The notes under the pieces are model-generated. The model was given only the letters and a program-made list of their open reading frames with translations. It was not told where the DNA came from and did not search any database. A DNA stretch of 64,000 nt from assembly GCF_963921235.1 (NCBI RefSeq), contig NC_086108.1, forward strand, positions 66,094,001-66,158,000. Reading direction: 5' to 3'. The DNA comes from Mobula hypostoma. Its lineage: Eukaryota. Positions 1 to 64,000 of this stretch are shown piece by piece (the first letter of the stretch is position 1; each line of letters opens with the position of its first letter). A program made the position numbers and the translations under genes.

Positions 1-1760
1 GGAATATTCCAACAGGCCCCGGGGAATTATCCGTCCTGATGTATTTTAACAACTCCAACACCTCCTCTCCCTTAATATCAACATGCTCCAGAATATCAAC
101 CTCACTCATATTGTCCTCACTGTCATCAAATTCCCTCTCATTGCTGAATACCGAAGAGAAGTATTCATTGAGGACCTCGCTCACTTCCACAGCCTCCAGG
201 CACATATTCCCACATTTATCTCTAATTGGTCCTACCTTCACTCCTGTCATCCTTTTGTTCTTCACATAATTGAAGAATGCCTTGGGGTTTTCCTTTACCC
301 TACTCACCAAGGCCTTCTCATGCCCCATTCTTGTTCTTCTCAGCCCCTTCTTAAGTTCCTTTCTTGCTTCCCTATATTCCTCAATAGACCCATCTGATCC
401 TTGCTTCCTAAACCTCATGTATGCTGCCTTCTTCCACCTGACTAGATTTTCCACCTCACTTGTCACCCATGGTTCCTTCACCCTACCATTCCTTATCTTC
501 CTCACTGGGACAAATTTATCCCTAACATCCTGCAAGAGATCTCTAAACATTGACCACATTTCCATAGTACATTTCCCTGCTAAAACATCATCCCAATTCA
601 CACCCGCAAGTTCTAGCCTTATAGCCTCATAATTTGCCCTTCCCCAATTAAAAATTTTCCTGTCCTCTCTGATTCTATCCTTTTCCATGATAATGCTGAA
701 GGCCAGGGAGCAGTGGTCACTGTCCCCCAGATGCTCACCCACTGAGAGATCTGTGACCTGACCCGGTTCGTTACCTAGTACTAGATCCAGTATGGCGTTC
801 CCCCTAGCCGGCCTGTCCACATACTGTGACACTTTACGCCCTTTATTCTGCTTCTCTTTCCTCAAAGCCTCTCTATATGTTAGATCTGGCTTTACTCCAT
901 GCACTTCTTTTACTGCTGTATCGCTTCAAGTCCCATCCCCCTTGCAAATTAGTTTAAACCCTCCCGAACCATGCTAGCAAACCTACCTGCAAGGATATTG
1001 CTCCCCCTCGAGTTCAGGTGCAACCCATCCAATCTGTACAGGTCCTACCTTCTCCAGAAGAGATCCCAATGATCCAAAAATCTAAAACCCTGCTCCCTGC
1101 ACCAACTCCTCAGCCATACATTCAACTGCCATCTCCTCCAATTCTTACCATCACTGTCACGTAGCACTGGCAGCAATCCTGAGAACGTCACCCTTGAGGT
1201 CCTGTTCTTCAGCCTTCTGCCTAGTTCCCGAAACTCACACTTCAGGACATCATCCCTCTTCCTGCCTATGTCATTGGTCCCAACATGTAGCACGCCTTCT
1301 GGTTGCTTTCCCTCTCGTACCAGGATGTCGTGCACCCCGTCAGAGACAACCCTGACTCTGTCACCCGGGAGGCAACAAACCATGCGGGTGTCCACAAAAT
1401 CACCCAATGACCTGCTTCCAGCAGCCTAGGTGTGACTACCTCCCTGTAGCTCTCATCTATGACTGCCTCATTTTCCCTTATGAGTCGAAGGTCATCCAGC
1501 TGCTGCTCCAGATTCCTTACACGGTCTTCCAGATTGCCCAGCCGCATGCACTTCTGGCAGATGTGACTCTGCGGGAGAGGGAGTTCCCCTAAGACAGCCA
1601 CATCTCACATGAGAGGCACATCACCGTCTCAGGAAGCATTGTAAAGACTAACTGCGAGCAAGCTTGTCCTCCGCCTCTTCTCATCGAAGCCTCTCGAGTC
1701 AAAGCCTCAAAGCTCCACTCCTTCACTGGCCCACTCACTCACTGGCCACTTTCCAGTCTG
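1..1760 (-). mobile_element. CR1-clade LINE, 5' portion (ORF1 esterase/zinc finger plus part of ORF2), internally deleted, runs off the window start
   Basis: ORF 1045-1407 has the SGNH-esterase-like LHVGTNDIGRKRDDVL of CR1 ORF1; ORF 1266-1601 has HICQKC plus a coiled coil; 1-835 resembles ORF2; abrupt joins near 835 and 1405. Confidence 0.85.
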
Positions 1761-4577
1761 TCTTATTGAAGACACTTCTGCACTCAGTTCTCAAAACAGG
1801 ACACAGATATGCTTTCATCAAAAGAAAAGTAACATTTTTTCTGAATTATGACAACCACACATTGTTTTTTACCTTTTTCCCCCTACTTTTTAGACTTAGT
1901 GATGATAACATACTCCTGGCTTTTGGAAGTCTAATGGACATATGTTATCATAAAAAAAAAAGGACATGCTAAAACCATGCAGTGGGCCAGGCAGCATCTG
2001 AGGAAGAGGAACAAGTGTTATCAGAACTTTCCAATACCTACTGCCTCACTAATACTATTATTGCCCTATAGCTGGCCTGGCAAGGAGTACAAGGATATCT
2101 CAGGGTCAATGTCTAGACCTTGCTTTGCTATTCTTGCCCACTGCATAATACATATATAAATGTATTACATTACATTATTACATATTGAGGAAAGTGGACT
2201 TTAGAAACTCCTTATAAGCATCAACATGAGCCACAATCTAATCCCAAAATATGTTAATTTCAGTAATTGTTTTACAAAGTCTTAGTCGATTGACTAAACA
2301 CTTCGGTGGCATTTCACTTTCACTGGCAATCGGTTTCTATCTGAAGTTGTTTAACTATTCCCTGAAATTTATTTGTTCTTTTTTGTTTGCCTTCATATAC
2401 ACTTACATAGATATAGACATATATAGCTCACAACTCCTTGTTATTGTTTGAAATAAGATCTCATTTTGTTAATACAGATTAGCTTTAACTCTACTTAAAC
2501 TATTCAGATTGTATCTAGAAAATAATTTGAAGTTATGGCAATGTCAATGTACAAGCTGCCAGGCAAATTGTTTACATTACAAGTCCTGTGGTGTAGCTGC
2601 ACTGTATGCCTTCCGGATGGGAATCAGATTCTCTTCCTTGAGTGCTGGATTGGAAGTTCCCAATCTCAGGCAGCAGATTATGTTTCCGTATGAAGCAAAA
2701 GAAAGTAATTGAGACTCTATAGCACAGGTCCTAAGAATCTCTTTGAAAGTTCTGTATTCTTAGATTTTGGTTTAGAGTAGACTTTCTGTATTTGCAGAGT
2801 ATTATTGGGCTACAATATCTGAGAACAAGAATGATCATTTGTTAGTATGTGAACGAAATTATCGAAAAACTAAGAATCCTACCTCGGTTTGTTGTGATGA
2901 CAAAGTGAAGTCTGGCAGCTGAGTTTGTTCAATTAATTCTATCAAATATAAATTGATTTTCAGTTTGCTTGATATTTAGTAGACTGAGCTGATATCTTTA
3001 GGTGACTCTTAGTTGTCAAGAATCTTTAAAATGGTAATGAAATGGCTCTTTGTTGTCATTAGACCACCAAAGAAAAGGACTGCCCCACTATAGGAACACC
3101 AATGAATAGTTCACATGCTGGCATAATACCACAAGAGAATAAAACACGAATCAGCAAAACCACAATAGAAAACAATATGCACATTGTCAAAAGCCCACCA
3201 TGTGACATAGATGCAAAATTCAATAGACCACCATGAAAATGAATGTTTGAGCAGCAAATGATGTGGGAAATGAACCCAGAACCCAAAAAAGTATCGCAAA
3301 GCCAACACATTCTCTTTGAATCTGTGTTGGTTGTACCCAGGCAGAGATTTAAATCTGGAACATTTTCAGTCTCTTAAGCATATAAATCAGGATAAAATTT
3401 ATGAATATGTGAGTACGTCCATTACAATTTAATAACTTGATCAGGTTTTCAATTTATTTAATTAATAGTGATGCCCACTTTCGTATCCAACCCTTAACTA
3501 ACACAGAGATCAGATAATCTTTCCCAAAAACATATAAATGAAGACGTGTATTTGTTCACAAAGGGAATGTAATCCTTTTTTGGGCTAAGGTGGCTACTTA
3601 TCACAGTCAGCATGAGATCGGTGCCGCTCAGCTCTGCAAAGGAGTGCCTTCTGCACAAATATTTAGGTTATAAATGAATAGGGAAACTGATAATTAAACT
3701 GCAGTTAATGGATGCTGCAGACTTTTGAATTTGGAGTTTGTTTTTTGATGCGTAGATAGCCTCATGCAAGTAATATAAATTTGCAGATATTTCCATAGAA
3801 GGTTTTGCTGTTAGAATGTACGTAAATGTAACAAGTGGGTATGTTGAGCTGATGTAATTCAACAACCAGTCACCCTGGTACAAATATAAATTAAAGACAT
3901 ATATAGACCAATTAAAATAAAACAAGAAGTACTATTTTACATATTGTATTTCACAAATTTAGGATATTTTAAAATATATTGTAGTCAATGTAGTCCTTAG
4001 GTGTAGGAGCCATTGTGATGTTGGAAGTACAGTAGTCAGTTTGCTTCATAGTAAACTCCTGTGAATAGTAATCCTTTAATGATAGATGATTTTAAGATAT
4101 TCTGTTTTAGTGACTTTGATTAAAGGATAAGAATTGATTAGAACTCATTCACATTCTTATCTAATTCAGAGACAGTTGTTACCCACAATGCCTCTACTGT
4201 TGTCTCATGCTCATAGAGCTGCAATGACTTGGTTCAACTCTTTTACCCTTTCACACTTTTTAAAGCCACTCTCTCCACCAGACACCCACCACCAAAACTA
4301 TGTATGTAATCTCCTGGCAGAGGAGAAAAATGTGGCCATAAACCCCGTTTCAAGAATCATAGAATCATTTGTCATAGAAACAAGGCCTTCAATACATCAA
4401 GTCCATGATAACCACGAAATGCACATCTATACTAATTCCATTTTCTGGCACTTTGCCAAGAGCCTTCTGCGCCTTTTTTGCTTACACCTGTTGTAAGAAT
4501 CTATGAATTCTCCACGCCATTAGCCAGTGTGTTTCCAACTCCAACCATTTTCTGAGAGAAGAACATTATTTAGATTC

Positions 4578-4850
4578 TTCTGCTTCCCCTCTGCCATCCG
4601 ATTCCTAAATGGACATTGAAGCTTTGGACACCACCTCACTTTTTTTTAATATACAGTATTTCTGTTTTTGCACATTTTAAAATCTATTCAATATACATAA
4701 TTGGTTTACTTGTTTGTTTAATATTGTTTTATTTTATTTATTTTTCTTCTCTCTCTGCTAGATTATGTATTGCATTGAACTGCTACTGTTAAGTTAACAA
4801 ATTTCACGTCACATGCCGGTGATAATAAACCTGATTCTGATTCTGATTCT
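4578..4850 (+). mobile_element. Rex1/Babar-type LINE 3' end fragment
   Basis: Ends AATAAACCT(GATTCT)3; a similar copy lies at 49560-49825. Confidence 0.6.
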
Positions 4851-4855
4851 AATAG

Positions 4856-5860
4856 CTGGGAAGGCAAACTTTTCTGAGAACATATGTCCAAAGAGGTGAT
4901 CATTTTCTAAAAGATTCTCTCACATGCCATGAGAATTTCCAGCAGAGATTATCAGTGATTAATGAATTAGTGACAGTAATTATGGACTTTCATGAGAAGA
5001 GGCTGAATCCTGTTCCTTATTTACATGTATACATTGTTTTATTATTAAAAATATAACAGACAAATTGAATTAAATGAAGTATTTTAGAAATCCTGTTAAA
5101 ACGATTAATATTATTTTTAAAAGGAAGTAGAAAAATAACATCATTTATAAATAGTATTGTTAATGCTTACTAACCAAACACTGATGTGTTCTCCAGTTCT
5201 GTGATGACTTCAAAGTATAACATCCAATATCTTGTGCTTTCATAAACATCTAGTTGGTATCAAGCTGGCGTTCTTGGATTGTAAAATACTATTCTCTGCT
5301 TCTTTTGGCAGGAAAAATAATCATTCTGTATTTTTTTATTACGAATGGGGTTTAAAGAATTGAGGGGCATCACTGCATTGTGCATGCCAATTAATTTTTT
5401 TCCATGCCATCTTGGGCACACATGCCATAGATTTTGTCACTATGTTCGGATATGGCCCAAGTGCAGAGTGAGGGACACTGAAGTGGGTCGATAGTTAACA
5501 GACTTTAATGCCAACGGAGTTAGAGGGAAAAGAAAACAAAAAACGCTAGGCCAAGCGGGGCCATTAACTAAAACTCGCAAATGGAACAACGAAGCCAACA
5601 TTGCAGCTGAAAGGAATAACTAAATATAAAACGAATACTGCTAGTCTTCAGAGTCAGTTGACTCAACCGTCAAATTTCTCAGGCAAGGCTGAATGCACGC
5701 AGGCAGTGAAATATTGCAGTGCTTTGCTCAAGTCTCAACAAGCACTAAGATGAAAAGAATGGAGTTAAATACCATCACAATGAAATAATAATTAGCTGAC
5801 ATGTGCATATTCGCGAGCGCAATTGCCAAATCCGTGTTTGTGACAGATTCACCACACCTG
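4856..5860. mobile_element. hAT-like non-autonomous DNA transposon (interrupted by a solo LTR)
   Basis: Imperfect TIRs CTGGGAAGGCAAAC / CAGGTGTGGTGAATC (reverse complement); flanking 8-mers TCTAATAG (4848-4855) and CCTAATAT (5861-5868) match 6/8, consistent with a hAT 8-bp TSD. Confidence 0.55.
5435..5845 (-). mobile_element. Solo LTR (411 bp)
   Basis: TGTCAC...GTGACA termini; 5-bp TSD GATTT/GATTC; ATTAAA on the minus strand; no internal coding sequence. Confidence 0.7.
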
Positions 5861-6024
5861 CCTAATATAACATTTTAACATAATAAAATGCCTAGATAAC
5901 CTGGTTTAGAAAAATGCTGGGCTCCTGATGACAGTGTATTCATGCTGTTTGTGACATAAATTTTTGTTTTATTTGATACTGCAAAGGGTATTAAATCAAA
6001 AAAGTCACATATTGAGGAAGAGAT

Positions 6025-6468
6025 TAACACACAACGGAGCTAAAGGAACAAGATGGGTCAGGCAGCATCTAGGAGAGATCGACAGTTGACATTTCAGGTT
6101 GAGATTCTTCATCAGGACTGGAAAGAAAGAGGGGGAGACAACCATAATAAAAAAAAGTAGGGAGGGGGTGGAGCAAGAGTTGGCAGATGATAAGTGGATC
6201 CAGATGAGGGAGGAGATAAGCGGGTGAGGGGGATGGACTATAGGAATGATCTGTGGACCATGAAATAAAGGGAAGGAGATGCAGAGGGGAACTGGAGGGA
6301 ACAATGTGTGTGTGAGGGACAGATCAAGAGGGTAGGGGAGTGGAAAAAGATGGAGTGATGGGGCCAGTGGAATAAGGACAAGAAAAGAGGGACAAAATTA
6401 GTGAAATTGATGTTCATGGTGTCAGGCAGAAGTTTATTAAGGTATTAAGGCAGAATATAAGGTGCTGT
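6025..6468 (-). mobile_element. Old Penelope-like element 3'/pLTR fragment, truncated by Gypsy A
   Basis: Diverged homolog of the young PLE copies (GGCAGCATCT...TTCATCAGGACTGG, purine-rich tract, GAATATAAGGTGCTGT); stops exactly at the TGTAGT start of the LTR. Confidence 0.75.
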
Positions 6469-7087
6469 TGTAGTACCTGTGAAAAAGGGAGGTGGTGAAT
6501 GAAACATACACGTTATGCTGTTCATGCATCAGTAACTCTATGGTGAATGAGGAACACAGGATGTACATCTCCCCCCCCCAACCAAGCATTCTGGCAATCA
6601 ATCGCATGCTGAAGTTTGAATGCAAGACTTTACAAGTCAATGGCAGACTCAGTGCTCACTACTACAAAAGTATACCTTGCACACAGATTCACAAAACTTT
6701 CAATTAAATACATTTGCAAACAACAGGAATTCTGCAGATGCTGGAAATTCAAGCAACATACATCAAAGTTGCTGGTGAACGCAGCAGGCCAAGCAGCATC
6801 TATAGGAAGAGGCGCAGTCGACGTTTCAGGCCGAGACCCTTCGTCCTGAAAGGGTCTCTGCCTGAAACGTCGACTGCGCCTCTTCCTATAGATGCTGCTT
6901 GGCCTGCTGCGTTCACCAGCAACTTTGATGTATGTTAATTAAATACATTTGCACATTTTTTTAAGTAATGTCCCTTTTTCTCTCAACGTGAAATGATATT
7001 CACCTTAAATAAATTATTTGAACTCTTTTAAAAAAATATTTGAACAATTATTTATAACCAAATTGAACAGATTTCAGCCTTGTCACA
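6469..7087 (-). repeat. Gypsy A 3' LTR (contains fold-back PLE insertion)
   Basis: Minus strand TGTGACA...ACTACA, preceded by a degenerate purine tract (AAGGGATAGTG); about 80% similar by eye to 21112-21400. Confidence 0.8.
6719..6936 (-). mobile_element. Fold-back (inverted-duplicated) young PLE pLTR insertion
   Basis: 87-bp arms 6755-6841 and 6850-6936 with one mismatch; 17-bp TSD AATTAAATACATTTGCA at 6702-6718 and 6937-6953. Confidence 0.92.
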
Positions 7088-8132
7088 CACTATCCCTTAA
7101 AGGTAGATGCCGTCCCGACATTTCCTCCCAGTGTTAGATTTGCAATCACTACTTGTTTTATTTCATTCTCAAGGCTGTCACCCAGTAGTAATTTGGACAG
7201 AGAAGTTGTTCACAGACACTTATTTCCCGATACTTAGCTATGAACCACAGTCATTCAATACTAGAAATTGCTTGACAATGAGAGCAGATCACAATCACAA
7301 TTGCACTTAAACAGACCATGGCTGCCACGTCCTGGTTTCTAACAGGAATCTGTGATTACTAGGGCATTTCTGGGCTCCAATGAGGAAAGGTTTATATGAT
7401 TTTCTCTCTGAAGTTCTCTATGATAGTAACAGCCTTTGAGCACCTGGAGCATACCTGCCAATTAGCATAAGGTACAGTATAACAGCAGTTCACGAGCACT
7501 TCCTCGTAGCAGCAGTCCACGAGCACTTCCTTATGCCAAATTGTTGGTTGCTTTATAGTGCAACATTCACTTTTTCAGGGCATAAACAGTCCTCTCAATC
7601 AACAGTCCCTATACTACTTTCCTTATACAAAACATTCCTTTGGATTCTGCTATGCACATGGTAGTTGATGTGGGAGTGGGGGTACAGGTAGCCATAGAGT
7701 CATTGACATTACACAATTATAAGGCAAGGCCTGATTCTGATGCAGTTTACAGTCTGTATGGTGTAACATATGGGGGTTCCAAACCTATAGTAAGTAAGGT
7801 GTTTTGGTGGTCATCATTCTCTCTGAGGAAACTTTGAGTTCCCTTGTCTTTGCTCCATCTGGTTGTCTGGCTTATCATTCACTGGAGTAAATACAGGAAC
7901 TGGAATGGGTTGACATACTGGAAAATCATGTGGGTCTCTTGGTTTGGATGAACGTATAGAGACTGGTAGTGATTCACAATAGGTTAAGTCATCTCGGTTA
8001 CATGGTACGGATACAGGGACTGGTACTGGCTCACATGCAGGTAAGCTCAACAACTGCTCCTTCTTAGACACTTGTCACTGAAGTATTGGGAATCCTCGGC
8101 CCTCATTTGCTACTCAGCAAGTTGTGTAGGCT

Positions 8133-10150
8133 CTACTTCAAAACTCTTGCATTTCTTGCTACTGTGAGGTTGGCTTTGTAGTAATATTCACCCTCACTGT
8201 CACTGGTTGGTTCACTCACTTCCCATGCTTTAAGTGGGCAAGCCCCAGTGCCCTGTTTTGGCAGACACCCTTGTTTTGTTGCTGTATCTATTTGTGGTTC
8301 AACATCCAAAGGCAGGTGTCCACGTGGCCTGAGAAGATTGTGATGTAGTATGCTGGATCTTCCCTTTCCTTGTTCAGGTATCACTTCATAGATTGGCACA
8401 TCCTCCCCAACTTCTCATACAATATAGATGCAGTCCTCGCAATAGTTTCAAAGCTTTCCTGGGCCTCTGTGAGGAGTCAGATTCTTTACTAGGACATGAT
8501 TCCCAGGTTGTAGCTCTGTAAATCTCACTCTGCTGTCATAATTTCTCTTATTTCTCTCCGAGACCTTTTGCATGTACTCCTTGGCAATCAGATGGGCTTC
8601 TTGCATGCCTCTTTTCCATCTTTCCAGGTGTTCACTGTGGGTTGCAGAACCTTTCGACCTTGCAGAGTTGTAAGCATAGAGTATTTTATTCAATGACTCA
8701 TTCCAATTTTTTGTGGTCTTTCTGTTAGTGTTTTCAGCATTTGCAGAAGGGTCTGGTTGAGTTTCTCAACTCGTCCATTTCCCTGGGGGTGGTACAGTGT
8801 AGTTCTTGTCCAGTTCCCTGGGGATGGTACGGTGTAGAACTTGGTCCTGCCAATCCACTATATTTTCTCAGTTACGTGAAGAGTTATTTTCAAATTCGTC
8901 CCCTTGGTCATGGTGTATTTGTGATGGGAACCCAAAACTTCAGGCCAAAGTCATTGAAAAAATGGGCAGCGACAGTTTTTCCTGACCTTGAGGTTGTGGC
9001 ATATGTCTGTGCAAACCATGTAAGATGGTCAATAATCACCAGAATATACTGGTATCTACCCTTACACTTGTCTAGGTGAAGAAAGTCAACTGACACAAGT
9101 TCAAATGGTTGTGATGCTCTTGAGCGCTGCCCTTGTTTCCCGACATGGATTTTTTTGCATGAGACAGGTACAGACTCTTAGCATATGGTGCTCAATGTCT
9201 CTCTGCATGTGAGGCCAGAAAAATCATGTAGCTCTTTCAGGACTACACATTTGAACTTCTCAGGTAGCACCAGCTGTGTTCATTGGGTAGTTTTGCAATG
9301 AAGGATACTATCCTCATCCAATGCTAATTTATCCCACTCTCGCAAAAAGCACCTGACTTGCTTGTTTAATGTTGGTATTTGTGGAAAAATAGGTTTCGAA
9401 CCTGAGCTTACGAAGTCGATTAGTATTTTGGTGTCACCGTCGCCTTCCTGGATCTCTCTCCTGTACAGCAATGGAACTGATGTGTTCACCAAATCGACAT
9501 TTACTGCGTCTAACTGTACAGATACTGCCATGGACCAGGGTATGTCTGCACTTTGCTACATTTAACTGGCCTGGATAGTTGACTCTTACTGAATTAGATG
9601 AGGTTTCTTCCACTCATAGTCATTTCCATGGCTACTGGCACTTCGGACAAAGAGTCAGCATCAACATCTTCTTTTCCTGGTCGACAACGGATAGTGAAGC
9701 AGAAATTGGCCTGTCTGTAACCTATCTATATCCAGTTGCATTCAACTTTGCTGAAGACAGAACATACCTGAGGAGGTTGTTGTCACTGTAAACTGTGAAT
9801 GTTGTGGTGTAGTACAGGTAATTCCTAGATTTTTCAGTAATTTCCCAGTTCAAGTCAAGGAATTCCAATTTTCTGCTGTGTAGGTGGTAGTTTTCTTCTA
9901 CATTTGGCAATGTTCGTGAACCATAGGCTATTACTCCCAATTTGTCATCTTGCTTTCGATACAGGACTGCTCCCAAACCCTGATTGGAGGCATCAATGTG
10001 GAGAATGAATGGTTGCGCAAAGTCTGAGGATCCCAGCATAGGTGACTGTACTAGGCAGTTAATCAGCTTCTCCAAAGTTTTTCGATGTGTCTCTGTCCAA
10101 CTGATCAGTTTGCAAAAGGACACACACTTTCTCTGCTTATTTGTCTTTCT
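8133..10150 (-). pseudogene. Gypsy A RNase H and integrase remnant
   Basis: ORF fragments 9722-10123 (RNase H), 8908-9096 and 8448-8693 (integrase core), 8133-8399 (C-terminal). Confidence 0.85.
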
Positions 10151-10181
10151 GATGCTACCCTGTCAGTACTTCCAGTTGAAC

Positions 10182-11289
10182 AAGCAACACACATCAAAGT
10201 TGCTGGTGAACGCAGCAGACCAGGCAGCACCTCTAGGAAGAGGTACAGTCGACGTTTCAGGCTGAGACCCTTCGTCAGGACTAACTGAAGGATGAGTGAG
10301 TAAGAGATTTGAAAGTGGGAAGGGTAGGGGGAGATCCAAAATGATAGGAGAAGACAGGAGGGAAAGGAATGGAGCCAAGAGCTGGACAGGTTATTGGCAA
10401 AGGGGATATGAGAGGATCATGGGACAGGAGGTCCGGGGAGAAAGACAAGGGGAAGGGGGGGGGGAAACCCAGAGGATGGGCATGGGGTATAGTCAGAGAG
10501 ACAGAGGGAGAAAAAGTAGAGTGAGAGAAAGAATGTGTGTATAAAAATAAATAACGGATGGGGTATGAGGGGGAGGTGGGGCATTAGCGGAAGTCAGAGA
10601 AGTCGATGTTCATGCCATCAGGTTGGAAGCTACCCGGATGGAATATAAGGTGTTGTTCCTCCAACCTGAGTGTGGCTTCATCTTTACGGTAGAGGAGGCC
10701 GTGGATAGACATGTCAGAATGGGAATGGGATGTGGAATTAAAATGTGTGGCCACTGGGAAATCCTGCTTTCTCTGGCGGACAGAGCGTAGATGTTCAGCA
10801 AAGCGGTCTCCCAGTCTGCGTTCGGTCTCGCCAATATATAGAAGGCCACATCGGGAGCACTGGACACAGTATATCACCCCAGCCGACTCACAGGTGAAGT
10901 GTCGCCTCACCTGGAAGGACTGTCTGGGGCCCTGAATGGTGGTAAGGAAGGAAGTGTAAGGGCATGTGTAGCACTCATTCCGCTTACAAGGATATATTAC
11001 GCCAGATTACAACAGCACCCCCCTTATCGGTGGGTTTAATAATAAGGTTAGGATAAATGCGGAGGGAGTGGAGAGCAGAGTGTTCCGAAGGAGTGAGGTC
11101 GGAATGGGAACAAGGTGCGGTGAAGTCGAGACGGTTGATGTCCCATCGGCAGTTAGCGATAAAGAGATCCATGAGCAGGCAGAAGACCAGAGCGGGGTGT
11201 CCATGAAGAAGAGGAGGGTTGAAGACGGGAGAAGGGGTCACCGGTGGGGGTGGAAGAGTCCTTGCTGAAGAAGTAGGCTCAGATTAAAC
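10182..11289 (-). mobile_element. Neptune-like Penelope element, RT-deleted derivative (N-terminal DKG region fused to GIY-YIG and pLTR)
   Basis: IIKPTDKGGAVVIW (10984-11241) joined to the linker CKRNECYTC and GVIYCVQCSRCGLLYIGET (10584-10910); TSD GTACTTCCAGTTGAAC/GTGCCTCCAGTTGAAC at 10166-10181 and 11290-11305. Confidence 0.9.
10246..10282 (-). ncRNA. Minimal type I hammerhead ribozyme motif in PLE pLTR
   Basis: Minus strand AGTC-CTGACGA-AGGGTCTCAGCCT-GAAA-CGTC-GACT. Confidence 0.7.
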
Positions 11290-11771
11290 GTGCCTCCAGT
11301 TGAACTCTGTCTTCTTATGTGTTTTCCCCCAGCTGTCAGTCCATAGTTTTGTATTGCCATGTTCTCCTGTCCCTGCTCCTGCTATTCTCCGGCCCCTGTA
11401 TTACTGAGTATTCTGTCTCTCATCCGTTTCTCATTATTACCTGTTTTGCTGCCACCTGTGTCTCATTGTGGTCCACTTATCATCTGCCTCTCTGTTTATT
11501 GCTCAGTGTATTTCAGTCCTGTGTTTTCACCTTTTTGTTGCAAGATTGTGCCAGTGAGTTTTTCTGAGTCTTTCTAGCATTTATATCTGTATTTTATCTG
11601 TTGAAATATTGACTCTTCCTGTTTCTGGTTTTTGGATTTCTCTGGATGTTTTGATCTCTGCCTGAACTTTAATGCTGACTTTGTTTGCACCTCAGGATTT
11701 GTTACTCAATTAATATCACTGTGTGCACAGTACTGGGTCTGCGATTGGATCCCTGCTCCAGCATCTTGACA

Positions 11772-11782
11772 GTATAATCTGG
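11772..11782 (+). other. Tf1-type self-priming primer binding site of Gypsy B
   Basis: GTATAATCTGG directly follows the 5' LTR and pairs 11/11 (two G-U) with CCAGATTGTGC inside the LTR (17088-17098; the 5' copy at 11541-11551 has one mismatch). Confidence 0.7.
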
Positions 11783-11787
11783 TCAGA

Positions 11788-12782
11788 ATGGACCCAGCCG
11801 ACCCTGGTTGTCTGTGAGCTGCCCTGGAACAACAGGGAGTGATGCTGGGGAAACACCAGAACCAACTGGGCTCCATATTCAGGGCAATAGAGTCGCTTTC
11901 TGCCAATGTAGCTGATCTTGTGGCCCAGACTCAGTCACTCCTGCTGTCCCAGAGTGCCCATCAACATTCAGTGACTGCATCTTCTTCCCTGCCCTCCATG
12001 TCCTCCTGTGCTCCTTCTGTCCAAGAGCCTCGTCTGCCTCCTCCAGAAAAGTTCTCGGGTGAGTCCGATACCCACCGCTCTTTTCTTTCCCAGTGCACTC
12101 TCATTTTTGAATTACAACCAACAACATTTCCAACTGATAGAGCCAAGCAGCCTACACCATTACCAAACTGTCTGGTTGGGTGAAAAAATGGGGAACAGCC
12201 AACTGGGAGGCAGGCTCCCTTTTCTGCAGTTTACATTTGTTTTCTGAAGAGATGAGAAAAGTGTTTGATCACTCCAAACATGGGAGAGAGGCTGCCCGTG
12301 AAATACTGCACATGCATCAGGGGTGCAGATCTGTGTCAGATTGTACCATAAGAGTTCCGGTCACTAGCCACCTCCAGTGGCTGGAACTCAGAGGCACAGT
12401 ACAACATCTTCCTGAACGGCCTCTCCAAAGACATCAAAGATGAGCTGGTCGCCCAGGACCTTCCTGCCACCTTTGAAGCCCTCATGGATTTGGCCGTCTG
12501 CATTGATGTTTGCCTTCAGCAGCGCTGCAGAGGAAGAGGTTCCAGAGGGTCCCTGGGGGCACTGGATGAGTTCCAAGCTCCTCATCAGTCTGCATTGCCC
12601 TGCTGTTTGCCTCCATCTACAATTCCCGTTCCAGAGTGAGCCTGTGGCTATGCATGTTGATCGTACCTGCCTGATGCCAACTGAAAGACAAAGGAAAATC
12701 AGCACCTGCTCCTGTCTGCACTGTGGTCAACCAGGCCATTTCATCTCCCCCGCCCAGAAAAAAACCTAGTGCTCACCAGTAG
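11788..12782 (+). pseudogene. Gypsy B gag
   Basis: Starts MDPA at 11788; sushi/PEG10-like capsid motifs; zinc knuckle; ends AHQ* (TAG 12780-12782); frameshifted. Confidence 0.85.
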
Positions 12783-12826
12783 GATGAGGAGTACTGGTGA
12801 GCGTGATCCTTGTCCTGCCCTCCTCA
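12758..12826 (+). promoter_or_regulatory. Putative -1 ribosomal frameshift signal (A-run plus H-type pseudoknot)
   Basis: A7 run 12758-12764; 6-nt spacer; stem 1 GCTCACCAGTA/TACTGGTGAGC (12771-12781/12792-12802); stem 2 TGAGGAG/CTCCTCA (12785-12791/12820-12826). Confidence 0.7.
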
Positions 12827-13605
12827 ACATCACTCACTTTCATACCTGCTTCTTTGGAGTGGGGCATCCAACACCGAGCAGTCTCTGTCTTGGTCGATTC
12901 TGGTGCGGAGGGGTGTTGTAATGATTGCGGCTTGGCTGCCCAGTGGGAACTATCCACGTCTGCTCTCCAGTCACTATTAATGGCCAATGCCTTGAACGGT
13001 CAGAGACTGGCTAACATCATCCATGCCACGGCCCCAGTGAGTCTCAGTTTATCCATCCACCATCATGAACAATTAATCCTTTATTTTATTGACTCTCCCT
13101 TATCTCCCATTATCTTGGGCCATCCCTGGTTAGTCAGACACAGCAGCCACATTGACTGGCTTAGTCACAAGATTGTTGGCTGGAGCCCATTCTGTCACTC
13201 CCACTGCCTCCGCCATGCTCAGGCCCCCTTGTCTCCAAGCCCAGATCCCCCTGAGGAATTTCTGGACCTTAGTGCCAAATACATGAATACGTGGACCTCA
13301 AGGCTGTGTTCAGCAAGTCCCGGGCAACTTCCCTGCTGCCTTATTCTCCATTTGATTGTGCCATTGACCTCTTGCTTGCCACATCCCCCCCCCCCCACCA
13401 AGGGGCCGCCTGTATTCCCTGTCCATACCTGAAACAGAAGCCATGAATAAGTACATTTGAAAGTCTCTGGCTGCAGATATCATCCGGCTGTCTTCCTCCC
13501 CTGCTGCTGCCGTGTTTTTTTTTCCTCCTTGAAAAGAAGAATAGCTCCTTGCATCTATGCATTGATTAGCGGGGAGCGAATGAAGAACCGTTACCCTTTT
13601 CTGCT

Positions 13606-14299
13606 TGAGTCGACTGGGGTGATATACTGCGTCCGGTGCTCCCGATGTGGCCTTTTATATATTGGTGAGACGCGACGCAGACTGGGAGACCGCTTTGCTG
13701 AACATCTACGCTCTGTCCGCCAGAGAAAGCAGGATCTCCCAGTGGCTACACATTTTAATTCCACATCCCATTCCCATTCTGACATGTCTATCCACGGCCT
13801 CCTCTACTGTAAAGATGAAGCCACACTCAGGTTGGAGGAACAACACCTTATATTCCGTCTGGGTAGCCTCCAACCTGATGGCATGAACATTGACTTCTCT
13901 AACTTCCGCGAAGGCCCCACCTCCCCCTCGTACCCCATCTGTTACTCATTTTTATGCACACATTCTTTCTCTCACTCTCCTTTTTCTCCCTCTGTCCCTC
14001 TGAATATACCTCTTGCCCATCCTCTGGGTCACCCCCCCTCGTCTTTCTTCCCGGACCTCCTGTCCCATGATCCTCTCGTATCCCCTTTTGCCTATCACCT
14101 GTCCAGCTCTCGGCTCTATCCCTCCCCCTCCTGTCTTCTCCTATCATTTTGCATCTCCCCATCCCCCTCCAGCTTTCAAATCCCTTACTCACTCTTCCTT
14201 CAGTTAGTCCTGAGGAAGGGTCTCGGCCTGAAACGTCGACTGCACCTCTTCCTATAGATGCTGCTTGGCCTGCTGCGTTCACCAGCAACTTTGATGTAT
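13606..14299 (+). mobile_element. 5'-truncated Neptune-like PLE (GIY-YIG plus pLTR) inserted in Gypsy B RT
   Basis: GVIYCVRCSRCGLLYIGETRRRLGDRFAEH...; 16-bp TSD GTTACCCTTTTCTGCT at 13590-13605 and 14300-14315. Confidence 0.93.
14206..14242 (+). ncRNA. Minimal type I hammerhead ribozyme motif
   Basis: AGTC-CTGAGGA-AGGGTCTCGGCCT-GAAA-CGTC-GACT. Confidence 0.65.
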
Positions 14300-16833
14300 G
14301 TTACCCTTTTCTGCTCATGACCTTGGCATTTGAATTGCTACAAAGAGCCTCAGTTTTCACCAAGCTTGATCTCGGTAATGCTTACCATCTTGTCCACATC
14401 TACGAAGGAAATGAGTGGAAGACAGCCTTCAACACCACCTCAGGCCATTACGAGTATCTGGTCATACCATTCGGTCTCACCAATGCCCCCGCCGTCCTCC
14501 AAGCCCTGGTAAATGACATTCTCAGGGACATGCTGAACCAATTTGTTTTTGTGTATCTCGACGACATTTTGATTTTTTTTTCTAAGTCCCTTGCTGTATA
14601 CACAGGTCACATTTGCAGAGTTCTCCAGCATCTTCTGGAGAACCAGCTTTTTGTAAAGGCTGAGAAATGCAAGTTTCATTGCAAAAGTCTCCTTCCTGAA
14701 GTATGTAATTTCAGGCAGTTCCATTCAGATGGACCAACAGAAGGTCAAGGTGGTGGTCAAATGGCCCCAGCCCGTGACTCATTGGGAGGTGCAACGCCTC
14801 TTGGGCTTAATTAACTTCTATCACTGCTTCATCAGAAATTACAGTACACTGCCTGCATCACTCACTGCTCTTACCTCATCGACTGTCAGGTTCTCCTGGT
14901 CCCCTGCTGCTGGAAAAGCATTCTCTGACCTGAAGGAACGTTTCACCTCTGCCTCCATCCTGATTCAACATGACACTGACCGGCAGTTCATTGTGGAAGT
15001 GGATGCGTCTGACATTGGTGTCAGAGCTGTTCTCTCTCTCTCAGCGCTGGGCCAAGGTTGAGAAGGTACACCCCTGTGCTTTCTTCTCTCACCGCCTCAC
15101 TCCCACGGAGTGGAATTATGATATCGGAAACTAGGAGCTGCTGGCTGAGAAGCTAGCTCTGGAGGAGTAGAGGTATTGGCTGGAGGGAGACAAGGTGCCT
15201 TTCTTAGTCTGGACTGATCACAAGCATCTGGAAAATATCTGTGTGGCTAAGTGTCTCAACTCCTGTCAAGCTCGTTGGTCCCTGTTTTTCTCAAGATTCA
15301 ACTTAACTCTGTCCTTCTGCCCTGGTTTCAAGAATGGAAAACCTGATGCCCTCTCCCAAAGATTTCCTTCCTCTGAGACCCCTGAGGTACCCGATGTCAT
15401 CCTTCCTGCTCACTGTCTCGTGGGTGCAGTGCAATGGGACATTGAATCCATTGTGCAAGCTGCTCAACAGAGCGAGGCAGCCCTTAGTCAATGCCCCATT
15501 AACCGTGTTTATGTTCCCAGCTCTGTCCACTCACAGGTATTGCAGTGGGGTCATGCTTCCTGTTTATCCTGTCACTCTGGAACCAAGTGTACTCAGGCCT
15601 TCATAAGTCGGCGGTTTTGGCAGCCCTCCATGGGAGATGACATCCGCAACGTTGTCTCAGCCTGCTTGGTCTGTGCTCAAGGTAAGAATGCTAACTGGTC
15701 ACCCACTGGTCTGTTACAACCTCTGTCTATCCCCAAGAAGCCCTGGTCCCACATTGCCCTGAATTTTGTCACCGGTCTTCCCCCATCAGATGGTGATACC
15801 ACCATTCTCACAGTAGTTGATCGTTTCTCCAAGTCTGTACACTTCATTCCTTTACCTAAACTCCCCTCAGCCAAAGAAACAGCCAAATTACTAGTACTGC
15901 ATGTTTTTAAGTTGCATGGTTTACCTGTAGATATTGTGTCAGACAGGGGCTCTCAATTCACATCCAACTTCTGGAGAGCATTCTATAATCTTCTGGGCGC
16001 CTCTGTCTGGATTTCACCCACAGACCAATGGCTGGACTGAACGGGCCAACCAACAGCTGGAGACTGTACTGCGGTGTCCATTCTCCCAGAACCCCTCTGC
16101 TGGAGTCAGCAGATACCCTGGGCCGAGTACGCCATAAACTAATCTGTTCTCATCCACCAGTCTGTCCCCTTTTGAGTGCTGCCTTGGCTACCAACCTCCA
16201 CTGTTTCCTGCCCAGGAGGAGGATGTTGGCATTCCATCTGCCGAGGCATTCATCTGCCATTGTCAGCTCATGTGGAGCTGCACTTGCTCTGCCCTTGTCC
16301 GTGCCTCTGCTAGGATCAAGGATCAAGCGTCAAGCTGACCGCCATTGCTCTAAGGCCCCACGTTACTGCCAGGGACTGTGTGTGGCTTTCAACCTGACAC
16401 CTGCCCCTCAAGGTGGATTACCACAAGCTCGCCCCTCACTTCATTGGCCCCTTTCCCATTGCTAAAGTCATCAGCCCTGCTGCCGTCCATCTCAAGCTCC
16501 CCTCCACTTTCTGCTGCATTCATCCCACCTTCCATGTGTCCTGCATCAACCCTTTCATTAGCCACCCCCTGTGTCCTGTCCCCAAATCCTCCCCTCCCCC
16601 ACGACTCATCAATGGATCAGAGGCCTTCACGGTGCCTTGACTGCTGGATGTTCATCGCCGGGGCCGTGGCCTCCAGTACTTTGTGGACTGGGAGGCTTAC
16701 AGTCCTGAGGAGAGGTGCTGGGTCTCTGCCCATAACATCCTGGACCCCTCTCTCATCAGGGACTTTCATCGCCAGTACCCAACTCTACCTGCCGTGACGC
16801 CAGGAGGTGTCCGTAGGTTGGGGGAGGGGGTAC

Positions 16834-17322
16834 TGTCAGTACCTCCAGCTGAACTGTCTTTTTGTGTGTTTTCCCCTAACAGTCAGTGGTTTTGTATTGC
16901 CACATGTTCCTGTCCTTGTTCCTGCTCTACTCCGGCCCCTGTATTACAGAGTACTCTGTCTCTCATCTGTTTCTCATTATTACTTGTATTTCTGCCACTG
17001 GTGTCTCATTGTGCTCCACCCATCACCTGCCCCTCTGTTTATTGCTCAGTGTATTTCAGTCCTGTGTTTTCTTTCACCTGTTTGTTGCCAGATTGTGCCA
17101 GTACATTTTCCTGAGCCTTTCCAGCATTCGTGTCTGTACTCTGTCTGTCTGAACATCAACTCTGCCTGTTTCCTGAATCTGGTTTTTTGGATTTTTCCGG
17201 ATGTTTTGATTTCTGCCTGAACTTTGACACCAACTTTCTTTGCACCTCGGGATTTGTTAATTAATATCACTGTGTGCACAGTACTGGGTCTGTGATTGGA
17301 TCCCTGCTCCAGCGTCCTGGCT
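16834..17322 (+). repeat. Gypsy B 3' LTR
   Basis: Preceded by polypurine tract GGGGGAGGGGG (16820-16830); starts TGTCAG; terminal GACA decayed to GGCT. Confidence 0.9.
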
Positions 17323-17328
17323 CTACCC

Positions 17329-18500
17329 CTACTGAGCTGATTTTGGTCACTGCCATCTCAGCCTTGTAACAGGCCCTAGAGGGGGTCGCAGTTTGAGAGA
17401 AATCTTTAATGTACTGCCAATAGTAGCTTAATAGACCCAGAATTTTTCTCAGTTCTCCCACTGTGCCTGGTCTCTTCTCTTTCGTAGGCTCCATCTGATT
17501 TCCCTCTGAGGACAATTCTCCCCAGGTAGCGAATCTCTGCCTTCATTAAAAAAAAAACTCACACTTGCTGGGTTGAACTCCATGTGCTCGCATTTGCTGT
17601 AGCATAGCATTCTTCTCACTGCATCAACGTGCTCATTGAAGGTCCTTGATGGTATACCTTCCCCTGGTCAAGTAACAAGAACCAAGCATTACCCCCTAAG
17701 CTGTCCATAATGTCTTGCACTCATGAAATGGGCTGGCACTGAGGAATAGTTTTCTTATTCGAGTCCCTATTCTCAAAACAGAGACAAAGGCTTCCATCTT
17801 TCTCCCTTACACATACGATTGAAGGAGTGTAAGGCAGGTTAGATTTATCAATCCACCCGCGGACAATTAAGTCATGCAAGAAATCCTTCATTTTTCTGTA
17901 GAGGGATTTTGGAACTGAAATGTAAGATTGGGCAATCATTCCATCATCTTTGAGAGATGCTCAGCTGCAAACCTCTGATACATCCAAAATCATTGTCTGA
18001 TTTTGAAAAGAAGTGGTATTCTTCGTGTAGCATCTGCTTCGCGATCTGTTGCTGTTATATATTCAGCTGGCTCACATCGACTGGGGGATCCCATAAATTA
18101 GAGTTGAGCTCGCCATTATCATCCTCTATTTGGTGTCCAGTACCTGGGTTGATAACGGCATCTTTGTGTGCAGTCACAGGGAGCACAGACTTAACTGGTT
18201 ACAACGTCCAGAGCACTGATTCTCAGCAAGAATGATGTCATGGCCTGCTCTGTTGCACACATCATCAACAATGCATGGATGTGCACCCCTCTGGAGTGTT
18301 ACCAGTGTTTCACACAGTTCAAGGCCTTCTGCCCACTGTGGGTTTATTTCTGGTTCAAGGAGCATTATTTTGTCTTCTCTCACAAATGGAGACTGTACAT
18401 AGCATTGAACTTGTTGTGTGTTCTGGTATGCAAATTACAGGAGCTGGGGGAATAGGGGAAAACTTTGTTGCTGTGGGGCTGGGGTTGAACAAGGCAGAGT
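17329..18500 (-). pseudogene. Gypsy A RT region, catalytic core deleted
   Basis: ORFs 17721-17939 and 17267-17515; LDQGKVYHQ is joined directly to an RTFNEHV-like segment near 17645, with no YLDD between. Confidence 0.75.
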
Positions 18501-18508
18501 TTATTCAA

Positions 18509-18674
18509 GCAACACACATCAAAGTTGCTGGTGAACGCAGCAGGCCAAGCAGCATCTATAGGAAGAGGTGCAGTCGACGTTTCAGGCCGAGACCCTTTGT
18601 CAGGACTAACTGAAGGAAGAGTGAGTAAGGGATTTGAAAGCTGGAGGGGGAGGGGGAGATGCAAAAGGTGCAAA
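18509..18674 (-). mobile_element. Short PLE pLTR insertion
   Basis: 13-bp TSD AGAGTTTATTCAA at 18496-18508 and 18675-18687; hammerhead core mutated (CTGACAA). Confidence 0.9.
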
Positions 18675-18897
18675 AGAGTTTATTCAATTAGCTATTTTTG
18701 CTTTTTCCACCACTGTTTCTGTTCAGTGCTTGGCTCTCTCTGGAGTTCAGACCTGACAATGTTTTGCCCCATGGACTGCTCAGGCCTCTTTGTATCCCAC
18801 TCTGGTTGTAGCCGGTAACTCTGTGCTAGGTCCTGCGGCTGAGAAGGGTTGCTCCCACCTCTTTTTTTTAATTGAAACTGAAAAGCACTGTTGACAC

Positions 18898-19101
18898 TGT
18901 CCAGCTCTTGGCTCTATCCCTCCCCCTCCTGTCTTCTCCTATCATTTCGGATCTCCCCCTCCCCCTCCCACTTTCAAATCTCTTACTAGCTCTTCTTTCA
19001 GTTAGTCCTGACGAAGGGTCTCGACCCGAAACGTCGACTGTACCTCTTCCTGGAGATGCTGCCTGGCCTGCTGCGTTCACCAGCAACTTTGATGTGTGTT
19101 G
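18898..19101 (+). mobile_element. Short PLE pLTR insertion
   Basis: 8-bp TSD GTTGACAC at 18890-18897 and 19102-19109. Confidence 0.9.
19004..19040 (+). ncRNA. Minimal type I hammerhead ribozyme motif (best-preserved copy)
   Basis: AGTC-CTGACGA-A-GGGTC-TC-GACCC-GAAA-CGTC-GACT: stem I AGTC/GACT, stem II GGGTC/GACCC, GUC cleavage triplet. Confidence 0.75.
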
Positions 19102-20800
19102 GTTGACACACAAGTATAGGCTGTTGAAGTTGCTCCTCGACCTGTGCAATGCCTTCACTAAGTCTTTAACTGTGACACCAGGTCTATGTGAGTCCTTTTC
19201 CTCTGACATTGATGTTCCTCTGACTGTGCAGAGTTAACAGTGGCAGTGTGGGCTGACCCAGCTGGCTTCCATTTATTCTTTTTCTCCGCTTTATTTGCAC
19301 ATGCAATGTTTAGCTTCTCTAATAGTTCCTCACCTCAGGTTTTGGGGAATAAAAGGTATGGCTGGAGGTAACTTTGAATGCAATCAGTGTAAACTGTTGA
19401 GTACAATATGTGAAAGCATACTCTGTGCTAAGGCTGGATCATATTTCTGACCAGGCTCCCCTTCCTGTGAGGCAAACTACAGTTTCTGCTTCAGATCAAG
19501 AATGCATATTAGGAAACTTTGTGGTGTCTTTGTACTGTGTTGGGCTTCTGCTGTCAGTGTCCGGTGCTCCTGATGTGGCCTTCTATATATTGGCGAGACC
19601 CGACGCAGACTGGGAGATCGTTTTGCTGAACACCTACGCTCTGTGCCCCAGAGAAAGCAGGATCTCCCAGTGGCCACACATTTTAATTTCACGTCCCATT
19701 CCCATTTTGATATGTCTATCCACGGCCTCCTCTACTGTAAAGATGAAGCCACACTCAGGTTGGAGGAACAAAACCTGATATTCCATCTGAGTAACCTCCA
19801 ACCTAATGGCATGAACATTGACTTCTCTAACTTCCATTAATGCCCCACCTCCCCCTCATACCCCACCCATTATTGCCCATCCTCTGGGTTTCCCCTCTCC
19901 CCCTTTCTTTCTCCCTAGGCCTCCCATTCCATGATTCCCTCATATCCCTTTTGCCAATCAACTGTGCAGCTCTTGATTCCATTCCTCCCCCCTCCTGTCT
20001 TCTCCTATTATTTCAGATCTCCCCCTCCCCCTCCCACTTTCAAATCTCTTACTAGCTCTTCTTTCGGTTAGTCCTGACAAAGGGTCTCAGTCTAAAATGT
20101 TGATTGTACCTCTTCCTATAGATGCTGCCTGGCCTGCTGCGTTCACCAGCAAATTTTATGTGTGTTGCTTGAAATTCCAGCATCTGCAGATTTCCTCATG
20201 TAGCTGCTTGTACTGTTCAGTTGTCCCTTTTTCCTGATAATGTGAGCAAAGGATCTGTCTAAGGGTAGGTAAGTTCAACTCTGATTTGCCCTCAAGATAA
20301 CTGAGCAACTGGAGCCCAGGCAGAATCGCTCTGATCACTGCGTCAATGATCTCCTCCTCCAGATAGCCTCTATTTAGCGCGCTTCCTATCTGGGGAACAA
20401 GGCTAGAAAATGATGACAACTTGTCTTTCTGACCAGGCTCACCAAAATCTTTCCACCATGCTGGTGGGACAACTTCCCTCTGAACTAACCACTGCGGATC
20501 GCTCGAGTTCTTCCTGCTAGGAGCTGACCTTTTTATTGAACTGCGGGTTACTGTAATTTCCCTGTTTTCTTCCTCTGTTTCATCAGCCGTTGCAGTTGTT
20601 GTAGCCACCAACTCATTAACTTGTCTCTACCCAGCAGAAATTCAGACATGCCACTGTCCTCCAGATGTCCCAGCTCCTCTCTTCCCAGATGGTCACTTAT
20701 GAGGAACACGAGAGGCAAACAGGTTTTCTTAGTGATGTCCTCACCTGGGAGTTGAAGGAAGCTATTGAGCTTACCAACTTGTCTTTAGGTAATTCACATA
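19102..20800 (-). pseudogene. Gypsy A gag (PNMA-like), interrupted by a PLE
   Basis: ORF 20156-20611 continues across the PLE: HYQEKGTTEQYKQL / TAEAQHSTKTPQSFL. Confidence 0.75.
19558..20201 (+). mobile_element. 5'-truncated PLE (GIY-YIG plus pLTR), somewhat older
   Basis: GIY-YIG remnant ORF 19643-19840; decayed hammerhead at ~20071; only a 2-bp (AG) duplication. Confidence 0.88.
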
Positions 20801-21087
20801 CCTTATCACTAATTTCTTCTTGGCGATTCCTAAGCACACCCACTTTCTTTCCCCCTTGGCGGTGGTGCGAGTTATTGTGGTGGCTGTAAGACTACATCCT
20901 GCTGACTGGATTCTGCAGCCTCTAGCATTCACTGTGCTGCAAGTGCATATACTACTTCATCAGATCTCAGCCTCACCTACCTCCAACTGCCTCACTCTTC
21001 AGCTGCTCTGAGTCTCGGTGATTAAGAAGAGGCTGAGAGCGGCTTAGATGAACTCATCTGGTAAGGAGGTGGTCTACCTGCACACCC

Positions 21088-21105
21088 ATCTCTGTGGTGT
21101 CTCCA
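21088..21105 (-). other. Degenerate tRNA-Thr primer binding site of Gypsy A
   Basis: Minus strand TGGAGACACCACAGAGAT, 6 nt after the LTR end; 14/18 match to TGGAGGCACCGCTGGGAT, the complement of the vertebrate tRNA-Thr(AGT) 3' end (recalled, not searched). Confidence 0.6.
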
Positions 21106-21111
21106 ACATTT

Positions 21112-21405
21112 TGTAGTACCACTGAAAAGGGGAGATGGCGAATGAAACATACGTGCTGCACTGTTCATGTATCAATAACTCTGTGCTGAAGGAGAAATAC
21201 AGTGTGTACTTCAACTACCCTCCCCAAAACAGCCCCCCCACCCCACCCCTGGCATTCTAGCAGGCATAAACAATCAATCGCATGCTGAAGATTGAATGCA
21301 AGACTTTACGAGTCAATGTCACATTCAGTGCTCACTGCTATAAAAGAATACCTTGCACACAGATTCTCAGAAATTTCAACTCAATACATTTCATTTGCAT
21401 GTTTT
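21112..21405 (-). repeat. Gypsy A 5' LTR, truncated
   Basis: TGTAGTACC... homologous to 6469 onward; homology ends near 21400 at a fusion with Gypsy C integrase. Confidence 0.8.
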
Positions 21406-23516
21406 AAAGTCCCTTAGAAACAATGTCCTGGGGAAAAACCATGAAATCTAAACATGTGTTGCAGCATAAGGTTGGCTGTTTCCTGAGTGGAGGGAAGCTT
21501 GCATAGGGGCACAAAGTGTCAGGCATTAGAGAACTGGTCCACAACCACCAGAATCACAGTGTTACCTTGTGGTGCTGGCAGATCAGTAATGAAATCTACA
21601 GAGATATGGAACCAGGGACAGAAAGGAATGGGGATTGCATGCAGCAGCCCCTGGGTGTGTGTTCTGTGCACAAATGTGACAGACTGCCATGTATGATTTA
21701 ACATCTTCATCCATGCCCGATCACCAGAACTGCCTCTGGATGAACAAGCAGTCCCTGGATGTCCTGTGATACACTGCAAAACTGTAACACAGATGAATGG
21801 ACAGAGTTAGGAATAAAAGGTGACCTAGTGGGCCGATTCCTGGGTCTTCCTGCTGCTGTTATGCTCTCCTGATGATGGTCTCGACCTTCCACTGGACTTA
21901 TACCACCTGCCAGGACCATGAGAGGATTGGTCCTAGGACAGGTGACCAGGTCTGGTTGTTCAGACTGCCTGGAGAGGGGGTGCAGCTTCTAATTCTTCAA
22001 AGCTGGATGGTAGGTGCTAATAAAATCAAAATGGTTTTAAAAAAAGGTGAAACCATTGAGCCTGGCACAAATTTAACCACTTCATCTCTTGAATGTAGGG
22101 CAGGTTCTTGTGGTCGGTGCAGAGCACAAATGGATGTTTGGCACCCTCCAGCCAATATCTCCAGTTCTCCAGGGTTAATTTGACCACCAACAGCTCTCTG
22201 CTCCCTTTGTCATAATTCCTCTTTGCAGGAGAGAACCACCAGAAGAAGAAAGCACAGAGATGGAGTTTCTGGTCAGACAGGGGGACTGTGAGAAAACCAC
22301 CCCAACCCCACCATCCTTGGCATCCACTGAATGGCAGCACTGGGTCACGGAGAGCAAGCATAGGAGCTGTTGTGAAACGATACTTGAATTCTTGTAAAGC
22401 TACCTTGGGTTCTGGGCCCCAGTAATATGGGATAGAGGCTCCTATAGTCAGAGCAATAAAGGGAGCTTTGATGGAATTGAAGTTGTGGATGAATCTCCAA
22501 TAAAAAATTGCAACCACCAGAAACCTCTGCAGCTGCTTGATCGCAGTGGGTTGTGGCCAATCACTGACAACCTGAGTCTTGCTGGGATCTGTCTGCAGAT
22601 TCCTTTCAGAGACAGTAAATCTGAGGAAGGAGACTGTGGAGACATGGAACTCATTCTTCTCCAGATGAAAGAATAGTTGGTTCCAGAGTAAACATTGAAG
22701 GAGTGGTCAAACATGTTGGATGTGTTTATCATCCTGGTACACAAAGGCAAAGTGATTTAGCAAGGAGAACCTGAAAGACCACTAGGATATTGACTAAACT
22801 GACTTTACAAGATAGTCATAGTGGGCAGTGGGGATGTTAAAAGTGATTTTCTATTCATGACCCTCCTAAATGTAGACTGGGTTGTATGCATTTTGGAGGT
22901 CCAGTTTATTAAAGACGGCTGACCCTTGCAGCAACGTGAACGCCATGGTCATCAGTGACAAGGAGTACCGGTTCTTCACTGTGATCTTATTGAGTCCTTG
23001 ATAATCTATACATGGTTGGAGTCCACCATCCTTTTTCACCTTGAAGTGGAAGCCCACACTAGCAGGGCATGTGAAGAAGCAGATGAAAGCAGATGCTCGG
23101 GCATCACAGCTCATCACAGAATCTCACCCTTTTTGGAGCTGACAGGGAGTAGCCTTGCGTGCGGTGGGCAGGTTCCAGACAGAGTTCAATTGCGCGTTCA
23201 TAGGTTCGACACTGACTGGAGATGCTCACACTCTGCCATGTTTTGGCTGACTCTTGCTGTAACTGAGGTGATGGCCAGGCTGCATTGAACCAGAGTTGGT
23301 ATGGTGAAGTTCAATATCTTTAGCCGTGGACTACTGGGAGAGATGAAGACAATGTGGACCCAAATGCAGAAGAGACCAGAGAGAAGGACGGTGTTGAATG
23401 AAGAACTTTTACTTGAGGATTGGTTAGAAGCGAACACAGCTAGGACTCGAGAATCACTACACACAGGGTAGGTAAACTCAAGGCTGAGCAAAGACAAACA
23501 AATAGAGGGAACTTAA

Positions 23517-24018
23517 CCCTTACATACTGTTTGGGTAAAATTTGACCCCTTTTGAAATTTGACAGCAGTAAAAACACCATAAATGCCATTTTTTGCCAAA
23601 ATTTGATGACTTTTCCTAAAGTGACCAAAAATGCACAAAATTGAAAATATTTAAAAATGTTATACTTTCATACAGGTGCTACAAATTTTTGTACATTGAG
23701 GCTGTTTCGGGTCAAATTTAACCTGTATCTATTGAAATGGATTTTAGATCTCTGAAACATTAACTAAGGATTAATGTACATTGAGGCTGTTCCAGGTCAT
23801 ATTTGACCCGTATCTATTGAAATGGATTTTAGATCTCTGAAACATTAATTAAGGACTAATCACCCATTTATTAATGTCAGACAGGCTATTTATACATTCT
23901 AATTAGATCTGTGGTTCAAAATTTGGTATGGACACTTGTTACGAGGCCATTCTTGGGCTGGGTCAACATTGACCCTGACCATACTGTGAAGGTATGGAAT
24001 ATGAACAGGTTGCCTGGG
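23517..24018. mobile_element. piggyBac-like non-autonomous element in the Gypsy C LTR
   Basis: TTAA|CCC...GGG|TTAA (TTAA at 23513-23516 and 24019-24022); four copies of a palindromic GGGTCAAATTTGACCC-like motif. Confidence 0.7.
23691..23860. repeat. 85-bp tandem duplication (2 units)
   Basis: GTACATTGAGGCTGTT...TAAGGA(T/C)TAAT at 23691-23775 and 23776-23860. Confidence 0.9.
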
Positions 24019-24659
24019 TTAAATAAACAAACAAAGTAAGGGGCAGGTGCACTAAAGAAAGACACAGATGAACATAATCAACTAATAGTCTGAGGAGGAG
24101 GAGCATCAGTGGCTGGAGGACTCTCACACCCCCTGGTGATCAGACTGAAGCATGACAGCAATTTGTCAGGAGATCATCAAGACTATTAGGATTTCCATTG
24201 CCTTTGGTTTCGTTACCACTTTAAATAGGACATTAAATTACTAGGAGTTGCAAGGTATATTCTAGAATGGGAGGCAAACATGAGGTGTGGTTTCACTCAG
24301 AGATTCACTACCCTATTACTGTGTTACAACAGCAAATGAGAAGATAGACATTCTGTGCCTCGTTACTCAACTCCTTACACCCAAATATTTAACTAACTCT
24401 TAAGTGCCTGAGTCAAGCTGCTGCTTGAATCCAAGTCACACACCATCTAGATTTCCCTGTCTGTCTCCACTGACACAAAGAATACAACTGGTGGTAAATG
24501 GGACTTGCTATTGTTTTCACTGAACTTTGATCACTACTGTGAGATCATTAAACCTTTTGCAGCCATGCCCTTAATATGTTACTTACTAAGTTTCGACCTT
24601 GTCTGTGATCTCCTCCACTATTGCTTGATTATGAACTTGGATGTCTTAGGGCATATATC

Positions 24660-25075
24660 ATAGAACAGTATTGCACAATACAGTCCCTTTGGCACATGAG
24701 TCTCTTAAATATCTCTAATGTACAGGCCTCTAGCACCATCTCCAGCAGTGCGCTACAGGCTCCTGCCACTTCATGTATACAAAAAACTACATCTTACACC
24801 TACCGGAAATCTTGCTCCACTCACCTTAAATAGATTTCCTCTAGTATTGGTTATTAATGCCTTGGGGGGAAAAAAAACATTTGCTGCCCACTCTATCTAT
24901 GCACCTCTAATCTTCCAACGAGGAAAGTGCTAGCTTGCTCAATCTTTAATCAAAAGGCACATTCTCTGATCCAGGCAGCAACCTCGTAAATCTCATCTGC
25001 ACCCTCTCAAAAGCTTTCACATCCTTCATATAATGAGGCAACTAGAACTGAACACAATATTTCAAGAATTGTATA
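24660..25075 (-). mobile_element. Degenerate CR1 LINE 3' fragment
   Basis: Similar to the CR1 3' end at 62700-63250. Confidence 0.6.
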
Positions 25076-25720
25076 TCCTCCTATTGAAGAGGCCTTTAGG
25101 ATGAAGGCCTCCACGACAGTGCTGGAAATTCATGACTACCATCCCCAACCATGAAGCATTGTTTCCAAAACCTGTTGGAAAGTTTCCACCTCTCTATACT
25201 GAGTGCAGGCCCACTTTAATCAATGCTAGATGTTAAGGAATTAAATGAGACCACATCAGGTGACTTTTTCCTCCTTCTTCGAAGAAGAGTGTTCTTTCTA
25301 CGAAAAGAATTCAACAAGGGTTATCTGGGCCTATTTTTACAATGGCTGGCATAGAGAGCGATTGGGTCAATTATGGGAGTATTGAAGGAAATGAGGGTAT
25401 TTCATAGAGACAATCTGATATGGGTATCTATTCTGGACTGAGAATGGGAAGGAGGCAGGAAGAGGGCTGGGAAAGGGGAAAGGAAGAGGGGAAAGGGCAA
25501 AGAGCGGGAAGCACCAGGGAATGAAATGATCTTGCCTGGTGTCTCAGGGTTAGGCGTGTCTGCAGCTGCAGTACATTCGCGCCCCCCTCCCCCGCTCCTG
25601 GCTCTCCTTCTCTGCCAGCTGTCCCACACCTCTACCGCAGCGCTTCGCCCTCACCATTCTCAACATCTTTGCTCCCGCCAGGTTACGAACTCGATCTCCT
25701 CTCCACGTTGACAAATAATG

Positions 25721-25782
25721 CAGTACCGTGCAGAAGTATTGGGTACCCTAGCTATACATGTGTGCCTAAGACTTTGGCAAGT
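25721..25782. mobile_element. Possible Tc1/mariner-type MITE remnant
   Basis: Imperfect inverted ends CAGTACCGTGCAGAAGTATTGGGTAC / GTGCCTAAGACTTTGGCA. Confidence 0.35.
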
Positions 25783-26313
25783 GGGTAGGCATTATTTCTT
25801 CATGCTAAGGGAATGAAGAGATATGAGGAGGCAGATGAATTAATATACCGATAGAAATGTTCTGTCATGTCCATATTAAACAAAGGTTCAAATGCACAAT
25901 TTATACTCCTATTTTCAATGTTTCCATATTACTCCCTCTACATGTTACCCCATATTGGTTTGAAACACGTTGTGACAAGTAGCCAGATTTAGAATTCAAC
26001 ACTGCTCTGTGATTGGTCAAATAGAAATTACAAGCGGTCGTCTGCAACCAGGTCTTGCTTTATCTCACTGAACTAATGAAGTATACCATAAGAAAACTGG
26101 TTTGAGATTTTGTGTTTGTATTTATTAGGGATAACAAGGTAATTTTGACTTTGTCTAAAGTTGTATTCTGCTTGTAGAAGATTTTGAGGCAGGGTAAGTT
26201 AGTGATGTTTGGTTAGCGACACCCTACCAACAATGAATAAGCTAACGGAGAGGGGAGAATGCGTTCCGTTCTCCGTCGTTGAAGATGATAGTTGACTTTC
26301 CATTTCTACAACA

Positions 26314-26330
26314 GACAGCAGGTGGCGCTT
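26314..26330 (+). promoter_or_regulatory. Candidate CTCF binding site
   Basis: GACAGCAGGTGGCGCTT closely matches the CCASYAGRKGGCRS core. Confidence 0.5.
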
Positions 26331-27431
26331 TTGACACTCGTTTATTAATACGGACAGGTTCGCTATAAATGGACCCACACGGAGTTTTAGAAAATTACGA
26401 TCAGTGCCTTCAATATGGGGATGAGATTGCAGTAGTTAGCCGTGTTGTATTCCATCCACAGAACGTGATCTACAGCGCCAAGGGGAAGCAGGAAGCAGAA
26501 AGTAACCAAGATTTCCAAACCACAGGGAGCCCCTGCTGGATGTTAACGGTGAAAAGAAATAACAGTGTCGTTTGAACCGTTCCAACTAAACTTGGTGAAA
26601 TAGATCCAGGTAAAAATGTTTGATTTCTTAATAAAGCTGATGCAAATCAAATCTATTTTTAGCAGAAAACTACATTCATTTTTTTTCTAAAAGTAGTCAA
26701 GGTTGATGCGAGAGCCACTGTTCACACTTCTAAAATGACCTTTGCTCCTTTGATGTGATCGAACACTGGGACACCGTGAAAATCTGCACAGAATCACACC
26801 CAGATTCCTCGTTACCTATTTCAATAAAAACACCAGGATAAGTGTCGTTTCTGGTGTGGTTTAAAGGCCATTGGATTTAATAAATGGATCTAAGTTTAAC
26901 AGAGTAAGAGGATTTTAAATGTTTATATAGTTTTCCCCAAAATTAAGTATTTTAAGAGCCGTGTTTTACTGCTCACCATGTAAGTGACTAGCTGAGGTGT
27001 CCGCTTCCATTCTTGCAAGTATTGAATGCTGGTCAAAGTATAATTAATTAGACCCAAAGTTAATATTTTGTGGTACAGTATTAATCCTTTTTTTTTCGTT
27101 TTTCACGAGATTTCATTTTCTTTAGGGAACCTGTGCTCGGGCCTCTGCTGAGTTTAAATCAGTTTGTACATAATCCTCTGTGCTTATAGAGCACACATTG
27201 GACAGGAGATGACCATTTAGGAAGTGCAAACCGTTGGGCATTTGAAGACCGTGTGGCATTTGAAACCGACAGCTGTTTGACCATGCTGGCTACCGTCCTA
27301 CTAGAAGACTCTTGGAGTAAAAGTCAGCCCGCACCTGTTGTGAAGTAACAGAGCTTCGAGGCGACAATTGAAGTACTTAGCTGCCCTTTAATGCTCACCC
27401 CTCCCCCCTTTCACATTCGCACAATTGGCTA

Positions 27432-27690
27432 TTTTCTTCTTCTCAAGTCCAACACCCCTACTGGGACATAGAACGCCGACAGCAGCTCGCCAGAATCCTC
27501 AGTCCCGGGCAGATAGAAGGCGTTCTACCATGCGTCTTTTAGGCAAAGATCCGGTCCCAGGGATGAGCTGTTTCGGCCTTTTTGTTGGCGTTTCTATGGC
27601 TCTCTGTTTTTGCCAGATGGGGGTTGATAGCCCCATACCCGACCTTTCTCCTTTCGACGGGCTTGGGACTGTCGATGGCGGAGTTAATTA
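27432..27690. mobile_element. Short retroposon, probably RTE-derived
   Basis: GC-rich insert with a TCTTCTTCT end and GGGGTTGATAGCCCCATACCC...GGGCTTGGGAC resembling RTE 5' UTR derivatives; family recall only. Confidence 0.4.
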
Positions 27691-29569
27691 TTCTTGTAAC
27701 AAGCATCTTAAACAGTGCAGTTCTACGATCTTCTTTCAGGGTAATCAGTTGTTAAATTAATTAGTTATTTTAACCAAACATTCAAAACTGCAAAAAATCC
27801 TAAATATAATAAACAGATCAAAAATATCCATCCAGTGGGAAATTATTAACCAGAGTCCTTGCAGCTAAAACACAAGTAATGAATTTTTCTTTAATGTAGT
27901 CAGTCTGTACAACTGAAGTTCATAACTGATTTGCTACTTGAAAAGGGAATCGTCTAAATGCAGAACATCTTGCTTTAATCGTGAAATATTTTCGGGTAAC
28001 ATATATTTGAAAGATGCATGCTGATTTGTTAAGCAACTTCGACACTTAGCAAGCATCACCTCGTAGCTGCTTACCTTCCTATAATAATCCAGGCACCTAT
28101 CGGATAAATTATAACTGCATATAATATCTAATAAAGTTTGGAACGAACCGCATTATTGATTAATGGGAGAAGGGAAAATTATCAGGTTCGGTGTTCTTGA
28201 TGGTAAAGGAAACATTGTCCTTGATGCATAATATGCTTTTGAAATTTGGCCAGCGAAAAGAAGCGTTTAGGTGATATTGCAAAATTCAGAACTGAGACTT
28301 GGATGTAGGAAGGATACAACAGACGCACAGCAACAGTTATATGTGCATCTCTGTTGATGTAGTATTAAATACACACTTCAAGTGACCTTTCGAAAATAGT
28401 CGATGTTTGAAATTGGGTGCGGGATTTTTCCTTGCAGTTTTGGAATGGGGATCATGAAAAAGGATAAGTTATATTTCTATATCCGGTCATTTGCTCTGCG
28501 TTTAAATCTGTATGCAACTATCATTCACAAGATCAAATCTGTGTTGCGCGATTACAAACGATCTCGAGATGAAAAGTGGTGTATGGTTTACTCATGTCTT
28601 TCTCTCTTGCTCTGCCTCCCGCCTCTCTAAAAAAAAGAAGTCGGTTTATGTTATGAGCACTTTAAGAATGGATATGGTGAAAAGCTCAAAGTGACCAGAG
28701 AAGGTCAATTTCCTTTAGTACGCCTGAACTTCTTGCTTCGTGTTATTTCGCTATTATGCTGCTTCTATTTTCTTGCGTTCTTGTATTCTGCTGCCTCGAG
28801 AATCGAGAAGTTTGAAGAACTTTTAGTCGTGGAATCCTGAAGAGGTACAATTTGGAAGCAAATCCTCGGCGCACTGTGGGCGTGCGCGTCGACCCATTTC
28901 CACCTTCTGTCCGCTGCCAACTCGAGCTATCGCAGCGTTTGCTCCGATAGGTGGATTATTCTTTATTTGTTAACACACTGGCACTACACACCTTCATCAG
29001 TTAACAAGCGAATAATTGACAAAAAAAAATGTAGAGGCTAGTTGAATACTCGTTACCGGAGCTACTTTAGACAAAACAAGGTTTCATATATTCTCCAGCG
29101 AGTGAAAGGGATGTTACCGAATTGTCGGCTTTGGTTGAGGAAAAAAAAAGGCAATCTTCGCTTCTTAAAATTGCTACCATTCCGGTGGGTGGAGAAGAGC
29201 TTTTAAATTTAAAAAAAACATGGATGTTTCAACAAAATTGCCTGTTGAGTCTCGACCACCCGGCCAGTTTGTGCATACGGTGTCATAACATGCAGAACAG
29301 AAAAGAAATGATGATGGAACAAGTGCTGCGTACGGGCGTTCTGGAAAACGCTATCTTAACACAACCATACTTAAAGAAATACAGAAAATTACAGATCTTA
29401 AATTACAAACTTAAGTGACAATCAAAATCACAGATTCATACTGAACCGTTGGCTGCTTTGGATAGTGTTAGGTAGGAAGGCTGAATGTCCCTCTGTATTT
29501 CACTGGTGACCCCTGTCAGGCCACCCTTTAAGAAGAGCCCGCGGCTGATCTCCGAGAGGGAACCCAACT

Positions 29570-29700
29570 CACCCCTTACGTCACGGCCACGTGACGCCCC
29601 CTGTCGGATAAATGTCTATTGACAGCAGATTGAGGAGCAGAAGAGGCTTCCGCTGCCTGGCTCAGCTTTGTCAACTTTTCCTTTTTATAAAAAAAACAAA
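29570..29700 (+). promoter_or_regulatory. foxd2 proximal promoter candidate
   Basis: CRE-like TTACGTCA 29576-29583, E-box CACGTG 29588-29593 and TATAAAA 29686-29692, about 280 bp before the ATG. Confidence 0.55.
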
Positions 29701-29971
29701 CTTTGCTCCTAGCGTCGAGCGGCCGGGCAGCCGTCTACAAACTATGTGCACTAGTCTGAGTTTGGGAGCCGCGAGATTACAGTAAAAAAGGGGCAATATC
29801 TGCAAAGTTGTCGATGAGGAAACAAGAGAATAAGGATCCATTGGAAAGGAGTGCGGGTTCTCTGATTTCTTTTCCCCTTGGCCATTCTGAGCCACTCCAC
29901 TAGGGGGTCTGAGAGACTGGAGAGTTGCTACCGACACAAGGATTGAAGACACTGGGCCGATCACTTCAACA

Positions 29972-31030
29972 ATGACTCTAGGTGCCGACATGTCTGATCA
30001 TTCACTGCTCTCCGAGGATACAGATATTGATGTGGTCGGTGATATGAACAGCAAAGAAGGGAAATATGGTCATTTTCTTTCTGACAACGATTCAGACGAT
30101 ATCTTAAGCAGGAACGTTTCCGAGAATATTGAGTCCCCGGACTTGTCCGGCGTGTCTGACCCAGGTACGACCAGGGCAAGTGAGAAATCATGCAAAAGTA
30201 CTTTGGTCAAACCTCCCTACTCTTACATCGCTCTGATCACTATGGCCATTCTACAGAGTCCAAAGAAGAGACTAACATTGAGTGAGATCTGCGAGTTTAT
30301 CAGTAATCGTTTCCCTTACTACAGGGAAAAGTTCCCTGCCTGGCAGAACTCCATCCGGCACAATTTGTCTCTCAACGACTGCTTTGTGAAAATACCCCGG
30401 GAGCCCGGGAATCCTGGCAAGGGCAACTACTGGACTCTCGACCCCGATTCTGCAGACATGTTTGACAACGGGAGCTTCCTTCGGAGGAGGAAACGGTTCA
30501 AAAGGCAGCAGCCGTCCGAAATCTTGAGAGATCACGGCAGCTTCATGCCAAGTTTTGGATATGGACCTTATGGCTGCGGTTATGGCATCCAGCTGCAAAA
30601 TTTCCACCACCCTCATCACCATGCCTCCCCGAGTACGTTCCCATTCCAGCCTCCGCACTGTACGGTGCCATCACCAGCGTCAATGTTCCCAGCTGCAGCT
30701 ATCCCCTCGCTTTTACACAGCAACGACTTAACCAGGAAATCCTTCTACCCGCAGCTGAGTCCCACTCTACCCAACCTACAAGGATTGAAAGCAGACCCGA
30801 GTCAGTCCAGGCCTTCCTTCTCTATAGACAATATCATAGGGGCTGCTCCGTCAAATACCCCCGGGTCTCCCTACTCAGCTCCGCCTGGAAGCCAAGCACA
30901 GGTCCTGGCAATGTTAACTCCAGCACTCACGCAGTCCCAGAACCCTCTAAACTTAACGCACGATAATGTTCTACAGACTGGACAGACCTTTTCAAGTAAA
31001 CTCACAAATCTTAACACCTGTCACTATTAA
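29972..31030 (+). CDS. foxd2: Forkhead box protein D2, single exon, 352 aa
   Basis: FoxD forkhead domain [28 protein letters not shown]...[16 protein letters not shown]-terminus [23 protein letters not shown]; eh1 motif FSIDNII (30818-30838); C-terminus [13 protein letters not shown] matches amphibian FoxD2 as I recall it, rather than FoxD1/3/5. Confidence 0.93.
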
Positions 31031-31283
31031 AATTTCTCGTCCCGTGTAAGGTAGGAATTATACCTTTTGAATATTTGGAACCACAAAAGTATGCTTCTGC
31101 TCTGGAAGAAAAGACAAGATATATTTATCGTATGTATATATGTAAAGATACCTGGGGAATATTGAATTCTTAATGTCATTCTTTCTCGTGCTGTCTGTAC
31201 CGAATGTTACCTTTTCCAATAATTTGATCCACTATACTGTTTAAGCACTGTTAAAGGACGGTTAGGGACCCTCAGGATTATTA

Positions 31284-31567
31284 AATAAATGATTTTGATG
31301 TAAAATACGCGATTTAGAAGGAAAATGGTGAAGAGAATTAATAAACGGATCTTCTAAAATTTCTGTTGCCTTCAGTCCCTAACTGTCTAGTTTTATGGGT
31401 TTTCGGTAATTATTTGTATAAAGATAGAGGAAAGATGTACAACTTTCCCACCTCCTGCCTGCTGTCTCATTGGTTGTACATCGATCTATTTTACGAGGAA
31501 AGTCTGTGAACAATACAGTGCTCTATGTTTAAAATGTCCATCAGGTCGTTTGGTGTAAATTAATAAA
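31284..31567 (+). terminator. Candidate foxd2 polyadenylation signals
   Basis: AATAAA at 31284, 31340 and 31562; which is used is unknown. Confidence 0.45.
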
Positions 31568-33298
31568 TGGTTTTAACTCTGAAAAATATGCCTTCCCATG
31601 TATTTGTACATAATGTTTGCTCATAAAACTTAAATCAGAGTTTTAAGTAACTATTTGGGGCCTAAGATTTATAACAATCACAGGATTAAAGTTTGGCGAT
31701 AATACAACGCCCTGTTATTTTATATTATATATATATTACATTCTGGTAATACCTCACTCTATCTAAATTAACATATTCTGTTTAACTCGAATAGTTCATA
31801 ATTATTTATTATGTAAATTACATTGTTGTATTCAATGGTCCAGTAAAAACTGAGGCCTCAATTTTGTTCGACGAAGAGATGAGTGAGCATGATATCAAGG
31901 ACAGAATCGTAATATTTCAAATATACCTAAAATATATGGACAATGCAATTGTTTATAGCTTCATTTGTTCCCTATTTTTTTTAAAAAAATACTATGCTCC
32001 AATTTAGAAGTGAAACCAAAAGAAGGGTGCCCATTAAAAAGGCAGTGTTAAGAGTTGGTTATTTTATTTTTCTTCTTGTATGATTATTTTATGAGGTGAG
32101 CTGAATACGTTTCAAAAGAGATTTGTGCAGTTTTTTTTATTTTAAAGTAGATTAGCAATAAGGAGTCAGAGGAAAGTTTCATACAATTTGCAAAACATTT
32201 TACTCACTCCACACATAAAGACTAACTGGAATTTTCAATTCACCTGTGCATATGGCTATTATGTTCTTAGAAGCTGGAAATAGTTTTGAAGTCTTACTGG
32301 TACTTGTTAATCCAATGTATTGTCTGGAACAGCTTCTTCCCAGCTCCTCATAAATAGTCTTGCTGGTGGCTCTCGCTTTGGATATAATTTTCTGGACACC
32401 ACTAATTTGCAGAAGCGTTGTATCTGCTGTAATCCACACAAAGGCCGTCTAGTTTGTTTATGTTGCTGATAATGCCTCGTCCTGAATAAATGACTCCCAG
32501 CGAGCGGTCTCAGGCCCAACTCACGCATTCGCTTTTGAAAAGCGATCTTCTCTCAGACAGTTGGTTGTCTTTTATCTTTGTGTTTCTTTGCCTGTACAAA
32601 GGTTGTTTAAGACTCGAAGATCCGCTCCACGGGATAAAACAGACGGGCAATCTATCTATTTTAAAGGTTTGCCAACTACCATGTTTTACTTAGCATAGTA
32701 AAGCTCTTTCATTTGCTGTGATTGTGTTCAAGTTGCAATTTTACCACATAGGGCTTTTTCTGACACGCTCATTAGCCGAAGGTACCCCTTTTTGAAGCAT
32801 GTGATAACGATAAAAATGTGGTTCAGTTCTCAAGATGTCAATGGAACTGTCTTTAATTGTTGACATTAGCCTGTACATTGAGGTCGCATAATTTGGACTA
32901 ATTGGCAAAGGAATGAAGACAGTCTTCAAGGCTCAACCACGGGATAAAAGGAACACGTCTAATGAAAGTGGGCTATCCATCTGTTGGGCCTGTCTAGGAT
33001 GAAATTCCAAATCAAAATCAAACCTGTAAGATTTTTTTGTTAGTTTTCCTACTGCCACGGCTATTGTTTGTATTGAGCTAAAATGGGATGAAATACATAG
33101 CAAATAAATAAAGCTTGAATTTTGTTCCGTAAAGTTTCCCTTTTAAGCGAAGCGTCGACTGGAAGTGTTCTGGTAGTTAAGTTTTCTTCATCAAAAATTG
33201 ATCGATTGTAGTTTTTTTTTAGAGTGAAACTGACCTGGCGTGACATTTTGCAGAAAATACTGTAAAAACGATATCTTAATGAGGCATGGAAAAATTAT

Positions 33299-33321
33299 CA
33301 CCAGCAACTTTGATGTGTGTT
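33299..33321 (+). mobile_element. 23-bp PLE micro-insertion
   Basis: CACCAGCAACTTTGATGTGTGTT is identical to the young PLE 3' end; perfect 15-bp TSD GCATGGAAAAATTAT at 33284-33298 and 33322-33336. Confidence 0.9.
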
Positions 33322-36300
33322 GCATGGAAAAATTATGTTTATTTTCAGATTTACAGCATCTACACTATGTTGGTTTTATAATAGGAGTTCAAGGGATAGC
33401 TGGTTTGTGTCATTCGGAGTTGGCCACTTAAGATGTACATCGACCATTATGAAACTCCGTGGCTCTTCACAGGTAAAGTGTCGCAGCCTAGTTTCTTTTG
33501 TTGCTATGTGAATATTGCCTACAAGTAATCTACTTCAAGAGCCGTCCTTACTGATTTGCATAACAACTGAAATAGGACATTTGCGGTTTGCCCAGCGAGA
33601 AGCCTCACGCTCGAAATGGGGGCTTTTATCTTCAACGTAAATCTTTTAAAGGGCAAGTTAATATAGGATTATTTGCAACAACTGCAATAAACCCGTCCAG
33701 AACTAGTACCTGTTTGTAATAGGCTGCATAAATCTCCAAGTTATTGTTGAATGGGTCATAGCTGACGTTGAACGTCGGACAATTCAACCGAAGTAATTGT
33801 AGTTAAATGTACCGTTTGTCGTCTGCTTAATAGAATTAGGAGTTTCCTACCCTTGCTATTCCATTTCGATCACTTTGCAATTTATTTAATTCACGGGATT
33901 CTTTAAGTATATGCAGCCGTGATTAGTCCCATCTCTTTAAGTTAAGAACTACCAGTTTTATATTGATGCGTAAAACAGTAGAAGCATGTTCAAACTGATT
34001 ATTGTGATAATTCTGGTTGGCATTTTGTGAGCCCCGCTGCCCACGTTGGGTCAATGAGCAGGGAACAGACCTATTAACCTACGTTTTAGTGACACCTATA
34101 ACGGATACGTGCCAGCTTCTTCATTACAGCGTTAAGTTTCGAACATAGCTGAGAGTAATGATTAGATTTAAAGAAGAGTATAAAACGCGTGTAATTTATA
34201 TTTAGATAAAACGCAATATACTTTAGGTAGCAAATTGTAGAATTGTCATTTATGTCCTTTCCAATATCAGATAAATATTTTCAGGGCTTTTAGTAAATGT
34301 CTTTGAAGACATATTTTTAGAATCAATGATCAATACTGTATCACTTTCGCGAATCGTTATACGATTGTATTCAAAACCAAAAATAAAACCTGTCCCACGT
34401 TCAAAGTGATCTGAAATTGTTAAACAACTTGCAGCGTGAAAGGGATATCATATGTACCATCAGGATTAGCTAACACCAACCAACTCTTAAATGGTTTGTA
34501 TGAACTAACATTAAGATAGTGTTACAATGTGTAATGCTATATCATCTCTATCTCCAGGTCTTAGCACCCAGCGATTTAGAATATAAGGGAGAAATGTGGA
34601 TGTTTGGTGTCCACATATCCAGGAACAGCTTTAAAGTTGCATTCTGAAAATGCTTTTTGTTTTCTAAAATATACAGTCTGTTTTAACAGAATACGAATTT
34701 CGTTTTTCATTTCAAGAATATAGTCAATACACTTGCATGAAATGGGATGGGTTGGTGTGTGTGTGGAGGTGGGGGCGGGAGTCAGTGGGAATCCTGCAAG
34801 AGCCGCTGCTTGCCAAAGAATAATTTGGATCTTGTTCATCTGTAAACTGGCCAAAATTATTAATGAAGACAAATCATGTTAATTAATAGGAAAGAGAACA
34901 CGGATAAATGAACGGGATGAAATCCACAGTTACATTACTTCGTTAGAAATCATTTGGTAAACAAATCCCACACGGGGAATGTTGTGCTGCGTTTAGATGA
35001 CAGCGTGCTATCCATAACCCGATAGGATATCAACACAAGTACTTCTATACCAAGTGTTAGGTTTCCTCCTAACGAGACTTTTTTTTTAATTTTTGGGATT
35101 ATTCGCTTTGTCTACGTGAATTTGAAAGAGATTTCAAATGTCATGGGTTCGGTTCCTGCTCAGATAGCGAAGAGTGATCCAAGTACTCCGATTGTTGTGG
35201 GGTTGGAACTTGTGATGCGTAAACGCCTTACATGGTGGGTTATACGCCATTGGATTCGCTCTATGATTGTCAGCAAATGTGTGGGTTGGTAAAAATGAAC
35301 AGAGAAAATGTTTCTAGGAGAAAGTTACTCTTATGAAAAGGAGCAGAGGGTCAGTCAGATAGGAAATGTTCAATCGTTTATATGTTGTTTGTTCTTTTAT
35401 TTGAGAGTCATAAATATTGCAGTCTGAATGTTCATTAGTACGGCCTGCTTCATTTTTCAGAAATTTTCTTTGGATGAATATTTCATTTGTGATACCATGA
35501 CAGAGATAATTGTCATGTTGTCTCTGACGCTTCTTTCCATGTATAACCTGTAATGGGAATATGAAACAGATGTCAGCATGTGAGTTATTAAACTTTCATG
35601 CAAATAAAATGAGTTTATCTTTTTTTCATAGAACCGAGACGCCACATTCTCAAAACAAATTATTAAATTCCTTATGTTTACAAATCAGATTAGTGACTTT
35701 CTATTAAGATTACTCTTAATAACAACTAAGTATTTATTTCAGCAACGGATTGTTCATCTCACAAATATGCTAATATTCAATGGGTTCACCATTCCAATTC
35801 ACGTAATTGCATTCAACCTCCTAATACTTTAATTTTTTTGAAATAAACTGGTAGTGTGACAAATCATTTAAAGCAGATTTCAACTTGGCGTTGTTTTTAA
35901 TATGTTTTCAACTTGCTCAGACAAATTGTCAGATATCTTCCTGAGTTTTCTAACCATTTCGAATGAGCATTGCTCAGAAATGTGTTAAAGGTTCACACAA
36001 CAGAGCTATTCTCGTAACATACTTTCTTGCGGCACATTTATTCTATTACCAACTGATTAAACAGATTTATTTGTGTTTTTAAATGCATTCAATGATTACC
36101 CCAACAGTTGTTGTCATTTTAGGTTTGAGTTGGACAAAACCGATGCTTTAGTTTATAAAGCATGCATGAGGTGTGCGGCCTATAGTTTCAAAAACCTTGC
36201 ACGCGATTGCAGTTCTGTATATCATTTTTTGTAGAAGCTCATTAATTTCGAAATGACAAATGAATGATTTGGTCTTGTTGAAGACGTGTCAAATAACATC

Positions 36301-36701
36301 AGAAGGTCGCAGAGTACTGATACCTATATTTTCTCCTTATTCACCTGGATTACAAAATTTGAGCAGGGGAATGCAATCCAATTATCTTTAAATGATACCA
36401 AAAAGGGCAACGTTTGATAATCGCATTAAATAAAAAACAAAACGGGAAAATAATTTTTCGTTTGCCTTAGCTCAAGAGCCAATGGCCTCGATTGGTTTAA
36501 TAATCGGAATGAAAACCAGTTCGATAGAAGACAAGTTGTACACCAAATTATTTATTATCTGTGATGGTGTTTGGCGAAAAATATAATTAAATATACTTTT
36601 CCTAAAATGTAAAGAATATTACAAGATAATTGACCATATATTGTTGAACATAAATAAGTCCTAAGTTTCTAACTTGTGTTCAGCCCCGGGTCTATTTTGA
36701 A

Positions 36702-37005
36702 ATGGAAGCATACAGGACGGAAGTAGGCCATTCGGCCTATAGTGTCTGCGCTGATCAGCAAGATCATTAATCCGCTTTTATTTTTCTCACATTCCCATCA
36801 ATTTCCTCCAGATTCTACAACACACACTAAGCAAAACTTGTAATAGCCATCCCTCGGGTCTTTTTTTTTTGCCGGAGCACCCAGGGGAAACCCACGCAGT
36901 CACGGGGAGAAAGTGCAAACTTCACACACAGAGCAGCGTAGGTCAGTCAGGATTGAATGCAGGTCGCTGGAGCTGGCAGCAGCTTACCGGATGCGACATT
37001 TATGC
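36702..37005 (-). mobile_element. tRNA-derived SINE with CR1-like tail
   Basis: CCGGAGCACCCAGGGGAAACCCACGCAGTCACGGGGAGAAAGTGCAAACT core plus GGCCATTCGGCC tail. Confidence 0.65.
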
Positions 37006-39811
37006 CTCCTTGTTTTTGGGATACAGTATTTAGAACCCTGCTGATCATTCTGAGATCTGAGATTGACTTAACCTTTCAACCCACAAAGAGATTCTTCCAA
37101 CTGTAATTCCTACCAGTCCTTTGGGCGAAACCTTTATCCTGGTTTTGTTTGGTTCAATATAACGACTTCACCTGCAAAGTAAGCACAGGCCCATTACTAC
37201 CAGAATTGTACGGACCCACGTTCCTTTCCTCTTCTTCGGAAAGGCAACGGCACTTTCCGTGTGTTTTCCCATGTGCTCAACGAGGAAAGAGCAGCTTATC
37301 GTATTTTAGGGAAAAAGTGTGTTTAAAACAAATGAAAATGCATGATATAAGTTGAATTTCATCAAACATGGTAAGAATAAAAACAATGTTCTTACATTTT
37401 CTGCCAAATGGACCTAATAAGTTTAGCGGACTCGTTTTGTAAATATGCGCAGACTGTTTATACAGCAACATAACACTTGAATGTATAGTTTTAGTAAAAA
37501 CAACTTCTGCGGGGGGAGGGGGGAGGGGGGCGGGGAGATCCTGCCATCGAAATCCTAGGACTGCTGAGGTGCAGCTGCTGCACAGAAAAGAGATGCTTGC
37601 TGATTATATTAAGAAAATTATTTCCAAAAGAAAGACGATTCCAATTTTTTTTTTAGGTTTCATTTTAACCCTTCGCATAAATCAATTTCGCCCACTTGCA
37701 TTGTATCATCGAACGGGCTTTATTCTTGAATTTCTCATCTTCTGGATTTAAGTCTGGAATAAGTTCAAGGAGCTATTAATGTTTTGATTAAAAATACTCA
37801 TGATAACGGAGATTGAGATTTTACGCAAGCCTCATATCCAGGGTTGTTGTCACGCAAACACAACATAGTATGTTTAAACTCGAATATTCAAACTTACAGT
37901 GTACAACTGCAATTACACATACAGTATACTTACATAGGTTCACATAGACAAACCGGCAGCTCTTACACATCTCATTTTTAAGGACCTTTTATTTAACAGT
38001 GTACTTCAACCCCATCACCAACTTTACTTTTATATATACTTTAATAAACATTAAATGACACATTATCCGAAAGTAATTCTCTACTCCATTTGCAGTGTTA
38101 AGGAGAAATGTTTTCTTTCTGACTTTTTTTTATATCTCTGATCATCCTTTACTAACTACCAAAAGGCGCTATTAAAATCTCATCATTTCCATCTGACCAA
38201 CCAGGATCACACATGGCGAAATTATGTTTTTTTCCAGAAACTTTTCAACGCCTAGTAAATATAGCCTCATTTCAGATGTCCTATACAATTTTCAGAGGTA
38301 CCGCACGATAACAGGTCCTTCCGGCCTAACGAGCCTTATGTCGAATTCGTTATTATTAATTGCATGGAAAATGTCTTTTTAGCAGCATATGGTACCCTTT
38401 TCGGAAAAGTGATCCAGGGAATCGGGAAATAGGTGAGCTGTGCTTTTATCTTGTACTTCTTTTCGTCTCCTTTTCTGTGGATCCAAAGTTTAGACATAGT
38501 CGCAGTGAAATAATAGCTCGACTTCTGGAGCCAGGTTGTCCGCCGCTAATGTTACCTCTGCCTTTCTTTCCTTACTGATCTGTATTTACTGTTCTATATT
38601 ATTTTCCCACACTCCCACGCCTCCTCGTGAATTTTATGTGCTTCTTGTAACGCCCAATCATGGATAGTTAATGCATATGATAATTAATCGCTAATATATC
38701 CGACCATTGGAAATATATGCGCGTTGATTTCTTCTGCTGAAGAGTCTCGCGTGGAATATTCCCCTTTCCATCCTTGTCTTTTCCCTGACAGATGTTGAGT
38801 TACCTGCTACACAGTTCCTGCAATTCAGCTCTCAATTTTCATTTCACTCTTCTACGCATTTTTAATAAAATTAAATCCCAAAGATCCCTCCCTATACTAA
38901 TACAAACACGTCAGAAGATGCTGAGGCAATTAAATATATTCTTCAGTGCTGCTGGAGTTATGGACTTTTTGTTTACTTAAATTACTATTTAAGTATGTAT
39001 TCTTCTATGTATTCTTATCCTGATAGTTGTAAAGCGCCCGAAAATGGAAACTCGTGCAGTACTACTCGTCTGCTACACTGACAAATATGTCAACTCTTGG
39101 ATGTGATGACAAATCTTCGGTTTACCCACGTGGAAGTAAGAAAAGCACTACTTGGGAGCCGGGCAAGGAAATCATTCGTAACACTCAATCAACGTCGCTA
39201 AAAGGATTATCTAGTTATTCGGACAAAGCTGTTGGCGGAAGCTTGCTGCGTGCAACTTGACTGTCGCAAACCAAATGGTTCACTAGGATTTCACGTCAAA
39301 GATATTTTATTAGCCATTTGGTCGTACATCACTCCCGAATGTCTCGAAGTCACCAAATGGTGGTCTTCTAATCCACTGTTTTGCTTACATCCACCAGGAT
39401 AATGGGACCAAAAGACTTCCAAACATACGCATCGAGTCAGAGTACAAATTTTCTCAAACCCGTGCTTTCGTAAAGATTGTACAACGGAAGGCGATCAAAC
39501 TACATAGTAACATGCACAACGTGTAACTCAAAATCCGCCCTTTTAATCCAAAAGTCTAAATCAATTGTTGGAATTCATAAGGCGAATATAGTCCTTGTTT
39601 TTTTTTATTACGGTTATTAGACGTCAAGAATTAGTTGATAAAAGTATACGCCAATTTCTAGGGCATCAATAAATATTTCAGCTAATATTGAGATCCCCAG
39701 CAACACTGAGATGACAAATAAGCTGTCGATAGTTTGAAACCTTACCCACTTTCCCCAAAGGACGCCGTGTCTTATTGAAGTTTCTAGCGAATCATATTTT
39801 TCATTTAAAAT

Positions 39812-39978
39812 GAAAAATGCTGGAAGTGTTCAGCAAGTCAGCCCGTTACCGCGGAGAAGAGAGATATTTGCGGTCAGAATTGAAAGGATAACCCAGTTTC
39901 TTTATCCACAAATGCTGTCTGATTTGCTGAATATTCCCAGGATTTTCTTTTTTGCGTTATCCAAGTTTTCCAGCATTT
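39812..39978 (+). mobile_element. Old fold-back PLE-derived short element
   Basis: Inverted arms GAAAAATGCTGGAAGTGTTCAGCAAGTCAG / CTGATTTGCTGAATATTCCCAGGATTTTC followed by a TTTCCAGCAT tail. Confidence 0.55.
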
Positions 39979-42900
39979 TCCTTTCTAGTTGCTGTATTTA
40001 TTGAAATTAAATCTTTGTTTAGGCAACGCAATCTTATTTAATCGTCCTGAGTTAAAGTGGAAGTATGGTATGCGATGCGCATTGTGAACGTTCATAAAGA
40101 CCACATGTCCATGGAACTCTTTCGAACACCTACCGGGGTATATACCAGCGTAAAAAATATAGCTCTATTCTTATCTGTGCGTTTGCTCATATTTGTATTT
40201 ATGTGGCAAACGTCAATATATGTGCCTACAAGGCTGTGGACAAAAATGCTCCAGATCTGTGATATAGCGATGGAATAACTTCCACTGTTCAGGCAGCATA
40301 ACCCATGGCATTCTGTCAGAAAGAGTATATCACGAACTGGGTATTTTAACTTTGCCTTCGCCAATAGCCGTCGGGCGGCCGAATGTTTCCAGCGCTTTTT
40401 TTAAACCCAAAATTTCGATCTAACTTGTAAAATATCCGTTCCCCCGCGCCTTTTACAAATTTGTGAATTTGCGCATTTTCGTAGGTATAATTGAGGGTAT
40501 CTTGTGCCTGTTAATATGTGTAAATGTCTCTGGAGTGGACGGTTGGTTTTCTATCCTCTACTTGTTTATAACAGTTTTCTCATGAACGATTGTATAAAAG
40601 AGCTGTCTTTTGTGATTCCGAAGGCAAGTCTCCGTGTCGTTGGTATATTTCTACATTTCCAGCTATCGGCTTCTCACCGTTGCGAAATTTAAAAAAAGAT
40701 CCCGATCGGGATCTGTGTCAGGAGGTCAGACAGTTGTGTTTTAGTATCAGTTCCAGTAACCGGAGGAATGGATTAGACTATACGAGCTCTAATCCATTCT
40801 TGGAAACGGCTGACTGTGTGTGGTTCATGCTTGAAAAAAGTCAGCAAACGTGCAGTGTAAGGGCAGAGATATTAACTAAATGACTGAAAGGGTTTAACAT
40901 GTGACCTTCGCAATTACGGTAATTCAACCTGATCGCAGCTGCGGCCGTCTCTTTGAGTAACTGTAGTGATCTTACGACAAAATCTTTCTCAAATAAATTA
41001 GATACGTTTCACTTATTAAAGCGGCCCTATCGGGCTTTACCAATCTGTTCGACAGTTTTAAGTCAGCTAGACCATTAACCGAAACGGAACCGACTAACCA
41101 ATCAGCTTTGCAATAAACTTCGGATACAGTGTTACAATTTTAGTTTCATTGAAAACAAGACTATATCGATTTTTTTATTATTATTCTTCGCGTTTTGCAT
41201 TTTGTCTCTTGTCTGATTCGCCGATGTTTGAAAGAAAATAAGTCTTGGTGATAAAAAACGAAGTGTGCTCTTAAATGACAATCTAAGTCCAGGACCTCCC
41301 TTCATCAAACTGACGTTGCGGCTGTGTTTCCAAGACGATCGGTAAAGTAGATCCTTTGCAGAGTCGAACGGATTTCGCTTTCGAGCGACCACACCATATT
41401 GTTTAAGTTTCTGTAAGAGGAGAAGCGATTTAACTCCGAATACTTTTCTGAAGCCCCATACTTCCTTCTGCATTAATTTCATCTGAACATATTATCCATC
41501 CGCTGTCAGGTTTCTCAACTATCATGCATTCGAACAAAATAAAAGAATTATTTTTGGAATTTAGTGGTCACTAATCAGAAATTCACAAAACCATTTGATA
41601 AGACTATATGGCCAATGCATAGATATTACCCGTACGCAAATAAGATAGATAATATGATGTATACACGTATTCTTAATACAATACGAGAAATAGCAACATA
41701 TATGGTAGTTGGTTTTCTCGCCTGAACTACATCTACAGCATTAACAGCAAGCGGGTGCAGCAAATCAAACATCGCTGAACACATCCCAGACAGCAAGAAA
41801 TAACACGTGGCCTAGTTGTGATATATTGCGGAAATGATGCTACATTCAAAATTGTGCTGATCAGTTGTCGCTTTGTCAAAAACATCGGACACCGCAACAG
41901 AAATGATTCGAGGAATTTTTTGGTTAACTATCGGCACTCGATGCATCTTCCCTTTCCCAGTTAATAGTCTTTGGTTCTCAGTTCACGAGATTATCTTTTA
42001 AAAACAAGACACAATGAAACAAACCTTACCTTTACGTAACGAGCGAAACTTATTTTTAATCATCGCACGGCGCGGCGTGTAACGTTGCCACTACTTACAT
42101 TACGAAATTGCATCACCACTTCAAAACGACCCGTGTCTACTTTTTCACCAATATTAATGATTCTATCGGAGAATATGCCGGAGCGGTTGCTTTTAATAGC
42201 GTCAATATCACTTAAATGAAATGCTTGCCCAGGTTACAAAAGTTGATAGTATCTAATACTCAAATCCCCGAATAGACACCTTCGTGCGTCCTCATTAGGC
42301 CGAGGTTCAACATCTGACAAACGCCAAATGTCACCTCGTGTTTTTCGTTGAGGAGTGTAGTTGCCATCCCGCTCCGTGAACCTAAAACCCTTAATGAGTT
42401 TTTTCTCTCTCCACAGGCCCGGGCTGTAATTCACAACACGTTTCAAGCAAATGAACACCGTTCGAACTTATTGCAGACCCGACCCCGTATTTTGATTTAT
42501 TGCCACCCCCATTCACTTCTAAAGGGGCCAGCACATAGACATACTTTCGCCGTATTTAAAATATAACATTCACTGAGTGGGTAGCTGGGAAGGGCGGAGG
42601 GACTGCGGTTATATAATTAAACTTTTTCTGTTGCACGGACCCCGACGTGGAGCAGATAGGGGTGAAGTGGGGAGCAGAACCAGAAAGGGTTAAATTCAGA
42701 AAATTCAGAAATTCAGAAACATTGAGTTGCACTGCCAAAGAAAACTATTTAAGCTGCGCAGGGGAAAAAACGACGTGGTTTTACAGAAATAAACGCAATC
42801 CAATGACTGAGGTCAATAGTGCAAACTTTTTAAGACTAATGTTTATTTAGAAGAGTGATTGGTGTCTGCCTCGCTTTACTTGTGCCCCTGTGCCTGGATT

Positions 42901-44669
42901 CTAATAACTTTTCCAGATGCGCGCACAACAGCCAATGCAATAGCACGGCCTGCCAAAGCTAGCGTAAACTCCTATCAACATCTATCACTAACCAGTTGTA
43001 GCACTCAAAAACGCATGTATCATTCTGCTCGTTACTCCCTTCCCTGAGAAATAGTGGTTGAGATTAATTCCCTCGTGAAGAAAACAACTGAGTGATTTCT
43101 TAAAAAGAAAACATCCGGATTTTATTTTGCTGTGATATTTTATTGCCTGAAAATTATAAGGTATTAATCAACGCTTTTGCAAGAATATAAAAAAACCCAG
43201 ATAAGAACTGAACCGTTGAATTCCCCCAAGCCGGGCAATACGGAGGCTCGATGAATTCTTTCGAGCCAGAAAAAACAAAGAGAACAACTTCTAACCAAAT
43301 GCCTTCGAATGTTATTGAATATAAAGCCAGGGGGACATAAATCGCCATTACCGCCAGTAAAAAAAAAGTCGCTCCTTATTAAGTGAAATGGAATCCCGGT
43401 GCTTCGACAGGCGAAAAGTTCAAAGTAAACTAATAACTCATATCATTCAAATACTCTATGAAGCATCTCCGACTAGTAAGCATATACACTCTGTGATTTT
43501 TTATTCCATTTCTTGATGCTATGTTGTTGAATACTTTTGCCTTTTCTCCCAGATGCCAACCGGCTGCGCCTGTCTTTAACCTGCCCATATTGAGGTTTAC
43601 AGTCTTACCTCTCTACATTAACTGTGCTTTCAATCCACAACGGCTGCCCGGCCTGGGGTGATTCAATGATTCATTTCTCTCCTGTCATTCTGCGCCAGCG
43701 GTCCGAGTACATTTTCGCTGCATGTTTTGTTTCTTTATAATTCCTGGTGGAGACATTTATTTTTGTTTGTACAACTGGAAAAACCATCGGAATCTTTCTT
43801 TTCTTAAAAAAAAATGGCCACGGGGTCGGGGGTGTCCAGTTCTCTTTAACTCAACTACGATTTACAATCTTACTTTAAAAAAAAACAAACCGCTCATTAC
43901 CTTTCTGCGGTTTCATTCTTTAGTGGTCCGAGAATGAGAACTCGCTGAAAATATAAACGTTAGGCCGATGTTTGTGGGGTCTCCCAAAGGGTAGAGGGCA
44001 ATCTTTCGGGTCCACGCTCTATTGGCGACCTTCCTCCTGCATTGGCGAACGCTTGGCCTATGCTACAGTTTGATGTTAAGATAAAAATCCCTTTTCAGTA
44101 CTAGACTGGGGGGGAAAAATAAGCGTGTAGCTATGAGTCAAATGCTTTTCATTCAATTAAACGTTTGCTGGAGGTAATTCTTCCTAACAAAAATATTACA
44201 TCATGGCTTTGGGTTGTTTTCCTTTCATGGGAAATAACATTGCAACATTCTCCTCAATAAGTAAGATCAAAATGTTCATGAAGCATTCGTTTTGACAAAA
44301 TTATATTCACAACACATTCGCGTTGGCTTTAATTTATTCAAAAAATTCAAGGGTTAAATTTTAAATAAGAATGCAAACAGCCATGGCCAGTCTGAACTTT
44401 TGGAAAACAAAATTTACAGAGCTGGTAGTGGCCTGAGGACCTGGTGTAGAATTAAAGCTCCAGCAAGAGAAACACTTCCCGCTGCCATTTTAAAAGGAAT
44501 CAGCTGCTGTGTAATCCAAACACCAAAGCTTTTCAGGCAAAAACCTATGTAAATAAAAGTAAATGGTGCTTGAATCTTAGTTCAGGATGGTAATGGTGGA
44601 GTGTTAGCAGGTCTTCTCGAATTACAATGGTGGCCTGCAAACCATGATCATCACCAATGCAGCCACCAC

Positions 44670-44956
44670 CATGGGGTTCCCAACCATCCTTATGTGATAT
44701 TCCTCCTCATGCCTTACGGCACATCGGCCAACACCCTTGCCATTTCTTTGGCATTTTATCTGTTTTTACAAGGCTATGCTGCTAGATCGATGCTCAACCA
44801 AGCACGGATGGAAAGTGTGCCAGGATCTGGCTAGATTTGAACCAGGACCGCTCGCCTTGAAGTGTGGCGCTGATGCCACTACACCACTGGCTGGCCAACC
44901 ATTCTTATGCCATGGGCCAAGCTTGGGGTTCGTGGCCTTCAGGTTGGGAACCCCTG
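44670..44956. mobile_element. hAT-like MITE containing a SINE
   Basis: TIRs GGGGTTCCCAACC / GGTTGGGAACCCC. Confidence 0.65.
44695..44894 (-). mobile_element. tRNA-derived SINE
   Basis: Minus strand A box TGGTGTAGTGG and B box GGTTCAAATCT; 15-bp TSD CCAACCAT(C/T)CTTATG at 44680-44694 and 44895-44909. Confidence 0.75.
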
Positions 44957-45059
44957 ACATTGTAAACAGGCAAGGCTGAGTTATTGTCCCTGGACTAATC
45001 TTTCCATGCTGCAATATTTCAACTAATCTCCAATAAGCTTCCTGCTGGGGTGGAGCTAA

Positions 45060-45720
45060 TTGACAAGACAAAAGAGAAACTATTCTATATAGCTCCACTC
45101 AGATTCAAGGTGTCTGCAACCTCAGGACATGAGTTGTTCTGTGCTAATGAAGCTTCATTAAGTATGTGCTCAAACGTGGGGCTCCAGTCACATGAACTCA
45201 TTCACTGATACTTATGGGAATACCAAACTTGCAAAACAAAGATCCTCTCTCAGCCTCTCCCCACTATGTAACTCTGACTCCATACCTTCAGTGCACTAGC
45301 ACAGCCTTTGGCTGTCTGGCAAAAAGCAGTTTCTGAGAACAATAGCTCAAATTTGGTACTAAGATCATAATCTACCTGATGACATTGATACCACTCGTAC
45401 GCTTCAGAGAAAGGACTACCTGGAACAGATGCCTCAAAGTCCCAGAAAGATGTCACATTTCGAACCCTCCTTTCATCCCAAACCCTCCTTTCAAAATTGT
45501 AACCTCGCTACCAATTCTTGGAAATTCCTGGCCCATGACATAAATGGTGAATGCGTACACAGCATGGCAATGGGGCCGGCAGTCTCATTGTCAGAAGTAC
45601 ACAGATGCTCGGCAGAAAGGATCCATACTTTCAAAGCTACCCAGCCTCCATTCCATCAGGCTGCTTCTGCCCCACCTGTGGATAGCTCATCTTACTCCTC
45701 AGAATCCACTGTAAGCAGTA
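45060..45720 (+). mobile_element. Degenerate RTE-clade LINE 3' fragment
   Basis: KPSFQNCNLATNSWKFLAHD resembles the RTE C-terminus; terminal FCPTCG...HC remnant. Confidence 0.55.
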
Positions 45721-47824
45721 AAAAGCAATGTCATTATCAGCTGTGAAAACAAAAAAAAACTTTAGAAGAAGAAGGAGACAAAAACTGAACAGGAGAACTG
45801 CAGAAATTCGGGATAGGTAAGATCCTTTTAACTTTTTTGTCACTCCACTCAGGCTCTCCTTGAGGCCATTAGGTGTCTGAATCCAATGAACTTCATCAGG
45901 ATGTTAATTTGCTATCACTAGCTTTTTGCTTCCAGATTGGCTGATGTGTTGGAATACCCTGTAGGATGGTCTCCAAACAATTAAAAAGCAACACTGCCGT
46001 AGTGCTGACTTTGGTGGGATGAAAAATCGATGAAATTTGAAAGATAGCTAATCAAATACCCTCCAAATTTTCTCTCTATATTAAGTGAATGGGAAAGTTG
46101 GGTGAGAAGCAAATGGATAATGAATTCATATAATCACCCATACTTCAAAAAGGTTGGAATTTCTACCAACCAGGAATTTCTATTAACCGGGAATCAGGCC
46201 ACAATGTCCCGTCTATTGCAAAGAATCCTATAGTGTGCATAGGACTTAGCTGGTGCTTTTTATAGAATGTAACTCTCTCCCACTTGCACAGAAGAAGATT
46301 TCACATTAACATTATTAAATAGTTAATGGCCCACCATTCCACACACATATATTAGGTACATTCTGCTCAAAGTAAAATGAAACATTGAAATAAAATGTTC
46401 ACATTTTGATATTGTCTTTACACTAATTAATGAAAAAGAACAGTAGTTGTCACCTAAGGCAATTGAAAATAGGAATTAAGTCACTACTTCAGGCTTCTGA
46501 AAAAAAATTTGTCCTGATTTGATACTTAATATTATTTTTTAGAATGTGTTTATTATAGCTGAGGTGGCCTGAACTTCTCGTAGGTATAGACATAATCTAC
46601 AAATAAAATAAGGGGCAACCTATCCTGCTTAAGCTCTGTTTAATGTTAAACAGTGTCCCAAACTAATCAATAGAAACCCAGGAATTAAAGTTGAAAATCT
46701 ATTTCTTTGTTGCTAGATCATATTCCACGTGCAAGTAATGACAGCGAAATGTTGTTCTTCTACAAGTCTATGTTTGAACTTAGAATAAAATGAAACTCTA
46801 AAGATCTGCTTATCCCGCAATGATTGGCAAGGTGTATTGTATGGCACTTGATGAGAAGGCTTAAGCTTTCTTTTGTCCAAGAACATTTAAAGAGTATAAT
46901 GTGAGAGAATCCAGGCTGCACAATTCGTATTTAGTTTGCTCCAACGATGATACAACCTCTTGAAATTCGGCAGATTTAAGGACCTATAGGCACCATTCAA
47001 GTGCACGTTCTTTTATTTTGTAGTTAATAACAGGGTGAAGTAATTGAAAACCTGAATTGGGACAACACATGCTAGACAGAGCTGCTGTGCATTATTAGCC
47101 TAATAGCACATGAGTCTCCACATTATATTTGAAATGTGTGAAATCTGCAGGATTTCAGATTGGAGAAGAGTATAATTATACACCAAAGACCAATCAGTCA
47201 AATAAAACATTCAATCTAGTAAATATAAAACACTCTCCTTTGTGCCTTTGAAGTACTTAAAAAATTACAGAGGCAAAATCCCAGGTTAGAAAGGTTATTG
47301 AAACTGGAATACATGGTGATAAAATACAAAAATCAATCACTAACCCTAAAATATTGTTGATGCTTCAATCAAAAGCAATTTTCCTAATACTAGAGTCCAA
47401 TTTGATTATTAGTATAGGTACTGTGCAAAAATAATGACTAATATGTGAACCTAAAACTTTTCTGTTAATTTTCTCCTCACTTTCACTTTGACTCATTGCT
47501 GATAATCTAACAATTGTTCTCCAGCTTTTGACTGATATCATTCATGTTCAGTTATTACTTGCATGTTTTGACAGACAGAAAGTTCTCCCATGTTAAGGAA
47601 GGGCTAGAAGTAGAGAAGATTGGGAGTGGTGGAATGCTGTTGTAGTTAACGTCTGTCACCTTTTCTTTCACCTTTTCTACATTAGCTAATATTTTCATGG
47701 GGATCATAGGTTATCAAAAATTCAGGGCAAGACAGTGTCCAACAGACAGTCACCAAATACAATTATATTATCCAACTACAAGCCAAGCTAAGATCAGCCT
47801 TTTCAATATACTGTAACTAGAGTA

Positions 47825-48460
47825 ACACGTATAAAATGCTGGCGGGAACTCAGCAGGTCAGGTAGCCTCTACGGAAATGAAAAAGCAGTTGATGTCTCGG
47901 GCTGAGACCCTTCATCAGGACTGGAAAGGAAAGGGGAAGAAGCTGGAATAAGAAGGTTGGGAGAGGGAAGGGGAGATGAAATAAGAAGCTGGGAGGTGAT
48001 AAATAGAAAAAGCAAAGGGCTGGAGATGAAGGAAAATGATAGGAGAGGAGAGTGGATCATGGGAGAAAGGGAAGCTGCAGGGACAACAAGGGGGAGGTGA
48101 TAGGCAGCTGAGGAGAAGAGGTAAGAGGCCAGAGTGGGGAAATGAAGAATAGGGAAGGGAGAAGGGAAAAAAATTACCATGTGTTGGAGAAAATGGATAT
48201 TCATGCCTTCAGGTTGGTGGCTTTGTGGATGAAATATGAGGTGCTGCCTCTCCAGACTGAGAGAGGTCTCATCATGACAGAGGAGGATGTCATGAGCTGA
48301 CAAGCCGGAATAAGATTGGGGATTGGATTTAAAATAGTTTGCCATTGGGAAATTCTGCTTTTTGTAGGTACTGCTGAGGTGCTCGACAAAGTGGTCCTCC
48401 ATTCTACGTTGGATCTCATCAGTGTAAAGCAGGCCACAAACTGAGCCCTGGATGCAGTAG
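47825..48460 (-). mobile_element. Older PLE fragment (GIY-YIG plus pLTR)
   Basis: ORF 47869-48402 is homologous to the GIY-YIG C-half; hammerhead with a GAGA mutation at ~47886-47922. Confidence 0.8.
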
Positions 48461-49153
48461 TAGACCCTAACATCTCAGCAATACCTGTCTGTCCACCTAT
48501 TTTTGTGCTGTCTGCAAACTTGGCCACAAACCCATCAACTCTGCCATCCAAATCAGTGACATAGAATGTGAAAAGAGGTGGTCCTAACACCAGTCCCTGT
48601 GGAACACCACTAGTCACTGGAAGCTAAACATAAAGTCCCCCTTCATTCACACACTTTGCCTCCTACCAATCAGCCAATTTTCTATCCATCCTCGTATCAT
48701 TCCTGTAATACTATGAGCTCTTGTTATGCAGCCTCGTGTGTGGTACCTTGTCAAAAAGGCCTTCTGAAAAACCAATTAAACAACATCCATCAACTCTCCT
48801 TTGTCTATCTTTCCTGTTATTTCCTCAAAGAATTCTTACAGATTCGTCAGGCAAGATTTTTCCTGAAGGAAACCATGCTGACTTGGGCCTATTTTATTAT
48901 GTGCCTCCAAGTACTCTGAAATCTCATCCTTAATAATGGACTCCAACGTCTTCCCAACCACCGAGGTTAGGCTAACTGGCCTATAATTTTCTTTCTTCTG
49001 TCTCCCTTCCTTCTTTAAAAGTGGAGTGACATCTGCAATTTTCCAGTCCTCTGAATCTAGCGGTTCTTGAAAGATCATTACTAATTCCTCCACAATCTCT
49101 TCAGCTACCTCTTTCAGAATCATGGGGTGCAGTCTATCTGGTCCAGGTGATTT
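48461..49153 (-). mobile_element. CR1 LINE RT fragment
   Basis: KSPGPDRLHP...NYRPVSLTSVVGK; SGVPQGLVLGP...FADSTK. Confidence 0.85.
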
Positions 49154-50720
49154 CAAAATTCAAAGTAAATTTATTATAAAATTACATACATGTCGCCATA
49201 TACAACCCTGAGATTCATTTTCTTGCGGACATACTCAATCAATAAGTCCACAATAGAATAATAACTATAATAGAATCATTGAAAAAGCACACCAGCTGGG
49301 CATTCAGCCAGTGTACAAAAGACAACAAACTGTGCAAGTACAAAAATAAAGAAAGAATAGTACTAAACAAATAAGCAATACATTTTGAGAACATGAGATG
49401 AAGAGCCATTGAAAGTGAGTCCATGGTTTTCGGGAACATTTCAGTGATGGTGCAAGTGAGGTTGAGTGAGGTTATTCCATTTGGTCCAAGATGCTGATGG
49501 TTGAGGGGTAATAACTGTTCCTGAACCTGGTACTGTGAATCCTGTGGCTCTTGAAAGCACACACTCTGCGATTCAGGATCAGCTTCTTACCCTCTGCCAT
49601 ACCATTCCTAATTAGACATTGGACTCATAACACTACCACACGTTTTCTTTTGTATATGATTCCTGTTTTGCACCATTTCTAATCTAACTATTTAATATAC
49701 ATATATATACTTACTGCAAATTAATTTTTTTCTTTCTTCATTATCATGTATTGCATTGATTTGCTGCTGCTAAGTTAACAAAATTCACAACATATGCTGA
49801 TGAAAATAAACCTGATTCTGTTTCTGTACCTTCTTCTTGAAGGCAGCACCAAGAAGAGAGCATGGCCTGGGTGCTGGGGGTCCCTGATGATGGATGCTGC
49901 TTTCCTGCAACAACGATTTATGTAGATATGCTCAGTGATGGGGAGGGCTTTACCTGTGATGGATGGGCTGTATCCTTGACTTTTTGTAGGGTTTTCTATT
50001 CAAGGACATTTGAGTTTCCATACCAGGCTGTCAATATACTCTCCACAACGCATCTATAGAGGTTTGTCAAAGTTTTAGATATCTTCACAAAAATTCCAAG
50101 GAAGTAGAAGTGCTGCCATGGTTTCTTCATAATTGTACTTTTGTGCTGGGCCCAGCAGAGGTCCTCCGAAATGATAACACCAAGGACTTTAAAGTTGCTG
50201 AACCTGTCCGTCTTTGATCCTCTGATGAGGACTGGCTCATGGACTGGTTTCCTTCCCATGAAGTCAATAATCAGCTCCTTATATGCTGATTCATCACTAC
50301 ATTTGATTCTGTCCGCAACAGTGTTGCCATCATGCAACTTGAATATGGCATTGGAGCTGTGCTTAGCCACACAGTTGTAAGTATAAAGTGAGTAGAACAG
50401 GGTCTAAGCACGCAGCCTGTGGTGCACCGGTGCTGATGGAGATTGTGGAGGAGATGTTGTTGCCAATCCAAGCTGACTGGGTCTTAAAGTGAGGAAATCA
50501 AGGACCCAATTGCCGAAGGAAGCAATGAGGTCTTGAAGCTTATTGATTAGTTTCGAGGGGATGATGGGATTGAATGCTGAGCTATAGTCGATAAAGAGCA
50601 CCCTGATGTATGCAGCTTTGCTGTCCAGATGTTCCAGGGTTGAATGAAGAGCCAATGAGATGGCATCTGCTGTTGATCTGATGCACTGGAAAGCAAACTG
50701 GAGAGAATCCAGTTTGCTTC
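49154..50720 (-). mobile_element. Rex1/Babar LINE RT and 3' UTR, with a nested opposite-strand 3' fragment at 49560-49825
   Basis: LQFAF...STADAISLALHSTLEHLD...LFIDYSSAFN; CVVESILT. Confidence 0.8.
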
Positions 50721-50754
50721 TACATACCTTCAGACGTTTTATCTTCCCAAGCAC

Positions 50755-51005
50755 ATCTGCCTATCACCCCCCTTTCTCCCATGATGCACTCTCCTCTCCT
50801 GTCAGATTCTTTCTTCTCCAGACCTTGCTTCAACCCCCTCCCCCACCCATCTGGCTTCCCCTATCACCTTCTAGCTTGTCCTCCTCCTCTTCCCCCACCT
50901 TCTTGTCCCCCTTCTTTTCCAGTTCTGATGAAGGGTCTTGCCCCGAAACGTCATCTGTTCATTTATTTCCATAGATTTTGTTGCTCTGAATTTCTACCAT
51001 CTGTG
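50755..51005 (+). mobile_element. Older PLE pLTR fragment with hammerhead core
   Basis: CTGATGA-AGGGTCTTGCCCC-GAAA-CGTC at 50925-50952. Confidence 0.7.
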
Positions 51006-51913
51006 GCATGTCTTGTATTTGATTGTATGACCAGCCTGTATCATTTGTAAATTGCCATTTAGTGAAATGTCTGTAGCAAATTGTTGAATTCATCTGGAAT
51101 TTGTTCATTCTGTGCCTCTGAATGAAAAGCAAAACCCACTGCTTTGAATAATAAAAAATTGTAAAATTCTATTAGGTTGATATTGAAAACTTCCTTTTAA
51201 TGTCCTTCTCTAAGTACATTGTACTCAAAGGAACATAATATAGCTTTCAAGATGATATTATCTTTTACAAATTAGTGATAATAATAATACAGAATTCTTT
51301 TGCAGAGCGAGGAAGCAGTTGCCCTATATTTTAATGAAAGTTTCAGTGGATCATTAACTGTTTCTCTCTTCACAAATGCTGCCTGAGTGCTGAGTATTTC
51401 TGTCATCAGATTTCAAATTTCAAACATCAGAAATACTTTGTAATTACAAGATTAGCAGCTACAGGGTGCATAGAATATTTGGCTAAATGGAGTAACACTA
51501 TATCACAGGAGGAGCTTGGTATGGAGAGATGTGGAGCATTCTGCTGTCTCAGCAACACATTTTAATCTGGGGCAGAGATTAATTTAAAGAGCCTCTTATT
51601 GAAAAATGTTATAAGACTCAAATGCATATGCAAAGTCATCTGAGGCACTTATGGAGCATTTGAGTTTTATTCTATTTGTTTTTTTGCCAGAAAGGATTCA
51701 TCCAATACTTCCTTCTTTGAAATGACTTAACTACTTGCAAGGTCTCATAGATCTTGCTTATAGACTCCAGAAGTATAATAGGAAATCCAAAGTGTAAAGC
51801 AGCAATAACGAAATCACAGTATTACAGCTTTCTAAGTAACCAATACTGACTTAACAAAATATGCTAATTGACTTTGACTTATCTTCTCTCTAACAGTTTT
51901 GAACGTGAAACAG

Positions 51914-52092
51914 AAACAGAAACTGCTGGAAACACTCAGTAGTGCAGGCATCATCCGTGGGAGCAGATGTTTCAGGTTTTGATGAAAGGGTCTGGATCTC
52001 AGACGTTAATTCTCTTTCTCTTTCCAAAGGTGCAACCTGACTTGTTGAGTGTTTCCAACATTTTCTGTTTCCAATTCAGGTTTCCAGCATCT
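51914..52092 (+). mobile_element. Old fold-back PLE-derived short element
   Basis: Arms AAACAGAAACTGCTGGAAACACTCA / TGAGTGTTTCCAACATTTTCTGTTT; central hammerhead relic TTGATGAAAGGGTC; one-sided TTTCCAGCATCT tail. Confidence 0.65.
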
Positions 52093-52724
52093 TTGGCTTT
52101 GTTGATCTTCAGCTTTTGAGCAGGCTGTGCGCCTTGATACGAACATTACTTATTTAAAAAAAAACTGTGAATTTTTTCTTTTGTTTGACTAATCACTGAA
52201 CTCTTGCTCTATTTTCATTAAGAACTTCAAAATCAAAAACTTCACATGAATGAAGTATTCCCTGACTTCACCCCTTGATAAAATGACTATAAAATTAAGT
52301 TTGTGGGTGCTTGAAAGGATTCATCAGCAAGACGAAATTTGTCTTCCCTACCCTCTACACTGCAGAATCATTCCAACTTACGCTCTTCCAAGGGCAGTAT
52401 ATCTTTTATGTTTCATGCTCAAAACTAAATGTTAAAAAACTAGATAAAGTTTAACAAAGACCCTTAAACAACTAAAACATCCGTTCTCCAGTTTTAAATT
52501 TTGTAGCTATGTACAAGTTTTTGACAATTTGTGTTAATAGAAAGTTATGTTCTCATTTTCTTAATCTTATTTATTTCTCTTACATCCAAAGTGATCAACA
52601 TCACAGACTTCCATGTTGAAATTCATCTGCTACATTTTGGGACACATATCTGGTCTGTATCTGACCCTAAACAATTTTCTGTTTCCATCCAAACAACTAA
52701 TCATATTTCTAACTTAGTATTGTA

Positions 52725-55700
52725 GAGTCTTAGAACATGACAGTACAGAAACAGGCCCTTCAGCCCATCTAGTCTGCTAAACTATTAAGCTGTCTAGTCC
52801 CATTGACCCCAGATCATAACCCTCCATACCCCTCCCATCCATGTACCTATCCAAATTTCTCGTGTTGAAATTGAACCAACATCCACCACTTGCGCTGAAA
52901 ATTTATTCTACACTCTCACCACTGAGTTATGAAGTTCTCCTCATGTTTCCCTTAAACTTTTCATTTTTCACCCTAAATCCAATTGTAGCCTCACCTAACC
53001 TCAGTGGAAAAAACCTGTTTGCATTTACTCCATCTAAACCTCTCATAATTTTGTATGCGCACAATCTATAAAATCTTACCGCGATCTTCCACAGTCTAGA
53101 GAATAAAGTCCTAACCTGTGTAACCTTGCCATATAACTTAGGTCCTTAAGTCCCAGCAATATCCTTGTAAATTTTCCCTGTACTCTATCTATCTTACTTG
53201 CATCTTTTCTGTGGGTGGGTAACCAAAACTGCATACAATGCTCCAAATTAGGCCTCAGCAACAATTTCAACATAACATCCCATCTCCTGTACTCAATACA
53301 TTGATCTATGAAGCTCAATATGCCAAAAACATTCTTTATGATCACGACCCTATCATCTTTACTGATAACTTCCTCAAAAACACTGTAAGTTTGGTTAGAT
53401 ATGATTTAAGATTTCCTCCATCTCTTTCAGCTCCATGCATAGATGACCACTCTTATCCTCCAATTTTGTCCCTTGTTATCTTTTTGTACTTAATATATCT
53501 GTACTCTGAACTGGCAACTGAAGCTGCCCAGAATGGCTGGAAGACCAGGGTTTTCCCTGTAGAAGTGGGATGCAGGGGATTCATTGCTACATCTACGACC
53601 AGTCTATTGAAGAAGATGGGGGTGAGGGGTCACTCCCTCCAACAAGCAATTAAGTCCTTGTCAAATGCAGCAGAAGAAAGCAGCAATTGGATTTGGATTA
53701 AAAGGAAAGACAACAACTAGGCTGCAAGATGAAGACAGGAGGGTATGGAACTGAGTGGGGTGTATCTGGGACACCAGGTAGCACCGTTGAGCCCTCTGGA
53801 GACGTCGTGGGCTTATCAACGAAACGTCAAAGAAGGAGGGTGCCCACTTGATGACCCCAATGACGTACCGACCCTCCCTCCTTGTCACCACTCCAAACCC
53901 ACTGCCAACATTGAGAGTGCCAACTTACCATAGGGATTGAAACATCAAGTCCTAGTAGCTCTACTGCAGAAGCCCTCAGGATTCTTATTCACCATGTCTG
54001 CTAGGGAAATCTCAAGTCTTCTTTTAACCCTCCTGATTTCCTTCGTAACTGTTCTCTTGCAATTCTTACACTCCTCAAGTACTTCATTTGTTCCTGCCTG
54101 CCTGTACTTGCAATGCACCTCCTTCTTTTTCCTAACTAGGGCCTCAAAATCTCTTGAAAGCCAAGGTTCCCTAAACCTGTTATACTTGCCTTTTATTCTG
54201 ACAGGAACATACAAACTCTGTACTCTCAAAATTTCACTTTTGAAGGCTTCCCACTTACCAAGTACACCCTGCCACAATCCACACTTATCAGATCTTTTCT
54301 GATACCATCAAAATTGGCCTTTCTCCAGTTTAGAATCTTAGCTCAAGGACCAGTCCTATCCTTTTTCCATAATTACATTGAAACTAATGGCGAAGTTCAT
54401 CACACAATCTTCTGTCACCTACCCTGTCTCATTTCAAAATAAGAGATCTAGTTCACACTCTCTCTAGGTGGAAATTCTATATACTGATTAAGGAAACTTC
54501 CATGAACATATTTGACAGACTTTTTCCCATCCAGCCCTTTTACAGTATGGGGGTGCCAGTCAACATGTGGAAAGTTAAAATCACCTACTGTGACAATCTT
54601 ACTTTCTTGCAACAGTCTGGGATCACTCTGCAATTTGCTCCTCTAAATCCCGTGGACTGTTATATTATAGACTGTACGGGGGGAGGGTGGGGGGATTTAA
54701 ACTAGAGTTGCAGGGGAATGGGAACCAAAGCTTCAGAACAGAGAGCGGAGTGGCTGTGGAGAAAGCCTACATACAAATTCAGAAATCGAAAGGTTGAGTA
54801 AGGTGGGACTAATCCCGTTAGGATATTAGACCTCATCCAGCTCAGGTGCAAACTATCACTTCTGTACAGATCCCACCTTTCCTAGAAGACAGCATAAAGA
54901 TCCCAAAATCTTAAGCCCTCCCTCCTGCTGCATCTCCTTAGCTATGTGTTAAACCATATAATCTTCCTATTTCTGGCCTCATTAACACATGGCATGGGTA
55001 GCAATCCTGAGTTTATAACCCTGGAAGTCCTTTTCTTTAACTTAGCACCTAACTCCATGAATTCACTTTGCAGAACCTCATCACGCTTCCTACCTATATC
55101 ATTGGTACCGACGTGGACCACAACTTCTGGCCGCTCATCTTCCCTCTTAAGATTGCTATGGACTTGATCCAAGATATTCTTGACATTGACACCTGGGAGG
55201 CAACACACCATCTGAGAATCCCATTCTCATCCAGAGAACCTCTTCCCTGTTCCCCTAACCATTGAATCCTCTGTCACTACAGCTCGCCTCTTCTCCCCCT
55301 TCCTTTCAGAGCCACAGAGCCAGACTCGGTGCCAGAGACCTAAATGCTGTGGCTCTCCTCTGCTACGTCATTCCTCCCAATAGTATTCAAAGTCTTATAC
55401 AAAGCCACATGGATACTCTACACTGGCTGCCTATGCCCTTTTCCCCTCCTGGTGGCCACCCAGTTACCTGTGCACTGCACCTTGGGTGTAGCTACATCCC
55501 TGAATGTCCTGCCTATCAGCGCCTTAGCCTTTCAAATGATCTGGAGTCCATCCAATTCCAGCTTCAACTGCTTAACGTAGTCCATTAGAAGCTGCAGCTG
55601 AATGCACTTCTTGCAAGAGTATCCATCAAGGATACTGGAGTTTTCCTTGCCTTCCCACATCCTGCAAGAGGAGCATTTCACTACTCTGCCTGGCAACCCC

Positions 55701-55900
55701 TCTGCTTTAAATGTGCAATAAGAAAGAGAGAATAAATAACAAAAATAAAATCCACCTACGGTCTACACCTCATCTCACCAAAGCCTCAACTCCCCACTCA
55801 CATAATGACCACTTCACTTAAATCTAACTTCTTTTTATTGGATCTTGCCAAGTGCCTAATTATGCGCAACCTAGGTCTCTTCAGGAACTGTGGCTGTGGC
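52725..55900 (-). mobile_element. CR1 LINE, multiply deleted (3' end, ORF2 pieces, ORF1)
   Basis: RPNLEHCMQFW (53076-53345), VGDFNFP (54448-54633), VVHVGTNDIG (54942-55211). Confidence 0.85.
53503..53965 (+). mobile_element. Hero-clade (restriction-like endonuclease) non-LTR element 3' fragment inserted in CR1
   Basis: YSELATEAAQNGWKTRVFPVEVGCRGFIA...SNWIWIKRKD* is a typical Hero RLE C-terminus; host CR1 resumes at GAAGCCC. Confidence 0.8.
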
Positions 55901-56289
55901 GTGCAAAATGTGCCTTCTGCCGCCGCTTGCTTCTTTTAAGCTCTTTCTTCCTCACAATGCAATATGGATATTCAATTCTCTATTATTTTCATTTGTCAAT
56001 AATATCTACATATGAAACATAAAGGATTCAGTACTGTTTTCTGAAGGTCTCCACATTATATCTCAGCATTTAGAGAACATAAGTATAGTCCCTATTCTTA
56101 TTGTTTTTAAATCTTTTTATTTCCCTTTCCTCCTCTAGCCCTATAACAGACCAAATAATAGTCCTCCACTTCTGCTCTCTTGAGTACACAAATATGTAAG
56201 GTGCAAACTCAGCTGCCAACAACTTACTGCCTTCCTCTAAATTCATATGCTCTGGATGTGGCCTTTGAAACTAAATTGCCACCCCTTTA

Positions 56290-57220
56290 ACATTGCTGAG
56301 TCAAAGTCCTACAATGCCCTGCCCAAGTACATTGAACCTCCGCTGTTCAAAAAGGTGGCTCACCCAACAGGCTGTCTTCTTGATCATCTGCAGTTCTTCT
56401 GGTGAAAAGGGGGAGGGGAAACCGTAGTTCTGGAAGTCCATGTGTTTACTCTCCTGTTCTTCCTGGTGGTAAAAGTTACAGCGCTGGGAGGGGTTGTTGG
56501 AGCTTCTTGTTGTGTAACTGCAGTAAAATCTTTAGATGATGCACATTTCATGCAAGGTGAGCCAATGGAGGATTGATTGACTACTTTGGGTGGTGGTGGG
56601 GATGCCAATTAAGTTGACCTGCTTTGTCATGGATGATAAGATGGTTCTTGGATATTGCAGGAGTCACGCTCATTCAAGCAGTTGGCAAGCATTCCATTAC
56701 ACTCCAGTTCTGTGCCTTAAATATGACAGAAATACTTTAGAATGTCAGAAAATGAGTGATATGTAATAGGGTACCACATAATTTATGCAGCCCCAAAATA
56801 TATGTGTTGATTGTAGTTGACTTCATGGTCAATGTATCCCTCAAGTTGGTGAGGGAACTTGTAATAGTAATGGCATGGAATGTCAAATGTGCATAGTTAG
56901 ATTTTCTCTTATTGGAGATGGACTTTGCTTAATGTTACCTTGCTACATATCAGCTATTGCCTATTTGCTATCAAGATCTTTGTCATAAATGCAAGGATTG
57001 CTTTTTTTTACAAGCAGCTGTGAATTAAGTTGAACATTCTGGAATCATTATTGTATAACTACCTTATGACCATATGAAGGACGGAAGGTCATTGATGTAC
57101 TAGCTGAAGATGACTGGGCCAAGCATGTTGCCCTAAGGAACTCCTGCAATGATGTCATGTGACTGGATAATTAACCTCCAATGAAAATAAGCATTTTCCT
57201 TTATGAAAGATATGTTCCAG
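56290..57220. mobile_element. Very degenerate LINE (CR1/L2 group) fragments
   Basis: Minus-strand GVP.GNMLGP-like remnant near 57110-57150; weak. Confidence 0.45.
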
Positions 57221-57544
57221 CAATTAAAGATTTTTCCTCAATGCCAATTGATTAGATTAATCAAGGTTCCTGTAACTATATAAATGAATTTATTGTTCTC
57301 CTGGTATCTCCCATCTTTCAACTAATTAGTAATCCACGGCACAAAGTTACGGGCAATTCCATTCTTCTTAATTCTAATATTCCTTTGCAAAAACCCAATA
57401 AAAGCCTCTTAGACATATTTTTCCCCACTGTGAGAAGTGGGATTTTTCTGCACCGTTTCGAGTGCTTCAATGTCTATCTTGCATTTCAAATGCATAACTT
57501 CAGTTATGTTAATTGACATGGCAATGTCAGATCAATAACTTTAA

Positions 57545-58436
57545 TGTGGTTTATATAAAAGGAAGTCATGGCATATAAAACTTCAGTCAGCCCACACTTG
57601 GAGTATTGTGTGTAGTTCTGGTTGTCCCATTATAGGAAAGTTATGGAGATTGCTGAGAGAGTGTAGATGAGGTTTACCAGGATGCTGTCTAGACTAGAGG
57701 GTGTGAGCTATAATAAAGGATAATATGTATACTAGGCACCACAGTAGCCGAGCAGTTAGCGCGACGCTATTACAGCTCGGGGCATCAGAGTTCGGAGTTC
57801 AATTCTGATGTCATCTGCACCTCCTCCCCACGGAATGCATGGTTTTTTTCCCAGTACACCAGTTCCTCCCACAAACCAATGGCATACCGGTTAGTAGGTT
57901 AAATTGTCCTGTGATTAGGCTAAGATTAAGTCGGGGGTTGCTGGTTGGCAAGGCTCGAAAGTCTGGAAAGGTCTGTTCCATGCTGCATCCCGAAATAAAA
58001 AACAAATCAAAATAAATACATGTTCTCCCTAGAGTGTCAGCGGCTAAGGTGAAACCTGATATCGGCTTTTAAAATTATAAGTGGTAGTGAGTCAGAATCT
58101 TTTCCCCAGGGTAGAACTGTCAAACACCAGAGGACATAATTTTGCTCTGGGCCCCCCCAACCCCCTCCCAGTCTGTCAAAAGGTTTGTTTAATTTTAAGT
58201 TGGTGGGTGGGGTTTAAAGGTGTCGTGAAGGGCAATTTGTTTACACAGAGAGTGGCAGGTTACAAGGGCTAATAGTAGAATCCCGCAGTTTGCTAGAGTT
58301 TAGGAGGCTTTTAGATAGACACATGAATATGGATGATCTACAGGAGTATGATAAGTATTATAAATTGGCTTCAGTATTGTCACAATAGTATGAATCAAAA
58401 AGCCTGTCCAGTGCTGTACTGTTCTATGTTCTATGC
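57545..58436 (+). mobile_element. CR1 3' fragment with nested tRNA-SINE (~57735-58020)
   Basis: CACTTGGAGTATTGTGTGTAGTTCTGG, tail (TTCTATG)n; SINE head GTAGCCGAGCAGTTAGCGCG...GAGTTCAATTC. Confidence 0.75.
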
Positions 58437-58634
58437 TCGAAATGTCTTTCTGAGTTTAAATCAAAATTTCTTTCAGTTGTTTGTTTTGCATCTTTCGTCC
58501 AATGACAAATAAACAATCAAATGTTTAGCCATTTATAGAGGTCAAGTGTGTAAAATTATTGGATACTGATCATTATGACTCAAAATGGTTGTAATATTAA
58601 TAAATAGGATTTTAAAGCTATTCATATTGGAGCA

Positions 58635-60330
58635 ATAGAGCTACACAGTATCAAAATCATTTAGCCCATCACATCCATGCTGACTTCCTTGTCCATCTGC
58701 ACTATTTCCGTTTGCCCACTGTCTCCTAAACCTCTTGACTGTATCTAAGTCCACCATCTCCTTTCGCAGTAAGTTCCAGAAATCAACCACTCTCTTATGA
58801 AAAAGGTTCCCCTCAAATTCCCTTTAAAATTCTTTCCTCTCATTTCAAACCTATGCCTTCTTTTTTTGCCAATCCTACCATGGGAAAAGATCTGATCACC
58901 CATCTTATTTATGCACCTTATAGTTTTATGTATCTCTATCAAGTCACCCTCTCAGTCTTTTTCTAACTGGTGAAAACCTGCTTAGCCTACCCCATCTCTC
59001 CCCATGACTGAAGTCCTCTAATCAAAGCAGCTTCCTAGTGAGTCTCCTCTGCACACTCTCTATTACAACCCATGTCTTTCAATAAGTAGTGATCAAAACT
59101 CAAAGGTTTCAAAGGTACATTTAATGTCAGAGAAATGCATACAATATACATCTTGAAATACTTTTTCTTTGCAGATGTCCACGAAAATAGAGGAGTGCCC
59201 CCAAAGAATCAATGACAGTTAAATGTTAAAACCCCAAAGCCCCCCTCAGCTCCCCGCTCCCATGCATAAGCAGCAACAAAGCAACAATCCCTCCTCCCCC
59301 ACGAACAAAATAAAAGCATCAGCACCTACCACAGAATGCTCAAGCGTGCAGCAAAGCATCAGCAAAGACTTGCAGTACCCCAAAGACTACTCGTTCACCC
59401 GGTATTCAACATACCACAGGCTCTCTCTCCCTAATAAGGGAAAAAGAGGTGTCTCCATTTCACAGCAAAAGGGGAGACATAGCAAACAGCTCACTGATTT
59501 ATGGTGTTAAAAGTCTGTTGCGTCACTTTTTCCGGGCTCTGTGCCCAAAGAAATCGGGTCTCTAGGCACACAGCCAGCAGCTAGCTCGCTGCTTTCGATC
59601 TTCCATCTCCCACGACACACTGAATTCCTGCAGAGGCACCGATCTTCAGTCCACCTATCTCCAGAGCCATGAGATCCCGGAATTCTGAAGGCGAGCTAAT
59701 CTCCTAGGCCGCATCCTTGGTATATCACAAAAAGAGCAGTCATGAAACCCTGAGAGCAGGTCCCATTCCCACAAAGAACAAAAGTCAGGGTGTAACTCCA
59801 GGTCAGGGTCTTCACAAGAACCCTGAATGACAAAAATAGAGATACTGAATGACAAAAATAGAGATATTAAAGATAGAAATAGAGCTGTTTCCGAAGATGC
59901 AAGCAGAGGAGTCGCCGTTAGGCACCATTGTCTCTCCTAAGCTCGTCCAGTACTCCAATACTGCACACAATACTCCAAATACAGGTTAATTATGTTTTTT
60001 AATGTTGCAACATAATATTCTAACTTCTATATTATGTGCCACAAAATATTAACACAACCATGCCCTAGGCCTTTCCTTATTACTCGATTACTTGTGCTAC
60101 CATTTTCTGTGAACTGTGGACTTTGAAACTCCAGTGTTCTTCTGATCAACATTTCTTAGCATCCTATCAATTACTGCACATTCCCTTGCTTATTGGACTT
60201 CTAAAAATACATCACCTTGCACTTATCAGGATTATATTTCATCTTCCAGTTCTGTGCCCAAGTTTCCATCTGATCTATAATGGTTGTAACCTTAGACAAC
60301 CTTCCTTACTGTCTACAACACCAACATTTA
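58635..60330 (-). mobile_element. Degenerate CR1 3' fragment, interrupted at 59101-59960
   Basis: ORF 58745-58942 is homologous to the CR1 RT C-terminus; host resumes at ACTGCACACAATACTCC. Confidence 0.7.
59101..59945 (-). mobile_element. Non-coding retroposon (probable LINE-derived non-autonomous element)
   Basis: Clean insertion in CR1; minus-strand ATTAAA followed by a (CCTTTGAAA)-type tail; internal 22-bp duplication at 59823-59866. Confidence 0.5.
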
Positions 60331-61019
60331 TGACATCCACATATGTTATTGTTAAATTTACGTCACTTGCCTTATATTTCGGCGTTCTATTCAGCAGGCA
60401 TGGTTGTAATTTCCTTCAGTAAATGAACACAAATATTGCAGTTACCAACAAATTCCCAGAACCATTTCAACCCTGTTAATCTTTTGATCTAACTTGGCAG
60501 TTAAATTACTGGTTGAGGAATTAATTCCTCCTTTCCAAAGGGGTAAGTTTTTAACTTGCCATTTGGTATAACCTGATGCCATGGGTCATTTGCCTATTCT
60601 AGAAAAGCCTACTATTGACTTCATTTCTATTGAAGTCAGTAGAAATGAAGACTGGAAGATTAAGAGATTAATGTAGAACAGTTAACCTGATAAAAAGTGG
60701 GCAACTTTATGTACCATTCAACACAGGAACCCTACGGCATCATAAAGGCAACACTCATGTTTGCTCAGAGCAGTACCATTCATGTTTTCATTAACTATAC
60801 AAATTTACAAAGCATGCAATATATTTATGCATTGAGGCATAAGTATGCTCTATATGATTTGTTCTCTGAGAGTGGGGAGAACACTTACATAGTGTAAATG
60901 GCGTTCAAAATTTGAACTTTGGAAACAGAAGCTGTGTAACCTAAATAACCATATGATTCCTGACCTTTGAGTCTTGAGTGATGAGGATTAGAACATTGGG
61001 ATAAGTTTATTAAAATTTT

Positions 61020-61745
61020 TAGTTAGAGATGCAATAAGGACCAGGCCCTTACACCCCAATGAGCTGCACTGCCCAGAAGCCCACCTATTTAACCCTAGCC
61101 TAAGCAGAGGTCAATTTATAATGACCAATTAACCTAGTAACCGGGGTGCCTTTGGTATGGGAACTGTACTTCCCTCAATCGCAGGACTCTGCAGAGAGTG
61201 GTGCAGACAGCCCAGCACATCTATAGATGTGAACTTCCCACTATTCAGGGCACTTACAAAGACAGGTATGTAAAAAGTGCCCGAAGGATCATTGGAGACC
61301 CAAGTCACCCCAACCACAAACTGTTCCAGCTGCTACCATCCGGGAGAAGGTACCGCAGCATAAAAGCCAGGACGAACAGGCTTCGGGACAGCTTCTTCCA
61401 TCAGGCCATCAGACTGATTAATTCATGCTGATACAATTGTATTTCTATGTTATATTGACTGTATTGTTGCACATACTATTTATTATAAATTACTATAAAT
61501 TGCACATTGCACATTTAGACGAAGAAATAAATGAAAGGTTTTTACTCCTCATGAATATGAAGGATGCAAGTGATAAAGTCAATTCAGTTCAATTCAATTC
61601 ATGGGAGGAAAGCAGAGCACCTGGAGGAAACCCATATGTTTTATGGGTAAAAACATACAAGTTCCTTCCAGATGGCGCCAGAATTGAATTCCGAGCTCCG
61701 GAACAGCCGGAGGTGTAATAGTGTCATGCTAATTGTGATGCTATC
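61020..61745 (-). mobile_element. tRNA-SINE split by a Rex/Babar 3' fragment (61163-61600, +)
   Basis: Insert ORF LFQLLPSGRRYRSIKARTNRLRDSFFHQAIRL with (AATTC)n tail; TSD ATGGGA at 61157-61162 and 61601-61606. Confidence 0.8.
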
Positions 61746-62679
61746 ATGGATGAATGAAGTTACATGAATTCTATCGGTATTAGCAAAATTTCACCGGTAG
61801 TTACTGTTAAGTAATAACACAATCTTGTTATTGGAGCTGCATCCAGGTTACGCATGAGAAAGATTGCAGAATTTGGGAGAAGATGGCAAAAGATGATGGT
61901 TAGTAATAATTTTAGTACCATTTGACTGCAGAAGCCTCCTCAGAAACAGACCACACAAGAATGCGTCCACTAAAATGAATAATACTCCAACACTGACATA
62001 GTTCATTGACAATTGAGAAGCTGGGTGGTTTGATTTTTTTCAGAAAACATGAATAGTGTAATTAAAAAAATCATTACCTGCTGTGTTTTTCCAGTGTTTC
62101 CTTTTGCACATAAGGTTAGTTCTTTTCCCTGGATACAGTTCTTCACTGATGTTATGGCTTTGTACAGCCCGTGCTCAGAAAAATCTAGCTATTGCCATCT
62201 GTACAAATATCTAATTAACACAGCAGTTGATATACAGTACGTCAAAACAGATAGAAGTTATTGTATACTCCACATCCTTATATAAAAGCACTTGGATTTA
62301 CCTCCCATCCTGAATTGAAAATATATTCCAGTCCCTGCATTATTTCTGGGCCCACATTTCCTGGAACTCCCTACCCAAATGCAACATGGCAATGCCTTCG
62401 CTAGAAAGACTGTAATGGCTCAAGAAAGGAAAGCACAGATAAGCAATAAATGGTGGGTTGGATTGATGTCCACGTTCCATAAATTAATATATAAAAAAAA
62501 ACACCTTTCATAAGCTAGAGCAGCCCATAGAGGATCATACCCAATGTACTTTTGAAATGCTGGTAATGTAATGTCAAAATGAAAGTAAAATTTATTATCA
62601 AAGTATGTATATATATATCTATATACTACATTGAGATCCTTTCTCTTGCAGTCATTTACAGAAAGATAAAGAAATACAA

Positions 62680-64000
62680 TAACCATATAACCATATAACA
62701 ATTACAGCACGGAAACAGGCCATCTCAACCCTTTTAGTCCATGCTGAACTCTTACTCTCATCTAGTTCCACCGACCTGCACTCAGCCCATAACTCTCCAT
62801 TCCTTTCCTGTCCATATAGTTGTCCAATTTAACTTTAAATGACAACATCGAACCTGCCTCAACCACTTCTGCTGGAAGCTCGTTCCACACAGCTACCACT
62901 CTCTGAGTGAAGAAGTTCCCCCTCATGTTACCCCTAAACTTTTGCCCTTTAACTCTCAACTCATGTCCTCTTGTTTGAATCTCCCCCACTCTCAATGGAA
63001 AAAGCCTATCCACATCAACTCTATCAATCCCCCTTATAATTTCAAACACCTCTATCAAGTCCCCCCTCAACCTTCTATGCTCCAGAGAATAAAGACCTAA
63101 CTTGTTCAACCTTTCTCTGTAACTTAGGAGATGAAACCCAGGCAACATTTTAGTAAACCTCCTCTGTATTCTCTCAATTTTATTGACATCTTTCCTATAA
63201 TTTGGTGACCAGAACTGTACACAATACTCCAAATTTGGCCTTACCAATGCCTTAGACAATTTCAACATTACATCCCAACTCCTATACTCAATGTTCTGAT
63301 TAATAAAGGCCAGTAGGCCGAAAGCTTTCTTCACCGCCCTATCCACATGAGATTCCACCTTCAGGGAACTATGCACCATTATTCCTAGATCCCTCTGTTC
63401 TACAGCATTCTTCAATGCCCTACCATTTACCATGTATGTCCTATTTTGATTAGTCCTGCCAAAATGTAGCACCTCACATTTTTCAGCATTAAACTCCATC
63501 TGCCATCTTTCAGCCCACTCTTCTAACTGGCTTAAATCTCTCTGCAAGCTTTGAAAACCTACTTCATTATCCACAGCGCCACCTATCTTAGTGTCATCTG
63601 CATATTTACTAATCCAATTTACCACCCCATCATCCAGATCATTAATATATATGACAAACAACATTGGACCCAGTACAGATCCCTGAGGCACACCGCTACA
63701 CACCGTCCTCCAATCTGACACACAGTTATCCACCACTACTCTCTGGCGTCTCCCATCTAGCCACTGCTGAATCCATTTTACTACTTCGGTATTAATGCCT
63801 AACGATTGAATCTTCTTAACTAAGCTTCCGTGTGGAATCTTGTCAAAGGCTTTACTGAAGTCCATATAGACAACATCCACCGGTTTACCTTCGTCAACTT
63901 TCTTAGTAACCTCATCAAAAAATTCAATAAGATTTGTCAAACATGACCTTCCACGCACAAATCCATGTTGACTGTTCTTAATCAGACCCTGTCTATCCAG
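62680..64000 (-). mobile_element. Young CR1 LINE 3' part, runs off the window end
   Basis: Short tandem tail (TTATATGG)n near 62680-62700; open RT frame. Confidence 0.92.
62762..64000 (-). CDS. CR1 ORF2 reverse transcriptase (partial, uninterrupted)
   Basis: At least 398 open codons with DFSKAFD, SGVPQGSVLGP, YADDTK and LEYCVQFW. Confidence 0.85.
   Translation of the reverse strand: MDRQGLIKNSQHGFVRGRSCLTNLIEFFDEVTKKVDEGKPVDVVYMDFSKAFDKIPHGSLVKKIQSLGINTEVVKWIQQWLDGRRQRVVVDNCVSDWRTVCSGVPQGSVLGPMLFVIYINDLDDGVVNWISKYADDTKIGGAVDNEVGFQSLQRDLSQLEEWAERWQMEFNAEKCEVLHFGRTNQNRTYMVNGRALKNAVEQRDLGIMVHSSLKVESHVDRAVKKAFGLLAFINQNIEYRSWDVMLKLSKALVRPNLEYCVQFWSPNYRKDVNKIERIQRRFTKMLPGFHLLSYRERLNKLGLYSLEHRRLRGDLIEVFEIIRGIDRVDVDRLFPLRVGEIQTRGHELRVKGQKFRGNMRGNFFTQRVVAVWNELPAEVVEAGSMLSFKVKLDNYMDRKGMESYGLSAGRWN

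Follow-up and report, generated by a model that had tools for sequence, protein, structure and literature searches.

The window, i.e., the entire 64-kb stretch of DNA analyzed here, carries at positions 6719-6936 a 218-nt insert made of two inverted arms of 87 nt each (6755-6841 and 6850-6936; coordinates re-derived from the sequence), which differ at a single position (C at 6832, T at 6859) and are separated by an 8-nt loop (6842-6849). The flanks 6702-6718 and 6937-6953 are identical at 17/17 positions, and this 17-mer occurs at these two places only in the 64 kb when both strands are checked, with a chance expectation of ~3e-10 per position. The hairpin coordinates, the 218-bp length, the single arm mismatch, and the perfect 17-bp TSD reported in an earlier note on this DNA were thus all exact on re-check. 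Along the minus strand, the first TSD copy is followed by the tail-less end of the pLTR in inverted orientation, the pLTR end in sense, the 36-nt tail, and the second TSD copy (Table 1). The one-sided 36-nt tail at 6719-6754, absent from the earlier note, is the most informative part of the insert. The left arm is 97.8% identical over 91 nt to the PLE copy at 14212-14302. The insert, which contains neither an ORF nor an intact ribozyme, is most likely inert.

Table 1. Segments of the 218-nt insert and three sister copies of the same family in the 64-kb window
Feature	Position	Strand	Remarks
Left TSD copy, 17 bp	6702..6718	+	G or C at 3/17 bases; single copy in the empty site of organism B
PLE tail, 36 nt, on one side only	6719..6754	-	Outer end is the distal 3' terminus of the family, putative RT start site 1
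Left arm, last 87 nt of the pLTR	6755..6841	-	In sense orientation on the minus strand; includes stem II of the hammerhead, GAAA, the predicted cleavage site 6820/6819, and the 3' strand of stem I
Junction	6842..6849	.	6842-6845 continue the left arm, by comparison with the copies at 19100 and 14302
Junction, right part	6843..6849	.	Beginning of the right arm in sense; the core CG is absent after 6849
Right arm, tail-less inverted pLTR, 5'-truncated	6850..6936	+	Ends at the tail-less terminus of the family, putative RT start site 2; derived change at 6859; predicted cleavage site 6871/6872
Right TSD copy, 17 bp	6937..6953	+	Identical to 6702-6718
Sister copy, 5'-truncated, not inverted	13606..14302	+	GIY-YIG remnant; 16-bp TSD; sits in a Gypsy-like RT region
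Sister copy	10181..11294	-	DKG-motif piece, Cys-x4-Cys-x2-Cys, GIY-YIG; 11-bp end direct repeat; 5' boundary approximate
Sister copy with intact minimal hammerhead	18898..19101	+	8-bp end direct repeat; served as reference for positions in the family

The window holds six other young copies of the family, at 10181-~11294 (-), 13606-14302 (+), 18509-18674 (-), 18898-19101 (+), 19559-20196 (+), and 33299-33321 (+). Five of them have end repeats of 8 to 16 bp, so long TSDs are usual in this family; none was found for the copy at 19559-20196. The copy at 33299-33321 is a 23-nt micro-insertion between 15-bp direct repeats, read by eye (window positions 33284-33336), which stops at the tail-less terminus and is about the smallest possible target-primed product. 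The region 13592-13909 of the 13606-14302 copy matched PF01541 with 25.2 bits (cut-off, 22.6), and the same profile search gave no match for an older copy at 47872-48474. In the 10181-11294 copy, Cys-x4-Cys-x2-Cys precedes GIY-YIG, and DKG was read in the translation. The DKG-motif piece of this copy abuts the linker and endonuclease region with the RT core missing, through either an internal deletion or a template jump; no RT core of the family was found anywhere in the window. Passages of PMC8557442 name DKG as a PLE motif and give the Cys linker motif for the Neptune and Nematis clades. Because the sister copies carry GIY-YIG, DKG, and the Cys linker motif, the family is, as judged from these predicted motifs, a Neptune-like EN+ PLE, with a Cys linker motif that does not separate Neptune from Nematis.

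The hammerhead of the copy ending at 19100 comprises a 5-bp stem I, the CUGACGA core, an extra base (a bulged A) before stem II, a 4-bp stem II with G-C as the first pair, GAAA, and a palindromic CG at 15.2-16.2, in agreement with the marks of minimal type I hammerheads in PLE pLTRs given in PMC4209133. Rfam at gathering thresholds returned 0 hits in the 64 kb, and the hammerhead call hence rests on motif and stem inspection. Together, GIY-YIG, DKG, the Cys linker, and the hammerhead of the sister copies support the PLE origin that had been claimed for the insert. Older, diverged PLE copies (68 to 78% alike) occur at 6056-6140, 47846-48474, and 50907-50958; both copies included in the alignment have a CTGATGA core. 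A 22-nt family motif was found at 0 loci in viral contigs and 0 in metagenome contigs; its sole locus in a prokaryote genome was dismissed as chance, as the likeness is limited to these 22 nt.

The target site is itself part of older repeats: 6480-6715, on its left, matches 21123-21391 at 75%, and the flanks 6590-6700 and 6960-7100 reach depths some tens to hundreds of times that of single-copy sequence. Between ~10000 and 23000, five PLE copies are nested among decayed Gypsy-like pol frames (RT, RNase H, and integrase-like translations), and the segments 11290-11770 and 16839-17319, 83% alike, are a possible LTR pair. Other long inverted repeats pair 18505-18666 with 18945-19106 and 18504-18660 with 20017-20173; these are separate insertions, since the copies at 18509-18674 and 18898-19101 have end repeats of their own. 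An intact single-ORF forkhead gene (29891-31030, +; PF00250, 132.5 bits), which we take to be FoxD-class, lies 23 kb from the insert and is the only intact host ORF identified in the window by a search that did not cover short exons. At 53223-53720 (+), an ORF ends in non-LTR-retrotransposon-like sequence, presumably the C-terminal nuclease region of such an element.

Contigs from 4 of 24 sequencing runs, representing two samples, were compared with the window: X1 and X2 from organism A, and X5 and X6 from organism B. The fraction of shared words was 0.85 for organism A and 0.48 for organism B; 12 runs at 0.05 to 0.13 were left out. The organism A runs derive from one sample, possibly the source of the assembly, and those of organism B likewise from one sample. 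Each run of organism B has one contig (X5 record 19 and X6 record 25) that joins 6701 directly to 6937. X5 record 19 departs from the window at 1 of 85 nt and at 3 of 122 nt, and X6 record 25 is alike; the contig overlaps the adjacent flank contigs by ~28 to 29 nt each side, and paralogous pieces at the flanks carry 6 to 10 differences per 70 to 110 nt. Given these overlaps and the greater divergence of the paralogues, we read this contig as the orthologous empty site. The 17-mer is single copy there and is therefore a true TSD, and the empty site implies one insertion that postdates the split of organisms A and B. The exact TSD and the empty site with its one 17-mer thus support the earlier claim of a single integration event. 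In organism A, a 165-nt contig that matches the window without a difference in both runs spans 6914-7078; 23 of its letters fall within the element, i.e., under the 31-letter bar for bridging. Neither the left nor the centre junction occurs among the contigs listed, so that the assembly is the source for the centre, and no empty-site contig of organism A occurs among them. The depth of the right-junction contig equals that of its single-copy neighbors (11.9 versus 11.5 and 12.3 in X1; 20.3 versus 20.0 and 21.1 in X2), which suggests that the organism A individual is a homozygous carrier.

The flank records 17, 19, and 23 of X5 have other letters at 9 of 603 aligned positions (with slight overlap), i.e., ~1.5%, and the insertion is younger than this flank divergence from organism B. 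The single mismatch in 87 arm positions corresponds to a 95% interval of 0.03 to 6.2%. If the mutation rate of the epaulette shark, 7e-10 per base per generation (PMC10587355), applies, the upper bound of the insertion age would be near 1e7 generations. The term "freshly formed" used earlier therefore goes too far: the divergence sets only an upper bound on age, and the organism A individual looks homozygous. Better supported is the relative youth of the subfamily that had been proposed along with it. By summed contig depth, a rough measure of variant share, the letters of the insert at 6759 and 6813 account for ~19% and 33% in X1 and for ~3% and 2% in X5, shares that fit an expansion of the subfamily in the organism A lineage. 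The arm variants were rejected as private markers of this copy, being common to the subfamily.

We next give positions in the pLTR as d, the number of nucleotides upstream of the tail-less terminus. Compared with an intact copy, the minus strand of the insert runs in antisense as far as d=96, skipping d 88-89, and switches to sense at d=88. A 3-nt microhomology, GTC (6843-6845), is compatible with both arms. The edges of the junction are those of an 8-nt quasi-palindrome, GTC-CT-GAC (d 96-89), which overlaps stem I and the core of the hammerhead; 9 such 3-bp inverted words, this one included, occur within the last 111 nt of the copy. Both arms have a disrupted CTGACGA core, the left one lacking its first two bases together with the 5' strand of stem I and the right one lacking CG; a turn inside the hammerhead core, as had been claimed, is thereby confirmed. 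Neither arm of the insert has an intact CUGANGA core with stems I and II. The predicted cleavage site (d 66/65) is 22 to 30 nt from the turn, and the template RNA was uncleaved, since both arms read through this site.

The placement of inversion points relative to the hammerhead, which the earlier note had singled out as a check, was assessed on other fold-back turns, taking the best 15 of 217 joints, i.e., 13 distinct pairs. Seven of the 13 have both ends downstream of the cleavage site, 4/13 have one end at d 93-96, and 2/13 have one at d 83-85; in 0/13 do both ends lie in the core, and 0/13 turn within 2 nt of the cleavage site. The listed turns thus reveal no link to ribozyme cleavage, and a turn at the cleavage site was rejected for the insert as well, given its distance from it. 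Among the same best 15 joints, two occur in both orientations; inverted words are present at both of them, GCC-T-GGC in the case of d 34/40 and CTCT-TCCT-AGAG in that of d 44/58. The joint data are weak, because the rows are the best-supported ones only, have sides of 20 to 29 letters at a likeness of 90, and come from a reference that ends at d=91, which favors ends just beyond; the rows may stem from other repeats, and several are strongly asymmetric with no listed microhomology. An X6 row of 32 contigs with loose letters behind 6849 (agreement, 0.47) may represent, in organism B, this turn with the CG still present.

Direct joints from 6845 to 6813-6815, restarting ~35 to 40 nt downstream, make up 3 of the 12 best rows and occur in both organisms, which suggests tandem hammerhead-unit repeats, retrozyme-like, in both. 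A pyrimidine tract plus AG directly precedes the hammerhead start in young and old families (14150-14210; 47910-47930, -; 50910-50930), a weak resemblance to a 3' splice acceptor in a 3' UTR that is pyrimidine-rich anyway. In Drosophila virilis, the end of the intron has been placed at the 5' end of helix I (PMC4209133). The right arm of the insert starts at the AG/TCCTGA boundary, just before the hammerhead. It is possible that cDNAs stop preferentially at this boundary, whether a splice acceptor or the 5' end of the RNA; 4/13 joints have an end at d 93-96, but the end of the reference favors such joints.

Both outer ends of the insert sit on family termini, that of the right arm at d=1 and the left one at d=-35. 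Of the six other young copies, five have their ends between d=+4 and d=-7, with ranges due to overlap with the TSD, and the sixth ends inside the tail, at ~d=-29. Loose AT-rich contig ends before 6715-6718 amount to 438 contigs in X1 (in the four best X1 rows), and the tail end at 6715-6719 is a mass terminus in all 4 runs. In vitro work on PAc, a Poseidon element of Anolis carolinensis, describes cutting and extension of both target strands, RT starts at two sites bounding the tail, a bias toward AT-rich DNA, a predicted dimer, and no need for ribozyme cleavage (PMC11167929).

The insert is a dead, very short head-to-head PLE copy, which we consider somewhat more likely than not to have been produced by one event of dual target-primed reverse transcription. 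A GIY-YIG endonuclease, the presumed enzyme, would nick both strands of the AT-rich site 17 nt apart. The plus-strand end would then prime cDNA at the distal RT start, yielding the tail and the left arm, and the minus-strand end would prime at the proximal start, 36 nt upstream, yielding the right arm; the priming is modeled on the Poseidon in vitro work, and the ends themselves are observed. The two cDNAs would meet at GTC-CT-GAC, where the microhomology is observed and annealing is presumed, extend on each other, and have their overhangs trimmed. Being of the same sequence, they can pair only through self-complementary words. The CG loss and the change at 6859, both in the right arm and no more than 10 nt from the joint, would have arisen at joining or later. 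With DNA parameters, 14-nt cDNA ends pair in trans at -5.2 and -8.4 kcal/mol and form hairpins at -0.6 and 0.0 kcal/mol, a comparison that is only indicative as the program forbids loops of <3 nt. Dual priming would probably explain the TSD and both ends, as well as the tail on one side, the near-symmetry, and the tiny loop. Consistently with it, organism B has the empty site, the right arm ends where non-inverted copies end, PAc cuts and extends two strands from two RT starts in vitro (PMC11167929), and the junction falls on the edges of a quasi-palindrome, with the two both-orientation joints also at inverted words. Against it, both arms share every subfamily variant, with no sign of two RNA templates; the in vitro data, as described in PMC11167929, concern the Poseidon clade and include no joined product with two ends; microhomologies of 3 nt often arise by chance, and the joint data are thin. 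Moreover, passages of PMC3846280 and PMC8557442 read the same layout as self-priming and endonuclease resolution.

That published reading corresponds to a snap-back, in which the cDNA begun at the tail end folds at GTC-AG-GAC and copies itself, the far end being resolved at the tail boundary, e.g., by the endonuclease of the element. The junction lies exactly on the quasi-palindrome, the arms stop within 8 nt of each other and have all subfamily variants in common, and self-priming and endonuclease resolution of the tail are proposed in PMC3846280 and PMC8557442, respectively. Yet the loop would be just 2 nt, and the longer antisense overhang is on the minus strand, i.e., on the tail-less arm, which means that either the tail had no template or the loop was flipped later. 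The tail-less end is, in addition, the terminus of plain non-inverted copies and an RT start in vitro (PMC11167929). A simple snap-back, offered earlier together with twin priming, thus fits poorly, with a right arm that ends like non-inverted copies and extra loop bases on the tail-less strand, and we regard it as unlikely. Inversion of the L1 twin-priming type was rejected, as the arms duplicate the same 87 nt and there is no poly(A); classical twin priming on one RNA does not duplicate sequence.

A longer head-to-head insertion that lost its centre by microhomology-mediated deletion seems quite improbable. It would agree with the 3-nt microhomology, the 2-nt deletion at the tip, and the internal deletions known in the family (the DKG piece joined to the EN region at 10181-11294), but a single arm difference in 87 leaves little time, one event would have to trim two independently truncated arms to within 8 nt of each other, and very short primary insertions do occur, as at 33299-33321 (23 nt, 15-bp TSD). 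Copying of the hairpin as a whole, as a non-autonomous MITE-like unit from a parent fold-back element, could explain why some joints reach depths of 30 to 227, versus ~12 to 20 for single-copy contigs of organism A, and the 32-contig row of X6, with what may be the same turn in organism B. The asymmetric ends, with a 36-nt tail, the 17-bp TSD, and the absence of the junction from all 6 other young copies of the window speak against it, recurrent joints being expected from microhomology hotspots, and we give such copying hardly any weight. MITEs have terminal inverted repeats at both ends, a short transposase-type TSD, and many whole-unit copies. The whole hairpin unit occurs once in the 64 kb, and the insert, described before as MITE-looking, was rejected as a MITE for the 36 nt that lie outside the repeat at its left end and for its 17-bp TSD. 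An assembly or consensus artefact at the palindromic centre is very improbable too: the centre and left junctions are absent among the contigs listed and the best run holds 0.85 of the sampled words, but the TSD agrees with the empty site in organism B, a contig with 0 differences carries the right junction, and both insert ends are family termini.

Somewhat more tentatively than for the mechanism of the insert itself, we propose that minimal fold-backs could be in vivo records of two-ended PLE integration, in which a protein dimer would prime on both target strands at the two RT start sites and the identical cDNAs would join in trans at quasi-palindromes. If true, a single model would cover the inverted pLTR together with the tail on one side and the TSD, and would take the place of the self-priming reading in print. 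The model is a near consequence of PMC11167929, and a single copy is insufficient as proof. No statement of a two-ended model for PLEs was found in the literature covered, which excluded most subscription journals, e.g., older Penelope papers. The main text of PMC11167929 presents no joined two-ended products and no explanation of inverted copies, and passages of bioRxiv 10.64898/2026.07.22.740005 held nothing bearing further on the finding.

The insert alone matters little, as one of very many dead PLE copies with a known layout. Its use is as a clean case for the question of how inverted ends and tails of PLEs arise: the TSD is exact, a close relative has the empty site, the two ends coincide with the two family termini, and the microhomology at the joint can be read. 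Short PLE fold-backs can also pass for MITEs; no description of them in cartilaginous fish was found in the literature covered, again largely outside subscription journals. As for the RNA, the predicted fold of a transcript of the insert has 86/87 base pairs at -183.1 kcal/mol, against a mean of -63.9 kcal/mol for shuffled sequences (z, -27; 0/200 shuffles as good), which bears out the earlier claim that a long dsRNA would form upon transcription. In transformed Drosophila melanogaster, siRNAs were sequenced and mapped to inverted Penelope regions (PMC3681739). The insert resembles this rearranged Penelope in having an inverted PLE segment able to form family-matching dsRNA, in our case by a computed fold only. 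Self-priming at PLE inverted junctions and siRNAs from inverted copies are already in print (PMC3846280 and PMC3681739, respectively).

The layout of the insert is a new instance of an already described PLE pattern. Twin priming of L1, reportedly described by Ostertag and Kazazian in 2001, is similar in that both strands prime cDNA, the junction has short microhomology, and there is one TSD; it is reported to invert a non-overlapping upstream segment and to need poly(A), whereas the insert doubles the same 87 nt from fixed starts. In PLEs, an inverted 5'-truncated copy often adjoins the 5' end, and a tail of 30 to 40 bp is often present at one end only (PMC8557442). Pen2a_Av of the rotifer Adineta vaga is an inverted-pLTR unit with a TSD, and self-priming has been proposed at PLE inverted junctions (PMC3846280). 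The insert shares with Pen2a_Av and with the scheme in Fig. 2 of PMC8557442 the inverted truncated copy, the junction palindrome, the one-ended tail, and the outer TSD. It departs from the Pen2a_Av type in that only the last 87 to 96 nt of the pLTR are left and the junction lies inside the hammerhead core, and its TSD has 17 bp versus 8 to 10 bp in the rotifer cases (PMC3846280). With PAc, it has in common the AT-rich target, two RT starts bounding the tail, an upstream hammerhead, and an uncleaved template (PMC11167929), although PAc is a Poseidon element and the family described here is Neptune-like by its Cys linker motif.
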